Below, piece by piece: positions 1-64,000 of a stretch of DNA of 64,000 bases. The stretch lies in contig CAVUPH010000009.1 of assembly GCA_963743305.1 (NCBI GenBank), positions 1 through 64,000 on the forward strand. The letters run 5' to 3'. How positions within the stretch are numbered: the first letter of the stretch is position 1; the number at the start of each line of letters is the position of its first letter. This stretch comes from an uncultured delta proteobacterium (lineage in GTDB: Bacteria > Desulfobacterota > RBG-13-43-22). The notes under the pieces were generated by a model, which did not search any database, was not told where the DNA came from, and saw nothing but the letters and a program-made list of their open reading frames with translations. Position numbers and translations under genes: made by a program.

Positions 1-111
1 TTTTTTTTTTAGGTGCAGGTGCAGGTGCAGGTGCAGGTGCAGGTGCAGGTGCAGGTTTGTGCAGGTTTGTGCAGGTGTGGTGTGGTGTGTATATATTTTT
101 TTTTTTTTTTT
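1..111. repeat. Low-complexity contig start: poly-T, (CAGGTG)n, GT/poly-T
   Basis: Read directly; it abuts a frameshifted gene, so it is probably a read-end artefact. Confidence 0.6.
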
Positions 112-159
112 GCCTCACCACACACACAGCCAACCGTCTTACACCGTTCAAAAAGGATC

Positions 160-959
160 ATGGACACCTGGCCTGATTTCGAGCCTAAACGCTTTCCTTT
201 TGACAAGAACGTGAAAACCCAGACCTCTTCGACACGGAACCCTTGAAAGAGTGCTTCGCTCGTTTGGAATACATCAAGCGTCGGGGAGGCATCTTACTGC
301 TCACCGGCGATCCCGGGGTGGGCAAAACCCTGGCCCTGCGCGCCTATGTGGACCGGCTCAACGAAAACCTCTTCCGACCTTTATACACTCCCCTGTCCAC
401 TCTCAGCCGGGCCGATCTGTTGTATCATCTCAACCGACTTCTGGGCCTGCCCACCCGACTCTCCAAGAGCGCCATCTACCTCCAGATCCAGAAAACTCTC
501 CTGGACTCCAAAGAGCAGGCCGGAAAAACCATCCTGCTGATTATCGATGAGGCCCATCTCCTGCAAACCGGCCCCCTGGAGGAACTCCGGCTCCTGACCA
601 ACTTCAAAATGGATTCCTACGACCCCTTTATCCTCATCCTCTCCGGTCAGTCCGACCTGAGAAGGATCATGGACTTTGCCGTTATGGAGCCCTTCCAGCA
701 GCGGATTGCCATCCGCTACCATCTGCCCGGTCTCCAACCAGACGAAACCAAAAACTATGTGGCTCACCACCTCCAACTGGCCGGCGCCCGGGAACCCCTC
801 CTCGACGACCAGGCCCTCCGGGCCGTCCATGAGGTCAGCTTCGGCATCCCCCGGAAAATCGGCGCTGTTACCGAAGCGGCCCTCACTTACGCCCTCTTTG
901 CCGAGAAACGTACCGTCACGGCTGATATGGTCCTCAAGGTGAAAAACCTCGAGGGGTAG
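160..959 (+). CDS. ExeA/MuB-TnsC-like AAA ATPase (transposase accessory); frameshift near 220
   Basis: Walker A GDPGVGKT, Walker B IIDEAH, ILSGQ, GIPRKI; N-terminus MDTWPDFEPKRFPFDK starts at 160 in another frame. Confidence 0.85.
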
Positions 960-1022
960 ACTCCCTTTCCCGGGTCGGGGGACTTAACCGTTCCCAGGAC
1001 CCGGGTCTTTCCCGGAGGGTCT

Positions 1023-1274
1023 ATGGCCCGTTTCCTCCCTGCTGAAATCGAACGGTTGATTGTCTGGAAAAGGTTGCATCTCTATAACCGGGGGTTGCCT
1101 TGCGGGGCGATAGCCATTCGCCAACGCTTGGATCGGCAGGGGATCCAACCGTTGCCCTCGGTCAGTTCCATCAATCGGATCCTCTCCCGCAACGGTCTCA
1201 CTCACCGTCGTACCGGGTTCTATCCCGCCTCCGACCCCGCTACTACGCTACTTCCACCGGTTGCTTTATCTTGA
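1023..1274 (+). CDS. Small HTH protein resembling an IS481-type transposase N-terminal region
   Basis: GAIAIRQRL..PLPSVSSINRILSRNGL; GGAGG RBS upstream. Confidence 0.55.
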   Translation: MARFLPAEIERLIVWKRLHLYNRGLPCGAIAIRQRLDRQGIQPLPSVSSINRILSRNGLTHRRTGFYPASDPATTLLPPVALS

Positions 1275-1384
1275 TCAAAAATCCTGAAATCCCGCCAATC
1301 CTTTTGTTAATTACCCCCGTTTTATGGCCCTTTCCGGTTGCTTTATTCCGTCAAGTTCCTCTCAAAATAAAGGGGTAATTAACA
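1257..1384 (+). mobile_element. Right end of a TG..CA transposon with repeated putative binding sites
   Basis: TGTTAATTACCCC 1305-1317 is inverted to GGGGTAATTAACA 1372-1384; CCGGTTGCTTTAT at 1257 and 1334; the RAYT reading frame breaks exactly at 1384/1385. Confidence 0.7.
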
Positions 1385-1956
1385 CCGGACGCCGGCCTTG
1401 GCCCACTCCTTCGGCCACAAACGCCTTATAGCGCCGCACCGCCTCCTTGGCCCTCTCGGCAAAATATGCCCGGATCGTGCCGAGGGCCTGCCAGTCCCGC
1501 TCCACCTGACCTATCAGGGCCGAATGGCCGGACCAAGGATACCGGCCTAAGGCCTCCAGGTCCGGGACCAGCCCGGCCCGGAGGGGATTCAAATGGATAT
1601 AACAGGTCAGTTCCAGTAGATAGAGGTCTTCCTGGCAGACGATCGACTTGTACCGGTTCTGAAAGAGGTGGCCCCGCCGCTTGTGCCGCAGATTGAAGTT
1701 GATCGCGTAGCCGGTCATCAGGCGCCGCATGCTCCCGGCCAGGGGTTCTTGTCCGGTCCGGACCAGCAGGTGAAAATGGTTGGGCATCAAGGCCCAGGCA
1801 TAAACGGCCCAACGGCCGGCCCGGCACAATGTCGCCAGTCAGTAAGAGGAAATCCTCTCGGTCCATTTTCGTTCTGAATATCTTGCTGGTCTCAATCCCT
1901 CGGCCCATAACGTGATGGAGGGTCCCGGGAGCATCCAGCCGCGGTTGTCTGGGCAT
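1385..1956 (-). pseudogene. REP-associated tyrosine transposase (RAYT/Y1_Tnp); frameshift near 1835, truncated by insertion at 1384
   Basis: MPRQPRLDAPGTLHHVMGRG, MPNHFHLL (HUH), GHLFQNRYKS, YIHLNPLRAG. Confidence 0.9.
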
Positions 1957-2029
1957 GTTTCCCTTGATAGCGCCTTAAACGACTCCTGTCAAGTATATTC
2001 AGAAACTACGTCCCCTATTACTGAATTCC

Positions 2030-2120
2030 CGAAGGGCCTGATCGGCCTTCTTTTCTATGGATAGGGATCCAGCTCGCAAACGATCGATTTATAACGATTC
2101 TGAAGAGGTGGTCCCGCTTC
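2030..2120 (-). pseudogene. RAYT internal fragment
   Basis: Reverse strand encodes HL(F)QNRYKSIVCELDPY. Confidence 0.7.
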
Positions 2121-2161
2121 CAGCGGGATTATAGCCCACGGCATACCCCGTCAACAACGGT

Positions 2162-2983
2162 TTAGGCCTTGATGAAGGCCAGCAGATCGGTATTGATCTG
2201 CTCCTTGTTGGTGGTGCACATGCCGTGCGGCAGGCCCTGATAGACTTTCAGCGTGGCGCCCTTGACGAACTTCGACGAGAGCAGGGCCGACGCGCCGATC
2301 GGCACAATCTGGTCGTCGTCGCCGTGCATGATAAGCGTTGGCACGTCAATCTTCTTGAGGTCTTCGGTGAAATCCGTCTCGGAAAACGCCTTGATGCAAA
2401 AGTAGGCGGCAGGAAAACCGGCCGTCATTCCCTGGAGCCAGAATGACTCGCGCACGCCTTCCGAGATCTTTGCGCCCGGCCTGTTGTAGCCGTAGAACGG
2501 AAGGGTGAGATCCTTGAAAAACTGCGAGCGGTCGGCGAGGACACCGGCCCGGATGCCGTCGAACACCTCCATGGGCAAGCCGCCGGGATTGACGTCCGTC
2601 TTCAGCATCAGCGGCGGGACCGCGCCGACCAGCACGGCCTTGGCCACACGTTTCGTGCCGTGGCGGCCGATATAGCGGGCGACTTCGCCGCCGCCTGTCG
2701 AGTGGCCGACATGGACGGCCTTTTTCAGGTCGAGCGCTTCGACGAGCGCAGCGAGGTCGTCGGCGTAGGTGTCCATGTTGTTGCCGTTCCAGGGCTGGCT
2801 CGAGCGGCCGTGGCCGCGGCGATCATGGGCCACGCATCGATATCCGCGGGAAACCAGAAAGAACATCTGGTCTTCAAAGGCATCTGCGCTGAGCGGCCAG
2901 CCATGGCTGAAAACCACCGGCTGTCCGCTGCCCCAGTCCTTGTAATAGATCTGCGTGCCGTCTTTGGTCATAATGGTGGGCAT
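2162..2983 (-). CDS. cpo: Non-heme chloroperoxidase/perhydrolase (alpha/beta hydrolase)
   Basis: [37 protein letters not shown]; AAGGAG RBS before Met at 2983. Confidence 0.92.
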
Positions 2984-3109
2984 GGAATGCTCTCCTTTCT
3001 TTAGTTGAAATAGGATAACCCCTGTCATTGAATTGATAAATACTTGAAAACCATTATTTGGGGGGGATACAGGCCGTTATTTTTGATAAAAGGGAAAAAT
3101 GCGGGTATC

Positions 3110-3250
3110 GGTTTTCTGGGCCAGGGATCTTACCCGCTCGACAAAGGGTTGCCGATCTTCCTCATCCTGGAAGATATTGCTTCCCTTGATCCCCCGGACC
3201 ATGACATGGTGCAGGGTCCCGGGGACATCTAAGCGGGCGTGTCGTGGCAT
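3110..3250 (-). pseudogene. RAYT N-terminal fragment
   Basis: Reverse strand encodes MPRHARLDVPGTLHHVMVRGIKGSNIFQDEEDRQPF. Confidence 0.85.
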
Positions 3251-3495
3251 TGGACATTCCCAACTATATTGCCGCTCCTTGTAAATCTTTTTCTGAACCC
3301 AGTGAACGACGTCCTCCTTTAGGGACTAAACTGTTACCAAATTCCTTCCGAAAGATTATACGCACCTACATAGAAATTAGATGAAAAATACAGGTTTCAC
3401 ATTATTGCCTTTGACGCCGTTTCGAACGAAAATAGGTATAAAGACGGCTGATAGGGCCATCAACAATTCATTCTACACAACAGAAAGGAGAAACC

Positions 3496-3687
3496 ATGGC
3501 ACTAAAAACGGAACCCTTGGTATGGGTAAAGGACAATGCGGGAAACAGATTTTTATGCCCCTTGGATGCGTTGAGGGATCCAAACTCATTGAGTGAAGAG
3601 GAAAAAAAGAATTGTGTGGATGATGCCTCGCAACTCAAGAATCCCAAAAGTGTGCCGGGCGAAGGGAAGCTCAAGTTCCCTTCCTAG
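3496..3687 (+). CDS. Small hypothetical protein (63 aa)
   Basis: AAGGAG RBS; coding-like composition; FLCPLDAL..CVDD. Confidence 0.65.
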   Translation: MALKTEPLVWVKDNAGNRFLCPLDALRDPNSLSEEEKKNCVDDASQLKNPKSVPGEGKLKFPS

Positions 3688-3787
3688 GGTGCAAAATCTT
3701 CAATCCTTCCGGCCCGGCCTCACGGCCGGGTCACTTTTTAAATAGCCTCTTTTTCTCGATGAGTTTAAACCCGTTGAGCTTTTTTCC

Positions 3788-4060
3788 GGGACGGCGTTCA
3801 TTTCATTCAGTTTTGTCTTTTCATCCAGCCCTTTAACCGCCATGGCCACTCCGCTGGTCCCGATACCAACCAGCCGGGCGATCTCCGCCAGCGGAATCCC
3901 CACTTCCCGGTATAAATGAACATAGAGGCTTCGTCGGAGTTCCGATACGGCCTGGCGGCGGCTCCCGGATCTCAACTCCCGATGCTCGACGATGGTCTGA
4001 TCAAAAAGCAGCTTGACCCGGGCGTCGAAGCTTTCGGACTCCTCTTCATCCCAGAACAAC
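3788..4060 (-). pseudogene. RAYT C-terminal fragment (DnaA C-terminal-like HTH)
   Basis: ELRSGSRRQAVSELRR..GIPLAEIARLVGIGTSGV followed by AACGCCGTCCC end motif. Confidence 0.7.
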
Positions 4061-4099
4061 AGCAGGAAACAGGCGGCCCTCCATCCCGTTTCGTGAGCT

Positions 4100-5626
4100 T
4101 CAAAACATCGGCGCCGTGGTGGGCAGATTCGCCGAATCAATTCCCTCACACAACGCATTGTCTACCGTGAGAGTACCCTGTGCATCCAGGGTTACGGTCC
4201 AGATGGTGTCGTAGTCTTTTACCGGCCACGTTTCATCCAGAAGGGGCAGGCTGCTGCCATACATTTTGATCAGTTGGTTGATAAACGGTTTGATATGCCC
4301 TGATTCCCAGGCCACCAGCAGTACCTGGTTGGAGAAAGAGCTGCCGTCGGGGTGGGGAAAGAAGAAAAAATCTCGGGTGGCTTGGGCTACATCCACCTCC
4401 GTCGGGTTAAACGGATTTCCTAACGACAGGCCTGCGGCCAGGTAGTAGGGCAGGTTATTGGCGATGACATAGGGCAGTACCGTCAGGGATGGCCTCACAT
4501 AGGAAACGGCTAGATCATAATTTGGATACCACATGCCGGCGGGGTCAATCGAATACACCGCATTGGGAGCAATCTTGCCACGAAGGGTGTTAGCCAGGGA
4601 TAGGGCGCGCCATTGACCTGCAGCCACATAATTGCCGTCATCAAATTTGTTGTTGGTTTGATCATCCGGGTGCGCCTCAGCATGGCGGATAATATATAGC
4701 CGTAAATTTTTGTTGACAGTCGCCGGAACAATAACGTCAGTCATTCCCGCATACGCCGCCAGCCGGGTATACGGTTGCAGATCATATTTACAGGCAGTCG
4801 TTGGCACCTCAGGGTGGAGCAGGGGATAGGTGGCCGGGGGGGTCAGATTGCTGTTGTAGGTAACCAGGCCGGCTTTGCCTGATGCTGCTGTCGGGATGGA
4901 AACTGCATAAACATAATTACTACCCTGATAGGCAGCGGGCAAACTCAAATTATAAACGTATTGGGTATTCATTTCAGTCAGCATAGCACTCACTGTTTTC
5001 CAGGGGGCGGTAAAAACATAGTAGCCCGGCGTTTTCTTGGCTATAATGCCGGCGACCAGCGTGTCGTTAATGCCGCCGGCATTCCCGAAATCCAAGCCAC
5101 TGCAGTTAGTGCAAAATGCGGCTGGCATTATAGCGTCAGCCGGTACTCCGGCTGCATTGGCATAGGACACATTAATCGGGTAGTTATTGGCCGTATAGGT
5201 GGTGCCGTTCGGACCATCAACATGCAGCGTTATTTGATTCAGCAGGGCGAATTGCTGGATGAAACCGATGGCGGCCATGTCAGGAAATTTGTTGGCGGTT
5301 TGCAGATGGCTCATCGGCGAAATCGTGTAGATGGCGGTTACATTCTTTCCGCCCAACACCTGCTGCTTCAGGTACGTAGCCGTCCTGAGAGAGCGCTGCA
5401 ACCCCTGATTGGAGAGGTTGGCCGTGTCGGGGTTCACATCACCCGGTGTGCTGTGTTCCAGATCAGGGGTGACCACAAAGATCAGGTTGACGTTGTCGGC
5501 ACTCAGAGGCGGGGGGGAGTTGAGCACCAAAGGCATCCAGGTCAAATTACCATTTCCGCCATAGCAAAAATTTACCTGTAAAAACAACAAAAACGTAATA
5601 AAAACTGTTTTCTTGAGCATTTCCAT
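4100..5626 (-). CDS. Secreted histidine-phosphatase-superfamily-like protein with two related halves
   Basis: Signal peptide; IIRHAE motif, GQWRA, RPSLTVLP, VLLVAWE; N-terminal half has LSNQGLQRS but no RH. Confidence 0.6.
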   Translation of the reverse strand: MEMLKKTVFITFLLFLQVNFCYGGNGNLTWMPLVLNSPPPLSADNVNLIFVVTPDLEHSTPGDVNPDTANLSNQGLQRSLRTATYLKQQVLGGKNVTAIYTISPMSHLQTANKFPDMAAIGFIQQFALLNQITLHVDGPNGTTYTANNYPINVSYANAAGVPADAIMPAAFCTNCSGLDFGNAGGINDTLVAGIIAKKTPGYYVFTAPWKTVSAMLTEMNTQYVYNLSLPAAYQGSNYVYAVSIPTAASGKAGLVTYNSNLTPPATYPLLHPEVPTTACKYDLQPYTRLAAYAGMTDVIVPATVNKNLRLYIIRHAEAHPDDQTNNKFDDGNYVAAGQWRALSLANTLRGKIAPNAVYSIDPAGMWYPNYDLAVSYVRPSLTVLPYVIANNLPYYLAAGLSLGNPFNPTEVDVAQATRDFFFFPHPDGSSFSNQVLLVAWESGHIKPFINQLIKMYGSSLPLLDETWPVKDYDTIWTVTLDAQGTLTVDNALCEGIDSANLPTTAPMF

Positions 5627-6261
5627 CTCCTGTTTTGGATGAGCTGATATAGGTGATGACGAATTTTAGGGTTATAACCAGCGCAAATTGGAAAGTTTTA
5701 GTGTGATGAGGAAATGATCCGGAAGTATGTTCGGTATCAGGAAGAGAGAGAGCAACAGGACGAGCAATTGAGATTGGATTTGTAAGTCATTCATAACGCG
5801 GCACAACTTGAAGGCCCTGCCTCCTCAGGGGGCAGGGCCATGCCCCCCTAGGGGGGGCCCAGTTAAAACCGCACCCTATGGGTGCGGAAGTTTATATCTC
5901 AAGGGTTCCGCTCTTTTCTTAGTCTTTTGATTTTAAGGCTTGGGTTAATAAAAGTCAACAAGGCTGAAAAAATATTGGTTGGTAAAGGGGGACGTTGTTC
6001 ACCGAATTCAATTATATTTTCAAGTGGACACATATCCCGGCGACAAGAAACGTCATCCAACATCCCACCCGGCCTGTCCACCCCATCCTTTGGATGGAAC
6101 TTCTATTGATCCCCGATTTAGAGGCACTTCAAAGCGATCGTATAGGCTTGCAGGCATCAGAATGCCCTACTTAAAAAAATGGAAAAGTTAACTTCAAAAA
6201 ACCGAAGGAAAGGAATGGCTATCGGTTTCAGTGTAAGTGTAGGTATATAATGGGGTTTTGT

Positions 6262-6475
6262 GGGAAGTCAAGGGAAAAAACTAGATGGAAGAGAGAAGAT
6301 GGAAGATGGAAGAAATTCGGGGAAAGGAAGAAGGGAGAAGAGAGAGGACAGAGGAGAGAAACCGGAGGGCTGGGAAGGACCAGATGGAAGCGGGAAGATG
6401 GAAGATGGAAGAAACTGAGGGAGCCGGATGGGGGAGGTAAGTCGTTAGGCGCGAGAGCAGGGAGAAATCTTAGAC
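6262..6475 (+). repeat. Purine-rich degenerate heptamer repeat (GAAGATG/GAAGAGA) intergenic element
   Basis: Related blocks at about 10807-10900, 15425-15560 and 21378-21410. Confidence 0.6.
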
Positions 6476-6495
6476 CGTTGACCGGCGCCCGGAGG

Positions 6496-6975
6496 TTAAA
6501 CGGGCTCCAGGTGCTTCTTGCCTTTCAGCCGGTCGAGCCAGCGCCAGGCGGTCTTCCCGCGGCCCCGGGTAGTCAGGGTTACCGTGCCATTCGGCCTAAC
6601 GATAATATCCGTCTTCACGGATCGACCGCGGAGGTAATCGGCGCTAAAATGAAGCTCTCCCCGGACATAACGGAGGCCGACAAACAGATCGGCGACACCG
6701 AATTCATCCTCTTCTATATAATAAATATCGGACACTCCCCTGGGCCGGGCATCGGCGAAGGATAGGACCGCCAGAGCAAAGATGAATCCAAAAGCACTCC
6801 ACTCGACCAGGTCTGCCGGTTCATCCTCGTCATCCGGACCCAATACCAGTTCCAGGCGGGCGAATAAATTCCGGCCGTCGAGGCTGGGTTCCAGGTGGTC
6901 CTCCACCAGCCGGAATCCGACCAGGGCTCCGGCTTCCAACAACTGATAGCCGATAAGATGGGTTTCGTTGGTCAT
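6496..6975 (-). CDS. Hypothetical protein
   Basis: 159-aa ORF with globular composition; no motif recognised. Confidence 0.7.
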   Translation of the reverse strand: MTNETHLIGYQLLEAGALVGFRLVEDHLEPSLDGRNLFARLELVLGPDDEDEPADLVEWSAFGFIFALAVLSFADARPRGVSDIYYIEEDEFGVADLFVGLRYVRGELHFSADYLRGRSVKTDIIVRPNGTVTLTTRGRGKTAWRWLDRLKGKKHLEPV

Positions 6976-6978
6976 TCT

Positions 6979-7244
6979 TTAGCAGAAAGTCCGGACAATA
7001 TACTTTCTAAACCTCTTATCAAAGGCCGTGTCGAAAAGTATGGATTTAGGCTTCATGCCCTATCCGATCTGTTCGATAAAATTCCCCACTGTAACCCTTT
7101 TAACTTTTCCGGCCTTCAAGTTTCTTTCGGCCTCGGCTATCCTGAGCAGGAAATTTTGCCTTTTCACACTCTGGTATATTTCTTTGAGGACCCTGTCATT
7201 CTTCTTTAGGAACAGTCACTGTTTCATTGGCAATTGAATCCACA
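6979..7244 (-). pseudogene. Decayed type II toxin-antitoxin pair (RelB/ParD-like antitoxin, truncated RelE-like toxin start)
   Basis: ETVTVPKEE../RIAEAERNLKAGKVK followed by MKPKSILFDTAFDKRFRKY; strong RBS. Confidence 0.45.
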
Positions 7245-7475
7245 CCGCCCCCTCCTTCCTTTTTTCTTTTCAAATGTCCTGTGGCTAACAAAATATCACA
7301 GGATAAGGTTAATGATCAATAAACTTTAAAGATAGTTAATGGGGATGGTTTGGAGTTCGGCCAGTGACATCTGCCCATAGTGCGGCCCGATCGGGACGAA
7401 ATCCAGACCGCGCAGGGCGGCGACGACATCTTCCGACGATGGAATGGGCGGCGAAGCAGTTACAGTTTCTTCTTA

Positions 7476-7637
7476 GGATCTGTAAACAAATAACCTTGAC
7501 AAAGCGACACTACAACCGTTCGCCCTGAGCTGCGAGCCTGTCGAGCAGTCGAAGGGTGAACGATACGGCCATGCTTCGACAAGCTCAGCATGAACGGAGA
7601 TACCGCGCCATTGTACAGCTTATTTCTTGACGGGTTC
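7476..7637 (+). mobile_element. MITE family A, copy 1 (162 bp, internal REP-like hairpins)
   Basis: Flanked by TTA..TTA; imperfect terminal IRs; near-identical inverted copy at 11305-11466. Confidence 0.85.
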
Positions 7638-8012
7638 TTAGCGAGGCGAAGCGTTTCTTCGTAGATTCGATTTCGCGGCCCCAGGGCGACTATTTCAATG
7701 GGGATGCATCTCCCGGATACTCTCGGCGACCCCTTCGGGTACCCGAAGTTTGTTAACGCCAGTCCCCATCGATTACCCGGGATTATTTCCAGGGTCTGCC
7801 AACAAATCCTCCAGGGAATAGAGCCGTGCTTTCTTTTCCCTCAGCGCTTTCAGCGACGATTTCCTCGTCGGTGGCTTGAACGGCTTCGACCAGACCGCTC
7901 AGCTTCATCTTCACTTCGGATAGGGACAGGGTTTTCATAAAAATCGACCTCCAACTTATGACCTAGCATCACAGCCCGGCTTAATCGCGCTCGGGCTGTG
8001 GTTTGAAGTCCA

Positions 8013-8168
8013 ATGTTCCTCGCAAAAAGTCCAAAAACCTGTCATTGCGACCCCGGACCTGATCCGGGGGAAGCAATCCCCACCATGGTAACTAGCTGAT
8101 TCTTGGGGATTGCTTCGTCGCTTTACTCCTCGCAATGACACCGCTGGGGACTTTTTGCGAAACCATCA
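8013..8168 (+). mobile_element. MITE family B copy with GTCATTGCGA..GAAGCAATC REP pair
   Basis: CCTCGCAAAAAGTC..GACTTTTTGCGAAACCATCA ends; inverted relative at 12326-12465. Confidence 0.8.
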
Positions 8169-8179
8169 TAGTTGACCCG

Positions 8180-8788
8180 CTATTGTTTTTTAAAAATCGC
8201 TTCCAGCACGTGGTCGTCGGTAACTTCCTTGAAGGTGTAGGTGTTTACGGCGCCTTGCGAAACCTTGTCCACCAGGACCTCGGAAACCCGGTAGCCGGGC
8301 AGCGGGATAATCTGGAACCTCCGCTTCTCTCCAGGAAACGCCTTTACCGTACCGTAAGGATGGATGACCCCGTTAACCGGGGGGCGGACTTGAATCGTGT
8401 AGGTTCTCAGGGAAAAGGTGGCGGTGGCCGTCTGGTCGGTTGACACGATGACCGAACATGTACGTAAGGTTCCCCCGCAGGCTCCACTCCAGCCCTCGAA
8501 TACGGAATGGGGGTCGGGAATCGCGACCAGGGTCACCGGCGTTCCTTTTTTAAAGGAAGGCCCGGCGGGGTTCCTTCTCACATGGCCCTGCCCATTCCCG
8601 TTCCGGAGAATCGTCAAAGTATGCTGCGGTATGACCGGCGGCTGATTGGTGGCGGACGGGAGGTCCGGCCGGGTATCGGGCGCCGCTTTGGGGGTTCCCT
8701 GACCGGAAACCCGGTCGCCGAAATAAAACAGAAAGATCGTCAGGCCGAGTACGGGGATCGCCCACTTCGGGCCGTTGCGCCGTTTCAT
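8180..8788 (-). CDS. Exported protein with divergent InlB B-repeat-like domains
   Basis: N-terminal hydrophobic segment; VTLVAIPDPHSVFEGWSGAC; PLPGYRVSEVLVD..YTF..H.LEAIF. Confidence 0.75.
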   Translation of the reverse strand: MKRRNGPKWAIPVLGLTIFLFYFGDRVSGQGTPKAAPDTRPDLPSATNQPPVIPQHTLTILRNGNGQGHVRRNPAGPSFKKGTPVTLVAIPDPHSVFEGWSGACGGTLRTCSVIVSTDQTATATFSLRTYTIQVRPPVNGVIHPYGTVKAFPGEKRRFQIIPLPGYRVSEVLVDKVSQGAVNTYTFKEVTDDHVLEAIFKKQ

Positions 8789-8801
8789 ACCCTTGCTCCT
8801 T

Positions 8802-9806
8802 TTATTTGCGAATGGTTATCGGTCGTCGGTTCTCCAGCCGCTCCAGGGCGGTTTTGACGCTGGTCCGCATCCGTTCGATCGACTGGCCCAGCCGGGCGAC
8901 CTCTCCTTCCCCCTCTACGTCGATGGCCGCATCCAGGTCCCCCATGCTGATCCGGTCGGCCGCTTCCGACAGGCGGCGGATCGGCCGGACCAGGGAAGAC
9001 GAAAAGGCGTAGATAACCGCCAGCAGTACGGCCAGGTCGATCAGGACAATGGCCAAGAAAAGCAGAAACCGGCTTCTGTACTTCTCCGAGTAGGACGCTT
9101 GCATTCGGTCCACCTTGGCCTGGATGGCGCCCGCCGGTTTTCCGAATTCGTCGATATACGTCGTGGCGGCCACGATCAGGTTCGTGCCCTCCACCGGGGC
9201 GCTGAACATGTACTTGGGCCGCACCTTCCCATCGATGTCCGTCCATTGGTAATAGCCGCCCGAGGCCCCTTTCAGTCCCGCTTCCATGACCTTGACGAAT
9301 TCCGGCAGTTTACCGGCCAGCCGATGGAGGTCGGTCCCCACGATCTTCGGATTAACGTGAAAATAGTTGATCCCTTTATCGTTGTGAACCGCCGTATAGC
9401 CGGTTTCCCCGACCCGCTGGATGGCGATCTCCTGGAGCCGCGGCTGGTTGGCCAGGGCCGCCTCCGACAGGCCCGGGTGCGCTTCCAGGTAGATTTCAAT
9501 CTGCCGGGCCACTCCCTCGGCTTTTTCCTGAATGATCTTCTCTCCCAGTTTGTTGAGGGAAGCGACGGATTCTTTGACGCTGGCGGCGCCCAGTTCCTTC
9601 AGGCTGTCGGACCCGAGGGCCCGGATGCTGACCAACGGGCCCACATTGACGAAAAGCAGGCCGGCGATGACCAGGAAGGCGATCAGAATGGGAACGAAGA
9701 TCCCCAGCAGCAGCGTTTTCTTTAAGCCCAGCCGGTTCATTCGCTGCCTGAAGGGTCCCGATTTCAGGTCTGGAAAGCCTTCCTCGCGCTTCGATATTTC
9801 CGTCAT
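8802..9806 (-). CDS. Membrane Cache + HAMP protein with no output domain
   Basis: Two TM helices, VGETGY..FHVNPKIVG Cache, HAMP (RPIRRL..GEVARLGQSIERM), then stop; GGAGG RBS. Confidence 0.85.
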   Translation of the reverse strand: MTEISKREEGFPDLKSGPFRQRMNRLGLKKTLLLGIFVPILIAFLVIAGLLFVNVGPLVSIRALGSDSLKELGAASVKESVASLNKLGEKIIQEKAEGVARQIEIYLEAHPGLSEAALANQPRLQEIAIQRVGETGYTAVHNDKGINYFHVNPKIVGTDLHRLAGKLPEFVKVMEAGLKGASGGYYQWTDIDGKVRPKYMFSAPVEGTNLIVAATTYIDEFGKPAGAIQAKVDRMQASYSEKYRSRFLLFLAIVLIDLAVLLAVIYAFSSSLVRPIRRLSEAADRISMGDLDAAIDVEGEGEVARLGQSIERMRTSVKTALERLENRRPITIRK

Positions 9807-9831
9807 GATCGATCCTCCTGATTTCGAGTGC

Positions 9832-10641
9832 TTACGTGGTTTCGAAGGAAGAAAGCCAGGCGACATACATGGCCTTGCCGAACTTTTCCCGTTTCGGTTC
9901 CTCCGTGATCTGGTCACAGACCGTCGAGATGAAACTTTTCACCCGCTCCTTCGGAAAAGCCTCCCGGGATTCCTCAAAGGCATCCAGGGTATCATTCAGG
10001 ATAATCCGGGCGATCGGCCCCACCACCTTCTTGAGTTCCGTCTCGGCGGCATCGAAAAAGGCCTCGTCAACCGTGGTCCGCAACCCCGCTTCGGGAATAT
10101 CGGCGGCCTCCGTTTTTTCGACCAGCCCTCTTTCAACCAGAACAGAGAGGGTGCCCGAAACATCAAAAAGGGGCCGCCCGAGCCGGCCGGCCATTTCGGA
10201 GACATTCCACCTCCCGTTGCACAGGGCGAGTACGCCCCATTGTCCGGCCGGGATCATCCGGTCTTCTCCGCCGCTATCGACCACCAGGGAGAAGACGGCT
10301 TCGGCGGAGGGCACCGCTTGCCTGATCTTCTTCCACTCCTCCTCCCGTTGGGACCAATTCGCCATGACCTGCTCCGTGGGCAGGCGCACCGTGCGTTCTT
10401 CCGGCGACGTTTGCCAATTGAAGGTGACCCGGCCGTTGGACAAGTCCATAATGGGCAGGAGCGCTTCTTCTCCGTTCAGGGTGCCGGTCCTGGCGTGGAC
10501 GATCTGGCCCCCCTCAATATATAACTCCGCGCCCTCTTTACCCTTGACCGCCATCAGCCCGGATTTCTTCCCGTCCACCAGGGATTTTACCAGGTTGAAT
10601 AATCTGGTCTCTGAAAGATCTCCGATCAAATCCTTGAACAC
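9832..10641 (-). CDS. DUF4388 (PATAN-like) domain protein with winged-helix
   Basis: GDLSETRLFNLV..KKSG..LYIEGGQIVHA..GEEAL; C-terminal VGPIARIIL. Confidence 0.8.
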   Translation of the reverse strand: MFKDLIGDLSETRLFNLVKSLVDGKKSGLMAVKGKEGAELYIEGGQIVHARTGTLNGEEALLPIMDLSNGRVTFNWQTSPEERTVRLPTEQVMANWSQREEEWKKIRQAVPSAEAVFSLVVDSGGEDRMIPAGQWGVLALCNGRWNVSEMAGRLGRPLFDVSGTLSVLVERGLVEKTEAADIPEAGLRTTVDEAFFDAAETELKKVVGPIARIILNDTLDAFEESREAFPKERVKSFISTVCDQITEEPKREKFGKAMYVAWLSSFETT

Positions 10642-10952
10642 CGGCCGCCTCCTTTCCCGCTGCGAACCCGGGCCTGGTCGGCGGGACGCCGACCCGGCGA
10701 AAGACTCCGTATTCCGTTTTTATTATCGTATCAACTTAGGTTGGAATTTCAGAATAGGGTCCCCGCTTATCACGGGGATTGTATAGGTATATAGAAAGGA
10801 TTTGTAGGAAGTCAAGGGGAAAAGACCAGATGGAAGCGGGGAGATGGAAGAGATGGGGGAAAAGAAAGAAGGGAGAAGAGAGAGGACAGAAGAGAGAAAT
10901 AAATGCGTTGAGTGGTAGAACCGGTTAAGGTCTGTCCCGCATTGGATACGGT

Positions 10953-11237
10953 TTGAGTGCGGCGCAGGCCAAAGACGCCTTTGGAGACTTCCTCAATGAG
11001 GCCATTAGGTCGGGGAAACGGGCTGTTCTGATCATCCACGGACGTGGCATCTCTTCCCCCGGTGAACCGGTTTTAAAAAACAAGGTCAGCGAGTGGTTGA
11101 CGCGCAGTCACTGGCGAAAATGGGTCATCGCCTTCACCAGCGCCCAGTCCTACGACGGGGGCGCCGGGGCAACTTATGTCCTCCTCCGTCAGCGCCTCAA
11201 ATCCAAACGGCCAAGGAAAAAGCTGACCGAGAAATAA
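10953..11237 (+). pseudogene. Smr/MutS2 domain, C-terminal fragment only
   Basis: VLIIHGRGISS..VLKNKV..DGGAGATYVLL; the DLHG N-terminal part is missing. Confidence 0.8.
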
Positions 11238-11304
11238 TTGGGACGAAGGGGATAATTTTCTTAATGGGGGCGTAGTTTCTGAATAAACTTGACGGGGCCG
11301 CTTA

Positions 11305-11466
11305 GAAGCCGTCAAGAAATAAGCTGTATAATGCCGCGGTATCTCCGTTCATGCTGAGCCTGTCGAAGCATCGCCGTATCGTGCACCCTTCGACTGCTCG
11401 ACAAGCTCGCAGCTCAGGGCGAACGGTTGTAGTGTCGCTTTGTCATGGTTATTTGTTTACAGATCC
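11305..11466 (-). mobile_element. MITE family A, copy 2 (162 bp)
   Basis: Reverse complement of 7476-7637; TTA flanks. Confidence 0.85.
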
Positions 11467-11599
11467 TTAAATAAGCGGCCAGGCCGCGATGATCACCGTA
11501 ATGGACCCCGCAACTCCGGCCGATGCCCAACGGTAGGCCATCGCGGCCTCCGGATTTTTGGTTGGGTGAATGGTGTAACCCGAAAGCGTTGGGCCCAAG

Positions 11600-12305
11600 T
11601 CATGCCCAGGAAAAGGGAAAGGGTCCACTCGGCGAACAAAGGCCTGCGGCCCAGGCCCGGATCGCCTTCCAGTTTCGGAAATCGCCCTCCGAAACGCCCT
11701 TCTCTTTCATCTTCGATTGCATGATCATCCTGTAAAATACGTTCATTTTGTTGTAGTCCAAAACGCCGGCAAACAATCCCAGGTCCACAGGATGTATGGC
11801 CGCTGCCTCCCGGAGCACGGGATTCATATAAGTCCCGGCCAGCCGACGGCTTTCTTCGGTATCCTTAACCAAAGCCAGGCAGGTCAAAAAATAGGCCACG
11901 GGTATTCGGGCTAAATTCCCCTGGTTTTCCTTCGACAAATTCGATGGCTTCGGGCAGCCAGGAGGCGCTGCGAACCGAACTGCCCAAAACGGCCGCATCA
12001 TAGGATGATAGCCCGCTCACATTTTTCATGAGACGTATATCCACCTGGGCCCCTCCGGCGCATAACACCTGCCCCACCGCTTCCGCCACACCACCCGTGG
12101 AACCACAATAACTGGCATAGGCGATCAGAATCTTCTTGTTGATCGGTTTTTTTCCCGGTGCGCACCGGGATTCGGGAAATTCGACTTTCCCGCTCAGGAC
12201 CTTGGGAGGGGACAAAAGTCCCCCGCCCAGGGTCAAGCCTCCGACCAGGGCCCCGGCCGCGGTCGATCCTTTAATCATAAATATTCTTCTCGTCATTTTG
12301 TCCAT
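11600..12305 (-). CDS. Flavodoxin-domain (HemG/Flavodoxin_5-like) protein with Tat-like signal; frameshift near 11930
   Basis: TRRIFM; ILIAYASYCGSTGGVAE; YDAAVLGS; GDFRNWKAIRAWA. Confidence 0.8.
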
Positions 12306-12325
12306 GCTTCCCTCCCTATCAAGAG

Positions 12326-12465
12326 TGATGGTTTCGCAAAAAGTCCCCAGCGCTGTCATTGCGAGGAGTGAAGCGACGAAGCAATCCCCAAGAATCAGCT
12401 AGTTACCATGGTGGGGATTGCTTCGCTCGCAATGACAGGTTTTTGGACTTTTTGCGAGGTTGTCA
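12326..12465 (+). mobile_element. MITE family B copy, 4-bp target duplication AGAG
   Basis: TGATGGTTTCGCAAAAAGTC..GACTTTTTGCGAGGTTGTCA flanked by AGAG on both sides. Confidence 0.85.
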
Positions 12466-12975
12466 AGAGTGGTGCTGGGCCATTCTCTCCCGGATTTCCG
12501 CGTTGATCAACCGTTTCTGGTCGCCGTCCAGAGAATCATAGAAATCCGCCAGTTGGTCCAGGTTTTTAGAGAGGAAACCGGAAAAGTCGTTGATCCGGGT
12601 CTTCACGGATTCCACCAGGCCCTGGACATCCGGGTTTTCCTTGTTCATCTCCTCCAGGAACCGGGCCCTTAATTGCTGCCGTTCCTCAAATCCGGTGGAC
12701 ATACGGGACGAAATGTTGTTCTTGAGTTCCTCGTATTTGGTTTTTTGGGACTCGTTGAGATTTAATGTCCGGGCCAATTTATCCATCCGCCAGAGGATGA
12801 ATTCAGCAACATCTTTCTGGTGAGAAGCGGAATGGAACCCCCGGCCCGGAAATCGGGAGGGGAAGGTCCCGCCCGGATCTCCCCAGGGGCTGCCGACGAC
12901 CAGGCCGTAGCCGACGATCAACGTCACGAAAAGAAAAATCCCGCTGCCGATAAATACCTTGTTCCTGGTCCTCAT
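12463..12975 (-). CDS. Periplasmic Spy/CpxP-like protein
   Basis: N-terminal TM/signal, LNLNESQK and LDGDQK (LTxxQ-like) motifs; divergent from a two-component pair. Confidence 0.75.
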   Translation of the reverse strand: MRTRNKVFIGSGIFLFVTLIVGYGLVVGSPWGDPGGTFPSRFPGRGFHSASHQKDVAEFILWRMDKLARTLNLNESQKTKYEELKNNISSRMSTGFEERQQLRARFLEEMNKENPDVQGLVESVKTRINDFSGFLSKNLDQLADFYDSLDGDQKRLINAEIRERMAQHHS

Positions 12976-13103
12976 GGTCCTGCTCCTTTCTGTGTTGAGC
13001 GTTTTTTGTACAACCATGGGAGCCAGTCTACACCTGAGGTGTAAAGAACATTTTTTCAGCTTGTAATAAAGTGTCAGCCAAAGGTAAAATTCGGTAAAAA
13101 GGG

Positions 13104-13820
13104 GTGACAAACATGGGGAATAGGGTTTTAATCGTCGATGACGACCTGAAACTGCAGAAGCTCCTGAAGGAGTACCTGGGGGGCAACGGATTTTCCGTTC
13201 GGACCCTTCCCGACGGTTCCCGGATCCTGGAAACGATCCGAGCCGAGGCGCCGGATATCGTCATTCTGGACATCATGCTGCCCGGGAAAGACGGCCTGGA
13301 AGTATTGAAGGATATCCGCCGGGATCATGCCCTGCCGGTCATTATGCTGACGGCCAAGGGTGAGGATACGGAACGCATCGTCGGGCTGGAGCTGGGGGCG
13401 GACGATTATCTCCCCAAGCCTTTTAACCCGCGGGAATTGCTGGCCCGGATGAAGGCGATTTTACGCCGGGCGGCTTCCCCGGACCGCGAAAAGACCGCCG
13501 CCGGGGCCTTAACCATCGAGGCCGGCGGATTGACCTTGAACAAGGCCCGGCAGACCGTGTCCACCGGGGAAGCGGAGTTGGAACTGTCCTCCACCGAAAC
13601 CCGCATTCTGGAGGTGTTGATGAAACACCCCAACACCGTCTTGAGCCGCGACCGGTTGATGACCCTGGCCCAAGGACGGGATTTCATGGCCTTTGACCGG
13701 AGCATCGATATGCACATCAGTAAATTACGGGCTAAACTCGAGCCTGCTCCCCGTTCCCCGCGGCGCATAAAAACCGTCTGGGGGAGCGGCTATATGTTGG
13801 TAGACCCCGAAGTTGTCTGA
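13104..13820 (+). CDS. OmpR/CpxR-family response regulator
   Basis: LIVDDD, ILDIMLPG, GADDYLPKPF, DRSIDMHISKLR, TVWGSGY. Confidence 0.95.
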   Translation: MTNMGNRVLIVDDDLKLQKLLKEYLGGNGFSVRTLPDGSRILETIRAEAPDIVILDIMLPGKDGLEVLKDIRRDHALPVIMLTAKGEDTERIVGLELGADDYLPKPFNPRELLARMKAILRRAASPDREKTAAGALTIEAGGLTLNKARQTVSTGEAELELSSTETRILEVLMKHPNTVLSRDRLMTLAQGRDFMAFDRSIDMHISKLRAKLEPAPRSPRRIKTVWGSGYMLVDPEVV

Positions 13821-13883
13821 TAATTTCTCGATGATACACAAAGTACAGTCAACTATTTTGTTTGAATCCCCTGGGCTTTAGAA

Positions 13884-15356
13884 TTGAAATTCACTCCAGG
13901 GGAAATCCGGCAACCCAAAAAATATCGATCAATTTTTATGCAACTTCGGGGTAGACCTTGGATGCTGCCGGGCAAACTCTATATCAAGATCCTCTTCTCT
14001 TTCCTGGCCGTTCTCATCGCCACCCTGCTGGTGGTTTTTGTGCTCTTTACGATCCAGCCCGACAAATTTTTTTCCACCCGTCTGGAAGATTATGCCAAGA
14101 CCAGGGCCCTGAAGATCCAGGCGGTGCTGGACGCCAAGATGCGGGCGGCGACGGACGCGGACTGGACCCGGAACGTGCCGCTGCAAACCTTTATTTCAGA
14201 TTTCGGGGAAATTATGGGGGCCAGGATTTGGCTGGCGAAAGAGGACGGGACCGTTCTTTTGAAATCCTTCCCGGAGGAAATTCCGAAACTTGCGGTCGGA
14301 CTTCAAAACCAGGGCGCCGTAACCCCTGGGCCTATATTCCTGTACCGCCAGCGGGACCTTCGTATCCACGCGGTCATTCCCCTGCTCTTTCCGACCGGCG
14401 AATCAGGCCGGCTCCATGTCTTGTTCGACCGCTTGGAAGGACCGCCGCACCCCCGGCGGGGGTTTGCCTTCGGCCTGCTGCTTATCGGCCTGATGGCGGT
14501 CCTGCTGATCATTCCGGTATCCCGGATCATTACCAGTCGCCTCGAGCAGCTCCGGCAGTCGGCGCAAACCCTGGCCGAGGGAAATCTGGCCCACCGGGCG
14601 ACCGTCCGGGGCAGGGATGAGATCGGCGAACTGGCCCGGGCCTTCAACCGCATGGCCGAAAAACTGGAGACCATGATCGTCAGCGGCAAGGAGCTTACGG
14701 CCAACATCTCCCACGAGCTGCGAACCCCCTTAACCCGGATCCGAATCGCGGAAGAAATGCTGCGGGAAGCCTCGGGGACGGAGGCCTCCCAGCGTGAGCG
14801 GCTCCTGGATGCCATCCGCGAGGATATCGAGGAACTGGATCGCCTCATCGGCCGCATCCTGGAATTATCCAAAATGGAACGCCAGGATGCACCGCTGACT
14901 TTCACGGTCTTTGACCCGGCGGAGCTGCTGCAATCCCTGTTGCAGCGGTTTCAGTCGGTCAGCGCGCCTAGGGGGTTGCGGATTACCACGGATGGGTCCG
15001 GCCCGTCCTCTTTTTCCGGGGATCGGGAGGCCCTGACGACGGCCTTCCTGAACCTCCTGGACAACGCGGTCAAGTTCACCCCCGAAAAAGGTCGGATCGC
15101 CCTGCGGCTGCGCCCGGCAGCGGATACCCTGGAAATAAGCCTGACCAACACCTTTGAAAAACTGACCGAAGAAGAACTGACGAAGATCTTTGACCCCTTT
15201 TATCAAACCCATAAGTCTCAGACCGTGGGTTCGGGCTTGGGATTGGCTATCGCTAAAAAGATCATCGAAAAACATGGGGGCCGGATCGAGGCTGCCAACG
15301 CCGAAGAGGGGCTGGAAATTAGAATATCCCTGCCCAGGAAGCACCCTCTCGATTAA
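13884..15356 (+). CDS. HAMP sensor histidine kinase (true start may be near 13962)
   Basis: Two TMs, HAMP, SHELRTPL, NLLDNAVKF, GSGLGL. Confidence 0.95.
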   Translation: MKFTPGEIRQPKKYRSIFMQLRGRPWMLPGKLYIKILFSFLAVLIATLLVVFVLFTIQPDKFFSTRLEDYAKTRALKIQAVLDAKMRAATDADWTRNVPLQTFISDFGEIMGARIWLAKEDGTVLLKSFPEEIPKLAVGLQNQGAVTPGPIFLYRQRDLRIHAVIPLLFPTGESGRLHVLFDRLEGPPHPRRGFAFGLLLIGLMAVLLIIPVSRIITSRLEQLRQSAQTLAEGNLAHRATVRGRDEIGELARAFNRMAEKLETMIVSGKELTANISHELRTPLTRIRIAEEMLREASGTEASQRERLLDAIREDIEELDRLIGRILELSKMERQDAPLTFTVFDPAELLQSLLQRFQSVSAPRGLRITTDGSGPSSFSGDREALTTAFLNLLDNAVKFTPEKGRIALRLRPAADTLEISLTNTFEKLTEEELTKIFDPFYQTHKSQTVGSGLGLAIAKKIIEKHGGRIEAANAEEGLEIRISLPRKHPLD

Positions 15357-15682
15357 GGCCGCGGGCCGGTTACAAGGAAACCGGCATTCCCCTGTTTCGC
15401 CAGGGAACTTTAGGACAGAAAGGAACGTCAGGCGTTAGGCGCAAGAGCGTCAGGGGGGGAAAGAACCAGATGGAAGCGGGAAGAGGGAAGATGGAAGCGA
15501 TTGGGGGAAATGAACGAAGGGAGAAGAGGGAGGTCAGAAGAGAGAAATCAAAGGTGGGGTGGAAGAGGACTGGGCTGGAGTAAACCACGGGCAGCTTATT
15601 CTTTCCTTCCCGGGTTAAGTCCCGGGGGAACCCTTCCGATAGAGGATAAGAGTCCCGATGGTTCAGTGAAGAAGGGGTCCCG

Positions 15683-17398
15683 ATGGCCGAAAAGACTAAT
15701 AAAATCCTGTATGATGTCAATGAGAAACCTCCCCTCTGGCTGATCCTGGTCATGGGCCTGCAGCACGTCCTGTTGATTTACAGCTCGATCGTCTTCCTGC
15801 CGGTGATCATCGGCCGGGCCGCCAATGCGCCGCTGGACCATATCCTCTTTGCCTCCTTTGCCGCCGGCGTGGCCTCCGGACTGGTCACCCTGATCCAGGT
15901 CTTGCGAATAGGCCCCATCGGTACGGGATACACCCTTTTCATGGGCAGTTCGGCCGCCTATCTGGCCGGGAGCATTGCCACCCTCAAGGCCGGAGGATTT
16001 CCCCTCCTGGCCACCCTGAGCATCCTGGTAGCCCCCATCGAATTCCTGATGGCCCGTTTCCTGCGTCACCTGCGGCATATCATCACGCCGGTGGTAGGGG
16101 GCGTTATCCTGCTGCTGGTCGTCCTCAGTCTGGTCCCCTTGAGCCTGCAGGAGTGGATGGGCGAGCCGGGACAGGCCTTTCACGGCTCCTGGAAAAATTT
16201 CCTGGCCGGCATGATCACCCTGTGCGTCCTCTTGGGTCTGTCCCTGTTTGGGAACAAAAAACAGCGGGTCTGGTCCCCCATTCTGGGGTTGACCTCGGGA
16301 TTGGCGGCAGCCTGGGCCTTCGGGCTGTTCAACATCCCGAAAGCCGAGATGGATTTCCCCTGGGTGGGTTCCTTCAGGGGCACCTGGCCCGGGCTGACCC
16401 TGGATCTGGGAATGGAGCATCTCCCGGTACTCGGAGCCATGGCCGTGTTGACCATGATCAACGGGGTCCAGGCCATCGGAAACAGCATGGCCGTGCAGCA
16501 GATCGCCCACCGCCGTCCTCGGCCGATCGATTACGATGTCGTCCAGGGGACCATGTACGCCGACTCCCTGGGCAATATTTTCAGCGGACTGCTGGGCACC
16601 GTGCCCAATGAAACCTATTCGGAAAATATTTCCATCCAGAAGGTGACCGGCGTGGCCAGCCGCAGCGTGGGCGTCTGCGGCGCCCTGTTGCTGATCGCCC
16701 TCCCCTTCTCTCCCAAGATCAGCCTGTTCCTGGTCAACCTGCCCACGCCGGTCTTCGGCGGTTTTCTCATGGGACTGGCGGCCATGATGCTGCCGACCGG
16801 TCTGGAACTGGTCTTCTCCCACGGGATCAACCATCGCACCGGTCTGCTGGTGGGCGTGTCGGTCTGCATCGGAATGGTGGCCGAATCCGGAAAATTTTTT
16901 CCGGACCTCTTTCCCATTTCGCTGGGGGTTTTCCTGGACAACGGAGTGGCCGCGGGAGGCCTGACGGCGATCGTCCTCAGCCTGATGTTTCGCTTGACCG
17001 AGAACCGAGGCTATGCGATCCGCGTTCCGGCCGGTCTGGAAAATCTGCCCCAATTGGCCGAACACATTCAAATCGCCGGGGAATCGCTGGATCTTTCTTC
17101 GGATCAGGTTTTACGTCTGGAACTGGCCTGCGAAGAAATCTTTCTCCACATCGCCCGGACCGCCGGGGAGAACTCGCTGGCCCTTCGGATCAAGGTCGTA
17201 GAGGAGGATCTGGTGGTGGAAATTATCTACGGTCAAAACGTGGGGGACCTGGCCGCTATCAGAATGCCGGCCAATCTCCTGGCCGCCAAAGAACCGGAGC
17301 TGGACAGCCTGGGTCTGGCCCTGCTCCACCAGGTGGTTCATGATTTTCACCAGGTGGTTATCTCCGGCATCACCTACCTCTGGTTTAAAGTGAAATAG
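15683..17398 (+). CDS. NCS2 (xanthine/uracil) permease fused to a C-terminal RsbW-like HATPase_c_2 domain
   Basis: GLQHVL, TYSENISIQKVTGVASR signature, PK..LP.PVFGG; C-terminus LELACEEIFLHI..SLGLALL. Confidence 0.85.
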   Translation: MAEKTNKILYDVNEKPPLWLILVMGLQHVLLIYSSIVFLPVIIGRAANAPLDHILFASFAAGVASGLVTLIQVLRIGPIGTGYTLFMGSSAAYLAGSIATLKAGGFPLLATLSILVAPIEFLMARFLRHLRHIITPVVGGVILLLVVLSLVPLSLQEWMGEPGQAFHGSWKNFLAGMITLCVLLGLSLFGNKKQRVWSPILGLTSGLAAAWAFGLFNIPKAEMDFPWVGSFRGTWPGLTLDLGMEHLPVLGAMAVLTMINGVQAIGNSMAVQQIAHRRPRPIDYDVVQGTMYADSLGNIFSGLLGTVPNETYSENISIQKVTGVASRSVGVCGALLLIALPFSPKISLFLVNLPTPVFGGFLMGLAAMMLPTGLELVFSHGINHRTGLLVGVSVCIGMVAESGKFFPDLFPISLGVFLDNGVAAGGLTAIVLSLMFRLTENRGYAIRVPAGLENLPQLAEHIQIAGESLDLSSDQVLRLELACEEIFLHIARTAGENSLALRIKVVEEDLVVEIIYGQNVGDLAAIRMPANLLAAKEPELDSLGLALLHQVVHDFHQVVISGITYLWFKVK

Positions 17399-17478
17399 GA
17401 AACGATCTGAAACCTGCTCATTGAAGAGGGCAGAAAAAGGGAGAGTGGCCGAGAGAGACCGCAAGTCGTCTCTTCCAA

Positions 17479-20400
17479 TTACGTTTCCTCCAGGGCCTCC
17501 CGTACCTTGGTTGCCAGAGTCTTCAGGGAAAAGGGTTTTTGAAGGAAATGCACCCCCTCGTCCAGCACGCCGCTGTGGGCGATCACATTGGCGGTGTACC
17601 CGGAGGAAAAGAGGCATTTTAGCCCGGGCTTGGCGGCTTTAAGTAATTCCGCCAGATCCCTCCCGTTCATTTCCGGCATGACCACGTCGGTGATCAGCAA
17701 TTGCAGCTCGGCCGCGTGGGACTTGGCCTGAAAGACCGCTTCACCGGGTGTGCCGGCCGCCAGCACGGTGTAGCCCAGCTTTTCCAGCATCGTCTGAGCC
17801 AGTCCCAGGATCACCGGATCGTCTTCCACCAGCAGTACCGTCTCCCCTCGACCTAAGGGCGCCTCCGACGGGCTTTCGGACGTCGCCTCCAAGGATTGGC
17901 CCTGGTAACGGGGCAGATAAATTTTGAAAGTGGTTCCCTGGCCGGGTTCGCTATAGACGTTGATAAATCCCTCGTTTTGTTTGACGATACCGTAGACGGT
18001 GGACAGCCCCAGGCCGGTACCCTTTCCCGCCTCCTTGGTGGAGAAGAACGGCTCGAAGATATGCTCCACCACCTCCGGATCCATACCGCAGCCGTCGTCG
18101 CTCACGGCCAGCAGCACATATTCTCCGGGGACTACGGTCGGATGAAAGGCAAAATCAGCCGGAGCGAAGACCTCGTTCCCCGTCTCCAGGGTGATTTTGC
18201 CCACACCCACGATGGCGTCCCGGGCGTTGACGCAAAGGTTCGCCAGAAGCTGGTCGATCTGGGAGGGGTCGATCTTGACCGGCCACACTCCCGCGCCCGG
18301 CATCCAGACCATATCGATATCTTCCCCGATTAAGCGGCGCAACATCTTGAGCATACCCGCCACGGCGTCGTTCAAGTCCAAAACCTTGGGGGACACGGTC
18401 TGCTTTCGGGCAAAGGCCAACAGTTGTCGCACGAGGTCGGCGGAACGAAGGGCGGACTCCTCGATGGCCTGGAGATCGCCGCGAACCGGATCGGCCGGAT
18501 CACCTTTCATCAAGGCCAATTCGGCGTGCCCGAGGATCGCGGTCAACATATTGTTGAAATCGTGGGCTACGCCGCCGGCCAGCCTTCCCACCGATTCCAT
18601 CTTCTGGGCCTGGTACAACTGAGCCTGCAACTTTTCCTGTTCCTCATGCGCCCGCTTTTGTTCGCTGATGTCCCGGGTTATTCCCAGGATGCCCACGGCC
18701 TTCCCCTCGGCATCGCGGATAAAAGTCATATTGATTTCCGCCCAGATGATGCGTCCGTCCCGGTGAATGTGCTCCACTTCAATAGTCCTGGACCGGGCCA
18801 GGTCCCGATCGGGATTTTTTTCTTCTTCCAGTTCTTCGGTCAAAAGCCGCAGGACCTTTTCCAGGGAAGCAGGCGTCAGTACTTCAGGCAAGGGCTTCAA
18901 TACATACTCTTCGGGGGCATAATCCAGATTGTGTTTGATATAAGGGCTGATATAGGAATAGCGCAAATCCAGGTCCATAAGCCAGATAACCACCTTGGCA
19001 TTTTCCGCGATCAGGCGGGACCGCTCTTCGCTGACGCGCAGCGTTTCCAGCGCGCGGCGGTGTTCGATCTGCGCGCGCAGATTCATGATGCCGTAAGCCA
19101 GGTCATCGGCCAGTTCAGACAGATGGGCCACTTCTTCGGGGGCGAAGGCTCCCGGTTCCGAGGCATACACGCTGAGGGTGCCGAAGAGGCGTTCCCCGGC
19201 GCTGAGCGGCAGACTGCAGACGGCGGCGTAACCGCGCCGCGCCGCTTCCGCCCGCCAGGCCGCGAAGGTCTCCTCCGAAGCAATGTTCTGAATCACGCTG
19301 GGCTGCCCGGTCCGTATGGCCGTGCCGATGGGGCCGAGGCCGCGGTCGCCGGCATCCCAGGTAGCACAGACCTTTTCGATATACCCGTCGTCATAACCGG
19401 CCCGGGCCATCGGGCGCACCGATTTGGACGGGTCGTCTTCCGCATAGCCCACCCAGGCCATCCGGTACCCGCCGACCCGGACCAGAATGGTACAGACGGT
19501 GGCGAGCAGTTCCAGTTCTTCGCCGGCCCGGATCAGGGCCTGGTTGCAGTCGCTGAGCAGACGCAACTGCCGATTGGCCCGTTCGAGCGCCTCCTGGGCC
19601 CGCGCGCGCTCGGTGATGTCGTGATGTTGAACGATGGCGTGAATCACCTGTTTCCGGGCATCCAGGACCGGGGAAATCGTCACCTCCAGGACCATTGGGG
19701 TGGTATCACTTAGGGGCAGGATCCGCAGTTGGGAGCTGTCGTACCGTAGGAGAAATTGCGCCTTCTCGCCGTGTTCAAAGACTCGCTTCACCAGGGGCAT
19801 CACGCCCTGCTGTTCCACGATGTTGTCCTCGAAGAGATTGTACTTGCCGACGAGATCTTCATCGGTGACGTGGAGCAGATCGCGGCAGGCCTGGTTCATC
19901 CGGATCAGGGTCCCTTGGCTGTCGGACACCCACATCGAGTGGGGACTTTGCTGGAAAATGGTTTCGAGGAACAGTTGGGATTCCCGCAGGGCATCCTCCG
20001 CCTGCTTGCGCTTGGTGACGTCCACCAGAACACCCAGGGTGCCGTCGTATTGGCCGTCCGTCCCCAGGACGGGTTCATGATAGGCGTCGAAGACGTGGGG
20101 CCCGGCCTGCACCGGAACCGTAAAGGTCTCCCCGGCCAGGGCGCGGCGAAAATTTTCCAGGATATCGGGGCGCTTTCGGTAGACCTCGAAGGCGGAGCGA
20201 CCGACGATTTCGCCGGGCTTAAAGCCCAGGGCCGCGAGTCCCTTGCCCTCGGAAAGCGTGAAGACGCCCTGACGATCGACGCCGTAGATGACGATGGGAG
20301 CGTTTCTCACCATGGTCTGAAGTCGGGTGAGGTTTTCCCGCAGCAGTTCGTCGGCCCGCCGCTGATCGGTGATGTCCCGGGCCACGGCGTAGATCCGCTG

Positions 20401-21207
20401 CCCCGCCGGAAAGGAACGCCACTCGATCCAACGGTAGGATCCGTCCCGGGCGCGATAACGGTTGACGAAATTGAGCACCTCTTCCTGGGCACCAAGTTGC
20501 GAGAGGGCGTTTAAGGTCGCCGGCCGATCCTCCGGGTGAACATAGTCGAGAAACCGGGTCCCCTCGAGTTCGGAGAGCGAATAGCCCAGCGTTGTTTCCC
20601 ATTCCCGGTTCAGGCGTCGGAAATATCCGTCCGTATCCGCGATGCAGAGCAGGTCCAGGGCATGGGTGAAGTAGCGGTCCAGCTCTTCCGTCTTGATGCG
20701 CAGGGCCTCCTCCGCCTCCCGGTGCCCGGTGATGTCCCGGCCCTCGGCCAACAGGAAGGACACACCCCCCGTTTCCTCCCGGACCGGCCAGAGCGCGAAG
20801 TCGACGTAGCGCAGCCGACCGTCGGCGGCCCGATGGGTGGTCTCGAACTGAACGGCCGCCTGCGCCGCACGCCGCACGCCCTCCCGCACCCGGCCCTGTT
20901 CTTCCTCCGAGTGGCTCCACCAGGGAGCATCCCAGATCGGGCGGCCGATGACTGCGGAGGGTTCCCGACCAATGACCTCCAAGGCCCGGCGGTTGACATA
21001 ACGGATCGTGCCGTCGAGCTCCAGGATCCCGGCCAGGTGCGGGGACTGTTCACAGCCTGCTTTCAACCGGGCCTCTCCAGTATTCGATCGGACTTCGGCC
21101 GCCTGCCGGCGCTCCCGACTCAAAGCGTCTTCCAGACCGGCGACTTGCTGTTGAAGCCGAAAGATTTCCGCCTCAAGTTGCTCTGGCGTCCGCCCTTTTT
21201 TCCGCAT
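17479..21207 (-). CDS. Hybrid sensor kinase: multiple PAS/PAC, GAF, HisKA, HATPase, REC
   Basis: Repeated DIT/DVT PAC ends, AHDFNNML, NLCVNARDA, GTGLGL, LLVEDD..TDVVMP. Confidence 0.95.
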   Translation of the reverse strand: MRKKGRTPEQLEAEIFRLQQQVAGLEDALSRERRQAAEVRSNTGEARLKAGCEQSPHLAGILELDGTIRYVNRRALEVIGREPSAVIGRPIWDAPWWSHSEEEQGRVREGVRRAAQAAVQFETTHRAADGRLRYVDFALWPVREETGGVSFLLAEGRDITGHREAEEALRIKTEELDRYFTHALDLLCIADTDGYFRRLNREWETTLGYSLSELEGTRFLDYVHPEDRPATLNALSQLGAQEEVLNFVNRYRARDGSYRWIEWRSFPAGQRIYAVARDITDQRRADELLRENLTRLQTMVRNAPIVIYGVDRQGVFTLSEGKGLAALGFKPGEIVGRSAFEVYRKRPDILENFRRALAGETFTVPVQAGPHVFDAYHEPVLGTDGQYDGTLGVLVDVTKRKQAEDALRESQLFLETIFQQSPHSMWVSDSQGTLIRMNQACRDLLHVTDEDLVGKYNLFEDNIVEQQGVMPLVKRVFEHGEKAQFLLRYDSSQLRILPLSDTTPMVLEVTISPVLDARKQVIHAIVQHHDITERARAQEALERANRQLRLLSDCNQALIRAGEELELLATVCTILVRVGGYRMAWVGYAEDDPSKSVRPMARAGYDDGYIEKVCATWDAGDRGLGPIGTAIRTGQPSVIQNIASEETFAAWRAEAARRGYAAVCSLPLSAGERLFGTLSVYASEPGAFAPEEVAHLSELADDLAYGIMNLRAQIEHRRALETLRVSEERSRLIAENAKVVIWLMDLDLRYSYISPYIKHNLDYAPEEYVLKPLPEVLTPASLEKVLRLLTEELEEEKNPDRDLARSRTIEVEHIHRDGRIIWAEINMTFIRDAEGKAVGILGITRDISEQKRAHEEQEKLQAQLYQAQKMESVGRLAGGVAHDFNNMLTAILGHAELALMKGDPADPVRGDLQAIEESALRSADLVRQLLAFARKQTVSPKVLDLNDAVAGMLKMLRRLIGEDIDMVWMPGAGVWPVKIDPSQIDQLLANLCVNARDAIVGVGKITLETGNEVFAPADFAFHPTVVPGEYVLLAVSDDGCGMDPEVVEHIFEPFFSTKEAGKGTGLGLSTVYGIVKQNEGFINVYSEPGQGTTFKIYLPRYQGQSLEATSESPSEAPLGRGETVLLVEDDPVILGLAQTMLEKLGYTVLAAGTPGEAVFQAKSHAAELQLLITDVVMPEMNGRDLAELLKAAKPGLKCLFSSGYTANVIAHSGVLDEGVHFLQKPFSLKTLATKVREALEET

Positions 21208-21558
21208 GGCTGCCTCCCAATGTGGGATGAAGTCGAACCCGGGACATGGCCCTTATTAACGATCTCGAAATTGAAGCGACAGGATAGATTATACGACGGG
21301 TTAAGTTTAGATTTTTTCGCGTTTCTTCGCAACAACGATTTTATTCGCTAGGAAAGGGGCGGGAGAGCGGCCGGCCGTAAGTCGTCAGGCGCGAGGGCGC
21401 AAGGGGTAAAAACGGCCGGCCGTTCGCCCTTTTGGGTGGGTGGCCACAATATAGGGTAGATTAACCTGAAATCGGGTCTCCGTGGCCGTGGGGTCTTGGC
21501 GAAAGGGGGACCAGACCGGCAACCGGCGCAAACCCGCCGATTGAAAATCTTTAGGGTA

Positions 21559-22689
21559 TTACTTTTCGGCAGGCCGTTCTTGGTTTTTCGCTTTTTTCTC
21601 CTCCAGGTTCCTTTGATGCAGTTCTCGGAAAGTTGCGGCGGGCTTCACCCCGATCCGGTCCTCTCTCCCCTTCAAGACCACGGCCTCGGTGGGGCAGACC
21701 GTGGCGCAGACACCACAGCCGATACACCACTCCTGATCGATGACCGGTACGTCGTCTTCCATTTGCACGGCCTGGACCGGACAAATCGTGGCACACGCTC
21801 CGCAACCCGAACATTCGTGCCTATCGGTTTCTCTCAGGAAGTACGTCGCCATGATCGCATCCCGTGGAATTTTTCTCCTCCGGATGTTGCCCACATTCCA
21901 GCAGGCACAGCCGCAGCAGTTGCAGTTGTGTTTGATTTCGCCCTCGGCGTTGTCCACGAAGTGAACCAATCCGGCCTCTTCGCTGACCCGAATCACGTCG
22001 AGGGCCTCTTCCCGGGTAAGCTCACGGGCCAGACCTCTATCGATCACGAAGTCGGCCAACTCATCGAATTTCAAGCAGACTTCGGTGGGGTGCTCACAGC
22101 CTCTGCCGAGCAGTCGGTACGAGACGCGACAGGGACAGTGCGCTACGGCGATACGCCTGGCCTGGGCAATGACCTGCTCCATCAGTTGAACCGGGAAGAC
22201 CGCCTGTAAATCAGGTTGGATCGCTTTTCCTACCGGGATGTAGCGGTACTGCTTGCTTTGGCTGCCATAGGCCTGCGCGGTAACCTCCCGGTTGAAGTAC
22301 TTGGCCACCAAGAGGGCCATCTTGCGGGCGTGCGGCGTGTCTTCGCCCTTCCAGAAAAAAGTCTGCGGGAACCCGAATCCCACCTGCAACAGGGCGTACC
22401 CCTTTTCACCGGTCGAGGTTGGACCCGCAAAGAGGAGCCCTTTTTCGACGAGACGGTCTAAAGCCGCTTCCAATTCCTCCGGGGACATCGCCGCCCGGGT
22501 CCCTATCTCGGAAACCGGGACCGTCGAAAAAGGGATCACACCCGTAGGCAGCGCCAAAGCGATTTCCGCCTCGGAGGGATTGAAATTTTCTCTCAGGATC
22601 TCCAGCAGGGTTTCCCGGGGGGGATAACCCATGCCGACCTGGCGCAAGTGATCGGCTAACCTTTGATAAACATCCTGTTCTTCCATCAC
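21559..22689 (-). CDS. 4Fe-4S dicluster protein with N-terminal HTH
   Basis: CPCR, CNCCGCAC, two CxxCxxCxxxCP motifs. Confidence 0.9.
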   Translation of the reverse strand: MMEEQDVYQRLADHLRQVGMGYPPRETLLEILRENFNPSEAEIALALPTGVIPFSTVPVSEIGTRAAMSPEELEAALDRLVEKGLLFAGPTSTGEKGYALLQVGFGFPQTFFWKGEDTPHARKMALLVAKYFNREVTAQAYGSQSKQYRYIPVGKAIQPDLQAVFPVQLMEQVIAQARRIAVAHCPCRVSYRLLGRGCEHPTEVCLKFDELADFVIDRGLARELTREEALDVIRVSEEAGLVHFVDNAEGEIKHNCNCCGCACWNVGNIRRRKIPRDAIMATYFLRETDRHECSGCGACATICPVQAVQMEDDVPVIDQEWCIGCGVCATVCPTEAVVLKGREDRIGVKPAATFRELHQRNLEEKKAKNQERPAEK

Positions 22690-22988
22690 GTTTTCTCCTT
22701 GGAGATGATTTCCTCTTTCTTGGAGCGAGGCAGCGCTTTTATTCGTGCTTCTCGAATGAGGGCTTCGGAATGCGTCAGACTTTCCTGCTGATATAACAGT
22801 TGGACGGGCAGGCGGGTCCGGGTGTAGGTAGCCCCCCTACCCGCACTATGTTGCTTGACCCGGGCACTGACATCTTTGGCGATCCCCGTATAGAGAGACC
22901 CATCCCCGCAGCGGAGGATATAGACGGTCCACTCTTTTCCCCCCTGGGTCTTCATCCCCTGAATCATTCTTAAGTATTTGGTCTCCAT
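22686..22988 (-). CDS. GIY-YIG nuclease (UPF0213/YhbQ-like)
   Basis: VYILRCGDGSLYTGI..R..H..GA.YT..EA.IK. Confidence 0.92.
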   Translation of the reverse strand: METKYLRMIQGMKTQGGKEWTVYILRCGDGSLYTGIAKDVSARVKQHSAGRGATYTRTRLPVQLLYQQESLTHSEALIREARIKALPRSKKEEIISKEKT

Positions 22989-23313
22989 CTCAGAATTTGT
23001 TCATCCCCCGGGCCGCCCGGCTGATGGTCCGGATAGCCGCAGGCAGCACTCGTATTGCTCGCCTATCTATTCAGGCATATCAATAATTAGGGCCGTCTGT
23101 CAAACAAAGAAAACCGGAACCAGAGGCCTTATCGGTAAAAAATTTGAACACGATTATTGTCCTTAACAATTTAACCCTCAATGGCTTATAATCGGGTTGG
23201 CTTTTTATCGAAACCACGAATTGATCTAATGACGGGGCGTTTCAGGCCGGGTGGGTCCCGGGAGGCCTTCTCCCGGAGGAGGAAGAGAATTCTAACTAAG
23301 CGGAGGTTCCCTG

Positions 23314-23868
23314 ATGTTTTTAATCACTATTCTGGTACTGATCGTTGTCCTGGGTTTCCTGGTAATCGGCCCCTACAACACCCTGGTCCGGGGAAGGAAC
23401 GAGGTCAAGAACGCCTGGAGTTCGATCGACGTCCAGCTCAAGCGGCGCTATGATCTGATTCCCAATTTAATAGAAACGGTTAAGGGATATGCGGGCCACG
23501 AAAAAAAGACCCTGGAGGCGGTGGTCCAGGCAAGGCAGCAGGCCGTTAACTTTAGCGGGGGAGTGGAGGAACGGGCCCAGGTCGAAAATGTCCTGACCTC
23601 GGCACTGCGTTCGCTCCTGGCCGTAGCCGAGGCCTACCCGGACCTCAAGGCCAATCAAAACTTCCTGGCCCTCCAGGAGGAACTGTCCAACACCGAGAAC
23701 AAAATCGGCTTCTCGCGGCAGTACTATAACGACGCCGCCATGCGCTACAGGAACCGGGTGGAGATGTTCCCCAGCAATATCGTTGCCAATATTTTTAGTT
23801 TTCAGGCCGAGCCATTTTTTCAAGTGGAGGCCGCCGCGGAACGCGTGGCTCCTCAAGTGAAATTTTAG
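23314..23868 (+). CDS. lemA: LemA family protein
   Basis: YN.LV..AWSSIDVQLKRRYDLIPNL; EAYPDLKANQNF; SRQYYN; FPSNIVA. Confidence 0.96.
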   Translation: MFLITILVLIVVLGFLVIGPYNTLVRGRNEVKNAWSSIDVQLKRRYDLIPNLIETVKGYAGHEKKTLEAVVQARQQAVNFSGGVEERAQVENVLTSALRSLLAVAEAYPDLKANQNFLALQEELSNTENKIGFSRQYYNDAAMRYRNRVEMFPSNIVANIFSFQAEPFFQVEAAAERVAPQVKF

Positions 23869-23885
23869 CCAGGAAAGGGATCCCC

Positions 23886-24155
23886 ATGGTAGAGACGCTG
23901 CAGAATATCGGTTGGTCGGTGATTTTTTCAGTAATCGGGGGCCTGATCGGGATGGCGCTGGTGATCGCCTCATCGCTGATCCTGCCGGCGCTTATCGATC
24001 GCCTGACCCCCAACATCGACGAACACAAGGAAATTGTCCGCGGCAATACCGCGGTGGGGGAATACTACGGGCGAGTCGTGGGCTCCGCCATCCTGGGGGT
24101 GAGCATCGTGATAGCCGCCGCGGTATTGGGCGGGATCCTCGCCGCCTTGCACTAG
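23886..24155 (+). CDS. Small two-TM protein, DUF350-like
   Basis: DRLTPNID..EIVRGNTAVG pattern between two hydrophobic helices. Confidence 0.7.
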   Translation: MVETLQNIGWSVIFSVIGGLIGMALVIASSLILPALIDRLTPNIDEHKEIVRGNTAVGEYYGRVVGSAILGVSIVIAAAVLGGILAALH

Positions 24156-24202
24156 ATTCTTACATCCATTGTTCTGAGAATTTGTCTCGACGAAAGGTGC
24201 CT

Positions 24203-26831
24203 ATGAAACGGCTTCTCGGACTGACGGCGTTGTTTCTCCTTTTGCTCAGTCCCGCCCTCTCCTGGTCCCGAGGCGGGGGCGGCTGCCTGGAAGAGGGCAC
24301 CCCGATTCGGACCCCAAAGGGATCGGTGGCCATTGAAAAGCTGGCGGTGGGCGACCCGGTCTGGAGCATAACCGCCGGCCAACTGCGGGAGGCCAAAGTC
24401 CGGGCGGTTATCCGGGTGGACCCCGAAGAGGTCCTGGAGATATCCGCCGGGGAGACCCGGTTGCGGGTTACCCCCGAACATCCGCTGCTGGTGGCCCCCG
24501 GAGACGTATCGCCAGGCTGGTTTCCTTTTTCCCGGAGAAACGGTTTCCCTGTTCAGGAACGGAGCGCTAAAGGACGAGGCGGTCCGGTCCATTCAACGCC
24601 AACCGGCGAAACGCCCGGCTTATAATCTTTTGGTCAGCCCGGGCGGGACCTTTCTTTCCGGGGATCTGGTCCTGCACAATAAGGGTTGCTTCCTGCCCGA
24701 CAGCCCGATCCTGCGGGCGGACGGCACGGAGACGCTGATCAGCGCCGTGAAACCGGGCGATGCCCTTTGGGCTTTCACGCCGGACGGACACCTGGTACCC
24801 ACCCGCACCCTATCCGTCATTCGCCTCGAAGCGGACGAGTATTTCCTGATGAAAACCGATCGGACCACGCTGCGAGTCACCGGGGAGCATCCCTTTTACA
24901 TCGGCCGGGGGACTTTCAAGACGGTCGAAGCCCTCCAGCCGGGCGACACCGTCCTGGCTTTTGACGGGAAATGGCTGGCCGAACAGCATATTGTCTCCCT
25001 GGAGCGAGTCCGGGAACGGGTCCCGGTCTATAATCTCCAAACCGATCGGCCTCATACCTTTTTCGTCAGCGGGGTGGCTGTCCATAATAAGGGCGGAGGC
25101 TGTTTCCCGGCCGGAACCGGGATTGCCACTCCCCGGGGAGAGCGGTTCATCGAAGAATTGGCTGCCGGAGACGAAGTCTTTTCCGTTGACCCGGAAGGGC
25201 GGACGGTTCGGAGCCGGGTAAAAACCATCCTGGTGAATAAAAGCCCCCTGCTGAAGATAAAGACCGCCGGGGGTTTTCTGCTGGCCACCGAGGACCACCC
25301 GATACGCGTGGGGAAAGATAGGTTTCGTCCGGCAGGGGATCTCCACCCGGGAGAGCAAATCACCCGCTGGAATGAGGGCCGCCTGGCCGCCGAAAGGGTT
25401 CGAGGGATAGATTACGGGCTTAAGGAAGGACTCGTCTTTAATCTCGAAGTTACCGGTCCCCATACCTTCATTGCCGGGGGCGTCGTCGTTCACAATAAGG
25501 GAGGGGGAAGCTTTCGCAGTTCGAGCTCACACTCTTCTTCCTCGAGGAGCGGAAACGCCTCCTGGTTTGAGACGTTGATTTCCTTTATATTTTTCGTGAT
25601 TTTTTTTGTCCTTCTCCTGGTGGTCTTGATCGCCGTCGCCTCCAAGTCTTCCAAGAGAAAGAGCGAAAACCTCGACTTCGTCTACAACCGTAGGCAGATC
25701 GATCCCAAGGCGCAGAAGACCGAGAAACTGCTCGCCTTTCTGAGCCGGCAGGATTCCTCCGTCTCCCCGGAAACGCTGCGCGATCAGGCGAAGGCCACGT
25801 TCCTCCAACTGCAGGAATGCTGGGGTAAAAGGGAATACGGACCCATGGGGGCGCTGCTGGTACCGGACCTCTATACCCAGCACACGGCCCAGCTCCAGGG
25901 CTTGGCCCGGAACCACGAGATCAATCGGATCGACGATCTGACAGTGGAACGAATCGATCTGGTGAATGTCCGCTATACCGAAAAGGGGAATCAACGGGAG
26001 TTCACCGCTCTGATTACCGCTTCGGCCCGGGATTATTATCTGGACGACCGCTCGGGAAAATTCCTCCGGGGCGATCGGACCCCGGCGCGTTTTCAGGAAT
26101 TCTGGACCTTCCAGTGGATGAACGGACGCTGGCTGCTGCGGGAGATCGAGCAGGCGGGGGAAGCGGATATCCTCAAGGATGACAACTTCGCCGAGATGCT
26201 GACCGAAGAAACGCTGAAGGGGATTTACGGGGAAGCGGCTCTCCCTGAAGGGCAGGCGGGACCTTGGCTGGAAAAAGAGGTGGAGCAGAAGGCCGGCCGC
26301 ATCGACCGATTGATCGCCTTTCTATCCCAGACCGACAAGCTCTGGAATCGAAACCGGATGCTCGAACGGGCTCGTCAGGTCTTCCTGGATGTCTACCTGG
26401 CCCGGGAAACCGGCGATCCGGCCCGGGTCGCGGCCGACGACCTCTTTCCAAAGGTGGCCGAGGATTTGAAGACCCAGGTGGCTTACTGGAAGAATGAGGG
26501 CGTCGTCGTCGAATACCGGAATCTTTGTGTGCGCAAGGTAGAACTGCTTCTGGTTCGCAATTACGGGGACAATACCCGGGATGAATATACGGTACGGGTC
26601 AGCGCGCATGCCCAGCGGATGATCCGCAAAGGTGATCAGTCCTTGAGCGCCCAGGACTACGTCACGCCCTTCGAGGAATACTGGACTTTCGGCCGCCTGG
26701 AGGGACAGTGGAAACTGAAGGAAGTATTGCCTCCGGGCCAGGGGAAAAAGGCCGTTGACCTGGAAAACGTGGATGAAGACAGCAGCCCCGGACAGCTCCA
26801 ATGGTACTACCGGCAGCCCCGCGCCCTTTGA
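24203..26831 (+). CDS. Signal peptide + three tandem Hint (BIL/intein-like) domains + TM + two Tim44-like domains; one +1 frameshift near 24500
   Basis: Hint1 24284-24680, Hint2 24687-25088, Hint3 25101-25496, each Cys1, TxxH, (Y/F)NL and terminal HN; Tim44-like FQEFWTF..WLLREI and FEEYWTF..WKLKEV. Confidence 0.88.
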
Positions 26832-26953
26832 GGCGGGAGAAGGGTACTATCCGGAGAACTGTTTTAAAAACCCAGCCGGTAGCCCTGAGAACCGTAAGGG
26901 GTGCGGCGTGAGAAACGCCAAACGAGAGGAACCGAACCATTGATTGTTCCCAA

Positions 26954-27673
26954 TCATTTCCTTATTGTCGGTCGGCTACCCCCAACCATTTTTCCAGCAG
27001 GGCCGGGGTCGTCGGCCAACGCGGCGCTGGAGCCAAAATGAACGATCCTTCCCCGCTCCAGTATTATCGCTTTATCCGTCAGCGGGAGTATTTGGCGGGC
27101 ATGCTGCTCGACCAGGACTACCGCCAGGCTGCCGGATTGCATCATGGTTTGGACCGCGGCCAGCACCTCCTGGACGACAATGGGTGCCAGCCCCTCCAGC
27201 GGTTCGTCGAGCAACAGGAGCAGAGGATTAAGGACCAAGGCCCGGCCGATGGCTAGCATTTGCTGTTCGCCCCCTGAAAGTTGATTGCCGAAATTGCGCC
27301 GTGCCGCCTGCAGACGCGGGAAAAGTTTGAACACCTCTCCCGGCGTCCAGGGACCCGGACGGGCCACAGCCGTCAGGTTTTCCTCGACGGTCAGCGAAGA
27401 AAAGATATCCCGTTCCTGGGGAACCCAGCCTAACCCGGCCGCGGCCCGCTTATGACTGGGGACCTGGGTAATTTCCCGACCGCCAAACCAGATCTGTCCG
27501 CCGTGGACCTGGGTGGCGCCCATGAGGGTCGCCACCAGGGTGGTTTTGCCCATGCCGTTGCGGCCGAGAACGGCCACCGCCTCGCCCTCGGCCAGGGTCA
27601 ACGACAGGCCCGAAAGCACCACCGACTGACCATAACCGGCGGAAAGGTCCTGGAGGCGTAACAAGTCACCCAC
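26954..27673 (-). CDS. livF: Branched-chain amino acid-type ABC ATPase
   Basis: GRNGMGKT, LSGGEQQMLAIGRAL, LLDEP. Confidence 0.9.
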   Translation of the reverse strand: MGDLLRLQDLSAGYGQSVVLSGLSLTLAEGEAVAVLGRNGMGKTTLVATLMGATQVHGGQIWFGGREITQVPSHKRAAAGLGWVPQERDIFSSLTVEENLTAVARPGPWTPGEVFKLFPRLQAARRNFGNQLSGGEQQMLAIGRALVLNPLLLLLDEPLEGLAPIVVQEVLAAVQTMMQSGSLAVVLVEQHARQILPLTDKAIILERGRIVHFGSSAALADDPGPAGKMVGGSRPTIRK

Positions 27674-28418
27674 GGGCCGCCTCCCCTAGATAGACCTTGC
27701 GCACCCGGGCGTCGGAGGCAATCACCTCGGGCGGGCCCTCAACGAGGACCGCCCCGGCCACCAGCACGGTAATCCGGCGGGCAAAGCGAAAAACCAGATC
27801 CATATCGTGCTCGATCAGCAACACCGCAACAGTGGCGGGCAGTTCGGCCAGGGTGTTGTAAAGTTCAACCCCCTCCCCTTCGGGGATGCCGGCAGCCGGC
27901 TCGTCGAGCAGAAGCACGCGCGGGTGAAGGGCCAGGGCCAGGGCAATCTCGATCATTCGCTGCCGTCCGTAAGGCAAAGTCTTAGTGGGCCGGTGGGCAC
28001 AATCGAGCAGGTGCAGACGATCCAAAAGCTCGGCGGCTTCGTCGATCGTTTCCGTATCCCCGGCCAGGCGAGACCACCAGCGGGCCGTGGTGCCCCGCCA
28101 TTGGGCCACGGCTAGGGCGACACTTTCCAGGGGTGTCAGGTCCGGAAAGAGTTGATTGACCTGGAAAGTGCGTACGAGCCCGTGGGAGACCCGCTGATGT
28201 TGGGCTAGTTCGGTGATGTCGACGCCGTTTAGGACCACCCGTCCGGCGTCCGGCCGGAGAACGCCGGTCAATAGGTTGACCAGGGTGGTCTTGCCGGCAC
28301 CGTTGGGACCGATCAGCGCCTGGCGAGCGCCCTGTTCGACTGTCAGGGAAATGTCATGGGCGACCATCAAACCGCCGAATTGCTTCCTGAGACCCTTGGT
28401 TTCCAAAGCCGCCTTCAT
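27666..28418 (-). CDS. livG: Branched-chain amino acid-type ABC ATPase
   Basis: GPNGAGKTT, RTFQ, LPYGRQR, IEHDMD. Confidence 0.9.
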   Translation of the reverse strand: MKAALETKGLRKQFGGLMVAHDISLTVEQGARQALIGPNGAGKTTLVNLLTGVLRPDAGRVVLNGVDITELAQHQRVSHGLVRTFQVNQLFPDLTPLESVALAVAQWRGTTARWWSRLAGDTETIDEAAELLDRLHLLDCAHRPTKTLPYGRQRMIEIALALALHPRVLLLDEPAAGIPEGEGVELYNTLAELPATVAVLLIEHDMDLVFRFARRITVLVAGAVLVEGPPEVIASDARVRKVYLGEAARG

Positions 28419-28420
28419 CT

Positions 28421-29476
28421 TCAATCTCCCGGGTGCCCGGCTTCGCCCGGCCCAGGTCGATGCAGAAAGGACAGGCCCTTTGAGGCCAGTCCCATGAGTC
28501 CACCCCGGGCCAGGAAGACGAGGGCGATGAAGGCCATTCCGATCCAAAACTGCCAGTACTCGGGGCTGAGGTCGGAGAGCCAATACTGGGCGACGATCAG
28601 CGCCAGGCTTCCCACCAGGCCGCCGTAAAGCGTACCGGCTCCCCCGAGCACCACGACCAGGAGTACCTCGGCCGATTTCCCGAAGGAGAGCACGTCGAGG
28701 GAGACGAATTGCGTGGTCTGTGTCAGGAGGGCCCCGGCGATGCCGGCCAAGGCGGCCCCCAGGGTATACACGACCACCAGACGCCGGACCACGGGGGTGC
28801 CCAGGGCGTGCATACGTCGTTCATTTTCCTTGATGCCGCGCAAGGCCAGGCCGAAAGGAGAATGGACGAAGCGCCGGACCAGAAGAAACGAAAGGAAGAG
28901 AACGAACAGGCTGTAGAGGTAAGCCGTGCGACCGTACAAACCGAAACCCCAGATCCCCAAGATGGGCCAGACCGTTACACCCTGAAGTCCGTCGGCGCCT
29001 CCGGTGAGCCCATGCAGCTTGTTGGCCAACTCCAGCAGCATGAGGCAGATACCGAGCGTCACCATGAGCCGGGTAAGATCCGATCCGCGCAGGACCAGGA
29101 AGCTGGTGGCAAAACCGACCAGGGCGGCCGCCAGACCCCCGATCACCAGCCCGCTGAGGGGTTCGCCCCAGCCCTGCTGGGCCAAGATCCCGGCCGCGTA
29201 GCCTCCCAGTCCGAAAAAGGCCGCGTGTCCCAGCGAAATGATGCCGGCATAACCGAGAATCAGGTCGAGGGAGAGGGCAAAGAGGCCCATGATGGCCACG
29301 CGACTCAGCAGGACCAGGTGCCGCGGCAGGAGGAAGTAAGCGGCTATCGCCAGAACCCAAAAGGCGATCTCCAGAGGCCGCCAGGAAGCCGCGGCCTGAA
29401 GAGGCGCGGCTGCGGTCCCATACCGAATTCGGCGGCTCTGCGCCAAGGGCGACTCTTGGGGGTCTGAACCGGTCAA
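28421..29476 (-). CDS. livM: Branched-chain amino acid-type ABC permease
   Basis: GYAGIISLGHAAFFG, TGGADG, VLGGAG. Confidence 0.9.
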   Translation of the reverse strand: MTGSDPQESPLAQSRRIRYGTAAAPLQAAASWRPLEIAFWVLAIAAYFLLPRHLVLLSRVAIMGLFALSLDLILGYAGIISLGHAAFFGLGGYAAGILAQQGWGEPLSGLVIGGLAAALVGFATSFLVLRGSDLTRLMVTLGICLMLLELANKLHGLTGGADGLQGVTVWPILGIWGFGLYGRTAYLYSLFVLFLSFLLVRRFVHSPFGLALRGIKENERRMHALGTPVVRRLVVVYTLGAALAGIAGALLTQTTQFVSLDVLSFGKSAEVLLVVVLGGAGTLYGGLVGSLALIVAQYWLSDLSPEYWQFWIGMAFIALVFLARGGLMGLASKGLSFLHRPGPGEAGHPGD

Positions 29477-30336
29477 GAGGCGGCTCTTCTGCCGAAGAGG
29501 CCCTGGGGCCGCCAGATGAGCATAACCACCATGACGGCATAGATGATAAAGGCCCCGATTTCGGGGATGTAGTACTTACCGGCCACATCGAAGACGCCCA
29601 GGATGAGCGCCGCGGCCAACGGGCCGCCCACGGTACCGGTCCCGCCCACGGCGACGACGATCAAAAAATAGACCAGGAACTTTACCGGAAAAGTCGGGTC
29701 CAGGTTGAGGATTTCGATCCCCAGGGCCCCGGCCAAGCCGGCCAGTCCCGATCCTAAGCCGAAGGTGATGGCGAAAAGACGATTGACATTGATGCCCAAC
29801 CCACGGGCGACACGTCCATTATCGACGGCGGCTCGCAGCCGGCTGCCGAAGCGGGTCCGCATCAGGCCCAGGTGGAGGAACAGGGCGATGAGGCCGCCAA
29901 GCCCGATCAGGAAGAGGCGGTAGACTCCGACGTCGAAGCCGGAGAAGACGTGAAACTGCCCTTGCAGGAATGAGGGAACTTGAATAATCTGATGCTGAGA
30001 GCCCATGAAATAGGCGGCGGCGGCCATGGAGGCAAAGACGATCCCAATGGTGAACAGCACTTGATCCAAGGGATGGGCATTGTACAGGCGGACATAGAGG
30101 GTGCGCTCCAGGATCACCCCGGCCAGGGCCGAAACGATGAAGGCCACGGGCAGACAAAAGAGGAATGGCAGGCCCCAGCGGTTCAACAACACCACGGCCA
30201 CGTAGCCGCCTAACATGGCGAATGAACCGTGGGCCAGATTGACGAAGTTCATGATGCCGAGGGTCACGCTTAACCCGAGGGCCAGCAGGAATAGCAAGGC
30301 CCCCGAGGAAAGGCCATCAAAGAGGACGGTCAACAC
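29473..30336 (-). CDS. livH: Branched-chain amino acid-type ABC permease
   Basis: GIMNFVNLAHG, GINV, RPQGLFG. Confidence 0.9.
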   Translation of the reverse strand: MLTVLFDGLSSGALLFLLALGLSVTLGIMNFVNLAHGSFAMLGGYVAVVLLNRWGLPFLFCLPVAFIVSALAGVILERTLYVRLYNAHPLDQVLFTIGIVFASMAAAAYFMGSQHQIIQVPSFLQGQFHVFSGFDVGVYRLFLIGLGGLIALFLHLGLMRTRFGSRLRAAVDNGRVARGLGINVNRLFAITFGLGSGLAGLAGALGIEILNLDPTFPVKFLVYFLIVVAVGGTGTVGGPLAAALILGVFDVAGKYYIPEIGAFIIYAVMVVMLIWRPQGLFGRRAAS

Positions 30337-30366
30337 GGAATCGTCTGCTGTTTTGCCGATCGACGA

Positions 30367-31536
30367 TTACTTGCCGCTTGGGGGGACCGAGGCGATATGG
30401 TCGAACTCGACGTTGAACAGATGCCCGCCCACGCGCTTCACCTCGCGCATATAGACGTCTTGGACGATATCGCGGGTCCGCGGATCGATGCTGACCGGGC
30501 CGCGGGGGCTGACCCAGCTTAAGCCCTTGGCCGCGGCGGTGAATTTGTCGCCTTCGGCCGAGCCATTGGTCTTCTTCAGGACCCGGTAAATCAAATCCAT
30601 ACCATCCCAGCCACCGACGGCCATGAAGTTCGGCCGCAGGCCGGGGTTGGCCTTCTCGAAGGCGGCCACGTAGGCCTTGTTCTCCGGTGAAGGATGAGCC
30701 GCGGAATAGTACTGCGCGGTAATTGTTCCGATAGCCGGATCCCCCATGGAGTCCAGGATGTCGTCATCCGTCATGTCGCCCGTGCCGATGAGCTTGATGC
30801 CGGCCTTGGCCAGACCACGCTCGGCGAACTGCTTCATCACCGCGGCACCCTGGCCGGAGGGAACGAAGACAAACAGGGCCTGAGGTTTGGCATCTTTGGC
30901 CCGTTGGACAAAGGGCGCATAGTCGGGATTCTGAAGGGGAACCCGGGCGCTGCCGACCACTTTCCCGCCGTTTTGTTCGAACACCCGCTTAAAGCTGGTC
31001 TCCGCGTCAATGCCCGGCGCGTAGTCGGTTATCAGTGTGAACACCGTCTTAATGCCGTGCTGGGACGCCCAAACCGCGAGCGGAGTGGAATTCTGGGGCA
31101 GCGTACCCGAGGTGCGTAAGATATAGGGAGACTTCTCCGGGATAACCAGGGTCATGGCCGACATAACGATCATGGGGGTCTTGGCGAGCGTGGCGATGGG
31201 GGCCGCCGCGAAGGCCAGCGGTGTCAGGCCAAATCCGGCCAGGATTTCGGCGTGATCATTGGTGACCAGTTCCTGGGCGAAACGTTTGGTGGTCTCCGGC
31301 ACGCTGGTATCATCCCGCAGCAAGAGCTCGATCTTGCGGCCGGCCACCACATTGCCGTGCTCGGCCAGATAAAGCTTGACGGCCGCAACGACCTGCTTGC
31401 CGGTCGAGGCAAAAGGTCCGGTCATCGGGAGAATCAGACCGATTTTTAGTGGTTGTTGGGCCATGGCCCTCTCCGATAACAAAACGGACGCGGACAGAAA
31501 AATCAAAAATAAAGTGAAGAACAATCTTATTCTCAT
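30367..31536 (-). CDS. ABC substrate-binding protein, Liv/aromatic-acid family
   Basis: Signal peptide; LKIGLILPMTGPFA; DYAPG; SPRGP. Confidence 0.92.
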   Translation of the reverse strand: MRIRLFFTLFLIFLSASVLLSERAMAQQPLKIGLILPMTGPFASTGKQVVAAVKLYLAEHGNVVAGRKIELLLRDDTSVPETTKRFAQELVTNDHAEILAGFGLTPLAFAAAPIATLAKTPMIVMSAMTLVIPEKSPYILRTSGTLPQNSTPLAVWASQHGIKTVFTLITDYAPGIDAETSFKRVFEQNGGKVVGSARVPLQNPDYAPFVQRAKDAKPQALFVFVPSGQGAAVMKQFAERGLAKAGIKLIGTGDMTDDDILDSMGDPAIGTITAQYYSAAHPSPENKAYVAAFEKANPGLRPNFMAVGGWDGMDLIYRVLKKTNGSAEGDKFTAAAKGLSWVSPRGPVSIDPRTRDIVQDVYMREVKRVGGHLFNVEFDHIASVPPSGK

Positions 31537-31620
31537 GACTCTCCTCTCTTTTGGTCAGCCATCATGACCGTCATGGTGAAAGTTGATTTAACAGAAGGTC
31601 TAGGATAAAAGAAACTCCCT

Positions 31621-32862
31621 TTATTTAATTGTCAGCGGTAAATAGGCAGAGCAAGTGGGCAGAGGGAACGCTTCGACAGCCTGGTCGATAAACCGAGGTT
31701 CCGGGGCCTCCAGGCTCATGACGGCGACGGTACTGATCGGTCCCAAATTTCCATTCACCACGCCCCCGCCAAACCCCGAGGGTCCCAGGACGGTTACCGG
31801 GATGGTGAAGGTATCGATCACATTCGCGCCGGTGATCCCGGCCAGGCCTTCAATCTCATAAACGGCGTGGGTGGAATTCTGGCAGAGGGGAAGCGATCCG
31901 GACGAGGCCGGTTGCCCTCCGGAATAGTCGGGGTTAACCTGGCTCATCAGACGGGCCAAAAGCGCTGAGTTGGTGCTCTGAACCGTGGTCGGCACCAGGA
32001 GTGAAGTCCCGGTCGGCAGGTTTTTGAAGCGAGCCACCAGACGAGTACCCGTGTTGGCTCGGCCGGCGGCATCGGTGCCGGAAAAATTGGTCGTGAAGCC
32101 GCTTTCGTTGGAATATATTAATCCGGGGACATTCTGATTGATGGGAACCCCGAAGGTATCCACCTCAATCTTTTTCATAAAGGCCGTGGGGAAATTTTCC
32201 CGAAAATTAAGTTTGAATGAATTCGGGGTCACCTCGCTGGTCGAGAAGTTCAATCCCTGGGTCACAAAACCTACTATTTGTGTGGGGCTGTTTATCGGGA
32301 CGCCAATGGCGATGACAAAAGCCTGGATCGTGGCCGGAAGAGGGCCAGGGGTAAAGCCAGACGCGTTAACCCGAATATTAGTGATGCGGAATAACGCCTT
32401 TCCCGCCGAATCCGGCGCAAAGGTGACCCCCGACCAGAAGATCGAGTTTCCACCCGCCGTAAGGCCCCGGAAAACATTGGCCCCTAAAATCTGCAGCACC
32501 GGAGCCGGTTCGTTCAGCAGAAGTAGGGCTTCGGTCGTAGGGGTGGGGTCATTGTTCGAGAGATTGCTGGTAATATTGGTATTTAAGAAGATCTGAAAAT
32601 TGGTTGTGAGGGGGCTGTTTGGCGTTCCTCCGCTGCAGGATAATACCAGATCGCCCACCCGATCGGCCTGTCCCTCCCCACGAACGGTCGGCGGAACAGA
32701 AGCCATAGCCGAACAGCTCAAAGCGGCCAGAGCATCCACAGGCCAGGCCCCAAAGAAAAGAGACAGCAGAAGCACTACGGACCAACTGGTAAAAATGCAG
32801 CCCCTCTTTATCTTCAAGTTATCGTTCAGCCCATTTTTGATTGCTAATATATTTCTCGGCAT
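31621..32862 (-). CDS. Secreted beta-rich hypothetical protein with C-terminal YLPL motif
   Basis: Signal peptide; PPTVRGEG..VGDLVLSCSGG; RITNIRVNAS; ends AYLPLTIK. Confidence 0.75.
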   Translation of the reverse strand: MPRNILAIKNGLNDNLKIKRGCIFTSWSVVLLLSLFFGAWPVDALAALSCSAMASVPPTVRGEGQADRVGDLVLSCSGGTPNSPLTTNFQIFLNTNITSNLSNNDPTPTTEALLLLNEPAPVLQILGANVFRGLTAGGNSIFWSGVTFAPDSAGKALFRITNIRVNASGFTPGPLPATIQAFVIAIGVPINSPTQIVGFVTQGLNFSTSEVTPNSFKLNFRENFPTAFMKKIEVDTFGVPINQNVPGLIYSNESGFTTNFSGTDAAGRANTGTRLVARFKNLPTGTSLLVPTTVQSTNSALLARLMSQVNPDYSGGQPASSGSLPLCQNSTHAVYEIEGLAGITGANVIDTFTIPVTVLGPSGFGGGVVNGNLGPISTVAVMSLEAPEPRFIDQAVEAFPLPTCSAYLPLTIK

Positions 32863-33089
32863 ATTTCTCCTCCGTCCCCGGGAGCCTTCGCCAACCTGAA
32901 TTTGGATGGGTTGGATTTACACCGGGGCATCCGGCCCAAGATAGTTTAATTTTACGCTAGGTCGGTTTTTTGAGCAAGGCAAAAGCCGGGCTCCGATTAA
33001 GCTTCAATTGCCCTGGATGGCATTAATACCAATTGTTAATTATCAATATTGATTATTGGCCATGTTACAAGTCAAAAAGGCTATTGTCT

Positions 33090-33304
33090 TATTAAACCCC
33101 CATGTCCGCCTTCGGCCACCCACGAAGCATGAAAACAACAGACCCCGGTCATTGCGAGGAGTCACGCCTTAGCGTGATGACGAAGCAATCCCCCAGTTGA
33201 CTTACGACTTGCCCTAAGGTCAATCGGGGGATTGCTTCCCCCGGATCTAGTCCGGGGTCGCAATGACAATATGGGGACGGGGTTATTTTCGTATTAAGCC
33301 CCCA
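33090..33304. mobile_element. REP-doublet element bounded by 13-bp direct repeats
   Basis: TATTAA(A/G)CCCCCA at 33090 and 33292; internal GTCATTGCGAG..GAAGCAATC / GATTGCTTC..TCGCAATGAC. Confidence 0.7.
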
Positions 33305-33355
33305 GGAGGAAGACTGCTTGCGCGGCCGGGCTCAAGCCGGTTTCTTCTTCCCGAG

Positions 33356-35068
33356 CTATTTCACCGGGGAGGCGTCCCACTTCCCTGCCCGACGCAATTG
33401 TTCTACGATGGGTTGGGCTAGCTTTTGCAGAGCCATTTTGTCCACCTTGGTGCTGCGGGTAATCGGGAATTCCCGGCCGGCGGGCCAGAGCTCCACATGT
33501 TGGGGCCGCTTGTAGGAGGCGATTTCCCGACAGTGGGCCAGCACTTCCTCGGCGGTCAGCGCCGCCCCCGGGAGGAGACGCACAAAGGCAAAGATCCCCT
33601 CGTCAAAAAGTCGGTGTTCCAGACCCACCACTTCGGCCACTTCCACCCCGGGCAGCCGGCCGATGTGGGCCTCGACTTCGTCCGGGAAGACATTATAGCC
33701 TTTTTGTTTGATCACGAACTTCCGCCTCCCGGCCAGAAAGAGGGCGCGGTAAGTCCCCAGATTATTGAAGGAGCCGAGGTCCCCGGTATAGAGGATACCT
33801 TCTTTTGAAATGGTCTTGGCCGTTTCCTCGGGCAGGTTGTAATACCCCAGGAAAACGAGAGGGGGATGATAGCAGATCTCCCCGATCTCCCCGTCGGGAA
33901 CCTCTTCCCCGGCGCTTCCATCCGGGTTCATGGGATGCCGGACGGTCACCGCGGCCAGGTCGGGAAAGGCGCGCCCCACCTGCCCAACCATCTCCTCCGG
34001 GGGGATCCCCACCGGGGTAAAGGTCGCGAAACCGGCATTTTCGGTCATGCCGATGCCGGTGCCGAAATGGGGAGCCATGGTGGAGAGTTTTTTCAGGAAA
34101 GCCAGGTCCACCGCCGAACCGGCATAGGCCACGAAGCGCAGGCTGCTCAGATCGAGGCCCACATAGTCCGGATGATTCCAGAGCATCCGGTACTGGGTGG
34201 GAATCTGCCCCAGGCAATTGACCCGGTGCTTGGGAATGGCCTCCAGAGTCATTTTGACATCAAAGATGCGCAGCAGGACCGTCGTGCCCCCCAGGGCCAT
34301 GGTGGTCATGAAACACTCGGTCAGGCAGCCCACGTGGCTGGGAGGCAGGTTGATCAGGATACGCAGGTCGCTGCCCAGTCCCACGTCCAATCCCCGGGCC
34401 AGGATCTCGTTCTGGGTGATGATATTCTCGTGGCAGAGCAGGGCCGGCTTGGGATCGCCGGTCGTCCCGGTGGTATAGATGATCAAGGCCGGGGTCCGGG
34501 GTTTGACCTGTTGGTAAGCCTTTTCCAGCCTCCGGGTGAAGAGATTTTTGATTTTCAAACCCAGGAGCTTCTTCTTGTCCATCATCCCGGTGATCGACCA
34601 GACCCCGTCCAGGAGTTCCCCGGGTTTCGGGTCGGCTGTAAACTGTACCAGAAATTCGACGGAAGGGCACTGCGCTTTTACCGCTTGGCCGACCTGCCGG
34701 AAATCCCGGACCGGGGTCAGTCCCAGGAAGAAGAAAACCTTGGGGTTGATTTTGTTCAGGTCCCGGACGACCTCTTCATCCTTAAGACGCAGGTCCAGCG
34801 GGGAGACAATGGCTCCGATCTTGAAACAGGCATACATCAGCATCAGATGTTCCGGGATCAACACCAGTTGGGTGGCCACGCGGTCTCCCTCCCGGACACC
34901 CATATCCAGCAGACGCAGGGCGAAGAAGTCAATCAGGGAAAGAAACCGTTTATAGGATACGGTTTTGCCGTCCTCGTGCTGGATCATGGCCGACTTATCA
35001 GGAAATATTTTCGCCCAATGTTCGATATAAGAATTGACCAGCGGTAATCTGATAAAGGGGGTGGCCAT
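33356..35068 (-). CDS. Acyl-CoA synthetase (AMP-forming)
   Basis: YTTGTTGDPK, GMTE, YTGDLG, GRRK, YKRP. Confidence 0.93.
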   Translation of the reverse strand: MATPFIRLPLVNSYIEHWAKIFPDKSAMIQHEDGKTVSYKRFLSLIDFFALRLLDMGVREGDRVATQLVLIPEHLMLMYACFKIGAIVSPLDLRLKDEEVVRDLNKINPKVFFFLGLTPVRDFRQVGQAVKAQCPSVEFLVQFTADPKPGELLDGVWSITGMMDKKKLLGLKIKNLFTRRLEKAYQQVKPRTPALIIYTTGTTGDPKPALLCHENIITQNEILARGLDVGLGSDLRILINLPPSHVGCLTECFMTTMALGGTTVLLRIFDVKMTLEAIPKHRVNCLGQIPTQYRMLWNHPDYVGLDLSSLRFVAYAGSAVDLAFLKKLSTMAPHFGTGIGMTENAGFATFTPVGIPPEEMVGQVGRAFPDLAAVTVRHPMNPDGSAGEEVPDGEIGEICYHPPLVFLGYYNLPEETAKTISKEGILYTGDLGSFNNLGTYRALFLAGRRKFVIKQKGYNVFPDEVEAHIGRLPGVEVAEVVGLEHRLFDEGIFAFVRLLPGAALTAEEVLAHCREIASYKRPQHVELWPAGREFPITRSTKVDKMALQKLAQPIVEQLRRAGKWDASPVK

Positions 35069-35077
35069 AGGGTCTCC

Positions 35078-35959
35078 TTAGGTGTTTTTGATGAAGGCGT
35101 AGCCCCGGCTGACGGCCGGGTGGTCTTCCTGGTTGTACACGACAAAATGGATTTCGGTGCCGGCGGGTCCGGGGTTTTTGCCCACCAGCCTGACCCGGAT
35201 GGAAGTCCCGGGCAGGACCATCCCGCTGAACCGGCCGGAGAAGGCCCCGAGCCTCCGGGGATCCTTCCCGGCTTCCCGATTCAGGATCTCCCGGGCGGCC
35301 AGGGCCAAAGTGGCGGTTCCCTGGAGGATGATCCCGGGCAACCCGACCTGGCGGGCAAAGCTCTTGGAGGTGTGGATGGGAAAGTAGATGTTGGCGCAGC
35401 CGTCATAGATAAACGGCCGCAGGGGATCGATGGGGATAACCGCTTCCCAGTGAACCCGTTCCTCCATCGGACCGGCCGGCATCACCGGCAGGGTGTCGCC
35501 CCCCTGCCCGCCTCCCGTGCAGGACACTCCCCGCATCAGGGCCCCCGTATGTTCCGTAAATACCGGTTGGTCTTTCCGGTCCCGGACCTCAAAACAGATC
35601 ACCACCTGCGTCCCGGCCCGGTGGGGCAAGATGGCGGCGATCCGCCCCTGAACAGTTAAATGATCTCCTGGCCGGATGGGGCGATGAAAAACCAGGTGTT
35701 CGGTATGGTGGACCTGGGTGAGAAGCACCTCCGGCGGGAACCGGTCGGTGTCTACATACTCCCAAATCCGTTCTAAAATGGGCCAGGTGACGGCCACGCC
35801 GAACAGGGGCGGGGCCACGATCCCCTCATCCCCCTCATCGTCAAAATACCGGGGATTGTCGTCCCCCACGGCGGCAGCGTAATTCATGGTCTCCCGCCAG
35901 GTTACTTCCCGGTGATAGGGTTTCAGCATCGTTCCGACCAGATCTGAACTCAGTTCCAT
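35078..35959 (-). CDS. MaoC double-hotdog dehydratase
   Basis: YAAAVGDDNP; PIH..FA..GLPGIILQG; PG. Confidence 0.88.
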   Translation of the reverse strand: MELSSDLVGTMLKPYHREVTWRETMNYAAAVGDDNPRYFDDEGDEGIVAPPLFGVAVTWPILERIWEYVDTDRFPPEVLLTQVHHTEHLVFHRPIRPGDHLTVQGRIAAILPHRAGTQVVICFEVRDRKDQPVFTEHTGALMRGVSCTGGGQGGDTLPVMPAGPMEERVHWEAVIPIDPLRPFIYDGCANIYFPIHTSKSFARQVGLPGIILQGTATLALAAREILNREAGKDPRRLGAFSGRFSGMVLPGTSIRVRLVGKNPGPAGTEIHFVVYNQEDHPAVSRGYAFIKNT

Positions 35960-36065
35960 GAAGGTCTCCCCTTGGTACGAAAAACCACTTCGTGATTCAA
36001 AATTCGGTGTTCGATATTCGAACTTCGTTTTTTCCTTTTCATATTAAACCGTTTTCTCTTGAGGC

Positions 36066-36854
36066 TCAGGATCGGCGTTCCTCCGCCAGGCAGGCGGCGC
36101 CAAGGGCGGCGGTGAGCCGGGGGTTCTCCGGGACCCGCACCTCCAAACCCAGGGCCTCGCTGACGGCCCGGACCAGGCCGGCGTCTTCGGCCCCGCCGCC
36201 AGTGAGGACCACCTCCGGCTCCATTTTCACCCTTTTGGCCAGCAGGGCCACTTTGGCGGCCATGGCGCGGTGCACACCGGCCAGCAGGTCTTCCGGACGG
36301 GCGCCTTCAGCCATTCGCGAGACCGTCTCCGATTCGGCAAAGACCGCGCAGTTGGTGGAAAATTCCACCGGCCTTTCCGATTTCAGGGAAAGGGGGCCGA
36401 TGGCCTCCCAATCGATTTGCAGGATACGGGCCATGACCTGCAGGAAACGCCCGGAGCCGGCGGCGCATTTTTCACTGATCAGGAAGTCGACCACCCGACC
36501 CTCGCTGTTCAACCTGGCGGCTTTGGTAAACTGCCCGCCGATATCGATCACGGTGCGGGCCCCGGGGAAGTGGAAACGGCAGCCCCGGGCCTGGCAGGAG
36601 ATATCGGATACCGACGGGGCCGTAAACGGGGCGCTTTCAGCCCCCACACCGGTGACCACGATGCCGGCGAGTTGTTCCCGGCGCAAACCGGCACGATCAA
36701 GGGCCGCTTCCAGCACGTCGTCGGCCGTTTCCCGGTAGCGGCCTCCAGAGGGACGCATTTCGGAAGCCAGGATTTCTCGACGGCTTACCAGAACGGCCTT
36801 GATAAAGGCCGAACCGATATCCACCCCGGCGAAACAGGCGGGCGCTCCGCTCAT
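36066..36854 (-). CDS. BadF/BadG/BcrA/BcrD ATPase activator subunit
   Basis: GVDIGS, IDIGGQ, EKCAAGSGRF, CAVFAESE. Confidence 0.93.
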   Translation of the reverse strand: MSGAPACFAGVDIGSAFIKAVLVSRREILASEMRPSGGRYRETADDVLEAALDRAGLRREQLAGIVVTGVGAESAPFTAPSVSDISCQARGCRFHFPGARTVIDIGGQFTKAARLNSEGRVVDFLISEKCAAGSGRFLQVMARILQIDWEAIGPLSLKSERPVEFSTNCAVFAESETVSRMAEGARPEDLLAGVHRAMAAKVALLAKRVKMEPEVVLTGGGAEDAGLVRAVSEALGLEVRVPENPRLTAALGAACLAEERRS

Positions 36855-37681
36855 TGGAAGAAGGTCACTCCTTCCTGTTTTCTGGTCCGGTTCGGGATCA
36901 CCCCGCGGGCAGTGAAGTCCAGACCCAGCAAGGCCGCTCCCAAAGCCCCGGTGAGGAGGGGTTCATCGGGGACCAGCACCGGGAAACCGACCTGGTCCTC
37001 CACGGCCCGGATCAACCCGCTATTCATGGCCCCGCCGCCGGTGACCGCCACGTCCTTTTGGATCCCCAGGGTCCGGACCAGGTTGACCACCCGCCCGGCA
37101 ATGGCCGCGTGCAGCCCGGCAATGATCTCCGGGATGCCTACCCCATCGGCCAGTCGGGAGGTGACCTCGTGTTCGGCAAAAACGGTGCAGGTGTTAGAGA
37201 TGGGAACGACTTCCTTGGCCGTCAGCGAAATGCCGCCCATTTCGGTCAGGGGGATCCCCAGGGTATCGGCGATCACTTCCAAAAACCGGCCGGTCCCGGC
37301 GGCGCACTTGTCATTCATGACAAAGTTGACGACCTTGCCGCCGGCGTCCAGCTTGATACCCTTGGAGTCCTGTCCGCCGATATCGATAACGGTCCGGACC
37401 GTGGGGAAGAGGGCCCGAATGCCCCGGGCGTGGCAGGTGATCTCCGTAATCTGCTTGTCGGCAAAAGGGACATTGATCCGCCCGTACCCGGTGGCTACGA
37501 TAAAGTCCAGTGCCTCCAGGACCAGGCCCGTTTTATCCAGCGCCTCAGCCATCACTTGCAGGGCTAAATGGCGGTGTTCGGCGCCGGTAGGGCCGATAAT
37601 TGATCCCAGAACTTTTCCTTCCCCGTCGGTGATCACCGCTTTGGTCATGGTGGAACCGATGTCGATACCCGCATAGGGCAT
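36851..37681 (-). CDS. BadF/BadG/BcrA/BcrD ATPase activator subunit
   Basis: GIDIGST, TGYGR, EITCHA, MNDKCAAGTGRF, CTVFAE. Confidence 0.95.
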   Translation of the reverse strand: MPYAGIDIGSTMTKAVITDGEGKVLGSIIGPTGAEHRHLALQVMAEALDKTGLVLEALDFIVATGYGRINVPFADKQITEITCHARGIRALFPTVRTVIDIGGQDSKGIKLDAGGKVVNFVMNDKCAAGTGRFLEVIADTLGIPLTEMGGISLTAKEVVPISNTCTVFAEHEVTSRLADGVGIPEIIAGLHAAIAGRVVNLVRTLGIQKDVAVTGGGAMNSGLIRAVEDQVGFPVLVPDEPLLTGALGAALLGLDFTARGVIPNRTRKQEGVTFFQ

Positions 37682-37770
37682 AGTCTATCCTTTACATTTG
37701 GTTCAAATTCGAAACCCGAAACAAATTCAAATGACCAAATTTCAAAATTCAAAACATCTTGGCCCTGAGC

Positions 37771-39108
37771 TCAGCAATCCGTCAAATGACGTTGACCCAT
37801 TCCCATCTCCGTTCGAACCGAAAGGGCTTCGATAAAGGCCCCGATCTGGGCCTTCCAGTGGGCCTCCGAGTAATCCCGGAGATCGACCATGTCGGAGACC
37901 AACTGCATCATGGGGATATCCGTGAATTGACCCAGGAGGTTTTTGATATGCACCTGGCCTACCGTGGTCGCCCGGCAGGAACGGCAGGCGTGGAAGACCA
38001 CCCCGTCGATCCGGTAATCGCCAATCATCCCCAGCAGCTTTTCCACGATGGGATGGCCGCTGTGGGCCCGGGCCTGATCGTGACGCTGGGTGAAGCGCAG
38101 AAAGGTCCGCCAGGCCAGGTAATCGACCGGGTCTTTGATCCGGGCCGGCACTTCCACGGGGTCGTAGCCCCGGTAGACGTTTTCAATCACGAATACGGCG
38201 CCGAAGCTTTCGAAGTAATTAAAGATCCAGAGGGTGTGCCAGGGGGGCAAGCCGCCGCCGTAGAGCAGGCGGTACTTTTCCTCGGGGATCACGCCGATTT
38301 TATTTTCCACCTTGGACTTTACTTCGTCGTAGAGCCCCTGGTAGAAATCCACCGCCACTTGGGTACCGGAGAAATAATGGCCAGCCACCATGACGCTGAA
38401 ATGATCCTGGGTCGGCATGGGGCTGGGGACGGCGACGCGCAGCCGGTCGATCTCATACCAGAGCCGCCAGGCCTCGTCACTTAAGCGGATGGCCTCCCAA
38501 AGCCGCTCCGGATTCATCTTTTGGCCGGTCTGCTGCTCAAGAAACCCGATCAGGCCCTGAAACTGCTCTTTTTGATAGCGGATATAGTAGTCCCGCACCC
38601 GGTCCAGGTCGGCATAGGCCGGCGGCCCGACAACATCGATGTTATAAGTAGGCACGTCCAGGTAGCGCCCGGCCGCTTGGAACCACTTAAAGCGGGGGTC
38701 GCAGACGGCGCTGCTGCCCAGCATCATATCCGGCATGGGCATTCCGCCGTCGGGGGCGTTTTCCGGCAGGCCGCCCAGCTCTTTTCTCAGGCTGTCAAAG
38801 CCCAGGCCGATCCGGGCGTAACTGCAAAGCACCTGGGAGTAGCCGTCCGCTTCCGCCTGAAGGAGAAAGCGATCCATGTCGCGCTTGGCGGCGCACAGCC
38901 CGGCATAGTTTTCCGTGGGCAGGGGCACGATATCCATGGCCCGCAGGATTTCGTCATACTGGGAAGCCACCATGAAATAGGCCACTTTCCGGCCCTGGGC
39001 TTTGGCTTCGTGAGCATTCCGGTAGATGCTTTTCACCAGGGCCCGCACCTGCCGGGCCGTATCCGTGCCTTTGACCGCCGTGGTTTTTATCCGTTCCTTC
39101 TCTTCCAT
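37771..39108 (-). CDS. 2-hydroxyacyl-CoA dehydratase/benzoyl-CoA reductase subunit (BzdO/BcrB-like)
   Basis: ENYAGLCAAK, LCSYAR, PDMM..CDPRFKWFQ, HACRSCR, DMVD.R. Confidence 0.88.
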   Translation of the reverse strand: MEEKERIKTTAVKGTDTARQVRALVKSIYRNAHEAKAQGRKVAYFMVASQYDEILRAMDIVPLPTENYAGLCAAKRDMDRFLLQAEADGYSQVLCSYARIGLGFDSLRKELGGLPENAPDGGMPMPDMMLGSSAVCDPRFKWFQAAGRYLDVPTYNIDVVGPPAYADLDRVRDYYIRYQKEQFQGLIGFLEQQTGQKMNPERLWEAIRLSDEAWRLWYEIDRLRVAVPSPMPTQDHFSVMVAGHYFSGTQVAVDFYQGLYDEVKSKVENKIGVIPEEKYRLLYGGGLPPWHTLWIFNYFESFGAVFVIENVYRGYDPVEVPARIKDPVDYLAWRTFLRFTQRHDQARAHSGHPIVEKLLGMIGDYRIDGVVFHACRSCRATTVGQVHIKNLLGQFTDIPMMQLVSDMVDLRDYSEAHWKAQIGAFIEALSVRTEMGMGQRHLTDC

Positions 39109-39117
39109 AATCAATCC

Positions 39118-39275
39118 TGATGACCTCGCAAATAGTCAAAAAACGACTTTCTGCTCGGCGGGGGAGGGCTTCCCCTCCCCCCGCCATTTGAAGTGAATTC
39201 AAATGGTCCCACCCCTACCCCAGCCCGGCGCTTAATCGCGCTCGGGCTGCTGACGGACTTCTGGCGAGTCCGTCA
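39118..39275 (+). mobile_element. MITE family B relative, 4-bp target duplication ATCC
   Basis: TGATGACCTCGCAAATAGTC..GACTTCTGGCGAGTCCGTCA flanked by ATCC. Confidence 0.8.
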
Positions 39276-39281
39276 ATCCTC

Positions 39282-40421
39282 TCAAATCAGCATTTCCAGA
39301 AAGGCCTGGACCCGGGTGCGCAGTTGGCCGCTGGCGGAAGTGGAGTAATCGTCCTCGATCATCAACACCGGAAGCCGCGTTCCCTCCAGGTATTCCCGCA
39401 AATCCGGCCCTTCCAGCTCGCAGGTATCGCAGTATCGGACGATGGTGCCGATAACCCCGTCGACCTTCCACTCCCTGATGAACCGGCCGATGTGCCCGAA
39501 GCGGTTCTCCAGGTCCTCCTCCCGGGTACCGGTCCGGGCCTCATAACTTCGGGGGCAGCGGGTTTGCAGGTACCGCCGCGCCAGGCCCTCCAGGGGATCG
39601 TCGGTTTCCGGCACGTCGTCCCAGAAGAAGCGGGTGCCGGTACAGATATCGTCCATCACCAGGTAGGCCCCGCTCTCCTCCACCAGTTGAATAAAGGCCG
39701 CGTCGTCTATCTCGCTGCCCCAGATGAAGAGGCGGGGAAGTTTCGGGGTTTGGGGTTGAGGACGCGCCTGAATCTCGGCGATGGCCTCCCGGACGAGTTT
39801 CAGGTGCTCCGCCGTCGGCAGTCCCAGGCCGGCCACCAGGATCCGGGTGACCTCGGTTCCTGAAACCAGGGGCGGATCGGCCTTTCGCAGTTCGTACAGT
39901 TCCCGGAGTGCGGCCCGGCGCCGGTTGCTCAAGCGGACGGCCTCCCGCAGCCGGTCCGGTTCCAGTTTCCGGCCTGACCACTGCTCCAGGCTGTGGATAA
40001 AGTACTCCAGCTCCCGGCGATAGAAAGTGTCAGAGTCTGGTCCCCGCATGTGAGGCACGTTGAGGAGATGGTTGAAAGGAGACGGTTTATTGTGGCGCCA
40101 GATATGGAACAGGCGTTCCACCGTATCGCAGCTATGGGGAACCACGAACCCGTCCAAGAAATCATATTCCCCTTTCAGGGCCAGGTTGAAGCAGCTTCGG
40201 GCAAAGGGGCAGGCCATGGGCTCGATGTAGGCGTCCGCCTGATCGATGGGCTCGCCGGGGCGGCCCTGGAGGCGGAAGGGCAGCATCCCGAAGGCGGTGA
40301 TGATCTCCTCGGGCACGAAGCAGCAAAGATAGCCGATGACCTTTTGACCCGCCTCGCGCCATTCCCGGGCCCGCCGGCTTCTGTCGTTATAGTAGGTCTC
40401 TATCTGTTCGAAAGCGTTCAT
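39282..40421 (-). CDS. 2-hydroxyacyl-CoA dehydratase/benzoyl-CoA reductase subunit (BzdN/BcrC-like)
   Basis: VPEEII, CPFARS, HSCD, DDICTGTR, YCD, LRTRVQAFLEM. Confidence 0.9.
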   Translation of the reverse strand: MNAFEQIETYYNDRSRRAREWREAGQKVIGYLCCFVPEEIITAFGMLPFRLQGRPGEPIDQADAYIEPMACPFARSCFNLALKGEYDFLDGFVVPHSCDTVERLFHIWRHNKPSPFNHLLNVPHMRGPDSDTFYRRELEYFIHSLEQWSGRKLEPDRLREAVRLSNRRRAALRELYELRKADPPLVSGTEVTRILVAGLGLPTAEHLKLVREAIAEIQARPQPQTPKLPRLFIWGSEIDDAAFIQLVEESGAYLVMDDICTGTRFFWDDVPETDDPLEGLARRYLQTRCPRSYEARTGTREEDLENRFGHIGRFIREWKVDGVIGTIVRYCDTCELEGPDLREYLEGTRLPVLMIEDDYSTSASGQLRTRVQAFLEMLI

Positions 40422-40478
40422 GGGATGTTTTCCTCGTACGAAATTAAAAACGAATACTATTTTAGACTCCGCTTGGGT

Positions 40479-40568
40479 CGTCATGCCGGACTCGATCCGG
40501 CATCCAGATCATTGGAAGCTTGAGAGGCCCTGGATTCCGGATCGCGTTTCACTTGTCCGGAATGACAA
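40479..40568. repeat. REP doublet (GTCATGCCGG..ATCC / GGATTCCGG..GGAATGAC)
   Basis: Inverted hairpin pair upstream of the dehydratase cluster. Confidence 0.7.
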
Positions 40569-40643
40569 TCTTTTGCCGGGCCAATCCCTAATTTTCAGGG
40601 TTCGGGGGTATCCCCCCCAGACAGGACAGAAATCAACATATTC

Positions 40644-41649
40644 CTATCTATTCGAAAGATCCCGGAAGGCCTTCATTTTCCCCAGGCTGTTCGCCGCCAG
40701 TACGGCCCGGATAATGGCCCGGGTCAGGCAGTCGGCGGCGGACCGGCCCAATTCGTTTAAGGACTGGGCCTGTGGGGCGGCAAAAAAGCCTGGCGTCTCC
40801 GGCAGGGTTTTGGTCCCCCCGGCCAGACAAAAAATAGTGTCCCCGTCAAACATGGTATGAGCCGGCCGGATAGCTCGGGCCAGTCCGTCGTGGGCCATCT
40901 GGGCGATCTTCCGGGCTTGGGATTTTGTCAGCACCGCGTCAGTGGCCACCACACCGATAGTGGTATTGGAAGGCGCGGAAAAAGGCTCACCCTCGGGCAA
41001 ACGAACGGACCGGCAACCCAGTTCGCCGAATTCGCCGTTCATCTCCAGGCCGATCTCCCAGGGACGCCCCGTCCGGGGATCGACCACGCTCCCCAAAGAA
41101 TTGACCGCGACCAGGGCGGCCACGATCAATCCCGAATCCAGCCGCTCGCTGGCCGTTCCCAGGCCGCCCTTGATCCCCCCGGCCAGAGCCCCGGTTCCGG
41201 CGCCCACGGAACCTTCGGGAACCGGGCCGTCGGCCGCCGCTTCACAGCCGGCCTCTCCCCATTCCGGTCCGATCGACGGAACAAAGGCCGAACCCCGGCC
41301 TAGGTCAAAGAGCGCGGCTGGCCGGCACGATGGGGGCTACCTGCCCCCCTGGCAATGGAAACCCGTACCCCCTTTGCGCCAGCCACTTCACCACGCCGTC
41401 GACCGTGGCCAATCCATACACCGATCCGCCGGTCAGCACCACGGCCTGTACTTTTTCGACCAGATTCATCGGGTCCAGCAGGTCGGTTTCCCGGGTCCCG
41501 GGCGCGGAACCGCGCACATCCACACCGGCGACCGCCCCTTCCGTAACCAGGATCACCGTTACTCCGCTGGCCGCATCTCGGGAAGTGTAATGACCGACAC
41601 TGATTCCTTCAACGTCGGTCAAGGCATTGTTCGGTCCGTGACCGGTCAT
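40644..41649 (-). CDS. P1/DmpA-family peptidase (S58); frameshift(s) near 41280-41320
   Basis: DVRGSAPGTRETD, GGSVYGL, VGAGTGA, NTTIGVVATD, HTMFDGD. Confidence 0.88.
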
Positions 41650-41717
41650 AATTGAAGCTCCTTCATCATTTTTTTATATCCTGTAAATCCTGCCTAATAT
41701 TTTTTCGCCGGCAGCTT

Positions 41718-43661
41718 TTACCATCCGCCACCGCCCCCTCCGCCCCCTCCCCCCCCGGACGACCCGCCGCCTCCGGAACCCGACGAAGCCGAAGAGCTGG
41801 CCACGGCGCTCGACAGCGATTCCCCCAGGGTGGAGGCCAAGGCCCCCGCACTGAAGGCGCTCACTGAACGACTGGAATACCAGTCCGGGGATCGGCCTTC
41901 CGCCGCCGCGGAGGACAGCACCCGCGAAAACTGTTCGGCCCAGCGTTGCTCCACCCCCAGGGCCAGGGCGTAAGGTAAAAATTTTTCGAAAAGTTCCGGG
42001 GTCTTTTCCGGAGAATTCAGGTAATTGAGCCGGTCTTTTTCGGCGGCTTCCAGAAAGACCCGAAATCCCTCGATCTCGTCCAGACGCTTCCGTCCCAGGG
42101 GAGTCACGGCCTTCAAAAGCTGGTAGAAAACCAAGGTGATGCCGATCGAAACGACAAAAAGAACAGCCAGGGGGACGGAAGTGGCCTCAAAGGCCAGAAA
42201 ATACAGACCCAGGATTTCTCCTCCAATGAACGGCAGGGAAAATAACGTCAGAAAAACCGTTCCTATTATCTTTCCAATTTTCTCGGGCTCTTTGAAAACC
42301 TCCAGCCAGGATTTGACCACCACCACCAGTAACACGGCCACCCCGATACTCCAGATAGTCAGCCAGAGGGAAATAAAAGAGAACAGGGGAAGGCTGCCCT
42401 GATCCAGGGCCTCACGAATTCCGGAGAGGGCCACCACCCCCAGGGTCAGGAGCAGCCCGATGGCAAAGTACCAGCGATTATGAACGAAATAGCTCTTTTC
42501 ATTGCCGTATTCCAGGTTTCGCTTCAGGGCGGAAAGGGCACTTTGAATAATGGTCCGATTGGCCGGAATAAAAAGCACTTCCTCTCGCTGGTTGAAGAGG
42601 GCGCTATAGACCTTCTCTTCGTCCTGGGAGGCCGGGGCCTTCTTCTCCCCGTCCCGCTTCCGGGCTGAATATTGGCCGAACGTTTCTTTGATCGTCAGGT
42701 ACCCCTTGACCGCCAGATTGATGAGCGCGGCCGTAAAGGCCGCGTCGTCATACCCCTGGTTCCAGACATAGCGCAGGGTCGCCGGACTCATTTCGCCGGG
42801 CGGGGCATAGCGGGTGACAATGATGCCCCTTTCCGGGTCTTTCCCCACCCGAACCCAGACGATAAGATAATAGACCAGGATGGCCAGGATCCCGACCAGA
42901 CCAAAGAAGAAACCCCGATTATCGGAGGTGATGGCCCAAACCCCGGTCGGCTCCGTTGCCGTCACATAGCCTTTGGGCCAGGAAACGGCAATGGTCAGGC
43001 CCTCATTCAAGGCCAGGGGCCTGGTGGTAATAAAGCGCACGGTGCCGGCCGACGGGTCGACTTCTTTCTCAAAATCCGGACCCCGGGCACCCTTCAGGCC
43101 AATGTAACCGGCCGTGGATATAATTTTTCCCCCGCTCCCCTTCGGCAGATGTACCGTGGCCGAGGCCTGATCAATGGGGAATTTCCAGTCGTTACCCGTA
43201 ACGTTCCAGTAGAGTTCATCAAACTTCGGAAAAAAACGGAGCTGCCGATCGGTCTCATAAACAAAGGTATAGGTATATTCCCCGGGAGGCAGGAGTACCT
43301 CTTTTCGGCCGAAATAGACCCGCTTCCCAAGGGAAATTCCCTCGAAATGAAACGACTCGGGCTCTCCATCCCGGAGGAGCTGCCGGACCTCAAAACCCAC
43401 CCGCCGGATCAGACCGTATTTCCCGCGGTAGCGGGTTGGAAAATCACGGTAGATTCCGCGCTGGATCTGATTGTTTTCGGCCCGGACCCTGATGGTTTCG
43501 GTGACAGTCATAGAGGCGTCGGAGTGAACCTTAAGGTCACTCTGAAAGGAAAGGATTTTTTCTTCTGCCCGGGCCGGGAAGGCCATGATCATGAATAAAT
43601 AGCCCCACCCCATCAGCAAGACGGCACACGGAAGAAACCTCCTTTTCATTCGGTTAGTCAT
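41718..43661 (-). CDS. DUF2207 membrane protein
   Basis: GIYRDFP, ELYWNVTGNDW, LPYALALGV..W, C-terminal GGGSSGGGGGGGGGGGW. Confidence 0.93.
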   Translation of the reverse strand: MTNRMKRRFLPCAVLLMGWGYLFMIMAFPARAEEKILSFQSDLKVHSDASMTVTETIRVRAENNQIQRGIYRDFPTRYRGKYGLIRRVGFEVRQLLRDGEPESFHFEGISLGKRVYFGRKEVLLPPGEYTYTFVYETDRQLRFFPKFDELYWNVTGNDWKFPIDQASATVHLPKGSGGKIISTAGYIGLKGARGPDFEKEVDPSAGTVRFITTRPLALNEGLTIAVSWPKGYVTATEPTGVWAITSDNRGFFFGLVGILAILVYYLIVWVRVGKDPERGIIVTRYAPPGEMSPATLRYVWNQGYDDAAFTAALINLAVKGYLTIKETFGQYSARKRDGEKKAPASQDEEKVYSALFNQREEVLFIPANRTIIQSALSALKRNLEYGNEKSYFVHNRWYFAIGLLLTLGVVALSGIREALDQGSLPLFSFISLWLTIWSIGVAVLLVVVVKSWLEVFKEPEKIGKIIGTVFLTLFSLPFIGGEILGLYFLAFEATSVPLAVLFVVSIGITLVFYQLLKAVTPLGRKRLDEIEGFRVFLEAAEKDRLNYLNSPEKTPELFEKFLPYALALGVEQRWAEQFSRVLSSAAAEGRSPDWYSSRSVSAFSAGALASTLGESLSSAVASSSASSGSGGGGSSGGGGGGGGGGGW

Positions 43662-44826
43662 AATACCCCTTTAACCAAAGGATAAAAAAAGCGATTGAGA
43701 TAAAAGCATGGGAGAGGATGAAAACCAGTATCCCGAGGGATAGCCTTCCCGAGGAATCTTTTTCGATAACCGCTGTCAGCTCTTCCCCTTTTCCCGGCCA
43801 AAGCTGGACCGTTTCGGAGACTTTCCGGGGGTTGGGGATCAGGCCGTCGCGGGACGACGAGTAGATCCCGAAGGCCGTCACCTCCGCGCCGACCGGAGCC
43901 ACCCGCTCCGAGAATTGCCGGCCTTCGAACCGGAAGTCCTCCGGATCCAGGTCCGTTCCCCGGAGGATATCGGCCCGGGCCTGACCGTCGTCGTCCACCG
44001 AGCGCTCCAGGAGCTGGCCCAATCCTTTTTTGAAATCCGCCGTCTTAATGATTTCAAAGGCCGTGTTTTTCAAATAGGCCCTGATCCTTTCCCGGCCCCC
44101 CTCCCCGACCACGGCCTCGTCAAACCGCTCCAGATCCGGGAATCCGAGGAGACGCAGTTCTCCCCTGGCCGTTCGGATGACCGCGGGCGTCAAGGCCCAA
44201 CCCCAGGCATCGGACCCGGCCGAACGGTTATCCTTCCCGATGGCGGCCACATCGTATTCATAGGCTACGCAGGAGGCGCCCTGAAAAGGAGAGGTCAGCG
44301 GCTCGTGGATCGGATGAATGGCGCCGCCGACCGCCTCGAACCGCCCGTCTTTCCTGGGCGCCCTCTCCCCATCACGGCGGATCGCCGCCCCCAGTTTGCG
44401 GGACCGGAACAGGCCCAGGAGACCCGCCATCAGGGCGCCGGTCCCTATGGCGGTGAATAAAGCAAAGAAAAAGGGGGCCACCGGATCGGGGATCAGACGT
44501 AAAAAGAGGAAAACATAAAGGGCATAAATAAGCAGGAAACCCAATAGGGGATAAAGACAGCCGCTTCTAAAAATGGGTGGTTCTTGACCCGTTGGCCAGG
44601 CGTCGGCCGGAAAGCTCATCGGCTCGGGAAATCGTTCGGGCAGATCCTCGCTCGATCGGTTTGATGGAAACGGAACAGGCCGATCAGGTTGGGAGGTTGT
44701 GCACCATATCGCTTCGGCCAGCTGCCCGGTTGCTTCGATTAGCGCCGATATCTTGGCCGCAAGTCGGTGTCGCAGGATTGACCGCCACGACCTGCGCCAT
44801 TCGGCCAGGTGCCCCGGATATCGCAC
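43654..44826 (-). CDS. Membrane protein with GIDE-like domain (start uncertain)
   Basis: TM pair, G....EPLTSPFQGASCVAYEY, ER..PVG.EVTAFG, C-terminal TM; overlaps the DUF2207 start. Confidence 0.55.
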   Translation of the reverse strand: MRYPGHLAEWRRSWRSILRHRLAAKISALIEATGQLAEAIWCTTSQPDRPVPFPSNRSSEDLPERFPEPMSFPADAWPTGQEPPIFRSGCLYPLLGFLLIYALYVFLFLRLIPDPVAPFFFALFTAIGTGALMAGLLGLFRSRKLGAAIRRDGERAPRKDGRFEAVGGAIHPIHEPLTSPFQGASCVAYEYDVAAIGKDNRSAGSDAWGWALTPAVIRTARGELRLLGFPDLERFDEAVVGEGGRERIRAYLKNTAFEIIKTADFKKGLGQLLERSVDDDGQARADILRGTDLDPEDFRFEGRQFSERVAPVGAEVTAFGIYSSSRDGLIPNPRKVSETVQLWPGKGEELTAVIEKDSSGRLSLGILVFILSHAFISIAFFILWLKGYYD

Positions 44827-44844
44827 CTTTTATGATCGATTCCG

Positions 44845-45149
44845 GCGTGGCCAGACAAAACAACCGTCCGACGCGATCGGTCCGTTTCTCTTCAGACTCC
44901 AGCAAGTTCATCAACTGCCGTCGATTCAACAGGCCGGTCAAATCGTCCCGAATGGCCATCTCCTAAAAGAAAATATAACGGTCTCGCCTCCGAAATCCCC
45001 ATACTGATTTGAATAAAACCCAGAACAAAAGCCACGGCATACGTTGCGGCGGCCATGAAAAAGCGGCGGATCCGCAAGGCTTGCTCTTTATTGTCTCGAG
45101 GGTAGAGGGAAAAACGGACTAAAGAAGATGGGGAGCGATTATCGGGCAT
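44845..45149 (-). pseudogene. Internally deleted membrane diguanylate cyclase remnant
   Basis: EQALRIRRFFMA TM start joined to AIRDDLTGLLNRR; no GGDEF motif follows. Confidence 0.7.
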
Positions 45150-45281
45150 CAGGAATAATCATTTCGATTCCAAAAAGGCTGTGTATTCATTTCGGACAAA
45201 TTCCCGGCCGCGAAGAGCGGCAAGGGCCTTGTCACGGCTTCCTGCGGCGGTAGACTGCGGAGTCACCCCCCCGGGTGTCGA

Positions 45282-45854
45282 TCAGGGCGCAGCGGCCCGG
45301 CGGCCCAGATCATAGGCCTCGTTCTGGGCCGCTTCATTGCCGGCAATCTCCCCCTTCTCCGTGGCTGAGGCCATGACGGCCCCGATCCAGCGGAGTTTGG
45401 TAAAGTCCGCCGTAGTTTTAAAACTGTGCACCATAGGATCCGCCGTGTGAACGTTCACGTCCCCGCAGACGGTGATCAGCCCGATGCGTTTGCCCTTCAT
45501 TCGGGGATAGTAGGCCTTATGCCAATTCCAGTCCGCGTCAAAAAAGGCGCACCAGCGATCCAGGTAGGCCTTCATTTGCGAGGTCATCGACCAGAAGTAG
45601 ATGGGTCCGCTGTGGAGGACGGCGTCGGCTTCCAGGATTTTCCGGTGAATCTTCGGCATATCGTCCCGTAAGACGCAGAGACCGGTTTCATTGCATTGCT
45701 TGCAGTCCTGGCAGCCGGAAATTTTTTTTCGATTGAGGATGATTTTTTCTACCTCCGCGCCGGCTTCCCGGGCGCCGGCCAAGGCCCGGTCTAAGAGCAG
45801 ATCGCTGTTTCCCCCGATTCGGGGACTTCCCATAATACCCAGCACTTTCATCAT
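45282..45854 (-). CDS. Iron-sulfur flavoprotein / NADPH-dependent FMN reductase family
   Basis: GSPRIGGNS, CQDCKQC....C, PIYF..MK...DR. Confidence 0.92.
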   Translation of the reverse strand: MMKVLGIMGSPRIGGNSDLLLDRALAGAREAGAEVEKIILNRKKISGCQDCKQCNETGLCVLRDDMPKIHRKILEADAVLHSGPIYFWSMTSQMKAYLDRWCAFFDADWNWHKAYYPRMKGKRIGLITVCGDVNVHTADPMVHSFKTTADFTKLRWIGAVMASATEKGEIAGNEAAQNEAYDLGRRAAAP

Positions 45855-45970
45855 GTTCCTCCCGGTAGTTTTAGGGCACTCCTTCACAAATTCGGGGATC
45901 AATCCGTTGGACTATAGGCCCAACGAATTGATCCCCGAAGCATAGGGACGGTTTCTCACGTCCGCCTAAG

Positions 45971-48169
45971 TTATTTGGCCTTGATAGCCGCCAGAATGCG
46001 ATCGGCGGTTAGCGGGATCCGCCGGACCCGCGCGCCCGAGGCCTTAAAGACGGCATTGGCCACGGCCGGGGCGGTCGGAGGCACCCCCGGTTCGCCGATT
46101 CCGCCGAGCGGTTCTTTGCTGTTGATCAGATGAACGTCGATGTCAGGGACCTGGCTCATGCGGATAATCCCGTAGTCATCGAAATTGGCGGATTTCACCC
46201 CGCCGTTGGCAAAGAGCACCTCCTCCTGGAAGACCGTGCTCAGGGCGTTGATGATGGCTCCTTCGATCTGCCTGACCGTGTTGTCCGGGCTCACCGCCAT
46301 GCCGCAGTCCACGGCCGCCACCACCCGGTTGACTTTCAAGGCGCCCGTTTTTTCATCTACCGAGACTTCAGCCGCCTGGGCCACAAAGGTCCCGAAGCAG
46401 TGGTGCTGGGCGATTCCCAATCCTCGCCCCTTGGGTAGGGACTTGCCCCAGCCGATCTTTTCCGCCGCCACCTGGAGGACCTTCTGGGCCCGGGGGCTGC
46501 CTTTCAGAAGCCCCAGGCGAAAAGCCAGAGGGTCCTTTTTGGCAGTCAGGGCCAGTTCATCAATGAAGCTTTCCACCACAAAGGCGTTGGGGCCGTTTTG
46601 GACCGAGCGCCAGGGGCACACCGGTATGGGCAATTGGGAAATGAGGAACTCCAGATAAAAATCCGGGATCTCATAAAGGATCTTATTCCCATCCGGGGAA
46701 CCCGGAAAGTCCACCAGACCCCAGAGGCTCATGATGTCGACGCCGTTTTGCACCGCCTTGGGTTCGATGCGCTGCATGAGCGAACCGGCCACGGCCTTAT
46801 GGGACCAGCCGGCTAGATTACCCTGGCTGTCCAGACCGGCTTCAATTCGCTGGGTAGTAGCGGCTCGGAAGAGACCGAACTTGATGTCTTCTTCCCGGGT
46901 CCAGACCACTTTTACCGGTTTGCCCAGGACTTTGGCGACAACAACCGCCTCGGCCACGAAATCCGGATCGGCCCGCCGTCCCAGTCCGCAGCCCATATTG
47001 GTGGTATGGATATTGATCTTCTCCGGAGGAAGCCCGGAAATCTGGGAGGCCACGATTTGAGCCACGGTCTGCCCCTGCGTTGGGGCCCAGACGTCGCATT
47101 GATCCTTGGTAACATGGGCCGTGCAGTTCATGGGCTCCATGGTGGTGTGGGCCACGTAAGGCACATAATAAGTGGCCTGGACCTTTTGGGCCGCGCCAGC
47201 CAAGGCCTTGGCCGCGTCGCCATTGGCGGCCACCTTGGAACCCGGCTTGTCCAAATCCTCCAGTAAAGATTTTTCAACAAAGGCAGTGTCCATTTGGGGC
47301 AGTGCGCCGCCGTCCCATTTCACCTTCAGGGCCTCCCGGCCCTTCCAGGCGGCCTCCAGGGTCTTGGCACAAACCGCGATACCCATCGGGATCGAAGCCA
47401 CCTTAACTACTCCCTTGACCATTCCCGCCGCTTTTTCATCAAAGGAGATCGGCTTGGCCCCATAAGCCGGGGGACGGGCAATCACGGCATAGTGCAGATC
47501 CGGCAGGTCCACGTCCAACCCGTATATCGCCTTGCCGCGCACCTTGGCGGGTATATCCAGCCGGGGCATCGCCTTCCCTATATATCGGAATTCGCTTTCC
47601 TTCTTGAGCGGAGCCGTTTTCGGCACGGGAAGTTTGGCGGCCTCGAGGCAGACCTGCCCGTAGGTCAGGCTGCGCCCACTTTTTCCATGTTTGACCTTCC
47701 CCAATTCGGCCTGGCATTCATTTTCCGGGACCTTCCAGCGGGCCGCGGCGGCTTGGACCAGCATGGTCCGTCCGGCGGCGCCGGCCTGGCGCAAGATATC
47801 ATAAAAGCCCCGAACGCTGGAGCTGCCGACGGTGATCTGGAGTTTGTAAAAGGGATTAAAAAATTCCTTGGCCGCCGGACCCTGCTGAACCCGCACCTGC
47901 TTCCAGTCGGCCTCCAGTTCATCGGCGAGGATCATGGACAAGGCGGTATGGGTGCCCTGCCCCATCTCCGAGCTGCCGATGACCGTGGTCAGCACATTAT
48001 CCGGAGTGATCTTATACCAAACGCTCGGATTGAACCCCTTCAAGGCTTTGGGGTCCTGGGAAGCGTTGAGTAGCCGGATGCCCAGCGGTCCTGCGGAAAC
48101 GGCAATGGTCAGGCCGCCGGCGGCCAGGGAGCTTTTCAAAAATGTTCGACGAGTAATACTGGTAGTCAT
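45971..48169 (-). CDS. Xanthine dehydrogenase-family molybdopterin subunit (IorB-like), Tat signal
   Basis: TRRTFLK, EMGQG, HTTMEPMNC, WRSV, GGIGEPG. Confidence 0.93.
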   Translation of the reverse strand: MTTSITRRTFLKSSLAAGGLTIAVSAGPLGIRLLNASQDPKALKGFNPSVWYKITPDNVLTTVIGSSEMGQGTHTALSMILADELEADWKQVRVQQGPAAKEFFNPFYKLQITVGSSSVRGFYDILRQAGAAGRTMLVQAAAARWKVPENECQAELGKVKHGKSGRSLTYGQVCLEAAKLPVPKTAPLKKESEFRYIGKAMPRLDIPAKVRGKAIYGLDVDLPDLHYAVIARPPAYGAKPISFDEKAAGMVKGVVKVASIPMGIAVCAKTLEAAWKGREALKVKWDGGALPQMDTAFVEKSLLEDLDKPGSKVAANGDAAKALAGAAQKVQATYYVPYVAHTTMEPMNCTAHVTKDQCDVWAPTQGQTVAQIVASQISGLPPEKINIHTTNMGCGLGRRADPDFVAEAVVVAKVLGKPVKVVWTREEDIKFGLFRAATTQRIEAGLDSQGNLAGWSHKAVAGSLMQRIEPKAVQNGVDIMSLWGLVDFPGSPDGNKILYEIPDFYLEFLISQLPIPVCPWRSVQNGPNAFVVESFIDELALTAKKDPLAFRLGLLKGSPRAQKVLQVAAEKIGWGKSLPKGRGLGIAQHHCFGTFVAQAAEVSVDEKTGALKVNRVVAAVDCGMAVSPDNTVRQIEGAIINALSTVFQEEVLFANGGVKSANFDDYGIIRMSQVPDIDVHLINSKEPLGGIGEPGVPPTAPAVANAVFKASGARVRRIPLTADRILAAIKAK

Positions 48170-48633
48170 GATTTCCGGCCCTCCTTTCCTTTCAATTGGA
48201 CGGCGGTCTGAATGCCCTTCTTGATCCGCGGGTAAGTCCCGCAGCGGCAGATGACATCATCCATCTGGGCGACGATTTTTTCGGGATCGGGTTTCTTCTC
48301 TCCGTCCACGAGGGCGGCTACCTGCATTATTATCCCCGGCTGGCAATAGCCACATTGCACTACCTGTTCCTTAATCCAGGCCCTTTTCACCGGATGGTCC
48401 TCCGGCAGCCCCTCGATGGTGGTGATCTTTTTCCCTTGGGCCTCCTTCACCGGGATTGTGCAGGAACGTTCGGCCCGGCCGTCGATCAGCACCGTGCAGT
48501 TCCCGCATTCCCCGATTCCGCAGCCGAACTTGGTCCCGGTCAACTTGAGGTTGTCCCGGATCACCCAGAGCAACGGCGTGTCCGGGGGAACATCGAGTTT
48601 GTGTTTTTTACCATTGACCTTGAGCGCAATCAC
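48166..48633 (-). CDS. (2Fe-2S) subunit (IorA-like)
   Basis: GTKFGCGIGECGNCTV, QCGYCQPG, CRCGTY. Confidence 0.95.
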   Translation of the reverse strand: MIALKVNGKKHKLDVPPDTPLLWVIRDNLKLTGTKFGCGIGECGNCTVLIDGRAERSCTIPVKEAQGKKITTIEGLPEDHPVKRAWIKEQVVQCGYCQPGIIMQVAALVDGEKKPDPEKIVAQMDDVICRCGTYPRIKKGIQTAVQLKGKEGRKS

Positions 48634-48709
48634 AATTTCCTCCTTTCTGCTAGTGGGTTGATGGGTTCATAGCGAATTCCAAACGGCCATCTTAAGCCCC
48701 TCGCCGACC

Positions 48710-48835
48710 TGTCATCCTGAGTCCCGCCGCGGGATAAACTCCACGAAGGATCTCGTCCTCCGGCTTAGGGTAAACTCCACAAATAAGCCTACATACTGTT
48801 CATTAAGGATTCTTCGCCTTCGCACCTGATGACTA
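48710..48835. repeat. Degenerate REP doublet
   Basis: TGTCATCCTGAG..CGAAGGATCT paired with GATTCTTCG..ATGAC. Confidence 0.55.
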
Positions 48836-48879
48836 GAACTCTTTGAAAAGTTCTGGCGAACTCCTCAGCAGCCGTCCAT

Positions 48880-49173
48880 TTAGATAGAGGCCAATTCCTG
48901 CAAAATGGTTATTTCCGGCTGGCCGGCAAACATTTCGCCGGCTTTGGCGAAAAAGGCATTAAAATGGGGGGTGGAAGAATGGACCTTAAGGGCCTCCTTA
49001 TCCCGGTAGCGTTCCATGACGACTAAAGTATGGGGGGCATCCTTGGAAACATTCAAGGTGTAATACAGGGTGCCCTCCTCTTTGGCCACTTCGGCTACCA
49101 ACCCTTTGAAGGCTTCCACGGCTTCGTTAAACTTGTCTTCTTTAATCGGGATCTTGGCAATTACAGCGATCAT
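48880..49173 (-). CDS. Antibiotic biosynthesis monooxygenase (ABM) family protein
   Basis: EEGTLYY..ERYRD..AL..H..TPHF. Confidence 0.9.
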   Translation of the reverse strand: MIAVIAKIPIKEDKFNEAVEAFKGLVAEVAKEEGTLYYTLNVSKDAPHTLVVMERYRDKEALKVHSSTPHFNAFFAKAGEMFAGQPEITILQELASI

Positions 49174-49292
49174 CGACTGTCCTCCTTAAGAATTATTTTT
49201 GGTACCCATTCAGCGTTAGAATAAGCGCGGACCCCTATCAGGTCGGCCAGAGATAAATGCTCGGGTTAAGAAAATTCGGGCCCGGGGCTGGC

Positions 49293-49613
49293 TCAATCAC
49301 AATTCCCGGAAGATATATCATCCCCGTCCAGTGTCCAGACATTATTGATTTTCTTGAAAGTCAACACCACTTTTTTTCTGGTATTAAAATGATAATTGCC
49401 GCACTGCCAGGTCAGGACCCGGTAGTCCGTTCCAACTCCCACTACCGTGTATTGGGTATCGTAGTCGGCATTGTGGGAGATACCCGTGCCCTCCACGTGA
49501 TAAGTCACGTTTTTTTCCGATTTCGCGCCTGAATGGGAATAATCGCAGCTCCAAAAACCGACTGCCAGGAGAAGGATAAGCGCTACGGTCCATCCGGTTT
49601 TTTTGACTCGCAT
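49293..49613 (-). CDS. Putative lipoprotein
   Basis: Basic N-terminus, hydrophobic core, FWSC lipobox-like site. Confidence 0.65.
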   Translation of the reverse strand: MRVKKTGWTVALILLLAVGFWSCDYSHSGAKSEKNVTYHVEGTGISHNADYDTQYTVVGVGTDYRVLTWQCGNYHFNTRKKVVLTFKKINNVWTLDGDDISSGNCD

Positions 49614-49636
49614 AATCCTCGCCTTTCTTTAATCGA

Positions 49637-50755
49637 TTACCCCTGATCCAGGGCCGCGGATATTTCCTCCAGCACCAGGCCCTCGCTTTTGGGCCGAATA
49701 GCGTTCAAAGCCTTCCGGGCTTCCCGGCCGCCGATACGTCCCAGGGCCCAGGCGAGCATGCCCAACACCCTTTCGTCTTGATTTTCTTCCCAGGCCCGGA
49801 TCAGCTCCGGGATATAGCGCTCGTCCAGGCTGTTGCCCATGACCCGGGCCACATTCATTTTCCACCGCCAGAGTTCTTTATCCGACATATAGAACATGTG
49901 GGGCCAGACGCGGGCGTTGAAGTAGGGGGCATCCATGTGCAGCAATTTTTCAAGTCCGAAGTCCTCCACCATGGCGGCCACCTTTTGATTGACCGGCAGC
50001 CCCTTGGCCAGCCAAGGGAGGTTCCGGGGACAGACATTCTGGCAGTGGTCGCAGCCATAGACCCACAGGCCCATAGGCTCCCGCAGCTCCCGCGGAGTCA
50101 GCCCCTGCCCAAAATAAGTCAAATAAGAAATGCATTTATAGGGATCTATGTGGCGGGGTCCCTTCAAGGCGCCGGTGGGGCAGGCCACCAGGCAGGTATT
50201 CCGGCACCACTCGGGACAGCCGACGGTCAGGGTCGGCTCGTCGGGTTCAAACTCCCGGTTGACCACCACCGCGATGGGCAGGACCCAGGAGCCCCGACCG
50301 ACCAGTTGATTGGAATAAAACAGACAGTTTTTGCCGAAAGTTCCCAGGCCGGCCCGGGCCGCGGCCACCCGGTGGGGCAGGTGAAAGGGGATCTGGGCCT
50401 GAATGCCCTGGTCCCGAAGAAAGGAACGAAAGGCCTTGATCCTTTGGGCCAACCGGTCCTTGGTGACCCGGTCGTCATCCAGGTAACAACGGCCGAAATG
50501 ACGTTCCAGGGCCGGGGGATAGGACTCCCTGAAATAGTCCTCCATCAAGACCAGGATGGACCGGGCATCGGGAAGGATATTTTTCGGGTCGGTCCCGGCC
50601 ATCAAGTCCAGGCCCGATCGAAAGGCCCATTGGTATTCTTTAGCGCGTTCCCGCAGGATTTCCTGTTGGTGCAAAAAAGGATCGGCCGTGGTAACCCCGA
50701 GGGCTCCAAAACCACAATTCCGGGCCTGGACTATAATATCGTCTTTAGAGAGCAT
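49637..50755 (-). CDS. Epoxyqueuosine reductase QueG-like Fe-S protein with HEAT repeat
   Basis: AARAGLG..GKN, C..CP TGAL, CISYLT, YGCDHCQNVCPRN, NVARVMGN, AWALG. Confidence 0.85.
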   Translation of the reverse strand: MLSKDDIIVQARNCGFGALGVTTADPFLHQQEILRERAKEYQWAFRSGLDLMAGTDPKNILPDARSILVLMEDYFRESYPPALERHFGRCYLDDDRVTKDRLAQRIKAFRSFLRDQGIQAQIPFHLPHRVAAARAGLGTFGKNCLFYSNQLVGRGSWVLPIAVVVNREFEPDEPTLTVGCPEWCRNTCLVACPTGALKGPRHIDPYKCISYLTYFGQGLTPRELREPMGLWVYGCDHCQNVCPRNLPWLAKGLPVNQKVAAMVEDFGLEKLLHMDAPYFNARVWPHMFYMSDKELWRWKMNVARVMGNSLDERYIPELIRAWEENQDERVLGMLAWALGRIGGREARKALNAIRPKSEGLVLEEISAALDQG

Positions 50756-51468
50756 TTTCTTCGCCTCACGGAAAAAATGCGGCTATAGTACCGCAGAAGA
50801 ATCTTCCCGTCCAGACCTTTTGATCAGGCGCCGGCCCAAGCTCACCAGGAGGAATCCATCACCCACCAGGCTAAAAAATCGCTTGCTATCCGAACCGACA
50901 ATTACCTAAAGTTGGGAAGAGGGAGAAATTCATGACCCTGAAAACAACTATTCTGGCCGGCGGAATCGTCCGTGCCGGGCCGCGGTCGGAAAGGGACCGG
51001 TGGACGGATTGAAGTGGTGGAGGTCGAAGTCCCCGGGGACGGGTTTCCTTAAATTACGTATTTAGTGGGATAGACAGGGCCTTTCGTGCGGCCTTCGCTA
51101 ACGCTAGGAAAAAATGACGCTTCGCCCTTTTGGGTGGGTACCCCCTATATCGGGTATGGGCGCCGGGTCTCGGCGAAAGGGTTTTCCATATTGCTTTTTA
51201 GGTTCTAACCCGGCCCCCGAGTTTTCAAATCTTCCCGGAGGAAGGGCCTACCTGACAGGCATCAAAGCATCGGCGTGCGGGCCTGCTTTAAATAATGTTA
51301 GTAACTTAGGCCCGGATTCGAAGTCCGGAATACCTTTGGAAAACCCACGCCGAGACCCGGCGCCCACGGAGCCAGATTGCAAACCAAGTACTATATATTG
51401 TGGCCACCCACCCAAAAGGGCGATCAACCGAAAAAATTTGTCGATCGTCTTCGCCTTCAGGAGGGATC

Positions 51469-52167
51469 ATGAGCGCACCTTCTATTTCCATTTCCTATTT
51501 GTTTGATTTTGAAAATGGCCACGTGAAAACTTTTGAAGCCCTGTTGAATGCCTCGACCTTGTCTCTGTTTCTCCCTGAATCCTATGAAATTCCATCATGG
51601 GCCCATGCCTTTCGCTGCTCGCAATATCCCCCGGTGACCGCCGATAGCCATTGTTGTAGTATTTGTATCAATATCTCCCATCTGATGGAAGAATTCAAAA
51701 CGTTCGATTCCGTTACCCCCTGCACGATTACCGTTCGGACCAAGGAGCGTAATTATACCCTGAAATCCAATGTCCAACGGGGCCTTTCCTCCATATTGGG
51801 TCTCTATATGGCGACCAGTGATTGCCCCTTCCTGACCTTTTTGCGTCCTATGGCGCGATTCCATTTACCTTTCGCTTCAACGGAAGAAACCATCTTCCGT
51901 TCGACGGGTTCTTATTTGATCGGACAGTATTTTAAAGCAAGAAAGAACAACCAGGCAGATTTTGCACTAGGCCAGTTACCGGCGACTTACAGCAAGGTTT
52001 CCAGAATCAATCATGATATTATTCGGCATTTGCGCAATAATTACTATACCCATGATGCCTATGCCAATTCCCTGGTCATTCTCGACAATTTTGCCCAGAT
52101 GATCTCGGCGTTTCTCCCCGAAGAACTCGACGAGTTTGCTCCATTTTACGATCAAATCATAAAATAA
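51469..52167 (+). CDS. Conserved hypothetical protein (possibly DUF6901-like)
   Basis: GGAGG RBS; MATSDCP..LRPMARFHLPFASTEET; lower GC than neighbours. Confidence 0.7.
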   Translation: MSAPSISISYLFDFENGHVKTFEALLNASTLSLFLPESYEIPSWAHAFRCSQYPPVTADSHCCSICINISHLMEEFKTFDSVTPCTITVRTKERNYTLKSNVQRGLSSILGLYMATSDCPFLTFLRPMARFHLPFASTEETIFRSTGSYLIGQYFKARKNNQADFALGQLPATYSKVSRINHDIIRHLRNNYYTHDAYANSLVILDNFAQMISAFLPEELDEFAPFYDQIIK

Positions 52168-52309
52168 TATCAGCGTTAGGCCATAGCTATTCATTGGCGA
52201 GCGGAAGAAACGACTCGGACTCCACCAGGACTGGCGAAAGTCCGAGCCGCGAGGAAGGAGTGACGGGCGGATCAAAGCATCTTTAAGCAACAGGCCCGGT
52301 TGCCAGGCG

Positions 52310-52519
52310 CTAGGCGGGTCTTTTCCCCCCCGATGGTTTTTCTTCCTTTTGATTATCTCTGGAATCCGTTCCTTCCAGGCCCGTATCCTCCAGGCCCTTC
52401 TTAAAGCCCGTAATGGCCTGGCCTAAACTTTTCCCCAGACTGGGTAAATTTTTTGCTCCGAAGACGAAAAAGGCTATAATCAGAATAATAATTAACTCTT
52501 GGTTCCCGATGCCGAACAT
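52310..52519 (-). CDS. tatA: Twin-arginine translocase subunit TatA/E
   Basis: MFGIGNQELIIILII..FGAKNLPSLGKSLG..FKKG. Confidence 0.92.
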   Translation of the reverse strand: MFGIGNQELIIILIIAFFVFGAKNLPSLGKSLGQAITGFKKGLEDTGLEGTDSRDNQKEEKPSGGKRPA

Positions 52520-53232
52520 GGGTGACCTCCTTTTTAAGAATAAAGACCGGTTTGGAGATGTGGATGAAGGAAGGGCGGTCTTTTAACAGCGAAGGACGGG
52601 CAGTCTCTGGAGAAGGATTAGGAGTGAAAGAAAGGTTAAGCAGGTGACAACCGACAATCAAAAGAAAAACGGAAAAAGGCAGAAAAAAAAGCCATCCCCG
52701 GCCAAACTACCCGGGCTTCCTCGCACCGGGGAAATCTTGGGCCGGATCCTCCAGGGCCAAATTACCCTTAAGAATATCCGAATCCAACAGGCCGAAGTAG
52801 ATGCCTAAAATAGGAGCCAGGGTTATCCAGAACAATAAGAGGATAATCCCCACTTTCCCTTGAATATTCGGCTTGAATTTCATGATCTTCGTCTCTTTTT
52901 AGTCTAATATAGCATCTTTTTGAATCAAGTCAAGGAAGCAGACCTAGCCCAAGATTACAAGTAAATGACTCAATTTCAAATATACTTTTTAACGTTATCG
53001 AGAAACGGAACGACTAATAGACTATTCGGGACTCCACGGGGGGAGGTCGCTCCGGGGCAAAAACCAGGTTGCGGGCGATAATGCTTCGGAGAGAAGAGAG
53101 ATGGCGTCGTTGACAAAGAGCAGGTAATACCTTATCTTGTTTATACATTCAAATTCATCTCTCGAAATTCCGATTGTTTTCAAAAAGCCAGTCTACCCTC
53201 TTACCTCAAACCAGAGAAACAGGTAAAAACTC

Positions 53233-54626
53233 ATGTTTTCAAAGGCAATGCCCAAAACTATAGCGGAAGAAAATATATTTCCGGCAAAAACGATACCGGA
53301 AGAATTAAATGAACCCGGCAGGACTGCGGACTTGTTGGATTGGCTATTTGGGATTTTCATCCTGGCCGGCCTGGGGATCCTGGTCTATACCAGCCTCACC
53401 GGAGGCCTGCTTTCCCCGATCATCCGGACCGCCAAAGCCGATCCCCGGGCTCACCCTGTTGGTCAGGCCCAGCCTGCTCTTGGCTGCCATGGGCAGCCTC
53501 TTTGTTGTTTTCCGGACCATGCTTTGGTTCCAATACCGGCCTTTCCCGTCGGCGAACTTTCAGAACGCCCCGTCGCTCACCGTCATCATCCCGGCCTATA
53601 ATGAAGGTCCGATGGTTGAAAAGTCCATCCATTCGGTCTTGGCGGCCGATTACCCCCGGGATCGACTGGAAGTTTTTGTGGTGGACGACGGGAGCAAGGA
53701 TGATACCTGGATGCATATCAAGCGGGCCGTGAACAAACCACCCGGACCAGGTCACGGCTATCCGCTTTCCGGTCAACCGGGGTAAAAGGGAAGCCCTGGC
53801 GGAAGCCTTTCTTAAGGCTCGGGGAGAAGTGGTTATTACTATTGATTCCGACAGCGTCATTACCAAGGGGACGCTGCTCTCCATGGCCGGTCCCTTTCAT
53901 GACCCGAAGGTGGGCGCCGTGGCCGGAAAGGTCAAGGCCTACAATCGGCAGCAGGGCCTCATCCCCCGCATGTTGCACGTTCGCTACGTCTTGTCCTTTG
54001 ATTTCCTGCGGGCGGTGCAATCAACCTATCGGACGGTATATTGCTGTCCGGGGGCCCTGGCGGGCTACCGGGTCGAGGTGGTCCGGAGGGTCCTGGAATC
54101 CTGGCGGAGGCAAACCTTTCTAGGGGTTCCCTGTACCTATGGTGAAGACCGGGCCTTGACCAATTTTATCCTGGCTCAAGGGTACGATGCCGTCTACCAG
54201 GGATCAGCCGAGGTATACACGATTGTTCCCTGGACGTATAAGCGACTTTACCGGATGTACCTCCGTTGGGATCGAAGTTATATCCGGGAGACCATCCATT
54301 TTTTCCGTATCGTCTGGAAGCGGCCCTTCTGGTCCTGTTTGGTTTCGCTGTTCGATATGATCATCAACCAACCTCCGCTATCCGGTGGGTGGGCCGCTTT
54401 GGGGATGTTGGTTTACCTTTCCTTTCAGGACCCGACCACCATTCTCCGCGTCTTCCTGGCCATCGGTATTTTTTCGTTTTTAAATACCTTATACTATGTT
54501 TACTGCGAGCGGCGGGGAGACTTCTTTTACGGGATTTTTTATGCCTATTTCTCCTTCCTGACCCTGTTCTGGATCTTCCCCTATGCCCTGCTGACCGTCC
54601 GTTCGAAGTCCTGGATGACCCGTTGA
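53233..54626 (+). CDS. GT2 processive glycosyltransferase, hyaluronan synthase/NodC-like; at least two frameshifts (near 53450, 53740)
   Basis: IIPAYNE, VDDGSKD, GKREAL, IDSDS, CCPG, GEDRALTN, LRW; C-terminal TMs and WMTR. Confidence 0.85.
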
Positions 54627-54879
54627 GTCTGCCGCCGGGAAAACGATCCGGAGATAGGGAGCGGATCGTTTTCTCCGCGCCGCTTTTATTTATGTCCGTG
54701 AATCAGTAGCTAATTTTCAGGCACCCGTCCAGGTCAAAGAAGCCCCCGTCCTTTCCCCAGGCAGCCAGCCCCTCCGCCACAATTCCTTCTATAGAATAAA
54801 GTTTTCTATTCAAATGCCGATCTGCTATTCAGGCTAAGCTCACCAACCCGCAGTTCGTAGGTACCGTAATGGAGGTCTT

Positions 54880-56352
54880 ATGGAGGTCTTAAAGAAGAAT
54901 ATTCGAAAAAAAGTCATGGTGGCGATCCTGATCACCTGCGCAGTAACCGCTCTGGCCTCGGGGATTGCCCTCAACGCGGTTTGGAAAATAAATCAGGTCC
55001 TTACCCACGTCGTACCCCAGGCCGAAGCCATGCTTATCGGCGTCAAAGACATTTACAGTCAGGGACTGCAACAGGGCCAGGCCATCCGTAACATCATCCT
55101 GGACCCCGGCAACGCCACCGCCTTTAAAAACCTGGAAAAGGCGGCGGAAGACTTCAATGCCGCCGGCCTGCGTTTAGCCGAGGTTACCAAGTCGGCGGGG
55201 GAGAACGGCTTCACCGCCAAAGTCCTGGAAATAGCCGATCTGGAGCGGGAAGATCTCAAGGTCCTTCGGGAAATTAGCGGGGTGGTCAAGGCCGGCCAGA
55301 AGGATCAGGCCGTAGAAATCCTGAATAGCCGGGAAACACCGCTGTGGCGGAAGAATAAAGAAATCATTCTCGACCTCAACAGTCAAATGGCGGAATACCG
55401 GAAACGGGTCTATGCCCAAACGGAGACCAAGGCCTATCGGCAGATGGTAGCTGTGGCGCTGGGTACGGCCCTGCCCATTCTTTTCGCCTTGGGACTGGGG
55501 CTGGCACTGCAGGCGGCCCTGCGGCGAATCGACAACATCGGGAAGAACATCCGGGAAGAAATTCAGTCGGTATCCGCGGTCTCCGGACAAGTTTCCACCG
55601 CCAGCCGGTCCCTGGCGGAGGATGCCTCCCGACAGGCCGCCGGCCTAGAGGAGACTTCCGCGGCTATTGAGGAGATGGCGGCGACGACCAGGCAGAATGC
55701 CGAGAGCGCCGATCAAGCCAATAACTTCATGATCGAAGCCGGGCACGTGTTGAAAGAGGCCAACCGCTCCATGAAGGGACTTATCCTGTCGATGGACCAG
55801 ATTTCCTCCGCCAGTGAGGATACGGGAAAAATAGTAAAAACAATCGATGGAATCGCCTTCCAGACCAACCTGCTGGCCCTCAACGCCGCCGTGGAGGCGG
55901 CCCGGGCCGGAGAGGCCGGGGCCGGCTTTGCCGTGGTCGCCAACGAGGTAAGAAACCTGGCCAGGCGCGCAGCCGAGGCGGCCCAAAATACCTCCAGCCT
56001 GATTGAGGAAACCGTCCGCAAGGTCAAGGAGGGATCGGAACTGGTGACCCAGACCAACGAGGTTTTCAGAAAAGTGGGAGAGCGAGCGAAGCGGGGCGGA
56101 ATGCTGGTGGCAGGAATCGCTGCGGCCTCGAATGAACAGTCCCGGGCCATCGACCAGATCCAGCGGGCGGTGGCCGAGATGGACCGCTTAACGCAGAAAA
56201 ATGCGGCCAGCGCGGAAGAGTCATCCTCCGCCTCGGTGGATTTGTCCGACCGTTCCGCGATGATGAGAGATCAAGTAAAAGAACTGGCGGATGTTATCGG
56301 TGGCAACGGCCGCCCCCTGATGATCGACCCGGAGGCTACGGTTTCTTGCTGA
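54880..56352 (+). CDS. Methyl-accepting chemotaxis protein
   Basis: Two TMs; [30 protein letters not shown]. Confidence 0.95.
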
Positions 56353-58591
56353 AAGCGGCGATAAAGGGATTGTTCACAAAAGTACTTTGAGCTTTCGGTT
56401 CCCGGCCCGGTCGCCCTTCACCCTTCTTCTCTTTTCCTTTGGCCTTCAAACCCGATGAGGAAGATCCGCTCTTCAGGGAAAGGGAAATCCGCTTCCGGCT
56501 CAGGTCCACTTCCAGCACCCGGACCGTCACTTTTTGTTGTAAGCTGACCACCTCGGCCGGGTTTTTCACAAAACGGTCAGCCAGTTCGCTCACATGGACC
56601 AGGCCGTCTTGATGGACGCCAATGTCCACGAAGGCCCCGAAGGCGGTAATGTTGGTCACTACGCCGGGAAGCTTCATTCCCGGCCGGACATCCTCGATCT
56701 TCTCCACCCCCTCGGCAAAATGGAAGGCCTCGAACTGCTCCCGGGGATCGCGACCGGGTTTGGAGAGTTCGACCAGAATATCCTCAAGGGTGGGCAGGCC
56801 CGCCTTCTCCGAGACGTAGCGGCTAAGATCGATTCGTCCGCGGAGGAGCTCATCGTGGAGCAGATCGCTCATCGAACAGCCCAGGTCCCGGGCCATGGCA
56901 TCGACCAGGGGATAGCTCTCCGGATGGACGGCGCTTCCGTCCAGTGGGTTCTCGCCGTCGCGGATGCGCAGAAAGCCGGCGGCCTGCTCAAAGGCCTTGG
57001 GGCCCAGCCGGGGCACCTGTTTCAACGCCTCCCGGGAACGGAAGGGGCCGTTCGTATTCCGGTACTCCACGATCCCTTTGGCCAGTTGAGGTCCCAATCC
57101 GGAGACGTAGGTCAGCAGTTGTTTGCTGGCCGTGTTGACCTCCACACCTACCCGGTTGACGCAGCTCACCACCACGTCATCCAGGCTGCGCTTCAAGGCG
57201 GTCGGATCCACGTCATGCTGGTACTGGCCGACCCCGATCGACTTGGGGTCGATTTTGACCAGTTCGGCCAGCGGATCCATCAGCCTCCGCCCGATGGAAA
57301 CGCTCCCCCGGACGGTAACATCCTGATCGGGAAATTCCTCCCGGGCGACTTCAGAGGCCGAGTAGATGGAGGCGCCGCTCTCATTGACCATGATCACCTG
57401 GATGCCCGGGGGCAAATCAAGACCGCGGATGAACGTTTCGGTCTCCCGGCCGGCCGTACCGTTGCCGATGGCGATGGCCTCAATGCCGAAACGGTCGCAC
57501 CATTCCCGAATGCGGACGCCGGCCTGGACGGTGCTTTTCTCGGACAATAGAAAAATAGTTTCATGATGGATCAGTTTCCCCTGGGGGTCGAGGCAGATCA
57601 CCTTGCACCCGGTCCGGAATCCGGGATCGATGGCCAGGACCATTTTCCGGCCCAGGGGCGGGGTCAGAAGGAGCTGGCGGAGGTTCTCGGCAAAAACCCG
57701 GATGGCTTCCTGGTCGGCCTTTTTTTTCGTCTCCAGGCGGATTTCGGTCTCCATGGAGGAAGAAAGGAGCCGCTTGTATCCATCCTGCACGGCCAGTTGA
57801 ACTTGCCGGGAGGCCGGCCCTTCCCCTTTGATGAAAAGATGTTCCAGGACCTCCAAAGCCCCCTCTTCCGGGGGGATGACCCGCAGGGTAAGAAAGCCCT
57901 CCTTTTCCCCCCGACGCAGAGCCAGGATCCGGTGGGAGGGCGCGCTGGTCACGGGTTCCTCCCAGTCAAAATAATCCCGGTATTTGATCCCCGCCTCTTC
58001 CTGGCCCGTGATAATTTTCGATCGGAAAACCGCCTGCGAGGCGAAATAATCCCGCATCCGGGCCCGGGCGGTCTCATCCTCGCTGATCCATTCGGCGATA
58101 ATGTCGCGGGCCCCGGCCAGGGCTTCTTCCGCTGATGCCACCCCTTTTTCCGAATCGATGTAGGCCGAAGCCTCGGTGTCGGGGTCCAGTTCGCCCTGAT
58201 CAAAAAGACCGCGGGCCAGCGGCTCCAATCCTTTTTCCCTGGCGATGGTGGCCCGGGTCCGGCGTTTGGGCCGGAAGGGCAGATAAATATCTTCCAGGAC
58301 GGTCAGGGTCTCGGCGGCCTGGATTTTCTCCTTCAAGGCCTCCGTGAGCTGTCCTCTTTCCTCCATGGCTTTGAGAATGGACTCCCGGCGCTGGTCCAAC
58401 TCCAGGAGTTGACCCATCCGGTCCCGGACCGCGGTGACCGCCACCTCGTCCAGGGACCCGGTGGCCTCCTTCCGGTAGCGGGAGATAAAGGGCACCGTGC
58501 CCCCTCCGTCCAGAAGGTCGGCCGTGGCCTCTACCTGTCCGGGTGACAGGCCCAGTTCTTGGGCAATTTTTGATACATGGGTTTTATTCAT
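56336..58591 (-). CDS. tex: Tex RNA-binding transcription accessory protein
   Basis: [31 protein letters not shown]1 domain [13 protein letters not shown]. Confidence 0.96.
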
Positions 58592-58704
58592 CAGGGTTTT
58601 CTTTTGGGCTGCTTATCCGCCTTGTTTTTTGTTTTTTGTCTCTGTTTTTCGGTGTTCTGTTTCTGCCCCTTTTCCTTGTTTTTCTTGCCGCCCTTGTCTC
58701 CCAT
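58591..58704 (-). CDS. 37-aa Lys-rich small protein coupled to tex
   Basis: MGDKGGKKNKEKGQKQNTEKQRQKTKNKADKQPKRKP; AAGGAGAG RBS; TGATG stop/start overlap with tex. Confidence 0.6.
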   Translation of the reverse strand: MGDKGGKKNKEKGQKQNTEKQRQKTKNKADKQPKRKP

Positions 58705-58859
58705 TAGGTCTCTCCTTTTCCTGTTGTCGAAAACATCTTTTTAGCAAATGGTCTTTTGTGGCCGCCGCAGTAGGCCCGTCATTACTCCTGCTAATCTGGC
58801 ATACTTTTCAAAATCCGTCAAATACCCTTTTCAGAAAGGACCCACCGAGCTTCCCCGTT

Positions 58860-59100
58860 CAGGGAACTCGGTCCAGTTCTTTTCTTACAGCCAGCCCCAG
58901 TTTCTCGATGACATAGGGCTTTTTCACATAGGCGCCCGCACCCAAGGCCTGGGCGACCTCCACCCGATCCGACTCCGAAAAGCCGCTGACGATGATCGCC
59001 TTCTGTCGGGGATGGATTTCCAGATACTCGCTTATACGTGTCCAGTCCGTCCATGCCGGGCTCCATAATCATATCCAGCACCAGTAAATCCACTTCCTGC
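58860..59100 (-). pseudogene. Receiver-domain fragment
   Basis: DLLVLDMIMEPGMDGLDTY; other frame AIIVSGFSE..GAGAYVKKPY. Confidence 0.75.
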
Positions 59101-59406
59101 TCCCCAAAATGCCTGAGACCGCCAGGCTCAGCACCACGATCAGCAACCGGACCCCGGTTTTTCGTTCACGGTTCACTTTTCACTCTCTCTTAACGAAATA
59201 GGGGCGATGCGTTCCTGCCCCTCTTACTTGGTTCTCGACTTAAGATAAGGCAAGCAAAGAAGGTTACTTTTTCGCGGGAAATTAGATCAGGGTTGTCAGA
59301 AAAAATCAAGGGATTTAACTAACAGGGAACGGTCGGGGGGCTAGCGATGTTCGTTTAAAATCTGATGCCGGTGGGCCCAAACTTAAAAAAGCTTCAGGAA
59401 TTTTCT

Positions 59407-60250
59407 TTAGTGGCTAACCACAGCGTAGGCATTGCTTAGCACGACCGCCCGCTCGGTGCGGGCCCGGATGAGATAACGACCTGCGGATTCCCGCCAGCCC
59501 TCGGTGACGAGGGTCTCGCCCGGATAGACCGCGCCGGAGAAGCGGGCCTTGAATTCTTTAAAGCGCGGCACCTGCCCGCCGCAGGGGCCGTGGAGAATGG
59601 CCCGGGTAGCGTAGCCGTAGGTGCAGAGTCCATGGAGAATGGGCCGGTCGAAGCCGCCGCGCCGGGCGAACTCGGGGTCCAGGTGCAGGGGGTTCAGGTC
59701 CCCGCTGAGGCGGTAGAGGGCGGCCTGGTTCTCGGGAATGGGGTAAGCAACGCTGAAATCGGGCGCGACGCTTTCGGGAGGGTTCAAAGAAACGGCTTTA
59801 GGCCCCGGGTCGCCTCCAAAACCCCCGGCGCCCACATGAAAGGCGATATGCTCCACATCAAAGAGAGGGTCCCCTTTTTCGGTCCGGCCCGCGGTCAGAA
59901 AACGAATGACCGCGGCTTTGCCTTTGTCATAGACGTCGGCTATTCGGCTGGCGGCCATGATTCTCCCCTCGGGGGGGATCGGCCGATACAGGCGAATTCC
60001 CTGCTCGCCGTGCAGAAACCGAAAGCCCTCGACCTGCCGACTCAACTCGATGAGGAGTTTTCCGGAGGCCTTGGTGGCGAAGCTGGGAAAGACCAGGACC
60101 TCCCGGGGTATTTTCGTAAAGGAAAGGAAGCTCGTCCACCTGGGCGCCGATGCCCAAGGCGTAGAGGACCACATCCTTCCAGGTATAGGTGAACACAAAT
60201 TCCTGCGGATCTCTGGACACTGTATTCCAATCGATGCTCATTTCAGTCAA
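59407..60250 (-). CDS. MaoC double-hotdog (R)-hydratase; frameshift near 60100
   Basis: LYALGIGA, LHGEQ, YRLSGDLNPLH, PILHGLCTYG. Confidence 0.88.
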
Positions 60251-60418
60251 CCTCTCAAAGAAATTTTATGGCTTCCAGGAAACTCCTCTTCTCCCTGGAT
60301 CAGCCGGCAAACAAATTCCCTCCCTTTGGAAAAGGGAGGTCGGGAGGGATTTATTAATGCTTTTTCAAACAACTAAATTAATACCAAGTAAATATATAAA
60401 TGTCCCATCGTAATAATA

Positions 60419-61191
60419 TTACTCCCCGGTAAAAACGGGGTTTCGTTTCTCCAGAAAAGCCTGGAATCCTTCCATCCGGTCTTTGGTTTCCCGGACGGCG
60501 GCGGAACCCTCGGCCTCGGCCCGCAGCCCGGCATCGATCCCCTCATAAGTCCCCTCAGTTAAGGCCTTCAGGACCCAGCTCACGGCGATAGGCGGCCGCT
60601 CCGCCAGTTTCCGGGCCAATTCCAGGGCGTCTTCCATCAATTTTCCGGGTTCAGCCAAGCCGGTTGACCAGCCCGATCTCCAGGGCCTCCCGGGGGCCGA
60701 TCCGTTGGCTGAAGAGAATCATCTCCAAGGCCCTGGCCCGACCCACCAGACGGGGCAAGCGCTGGGTCCCGCCCCAGCCGGGGATAATCCCCAGGTTGAG
60801 TTCGGTCAGACCCGCGGAGGCTTTGGGGTTATCGACCATGATCCGGAAATGGCCGGCCATGGCCAGCTCCAACCCGCCACCCAGCAGCGTGGCCGTTCAA
60901 GGCGGCAATCGTCGGCTTGGGAAAACGATCCAGCCGCCTCCAGAGTTCCCGACCCAGGGGACTGGTCTTCGAGGCATTGGCCGCATCCGAGACATCGAAC
61001 CCCGAAGAAAAGATCTTTTCACCGGCCCCGGTCAGGATCACCACCCGGGTCTGCCGATCGTTTTCCAGGTGGTCCAATCGTTCCTTCAACTCCTCCATGG
61101 CCGCCAGGTTCCAGGCATTGGCCGGGGGGTGATCGATGGTCAGGATGCTGATGTGTTCTTTCTGCTCCAGAAGGATATGCTGAAAGGACAT
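60419..61191 (-). CDS. Enoyl-CoA hydratase/isomerase; two frameshifts
   Basis: FSSGFD, IAALNG, ELAMA, ELNLGIIPGWGGTQRL, AFLEKR.PVF.G. Confidence 0.88.
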
Positions 61192-61241
61192 GAATCACTC
61201 CTTTTCGACGTGAAGTGACTCGAAGGGATATTATCTTTAAA

Positions 61242-62030
61242 CTAGAACTTCATCCCCGGCAGATTGAGCGAGGCCGTGTTGCCCGTCCACGGCCGGGCTT
61301 GACCGGTCACGAAGCTGGCCTCGTCGCTGGCCGAAAGCGGCGGCGGCGGCGGTCTCCTCCGGCCGGCCGTAGCGCCGCAGTTCACCGCGCTTCCAGCTTG
61401 GCCTCCTTGCCCGAGGACCGGGCATACTCGAAGACCGGTCGGGTCATCCCGGTTTCGGATCAGCCCGGGGCAGACGGCGTTCACCCGCACATTCGGACCC
61501 GCCCAGATCGCGCAGGCCGCCGGTCGGGTGAAGTTAATCAGGGCGGCCTTGCTGGCGCTGTAGCGTTCCCCCGGCCCCGGAGCGAAGTGCCGGCCTCGAG
61601 GCGGTGTTGACGATGGCCCCGGAGCCCCGTCCTGCATGTGTCGGGCCAGGTGCTTGATCCCGTACATCGCGCCCAGCAGGTTGACCTCCAGGACCTTTTT
61701 CCAGTCCTCGCCGTCCTGCTCCTCCAGACCGGCCATTTGTCCGGGTGATACCGGCGTTATGTGATCAGGATATCGATCCGGCCGTAGGTGCTGAGGCCCA
61801 GGTCGATGAGACCCTTGACCTCTTGCTCCACCGATACGTCCACCGGTTTGATCACCGCTTTCCCTCCCGCCTCCTGGACCGCGGCCAGGGTCTCCTGCAA
61901 TCCGGTTCCTGGAGATGGCCGCGGATCAGTTCGGCCCCCTCCGGGCGAAGAGAATGGCCGTGGCCCGGCCGATGCCGCTGGCCGCCCCGGTGAGGCGGCT
62001 ATCTTGTCTTTCAAACGTCCGTTGTCTTTT
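61242..62030 (-). CDS. Short-chain dehydrogenase/reductase; many frameshifts
   Basis: RLKDKIA, GRIDIL, VNLLG, YSASKAA, VRVNAVCPG, SDEASFVTG. Confidence 0.8.
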
Positions 62031-62184
62031 AGTAGGTGCTCCTTTGCGCCTAAAAATTGAGCCCTGTTTATAGCAAGCCGGACAATTTTTGGAAACAACA
62101 ATTATCAGCTATTTTTCTTTTGCAATAAATGAAGTGGTTTAATAAACTAGTTTTAATAGCTGAAAACTGCCGGAGAAGAGGGGA

Positions 62185-62415
62185 ACTCATCGAAAAGTAA
62201 TGCCTTCGAGGCAAAAACGCACACTTTGCGGATTGTTGCGGGAAACCGAAAAGGGAAAGACTTTCATCATTTACCCCGGCGGGGAAAGGAAGTGGCCCGG
62301 CTTATCCCTCCAAAGTCATCGGGAGGGGGCAAAGGGTTTCAATCCATTGCCATAGAATTCCAAAAAATGCCGTCAAAAAGGTGGTGCGGGAACGGTCAAT
62401 ATTGTCGGAGCTGAT
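62185..62415 (+). pseudogene. Phd/YefM antitoxin (frameshifted)
   Basis: AFEAKTH, RRGKEVARLIP. Confidence 0.65.
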
Positions 62416-62436
62416 TGAAGAAGGGAGACGCTATTA

Positions 62437-62846
62437 ATGGAGGGGCATTGGATTCGTCCTTCGCCCTTTCCTGGTCCTCCCGGAAGAGCGTTCCGGTCGG
62501 GCCGATGCTCCGGCAGAAGGTCATCCGAAGACACTTTTTGGGTGCCGGCCCTCTGGTGGTATAGAAATTTCGAACGCCTTGTTGATGGCCCAAAAACGGA
62601 ACCGGATCACCGAAGCCGATCGGATTCAGATGGTAGCCTTATACGGCTTCCTCCCCATTCAAACCAATACCCCTTCCATCTCGAAGCGATCAACCGATTC
62701 CAGAACTGGCCCTGGCCTATTCGCTGACCGCCTATGACGCCGCTTATCTGGAACTGGCACTCCGCAAAGGATTGGCCATCGCCACCATTGATCGACGGCT
62801 CAGCCAGGCCGCCCAAAAGGCCGGACTGAGAACAATCCCCAATTGA
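62437..62846 (+). pseudogene. VapC/PIN toxin (frameshifted)
   Basis: VPALWW.E, LTAYDAAYLELALRKG. Confidence 0.7.
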
Positions 62847-62932
62847 TTGGGAAATCTCCGACCCCTTCCCGTCTAATTTTTATTGAACTCCAAATAGCCT
62901 TGGCTGTTTGGAATAACCTATAAATCACCCAC

Positions 62933-63420
62933 ATGCGTTATCTCGCACCTTATGTGCTGAAAGACCTTCGAAAATGGTGATTGTCGCGGTCCCCGCCAGG
63001 TGGCAAGACCAGGTGGCAAGGACCTTTTGACCGCGTTTCCCGGACGATGCCTGCGACTCGAATTGGTGACGACCGTCAGGATATCTTAAATAGGCGATAG
63101 GACGGCCGAACACCCTGTTGGTCTTTGACGAACTGCACATTCCCCCGCTGGAAGAACTGGATCAAAGGCCTTTATGACGTGTCCAGGGCCAAACACTCCT
63201 TCCTGGTCACCGGGTTCCGCTCGCCTCGACCTTTACCGCCGGGGTGGGGATTCCCTATTAGGGCGTTATCATTATTCGCGCTCCACCCTCAGCCTCGATG
63301 AAATTCCAGAAGGGTCTGACCACCCGGGAAGCGTTCCAGAGCGGTTGATGACCGTAGGCGGTTTCTCGGAACCTTTTCTGGATAACGATGAACGTGCAAC
63401 AGAAAGGCTGCCGGCGGCGC
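62933..63420 (+). pseudogene. AAA_14/DUF4143-type ATPase, N-terminal part (frameshifted, truncated)
   Basis: GPRQV.K, LVFDELH, WKNWIKGLYD, VTGSARLDLYRRGGDSLLGRY. Confidence 0.75.
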
Positions 63421-63427
63421 GAGCCTC

Positions 63428-64000
63428 TCACCGGCCGCGCTTTCTAAGATCATCTACTGCCCGGACCCAGCCGCTTCCAAAAAACCCGGAAGACCCGGTA
63501 AGGATCAGGGCTGTCCCCAGGATGGTCGATATAGTAATGCGCTCTCCCAGCACCAGCCAGCCTAAGAGGACGGCGATGGCGACATAGGCGTAGGTCATGA
63601 CCACGGAGAGAGGAAGGCTGCGCACGGCGGTGACGTAGGCGGTGAAGCCGATCGGCGATTGAAAATCACCAGGTAGATCCAACCCATCCAGGCCATCGGT
63701 CTCCGGGTGCGGCCAGGGTTCGCCGGAAAGCAGCATCAGGGCGATCAAGTCCCAGGCTCCCGAAAAATTGCTGATAGGCGGAGGTTAAAATAGGCGCGGC
63801 CTTGGGCGGCCGGCGCTGCAGAAGAGAGCCTCCCGACCAGGCCATGGAGGCCAGCAGGAGGGCCGCGGTGGAGGAGGCATCGGCCCAAAGGCCCTGCTTC
63901 AGGACCGGCGTCACCAGGACGGCCGGACCAGAAAACCGATCAATAGCGAAAGCACTAATAGAAAAGACGGCGCCTTCCGCTCAATGATGGATTCTACCAT
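63428..64000 (-). CDS. EamA/DMT transporter, C-terminal part (frameshifted, runs off window)
   Basis: ASMAWSGGS, IGFTAY, TYAYV, LGWLVLGE. Confidence 0.75.

What the first reader, a model, noticed from the sequence alone, without database searches (positions are those of the whole stretch)
24203..26831. Three tandem intact Hint (intein-like) domains in the exported Gly-rich N-terminus of a double-Tim44 membrane protein
Seen: signal peptide, then SRGGGG|C-Hint1-HN|KG|C-Hint2-HN|KGGG|C-Hint3-HN|KGGGSFRSSSS, a TM helix and two Tim44-like domains. Each Hint is 132-134 aa and keeps Cys1, block-B TxxH (TPEH, TGEH, TEDH), block-F (Y/F)NL and terminal His-Asn. They are clearly diverged from each other, so this is not an assembly duplication. 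The ORF track splits the gene at a +1 shift near 24500 and hides Hint1. Known: A-type bacterial intein-like (BIL) domains end in HN without a +1 Cys/Ser/Thr and can cleave at both ends or splice by aminolysis. Many bacterial Tim44-domain proteins begin signal-R-GGG..SF-Ser-rich. Inference: the Hints sit inside that motif, and removing all three leaves SRGGGGKGKGGGKGGGSF. This may be an auto-processing, extracytoplasmic switch on a membrane-stress protein. I do not know this architecture from the literature.
Basis: partly seen in the sequence, partly recalled or inferred. Interest (0 to 1): 0.92.

Follow-up and report, generated by a model that had tools for sequence, protein, structure and literature searches.

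The report
Tandem self-cleaving Hint domains on Tim44 protein
A membrane protein carries three back-to-back intein-like self-processing domains on its exported end; the design is real, is common in uncultured bacteria of many phyla, and was not found described in print, but this copy carries a one-base frameshift.

Summary
Gene 24203-26831 (+) encodes a signal peptide, RGGGG, three Hint domains of 132-134 aa (each Cys1, TxxH, His-Asn, then Lys-Gly), a Ser-rich linker, one TM helix and two Tim44 domains. Pfam, NCBIfam, PDB sequence search, AlphaFold2 and Foldseek all place the repeats in the Hint fold. The nearest hits are bacterial intein-like (BIL) domains.

The gene is broken by one extra G at 24503. 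Intact relatives lack it. Reads could not test it, so error or recent pseudogene stays open.

The architecture is not unique. Hundreds of database proteins, in MAGs labelled with more than ten phyla, carry 1-6 such Hints at the same R-GGG(G) site. All catalytic residues, Gly-1 and Lys+1 are invariant in 18 diverse members. Hint-less relatives, one in this genome, start signal-ARGGG-Gly/Ser-rich.

The widespread partner gene is a DUF350 membrane protein directly upstream, not LemA.

Best reading: type-A BIL-like domains that remove themselves after export and leave a K/R-GGG N-terminus. Whether they cleave, splice by the alpha-amine or use the +1 Lys side chain is open. "Membrane-stress switch" has no support. 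No paper on this architecture was found in ten searches. I rate it a new variant of a known kind.

The parts
23886..24155 (+). DUF350 small membrane protein (89 aa), the widespread upstream partner gene
   Evidence: Pfam DUF350 1.8e-06. A homologue lies directly upstream on the same strand in 4 of 4 distant-phylum loci read, at 52-66% identity. Its loop motif is found once per locus in 24 of 39 genome-contig loci and 10 of 10 relatives' loci. It is the only copy in the genome.
24203..26831 (+). Whole gene: signal peptide, three Hints, linker, TM helix, two Tim44 domains; read in two frames because of one extra base
24203..24268 (+). Sec-type signal peptide MKRLLGLTALFLLLLSPALSWS (by eye: KR, hydrophobic core, small residues at -3 and -1)
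   Evidence: Homologues read ..LSWA|RGGGG. No signal-peptide predictor was available.
24269..24283 (+). RGGGG, the N-terminal motif that is the Hint insertion site; R and the last G are invariant
   Evidence: R23, G27 invariant; G25, G26 at 90% or more. Hint-less relatives start ARGGGG...
24284..24680 (+). Hint1 (type a: CLEEGT..TPEH..YNL..LHN), interrupted by the frameshift
24503..24503 (+). Extra G (GGA[G]ACG) that shifts the frame by +1
   Evidence: DNA alignment with the same-genus genome G002; 15 of 15 homologues are intact here. Reads did not bridge the place.
24681..24686 (+). Lys-Gly linker between Hint1 and Hint2
   Evidence: K160, G161 invariant
24687..25088 (+). Hint2 (type b: CFLPDSPIL..TGEH..YNL..AVHN), 134 aa
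   Evidence: (pLDDT about 90, all-beta)
25089..25100 (+). KGGG linker
25101..25496 (+). Hint3 (type c: CFPAGT..TEDH..FNL..VVHN), 132 aa
   Evidence: PDB 2lwy 'bacterial intein-like domain', E 3e-09 over its full length..
25497..25571 (+). KGGGSFRSSSSHSSSS.. Gly/Ser-rich linker, predicted disordered
   Evidence: pLDDT below 50 at residues 292-314 of P0001
25572..25646 (+). Single transmembrane helix, followed by KSSKRK (positive side, taken as cytoplasmic)
   Evidence: helix 315-339; sequence
25740..26153 (+). Tim44-like domain 1
   Evidence: (59.5 bits; cut-off 29.6)
26325..26723 (+). Tim44-like domain 2
   Evidence: (37.2 bits)
23314..23868 (+). LemA family gene, a lineage-restricted neighbour
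   Evidence: Pfam LemA 5.5e-60. LemA motif upstream in only 7 of 39 genome-contig loci, six titled delta proteobacterium, Deltaproteobacteria or Thermodesulfobacteriota and one Syntrophales. Absent upstream in 4 of 4 distant loci read.

Best explanation
The gene encodes a bitopic inner-membrane protein. Its N-terminus is exported by a Sec signal peptide and its two Tim44-like domains stay in the cytoplasm. Three type-A BIL-like Hint domains are inserted head to tail, with linkers of only 2-4 residues (KG, KGGG), right after the conserved N-terminal RGGGG motif.

Proposed course, after export and folding. Each Hint makes a thioester at its Gly-Cys1 junction by an N-S acyl shift, helped by the block-B Thr-x-x-His. 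Each Hint also cuts its own C-terminus by cyclisation of the terminal Asn, helped by the penultimate His. The Hints are thereby removed. The membrane protein is left with a short Gly/Ser-rich periplasmic tail that starts with a basic residue plus a Gly run: KGGGSF.. after cleavage, or RGGGG-KG-KGGG-KGGGSF.. after ligation. That is the same kind of N-terminus that Hint-less relatives get directly from signal peptidase (ARGGGG.., ARAGGGRSGGF..).

The protein most likely works together with the DUF350 membrane protein encoded directly upstream. What the mature pair does is unknown.

Shown: domain identities, fold, invariance of the catalytic residues, insertion site, family size, gene pairing. 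Inferred: export, topology, every chemical step, and the partnership.

In this genome the gene as assembled is out of frame after residue 100 of 876.
For: Hint identity:
- Pfam and NCBIfam hits above cut-off.
- Best PDB sequence match is 2lwy 'bacterial intein-like domain', E 3e-09, end to end.
- The AlphaFold2 model has mean pLDDT 83.4, with Hint2 and Hint3 near 90.
- Foldseek top hits are the BIL2 domain of the Tetrahymena BUBL1 locus (E 7e-12, TMt 0.81), mini-inteins, the C. thermocellum BIL and Hedgehog Hint.

Catalytic residues under selection:
- In 18 three-Hint proteins of 34-69% identity, every Cys1, every block-B Thr and His, every terminal His-Asn, every +1 Lys and the Gly before each Cys are invariant. 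Mean column identity is 50%.

Type-A BIL chemistry (read in passages):
- C-terminal His-Asn, no +1 nucleophile, N-terminal thioester plus Asn cyclisation, ligation by the freed amine, cleavage products dominant (PMC4031507 section 8; PMC7765530 section 3).

Insertion site and what the mature end looks like:
- Hint-less relatives start signal-ARGG(GG)-Gly/Ser-rich.
- The paralogue in this genome does too.

Family:
- 943 hits. All 120 listed carry Hint and Tim44 Pfam labels, and their lengths cluster at about 875 aa (35 of 120) and about 1010 aa (70 of 120).
- Forms with 1, 2, 3, 4, 5 and 6 Hints were seen.
- 39 loci lie in MAGs labelled with more than ten phyla.

Copy number and partner:
- Copy number changes within the genus: 4 Hints in G001 and G002, 3 here.
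- DUF350 pairing.
Against: - No processing was observed. All chemistry is inferred from residues.
- The window's copy is frameshifted at 24503. As assembled, the signal peptide is attached only to the N-terminal part of Hint1 (73 of its 132 residues), and the rest has no export signal.
- The invariant +1 Lys is not needed by the plain type-A mechanism and is not explained by it. My 'mimics the R of RGGGG' idea is only an inference.
- Keeping 1-6 Hints across many phyla is odd if they are merely discarded.
- The two reviews differ on whether type-A BILs can ligate. PMC4031507 says they can splice. PMC7765530 says they cannot ligate.
- No signal-peptide or topology predictor was run.
Confidence: 0.55

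Rival explanations
1. Lysine-directed splicing or conjugation. The thioester at each Gly-Cys1 junction is attacked by the side-chain amine of the invariant +1 Lys, or of a Lys or amine on another molecule. This gives isopeptide-linked (branched or cross-linked) products without ATP in the periplasm. Each Hint would be one single-use ligation charge.
For: - Lys+1 is invariant at all three junctions in 18 diverse proteins and in every junction printed.
- The best structural match of the model is the BIL2 domain of the Tetrahymena BUBL1 locus.
- Its authors say BIL2 splices with formation of an isopeptide bond to a Lys epsilon-amine and conjugates its N-extein to other proteins without ATP (PMC8616854 section 2.4, passages read).
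- The number of Hints varies from 1 to 6.
Against: - Sequence identity to BIL2 is only 21-23%, and fold likeness says nothing about the nucleophile used.
- In BIL2 the lysine is in a folded ubiquitin-like C-extein, not at +1 (PMC8616854).
- The N-extein of Hint1 would be only RGGGG.
- No target is known.
Confidence: 0.15
2. The Hints are tolerated passengers: endonuclease-less intein-like elements that duplicated in a permissive Gly-rich site. They persist only because they must stay active to free the host protein and have no use of their own.
For: - They sit in the most conserved N-terminal motif, as inteins do in their hosts.
- Hint-less relatives work without them.
- The six-Hint forms are near-identical (a-b)x3 duplications (P0024, P0072).
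- Copy number differs within one genus.
Against: - There is no homing endonuclease to spread them (size 132-134 aa).
- Clean loss of a unit evidently happens (3 against 4 Hints in one genus). Yet every complete protein in the best 120 keeps at least one Hint. The 13 without any are N-truncated gene calls.
- Hint types a, b, c, d keep their order across the proteins printed, which points to long vertical retention.
Confidence: 0.2
3. Concerning this copy only: the frameshift at 24503 is real and the gene is a recent pseudogene in this organism, not an assembly error.
For: - The extra G is not in a homopolymer run.
- The window is otherwise mostly long intact ORFs (45 ORFs of 120 aa or more cover 77%).
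- Orthologues in G002, G003 and G016 are also broken, which could mean the gene is dispensable in this group.
Against: - Downstream of the shift there are 775 codons without a stop, and every catalytic residue is kept, so any inactivation would be very recent.
- A second split gene lies in the same window (glycosyltransferase).
- Broken orthologues occur in 4 of 6 assemblies with 60 contigs or fewer and in 0 of 5 assemblies with 200 contigs or more. That pattern fits an assembly method rather than biology.
- Reads could not decide.
Confidence: 0.35
4. The Hints are pre-toxin (PT-HINT) modules of a polymorphic toxin and release a C-terminal toxin.
For: Pfam PT-HINT scores 51.7 bits against a cut-off of 27.7. 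One database name is 'polymorphic toxin-type HINT domain-containing protein' (P0075).
Against: - The part after the Hints is a TM helix plus two Tim44 domains.
- That part is conserved at 41-57% best-segment identity in loci of distant phyla, not hypervariable.
- The Hints are at the N-terminus, not before a variable C-terminal tip.
- No toxin family was hit.
Confidence: 0.02

Closest known systems
Type-A bacterial intein-like (BIL) domains, e.g. Clostridium thermocellum BIL (PDB 2lwy)
   Same: Cys1, block-B TxxH, C-terminal His-Asn, no Cys/Ser/Thr at +1, about 135 aa, no endonuclease. Best PDB sequence hit, E 3e-09 over the full length. Foldseek E 4.6e-09, TMt 0.82, 30% identity.
   Different: - BILs are described as lying in hypervariable regions of non-conserved proteins (PMC7765530). 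Here they are at a fixed site of a conserved protein.
- Here they come as back-to-back arrays of 1-6 with 2-4-residue linkers.
- Here there is an invariant +1 Lys and -1 Gly.
- Here they lie behind a signal peptide.
BIL2 of the Tetrahymena thermophila BUBL1 polyubiquitin-like locus (PDB 6y75, 6tmm)
   Same: Top structural match (E 7e-12, TMt 0.81). BIL domains repeated along one polypeptide. Reported to join its N-extein to a lysine amine without ATP (PMC8616854).
   Different: In BUBL the BILs alternate with ubiquitin-like domains and are eukaryotic and cytoplasmic. Here nothing but 2-4 residues lies between the Hints, the setting is bacterial and exported, and identity is only 21-23%.
Canonical mini-inteins (e.g. 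Npu DnaB, Ssp DnaB, Mtu RecA)
   Same: Same fold (TMt 0.8-0.87). Same Cys1, TxxH and His-Asn. Inserted in a conserved motif of the host, and insert-free relatives exist.
   Different: No +1 Cys/Ser/Thr, so the standard branched-ester step is impossible. The host is not a replication or repair protein. The domains are exported and arranged in tandem.
Hedgehog/Hog Hint autoprocessing domain
   Same: Gly-Cys-Phe cleavage site (GG|CFPAGT in Hint3), secreted context, thioester attacked by a non-protein or non-standard nucleophile. Foldseek 1at0 E 1.3e-07, TMt 0.84.
   Different: No sterol-recognition region. The Hints end in His-Asn, so C-terminal cleavage is expected too. The useful part lies C-terminal of the Hints, not N-terminal.
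Bacterial Tim44-domain membrane proteins (PF04280; COG 'predicted lipid-binding transport protein, Tim44 family')
   Same: Two PF04280 domains above cut-off. Same signal-ARGGG-Gly/Ser-rich-TM front end as Hint-less relatives.
   Different: Carries the Hint array. NCBIfam Tim44_TimA_adap scores only 41.9 bits against a cut-off of 80. No function is known for this subfamily. No PDB sequence relative.

Membership tests
Hint superfamily / type-A BIL domain | Hint (horseshoe, all-beta) fold | tested here: met
   AlphaFold2 gives pLDDT about 90 for Hint2 and Hint3. Foldseek finds BIL, intein and Hedgehog Hint structures at E 7e-12 to 1e-07, TMt 0.8-0.87. Hint1 was not modelled because it is frameshifted.
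Hint superfamily / type-A BIL domain | N-terminal Cys (or Ser) nucleophile | tested here: met
   Cys at 24284, 24687 and 25101. Invariant in 18 of 18 aligned proteins.
Hint superfamily / type-A BIL domain | Block-B Thr-x-x-His | tested here: met
   TPEH, TGEH, TEDH. Thr and His invariant in all three Hints.
Hint superfamily / type-A BIL domain | C-terminal His-Asn (type A, as against type B) | tested here: met
   LHN, VHN, VHN. Invariant. Definition from PMC4031507 section 8.
Hint superfamily / type-A BIL domain | No Cys/Ser/Thr at +1 | tested here: met
   +1 is Lys at all three junctions.
Hint superfamily / type-A BIL domain | Located in hypervariable regions of non-conserved proteins (as described in PMC7765530) | tested here: not met
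   Fixed insertion site after RGGGG in a protein whose C-terminal part is 41-57% identical (best segment) in loci of distant phyla.
Hint superfamily / type-A BIL domain | Autocatalytic cleavage or splicing | not testable with these tools
   Needs expression and mass spectrometry.
Canonical (class 1) intein | +1 Cys/Ser/Thr nucleophile on the C-extein | tested here: not met
   Lys at +1.
Tim44 domain (PF04280) | Profile match above the gathering score | tested here: met
   87.6 bits against 29.6, two stretches. 59.5 and 37.2 bits per domain.
Tim44/TimA adaptor subfamily (NF033779) | Score above the NCBIfam cut-off | tested here: not met
   41.9 bits against a cut-off of 80.
Polymorphic toxin with PT-HINT | Hint placed before a variable C-terminal toxin domain | tested here: not met
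   The C-terminal part is a conserved TM helix plus two Tim44 domains. No toxin family was hit.

The most novel reading that the evidence does not exclude
The array is an ATP-free ligation device for the periplasm. Each Hint stores one thioester and passes the Gly-ended peptide upstream of it to the side-chain amine of the invariant +1 Lys (or to a Lys or amine of another molecule). This would build isopeptide-branched or cross-linked N-terminal tails. The number of Hints (1-6) would set the number of ligation shots. It would be a bacterial, exported counterpart of the lysine-directed splicing reported for Tetrahymena BIL2.
Probability: 0.12. Interest if true: 0.85.

Novelty: new variant of a known kind. 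Interest (0 to 1): 0.6.

Why it matters
Hint domains are the only known protein modules that make a thioester from a plain peptide bond without cofactors. They are therefore the basis of protein splicing, Hedgehog lipidation and many protein-engineering tools.

This family offers a natural, strongly conserved case that I did not find described in the searched papers. It has arrays of up to six such modules joined by only 2-4 residues, placed outside the cytoplasm, each followed by an invariant lysine. It is found in MAGs labelled with many phyla.

Three things would follow from studying it:
- How neighbouring Hint active sites work in series.
- Whether a +1 lysine can serve in splicing.
- What the unstudied DUF350/Tim44 membrane pair does.

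The window copy itself adds little, because it is frameshifted. Intact orthologues are available for experiments.

Tried and rejected
Reads for the indel. The best public run held only 0.20 of the sampled words. When contigs of four runs were laid at 85% likeness, none bridged 24503: one ends at 24502 and the next starts at 24540. So there is no test of the extra base, and I draw no habitat conclusion.

Binding of the DUF350 protein to the Hint-Tim44 protein. Complex prediction gave 'no answer' (score 0.00). This counts neither for nor against binding.

Rfam scan of 23000-27200 at E up to 0.1 found nothing.

PDB sequence search with the Tim44 part found nothing.

Programmed +1 frameshift. I considered it and dropped it, because intact orthologues read straight through the same place.

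Hint-less orthologues among the closest hits. All 13 Tim44-only proteins in the best 120 start inside or after the TM segment, so they are truncated gene calls. True Hint-less forms appear only among more distant relatives and in the paralogue on contig C15.

Literature. Ten searches found no paper on Hint or intein domains in Tim44 proteins. The library lacks most subscription journals. I did not see the original BIL papers (Amitai 2003, Dassa 2004, Aranko 2013, Chiarini 2021) and know them only through reviews. Supplements were closed.

Lost tools. The script machine was lost. The following were therefore not done: a systematic Hint count over all fetched proteins and loci, a tree of Hint domains by position, and distance measurements in the model (for example Lys+1 to Cys1). 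The Hint counts come from a crude motif (HN followed by K/R/S/G/A, then G): 68 of 149 rows had at least one.
Full report
WHAT IS THERE

The region holds one gene on the + strand that starts at ATG 24203. Frame 24203 reads a Sec-type signal peptide (MKRLLGLTALFLLLLSPALSWS), then RGGGG, then a Hint domain that begins CLEEGT and contains TPEH. After HPLLVAPG the sense continues in the next frame: YRQAGFLFPGE...AYNLLVSPGGTFLSGDLVLHN-KG-CFLPDS.

The called ORF 24630..26831 (733 aa) then carries, in order:
- Hint2: CFLPDSPIL..TGEH..YNL..AVHN
- KGGG
- Hint3: CFPAGT..TEDH..FNL..VVHN
- KGGGSFRSSSSHSSSS
- a hydrophobic helix followed by KSSKRK
- a C-terminal part of about 390 residues

The three Hints are 132, 134 and 132 aa long. 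They are only 28-32% identical to each other. At DNA level only the 38-mer that includes the HNKG codons recurs, every 408 nt. They are old paralogues, not an assembly duplication.

DOMAIN IDENTITY

Pfam gives Tim44 1.1e-24 (two stretches), PT-HINT 1.4e-13, Hint 3.3e-13, Intein_splicing 1.9e-10 and Hint_2 2.2e-10. The N-terminal half of Hint1 alone gives Hint_2 5.2e-08. NCBIfam gives intein_Nterm and intein_Cterm above cut-off. Tim44_TimA_adap is below cut-off, 41.9 against 80 bits.

The best solved-structure relative by sequence is 2lwy, 'bacterial intein-like domain', E 3e-09, aligned end to end with Hint3. The Tim44 part has no PDB sequence relative.

An AlphaFold2 model of the 733-aa ORF, built on an alignment of 76 sequences, has mean pLDDT 83.4. 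It shows:
- two all-beta Hint domains, residues 20-153 and 158-289
- a disordered stretch, residues 292-314
- one long helix, residues 315-339
- two alpha+beta domains

Foldseek against the PDB ranks first the BIL2 domain of the Tetrahymena BUBL1 locus (E 7e-12, TMt 0.81). Mini-inteins, the C. thermocellum BIL (TMt 0.82, 30% identity) and the Hedgehog Hint follow. A chain of the mouse mitoribosome large subunit appears at rank 48. That this chain is the Tim44-like protein mL45 is my recollection, not a tool result.

THE FRAMESHIFT

In one search, 15 of 15 homologues read TPEHPxM/LxAPG(E/T)YRQAG. The window has GCC CCC GGA, then four bases GACG, then TAT. A DNA alignment with the same-genus genome G002 shows CCCCCGGA-ACGTAT against the window's CCCCCGGAGACGTAT. 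That is one extra G at 24503, outside any homopolymer run.

Downstream there are 775 codons without a stop and all catalytic residues are kept.

Public runs could not decide. The best run holds 0.20 of the words, and no contig bridges the place.

Evidence pointing to an assembly error:
- The window has a second split gene, a family-2 glycosyltransferase. Profile positions 1-53 lie in 53309-53782 and positions 52-167 lie in 53733-54623.
- Among relatives with a full-length match, the orthologue is broken in 4 of 6 assemblies with 60 contigs or fewer (G000, G002, G003, G016; intact in G001, G009).
- It is broken in 0 of 5 assemblies with 200 contigs or more (G007, G011, G013, G015, G017).
- G002 has three other frameshifts in this gene, one of them in the T-rich TM segment.

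Evidence pointing to a real mutation:
- The window is otherwise mostly long intact ORFs.
- The extra base is not in a run.

I put error at about 0.6, recent pseudogene at about 0.35 and anything else at 0.05.

THE FAMILY

A search with the 775-aa reading found 943 proteins at E 0.001 or better among the 8000 candidates scored. All 120 listed carry Hint and Tim44 Pfam labels. Their lengths cluster at 870-889 aa (35 of 120) and 1000-1039 aa (70 of 120).

In the 15 proteins printed:
- Every Hint begins with Cys after a Gly and ends His-Asn followed by Lys-Gly.
- The first Hint follows signal-A/G-RGGGG.
- The last is followed by KGG(G) and a Ser/Gly-rich stretch.
- The Hints fall into recognisable types kept in order: a CLEEGT, b CFLPDSPIL, c CFPAGT, d CLPAGT.
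- Two-Hint (743 aa), five-Hint (1147 aa) and six-Hint (1264 and 1286 aa) forms occur. The six-Hint forms are near-identical (a-b)x3 repeats.

A search with the Tim44 part alone adds 12 complete one-Hint forms of about 610 aa. The 13 proteins there without any Hint all start in or after the TM segment, so they are truncated gene calls.

The exhaustive profile-free search of 50%-identity representatives gave 1573 hits at E 0.001 or better and 143 at E 1e-30 or better. Among the 149 further representatives of that list printed, 68 have at least one HN-x-G junction by a crude motif.

Complete Hint-less relatives exist and start signal-ARGG(GG) followed by Gly/Ser/Tyr-rich low complexity. Examples are P0321, P0363, P0319, P0296, P0318 and P0379. 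The window's own genome has such a paralogue on another contig..VLARAGGGRSGGFRGSRSFS.., followed by a TM helix and one Tim44 domain. So the Hints are inserted in, and flanked by copies of, the family's conserved N-terminal motif.

Record titles of the 39 loci found in species-representative genomes name these groups, all MAGs:
- Deltaproteobacteria / Thermodesulfobacteriota and Syntrophales
- Verrucomicrobiota (Opitutaceae, Lacunisphaera, Oleiharenicola), Kiritimatiellia and Lentisphaerae
- Planctomycetota
- Nitrospiraceae
- Terriglobia
- Anaerolineales
- Elusimicrobia
- Riflebacteria
- a gammaproteobacterial MAG
- one Micrarchaeia and one Peribacteria MAG

Within the window's genus, G001 has an intact 1012-aa protein with four Hints, and G002 also has four. 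The window has three and lacks type d. So whole units are gained or lost cleanly at the repeated HNKGG junction. That this happens by recombination at the junction is my inference.

SELECTION ON THE CHEMISTRY

I aligned 18 three-Hint proteins that are 34-69% identical to the first; mean column identity is 50%. The invariant columns include:
- the R and the last G of RGGGG
- all three Cys1
- all three block-B Thr and His
- all three His-Asn pairs
- all three +1 Lys
- the Gly before each Cys

This is the pattern expected for active autoprocessing domains, not for inert repeats.

The features fit type-A BILs as described in two reviews, of which I read passages. They have C-terminal His-Asn and no +1 nucleophile. 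A thioester forms at the N-terminal junction and Asn cyclises at the C-terminal one. The freed amine can attack the thioester to ligate the flanks, and cleavage products dominate (PMC4031507 section 8; PMC7765530 section 3). The second review says type-A BILs cannot ligate, so the two disagree on that point.

NEIGHBOURS

Upstream lie LemA (23314-23868) and a DUF350 protein (23886-24155).

In four loci from other phyla (Lentisphaerae, Lacunisphaera, Planctomycetota, Elusimicrobia) a DUF350 homologue is directly upstream on the same strand in 4 of 4, and LemA in 0 of 4. The five DUF350 proteins are 52-66% identical.

A degenerate pattern for the DUF350 loop motif hits once, on the gene's strand and upstream of it, in 24 of 39 genome-contig loci and 10 of 10 relatives' loci. 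Several of the 15 misses have no upstream sequence (L031, L033, L050, L053).

A LemA motif hits in 7 of 39 and 4 of 10. Of the seven genome-contig loci, six are titled delta proteobacterium, Deltaproteobacteria or Thermodesulfobacteriota and one Syntrophales.

The genome has a single DUF350 gene of this kind. DUF350 is therefore the widespread partner. A complex prediction gave no verdict.

HOW IT MOST LIKELY WORKS

Inferred topology: the N-terminus and Hints are outside, there is one TM helix, and the Tim44 domains are inside (positive residues follow the helix).

After export each Hint would form its Gly-Cys thioester and cut its C-terminus by Asn cyclisation. The Hints leave, and the membrane protein keeps a short Gly/Ser-rich tail.

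Simple C-terminal cleavage of the last Hint yields KGGGSF... This mimics the basic-residue-plus-Gly-run N-terminus (ARGGGG.., ARAGGG..) that Hint-less relatives get from signal peptidase. It offers one explanation for the invariant Lys-Gly after every Hint, though this is only my inference. Ligation by the freed alpha-amine would give RGGGG-KG-KGGG-KGGGSF.

A bolder option uses the +1 Lys side chain as the nucleophile. The authors of the top structural match, Tetrahymena BIL2, report splicing that forms an isopeptide bond to a lysine and ATP-free conjugation (PMC8616854 section 2.4).

I cannot separate these outcomes by computation.

The idea that the Hints are mere passengers is weakened by two facts: they lack an endonuclease, and every complete close relative retains them although clean loss of a unit evidently occurs. 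The idea is not excluded.

A polymorphic-toxin reading is rejected on domain order and on conservation of the C-terminal part.

COMPARISON AND NOVELTY

The modules are type-A BIL-like Hint domains, and the carrier is a Tim44-domain membrane protein. Both kinds are known.

Five things were not found in print in my ten searches:
- back-to-back arrays of 1-6 Hints with 2-4-residue linkers
- a fixed insertion site in a conserved N-terminal motif
- an exported setting
- an invariant +1 Lys
- pairing with DUF350

The searches had the limits stated under Tried and rejected. The proteins do have automatic database names ('Hint domain-containing protein', 'TIM44-like domain-containing protein'), so the sequences are not new, only undescribed.

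I rate this a new variant of a known kind, interest 0.6. It is a clean, widespread and experimentally tractable oddity of Hint chemistry. The score is tempered by the lack of any functional evidence and by the frameshift in this particular copy.

Noticed in passing
window 24153-24189 (between the DUF350 stop and the start of the Hint-Tim44 gene); other copies in L005-L011: A dispersed palindromic repeat. The genome has 12 copies within 3 mismatches of this 37-mer. Seven of the eight copies aligned are about 61 nt long: two 22-nt inverted arms (TTAGATTCTTACATCCATTGTT / AACAATGGATGTAAGAATCTAA) around a 16-nt loop. The window copy keeps only the left arm and the loop. Short contigs of soil metagenome runs also match this stretch with unrelated flanks. 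There is no Rfam match. It looks like a REP- or MITE-like hairpin element.
   Followed up: partly
window 53309-54623 (+): A second split gene: a family-2 glycosyltransferase. Pfam profile positions 1-53 are in ORF 53309-53782 and positions 52-167 are in the overlapping ORF 53733-54623, in another frame. The exact indel was not located.
   Followed up: partly
L001:985-1947 (own genome, contig C15): A Hint-less paralogue of 320 aa: signal peptide, ARAGGGRSGGFRGSRSFS.., a Gly-rich stretch, a TM helix and one Tim44 domain (143.5 bits). No DUF350 gene of the partner type lies elsewhere in the genome.
   Followed up: partly
L018:1495-4533 (-) and L021:195-3269 (same-genus genomes G001, G002): Both same-genus relatives carry four Hints (a, b, c, d) where the window has three (a, b, c). 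A whole Hint unit differs cleanly at the HNKGGG junction between close relatives. G002's copy has three frameshifts of its own.
   Followed up: partly
P0024 (1286 aa) and P0072 (1264 aa), proteins: The six-Hint forms are three near-identical copies of the a-b pair. The junction contexts repeat almost letter for letter, which points to recent tandem amplification.
   Followed up: no
L057 and L061: Matches in a MAG labelled Micrarchaeia archaeon (47% identity, full length) and in one labelled Candidatus Peribacteria (36%, Hint part only). These could be binning contamination, transfer, or Hint-only similarity. Not examined.
   Followed up: no
P0325, P0326, P0331, P0336: In some one-Hint relatives the Gly run before Cys1 is expanded (RAGGGGGGGGGGCF.., or RAGGGYGGGGYGGSCF..). 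The N-extein is thus a variable poly-Gly tract.
   Followed up: no

Follow-up and report, generated by a model that had tools for sequence, protein, structure and literature searches.

The invariant junctions of three tandem Hint domains in a putatively exported Tim44-like protein point, from sequence comparison, to an undescribed Lys-dependent self-excision outside the cytoplasm. Our best reading, to which we give an even chance, is that each Hint removes itself in the periplasm, that a Lys amine resolves the Gly thioester upstream of it and that the tail of the host protein is rejoined. The gene lies at positions 24203–26831 (+ strand) of the window, the 64,000-nucleotide stretch of DNA from an uncultured delta proteobacterium that was analysed here. 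Literature searches on Tim44 together with Hint, intein-like or LemA, on tandem Hints, inteins or BILs, and on COG4395 returned no description of this family, part of the returns being keyword noise.

The gene reads, in order, as a signal peptide, R-GGGG, three mini Hints and a Ser-rich linker, after which come a single membrane helix and a pair of Tim44-like domains. The signal peptide (MKRLLGLTALFLLLLSPALSWS; 24203–24268) has 22 residues, MKR followed by a hydrophobic core and SWS; its predicted cleavage would expose the following Arg, ahead of which homologues carry [SA]W[AGS]. Comparison with homologues and paralogues identifies R-GGGG (24269–24283) as the N-extein of Hint 1 (type T1, 24284–24680). 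A Lys-Gly linker (24681–24686) leads to Hint 2 (type T2, 134 amino acids, 24687–25088), and a Lys-Gly-Gly-Gly linker (25089–25100) to Hint 3 (type T3, 132 amino acids, 25101–25496). The C-extein of Hint 3, K-GGG-S-F-R with a Ser-rich linker (KGGGSFRSSSS at its start; 25497–25562), is followed by the transmembrane helix (WFETLISFIFFVIFFVLLLVVLIAVA) and SKSSKRKS (together 25563–25640). The two Tim44-like domains (25740–26153 and 26325–26723) correspond to two stretches of match to PF04280 (COG4395), the protein scoring 87.8 bits where the cut-off is 29.6. The positive-inside rule would place the Hints outside and the Tim44-like domains on the cytoplasmic side.

All three N-junctions are Gly-Cys, with Cys codons at 24284, 24687 and 25101, and all three C-junctions are His-Asn followed by Lys-Gly, with Lys codons at 24681, 25089 and 25497. 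The exteins between Hints are 2 and 4 residues long, and the sequence thus bears out the earlier note on every junction that it described. The copies themselves have diverged, the identity of Hint 2 being 28% with Hint 3 and 33% with Hint 1.

As judged by sequence and by modelled fold, the Hints are A-type domains of the bacterial intein-like (BIL) kind. Hint and intein N- and C-terminal motifs were detected with Pfam and NCBIfam: the N-terminal part of Hint 1 matches Pfam Hint_2/Vint and TIGR01445, its C-terminal part lying in the next frame, Hint 2 matches PT-HINT/Hint, and Hint 3 matches Hint, Hint_2 and Intein_splicing. An AF2 model of Hint 2 (pLDDT 94, pTM 0.88) gave 67 Foldseek matches in the PDB at E ≤ 0.001, and the 50 listed were all inteins, BILs or Hedgehog domains. 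Top hits were BIL2 of Tetrahymena BUBL (6Y75; E 3.2e-11, TM 0.86), the best structural match, and 2LWY (TM 0.83); among solved structures, the best match by sequence was 2LWY (E 3.5e-8), and Tetrahymena BIL2 matched with E 5e-5. The features that define A-type BILs are present, namely the HINT fold, an N-terminal Cys, a block-B Thr-x-x-His (TPEH, TGEH and TEDH in the window), a C-terminal His-Asn and a +1 residue other than Cys, Ser or Thr. PMC7765530 describes BILs in hypervariable regions of non-conserved proteins, a descriptive and not a catalytic trait, whereas here the host is conserved from phylum to phylum, and so is the site of insertion. Class 1 inteins have Cys, Ser or Thr at +1; here it is Lys in every unit, and the canonical branched ester intermediate therefore cannot form.

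Hint 1 is split between frames by an extra G at 24503, giving open reading frames at 23912–24625 and 24630–26831. By sequence comparison the base is absent from a near relative (L009) and from a relative's contig (an X2 contig), and it is probably an assembly indel. Same-strain reads over the frameshift were not found in four public runs, which gave short contigs of relatives only (in the best run, 0.27 of the sampled words were present), among them the contig just named that lacks the base. Because it is frameshifted in the window, the gene may be inactive in the source genome; it would then be a pseudogene, the extra base being real and only a truncated Hint 1 fragment with its signal peptide being made. 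The frameshift does stand in the assembly, and the gene occurs in only 11 of 21 genomes of the same class, about half being without it, and is therefore dispensable. We nonetheless regard a pseudogene as rather unlikely. The codons downstream are undecayed, with T2 93% identical to T2 of the homologue P0001 and every catalytic residue intact, and frameshifts elsewhere in the gene in other metagenome-assembled genomes (L009, L006, G003, G004 and G014) form the pattern of assembly indels. T3 is 78% identical to its counterpart in P0001.

The junctions are conserved far beyond the window. Among 602 complete, HMM-defined Hint units from 237 homologues, all of them from metagenome-assembled genomes, -1 Gly, +1 Lys and the terminal His-Asn are each found in 602/602 and Cys1 in 601/602. 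Overall similarity is low: pairwise identity among the 575 unique units averages 41% (median 35%). The block-B Thr and His occur in at least 99% of these 575, with T70 and H73 invariant in the alignment. Codons for the +1 Lys are AAG in 76 and AAA in 30 of 106 units from 39 genome loci; conservation at the DNA level behind the HNK-G repeat was considered and ruled out, all synonymous codons occurring. The comparison supports strong selection on the +1 Lys at the protein level, with an invariance equal to that of Cys1, the block-B Thr and His and the terminal His-Asn. The earlier note had proposed such selection from three copies and had named a freely varying +1 residue among homologues as the observation that would speak against it; +1 does not vary, both Lys codons are in use and the proposal holds. 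Since Cys1, block B and His-Asn are invariant unit by unit, both junction reactions would be under selection in each copy.

Every linker between Hints (322/322) consists of Lys plus one to six Gly, with no ubiquitin-like domain by Pfam. From T1 to T2 the linker is KG in 166/166 clean cases and from T3 to T4 it is KGGG in 87/87, whereas from T2 to T3 it ranges from KGG to KGGGGGG. Units are 131–141 amino acids long, the next unit or the Ser-rich tail beginning 2–7 residues on, and the last Hint is always followed by K-G(2-5) and a Ser/Phe/Arg-rich stretch. Ahead of the first Cys1, R[GA]GGG (in one case ARGGG) stands in 144 of the 165 N-complete homologues and in 144/144 clean cases, the remaining 21 being regex artefacts with a Cys within the signal peptide. 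Hints of the same clade also occur in unrelated secreted proteins, in which +1 is Lys in 60 of 92 units and -1 is not Gly (the 32 units with another residue at +1 are phylogenetically confounded). Because Lys is found there beside a non-Gly residue, the +1 Lys may have a role in Asn cyclisation or folding and not as a nucleophile.

What surrounds the Hints resembles the Hint-less members of the host family. The mature start of Hint-less Tim44-like paralogues reads R-A-GGG-R-S-GG-F-R-G-S, Gly-rich like the Hint flanks, which places the Hints within a Gly-rich tail that is itself conserved. After a final signal-peptide Ala, R[AV]GGG opens the mature chain in 96 of 100 such paralogues, and the R-GGGG ahead of Hint 1 corresponds to it, and the K-GGG-S-F-R stretch after the Hints resembles their GGFRGSRS. 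Since the flanks taken jointly show this likeness, the simplest view of the linkers is as parts of the host protein's tail. At the place equivalent to +1 the same 100 paralogues have R in 71, M in 8, G in 7, S in 6, L in 5, F in 2 and K in 1; as the residue varies where there is no Hint, the strict Lys is tied to the Hint. The source genome has such a paralogue of its own (L043:985-1947), with a single Tim44-like domain (27% identical, E 2e-18), no Hints and no DUF350 neighbour.

The gene's own neighbours differ in how widely they are shared. A DUF350 small membrane protein gene (23886–24155, + strand; PF03994, 28.5 bits where the cut-off is 26), the only one in the source genome, lies directly upstream. 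Of 39 related loci, all in metagenome-assembled genomes and drawn from many phyla, 33 have a DUF350 gene upstream; the six loci without it are four contig ends and two distant Hint-only loci. Further upstream is a LemA family gene (23314–23868, + strand; PF04011, E 5.5e-60). LemA is not a universal partner: it is upstream in 9 of the 39 loci, all of deltaproteobacterial type, and downstream in one.

Proteins carry one to six Hint copies in a type order, T1-T2-T3-T4, that is fixed across phyla, and copy number can change quickly: L009, 93% identical, has four units against three in the window, the difference being exactly one 414-nt unit. Such change, and a site within a conserved host-family motif, as for inteins, are what one would see if the Hints were passengers of a mini-intein-like kind, selfish or neutral, which had entered the motif and duplicated, their junctions being kept for self-removal only. 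We hold this to be very improbable. Loss of units should be easy, yet no Hint-free double-Tim44 member was found in the homologue set, the phylum sample (401 genomes) or the class sample (21 genomes), small as these samples are. Each N-complete close homologue has at least one Hint unit, and all 12 full-length double-Tim44 matches in the 401 genomes have open frames of at least 736 amino acids; 28 matches that at first appeared Hint-less all proved to be N-terminally truncated fragments. There is no homing endonuclease, the order and type of units are fixed, the location is extracytoplasmic, and the gene has a specific link to DUF350, a neighbour that the Hint-less paralogue lacks.

From the domain identity, fold, topology signals, junction invariance, insertion site and conserved DUF350 partner observed here, we infer the following course of events. 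The protein would be a type-I inner-membrane protein, exported and freed of its signal peptide, with a periplasmic end that runs R-GGGG, Hint T1, KG, Hint T2, KGGG, Hint T3 and KGGG with the Ser-rich tail, ahead of the helix and the two cytoplasmic Tim44-like domains. An N-to-S acyl shift would turn each Gly-Cys bond into a Gly thioester, Asn cyclisation would cut the Asn-Lys bond and each Hint, which retains all that these two steps require, would thereby excise itself. The amine of the +1 Lys would resolve the upstream Gly thioester, whether through its α-amine, which the cut sets free (the proposal made for A-type BILs), or through its ε-amine as reported for BUBL BIL2. The R-G4, K-G and K-G3 pieces would in this way be stitched to the K-G3-S tail, giving an N-terminus rich in Gly and Lys that resembles the one of the paralogues, and the periplasm would receive the freed Hints. 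That R[GA]GGG is kept and equals the start of the paralogues is as expected if this piece is retained by ligation and not discarded.

There is precedent for both amines. For A-type BILs, PMC4031507 proposes a ligation of the flanks in which the freed amino group attacks the N-terminal thioester. For Tetrahymena BUBL BIL2, PMC8616854 reports an isopeptide with the Lys ε-amine and ATP-free conjugation to other proteins. The chemistry that the earlier note had in mind, Gly thioesters beside newly exposed Lys amines, has this precedent.

Ligation also has points against it. BILs yield mostly cleaved and not spliced products, N- and C-cleaved, according to PMC7664689 and PMC4031507, and PMC7765530 states that A-type BILs are unable to ligate. 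Hydrolysis may outcompete ligation in the periplasm, and a tail that the gene could simply encode as such gains no obvious benefit from being rebuilt. The Lys ε-amine is mostly protonated at neutral pH. It is conceivable, if unlikely, that both junctions are only cleaved, by hydrolysis and Asn cyclisation, with R-G4, KG and KGGG as by-products. The Hints would then be shed, in a maturation step that is perhaps timed or conditional, to leave a new N-terminus, K-GGG-S-F-R, that mimics the R-A-GGG of the paralogues; the K-G(2-5)-S/F-R-S found after the Hints does resemble R-A-GGG-R-S-GG-F-R-G-S, and every C-cleavage would expose a basic residue and Gly as the N-terminus. Cleavage alone leaves unexplained, however, why no unit departs from the invariant Cys1 and block B, why a discarded R-GGGG and all-Gly linkers are so strictly kept, and why Arg replaces Lys at +1 in 0/602 units although Arg is the N-terminal residue of the paralogues.

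A bolder form of the rejoining reaction, which we consider doubtful, makes the ε-amine of the +1 Lys the splice nucleophile in place of Cys, Ser or Thr. It would be a periplasmic counterpart of the BUBL type, and would build on the tail a Gly-Lys chain branched through isopeptide bonds, or hand Gly-terminated pieces to polyamines or peptidoglycan without ATP.

KG or KGGG peptides might instead be released, or the acyl group passed to outside amines; both routes are possible but less supported. The earlier note had raised them as speculation. Taken as the function, they would have outside amines or cyclisation resolving the Gly thioesters, with conjugates to peptidoglycan, polyamines or proteins, or KG, KGGG and cyclo(Lys-Gly), as the selected products; we judge this improbable. 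Dipeptidyl thioesters do readily cyclise to diketopiperazines, and the constancy of KG between T1 and T2 and of KGGG between T3 and T4 would suit a defined small product. BUBL BIL2, the best structural match, is reported to conjugate its N-extein to Lys residues of other proteins without ATP, and a weak lead towards polyamines comes from DUF350 proteins, found in PspA operons with polyamine-metabolism genes according to PMC11237479. Three comparisons point otherwise: the flanks are like the paralogue N-terminus, a simpler account of them; the T2-to-T3 linker is not constant in length; and the +1 Lys persists in 60/92 units without flanking Gly. The acyl group available for transfer would be 2–5 residues or a whole upstream Hint, with no cargo of the ubiquitin type, and here the note's analogy with ubiquitin fails, as no ubiquitin-like domain precedes the Gly. 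Members with one Hint have no inter-Hint peptide at all, and the conserved His-Asn is unnecessary for a transfer of the Hedgehog type.

The purpose of BIL domains has been a standing question since their first description, and the Tim44-Hint family offers an unusually clean case, with a conserved host, a fixed site, one to six copies, exteins of 2–5 residues and a +1 Lys that varies no more than the catalytic residues do. Should Lys be the nucleophile, the family would represent a class of splicing that is new, and a periplasmic ligation or conjugation free of ATP, and would supply compact parts for protein engineering whose ligation leaves a Gly/Lys scar. It also ties a widespread, uncharacterised envelope module, DUF350 with a double Tim44-like protein, to a biochemical step that can be tested.

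Among known systems, A-type BILs (Clostridium thermocellum BIL 2LWY; PT-HINT PF07591) share the HINT fold of about 135 amino acids, Cys1, T-x-x-H, His-Asn, the lack of Cys, Ser or Thr at +1 and the setting in exported bacterial proteins; the Hints described here differ from them in their conserved host, fixed site, tandem copies in set type order and invariant -1 Gly and +1 Lys. In Tetrahymena thermophila BUBL1 (BIL2; 6Y75, 6TMM), too, BILs and short modules take turns along a single polyprotein, but that protein is eukaryotic and cytoplasmic with a ubiquitin-like N-extein, whereas here the exteins are 2–5 residues of Gly with Lys at +1 and would be periplasmic. Class 1 mini-inteins (Ssp and Npu DnaB) have in common with our Hints the fold (TM 0.83–0.85), Cys1, T-x-x-H, His-Asn and insertion in a conserved host motif; Lys at +1, an extracytoplasmic place, tandem arrangement and an apparent absence of loss set the Hints apart. 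Hedgehog Hog shares the Gly-Cys junction, the thioester chemistry and the HINT fold (1AT0 and 6TYY, TM 0.82–0.83), but it has a sterol-recognition region after the Hint module, which is absent here, and no terminal His-Asn cut, whereas every unit here ends in His-Asn and the next begins 2–4 residues on. The closest relatives of the host itself are the Hint-less Tim44-like proteins (COG4395, PF04280), with which it shares the signal peptide, the R-[AG]-GGG start, the Gly/Ser/Arg-rich periplasmic tail, the single membrane helix and the cytoplasmic Tim44-like domain.

Translation of window positions 24180-25620, together with the ORF listing, reveals a single gene running from an ATG at 24203 to a stop at 26831. 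Its product begins with a 22-residue signal peptide, MKRLLGLTALFLLLLSPALSWS, followed directly by R-GGGG and then by three Hint domains, of which Hint 1 is followed by KG, Hint 2 by KGGG and Hint 3 by KGGG-SFRSSSSHSSSSRSGNAS; positions 24269-25520 span exactly the Arg of R-GGGG to KGGGSFRS. A hydrophobic helix and the motif SKSSKRKS connect the Hint 3 tail to two Tim44-like domains. Pfam detects Tim44 at 87.8 bits (cut-off 29.6) and also matches PT-HINT, Hint, Hint_2 and Intein_splicing, and NCBIfam matches intein N- and C-terminal splicing regions. The junctions described in the earlier note are borne out by translation: in each of the three Hints the N-junction reads Gly|Cys and the C-junction His-Asn|Lys-Gly, and the exteins between Hints comprise only two and four residues (KG and KGGG).

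The earlier note did not mention that the frame of Hint 1 shifts after ...LLVAPG, where the window reads GGA-G-ACG and L009, a near relative with 93% nucleotide identity, reads GGA-ACG. Because of this extra G at 24503, which is also missing from a relative's contig in the public sequencing run X2, the window assembly carries the gene as two ORFs, 23912-24625 and 24630-26831. The extra base is an indel of the assembly or else marks a gene that was inactivated very recently. Codons downstream of 24503 show no decay, and in other metagenome-assembled genomes (MAGs; L009, L006, G003, G004 and G014) frameshifts or splits interrupt this gene elsewhere; breaks at such differing places suggest indel errors of the assemblies and not repeated decay. 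From the sequence, an assembly indel appears more likely than a pseudogene.

The junctions are conserved far beyond the window. A homologue search with the Hint part gave 938 matches, 120 of them listed, and the post-Hint part as query gave 118 further homologues. An HMM made from Hint units then delimited 602 complete units in 237 proteins among the matches listed, with the window ORF excluded. Gly at -1 (before Cys1), the terminal His-Asn and Lys at +1 (after His-Asn) are each present in 602/602 units, and Cys at position 1 in 601; the sole exception (P0127, residues 162-295) has Gly there and retains His-Asn|Lys. The conserved +1 Lys that the earlier note had seen in three copies thus extends across homologues, with no free variation. 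Pairwise identity among the 575 unique units averages 41% (median 35%), and the only columns conserved in at least 99% of them are Gly(-1), Cys1, one Gly, the block B Thr and His, the terminal His and Asn, and Lys(+1), as is likewise the case in an alignment of the Hint units. Across 106 units from 39 genome loci the +1 Lys is encoded by AAG (76) or AAA (30), and the junction Asn, His, Gly and Cys codons are similarly varied; conservation therefore acts at the protein level.

The best solved sequence match is a bacterial intein-like (BIL) domain of Clostridium thermocellum (2LWY, E 3.5e-8), followed by BIL2 of the Tetrahymena BUBL1 locus (6Y75/6TMM, E 5e-5). Hint 2, modelled together with its flanks by AF2 (pLDDT 94, from a 54-sequence alignment), retrieves BIL2 first in Foldseek (E 3.2e-11, TM 0.86), with 2LWY at TM 0.83 and then mini-inteins and Hedgehog domains. 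Judged by catalytic features, the window-type Hints are A-type BIL domains, because Cys1, T-x-x-H and His-Asn are present and a +1 nucleophile is absent.

A Hint 2 query against 1.84 billion representatives separates two layers of conservation. Among the best 150 matches, +1 Lys occurs in 157/157 units of 63 Tim44-linked proteins, in 58/58 of 36 fragments of the same kind and in 60/92 of 51 proteins with other architectures; the corresponding counts for -1 Gly are 144/148, 53/55 and 27/93. On these counts, +1 Lys is a trait of the Hint clade, absolutely fixed in the Tim44 family, and -1 Gly is a property of the Tim44 host tail. In nine of the 51 proteins with other architectures, Pfam recognised a subtilase plus PKD with four Hints, Big_9/cadherin-like domains, PSCyt3/PSD2, PMP repeats and arrays of Hints alone. 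The subtilase (Peptidase_S8) protein, P0482 (1435 aa), ends in four same-clade Hints with +1 residues K, T, K and R and never Gly at -1. Tandem arrays of other proteins (P0478, P0439, P0432, P0433 and P0486) have linkers of 0-3 residues (none, K, KC, RS, KGA or KGW), some of them shorter still than those of the Tim44 family, with a direct HN|C in P0478 and at least seven Hint units in P0439.

The window genome also encodes a Hint-less Tim44-like paralogue of 320 aa (L043:985-1947, contig C15) with a single Tim44 domain that shares 27% identity with that of the window protein (E 2e-18); it has no DUF350 neighbour. Its signal peptide ends in ...VLA and is followed by RAGGGRSGGFRGSRSFS, and this mature start, RAGGGRSGGFRGSRS, matches the flanks of the Hint array. 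Among the 120 paralogue homologues listed, 100 have intact N-termini, and 96 of these start with A|R[AV]GGG; across the 100, the residue that comes next is R (71), M (8), G (7), S (6), L (5), F (2) or K (1). The Hint-bearing pattern is [SA]W[AGS]|R[GA]GGG|Cys1...His-Asn|K-G(n)-S/F-R-S..., which by eye places the Hints between RAGGG and the residue, basic or variable, that follows it in the paralogues. As that position varies in paralogues, the strict +1 Lys must, on this comparison, be tied to the Hint and not inherited from the host motif. Pure cleavage would discard the five residues of R-GGGG, yet they are conserved, which favours their retention through ligation.

Copy number ranges from one to six Hints per protein, and unit order, typed by the nearest unit of P0001, is fixed across the family. 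N-complete proteins read T1-T2 (n=52), T1-T2-T3-T4 (n=46), T1-T2-T3 (n=17, the order in the window), T2 alone (n=11) or T2-T4 (n=8), and there are a few other orders. The T1-to-T2 linker is KG in 166/166 clean cases and the T3-to-T4 linker KGGG in 87/87; that from T2 to T3 ranges from KGG to KGGGGGG. L009 has a fourth unit, exactly 414 nt extra between window 25515 and 25580 (L009:7242-7719), and after 25495 a relative's contig in sequencing run X1 goes on KGGG-CLPAGT. Copy number therefore shifts over a short time scale, the one-unit change between window and L009 presumably through recombination at repeated HNKGGG junctions. No Hint-free member of the double-Tim44 clade was seen among the homologues listed or in 401 genomes of the phylum, where 12 full-length matches have open frames of at least 736 aa; 28 apparently Hint-less sequences proved to be N-truncated fragments. 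The gene is patchy (11/21 genomes of the class, 17/401 of the phylum sample). Labels of further MAGs that carry it include Verrucomicrobiota, Planctomycetota, Lentisphaerae, Kiritimatiellia, Elusimicrobia, Nitrospiraceae, Terriglobia and Gammaproteobacteria. The contigs of two members (L034 and L038) bear the labels Micrarchaeia archaeon and Candidatus Peribacteria, reflecting either very wide distribution or binning contamination.

In reviews, BILs are described as lacking a +1 nucleophile, with cleavage products predominating (PMC7664689), and A-type BILs as able to splice, by a proposed route in which a thioester forms, Asn cyclises and the freed amine then attacks the thioester (PMC4031507). 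BUBL BIL2 is reported to make an isopeptide linkage with the epsilon-amine of a Lys, and also to conjugate the ubiquitin-like domain upstream of it to other proteins independently of ATP (PMC8616854 section 2.4, citing Chiarini 2021). As both catalytic sets are kept in every unit, we infer that each Hint carries out both junction reactions and excises itself. We favour a reading in which a Lys amine (alpha or epsilon) resolves each Gly thioester, because the Lys is invariant, the linkers are all-Gly and R-GGGG is conserved; the pieces would be stitched into one Gly/Lys tail, like that of the paralogues. Hydrolysis may instead dominate at the thioesters. Release of small peptides or transfer to outside amines, as the earlier note proposed, is chemically possible and agrees with the invariant KG at one linker position, but is inapplicable to one-Hint members and less economical than tail-rebuilding. 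The neighbourhood bears on outside amines as well: a DUF350 gene lies immediately upstream in 33/39 loci (contig ends account for four of the misses), including the only one of the window genome (window 23886-24155), and DUF350 (YjfL family) is found in PspA envelope-stress operons with polyamine-metabolism genes (PMC11237479). This occurrence is a possible hint at what the module does in the envelope. A LemA neighbour is limited to deltaproteobacterial-type loci among the 39.

In the open-access literature searched, the primary BIL papers aside, we found no paper on Tim44 combined with Hint or intein domains, nor on tandem bacterial Hint arrays. We class the Hints of this family as A-type BILs, a known type, in a new setting: here they stand in tandem at a fixed periplasmic site, and the +1 Lys is invariant.
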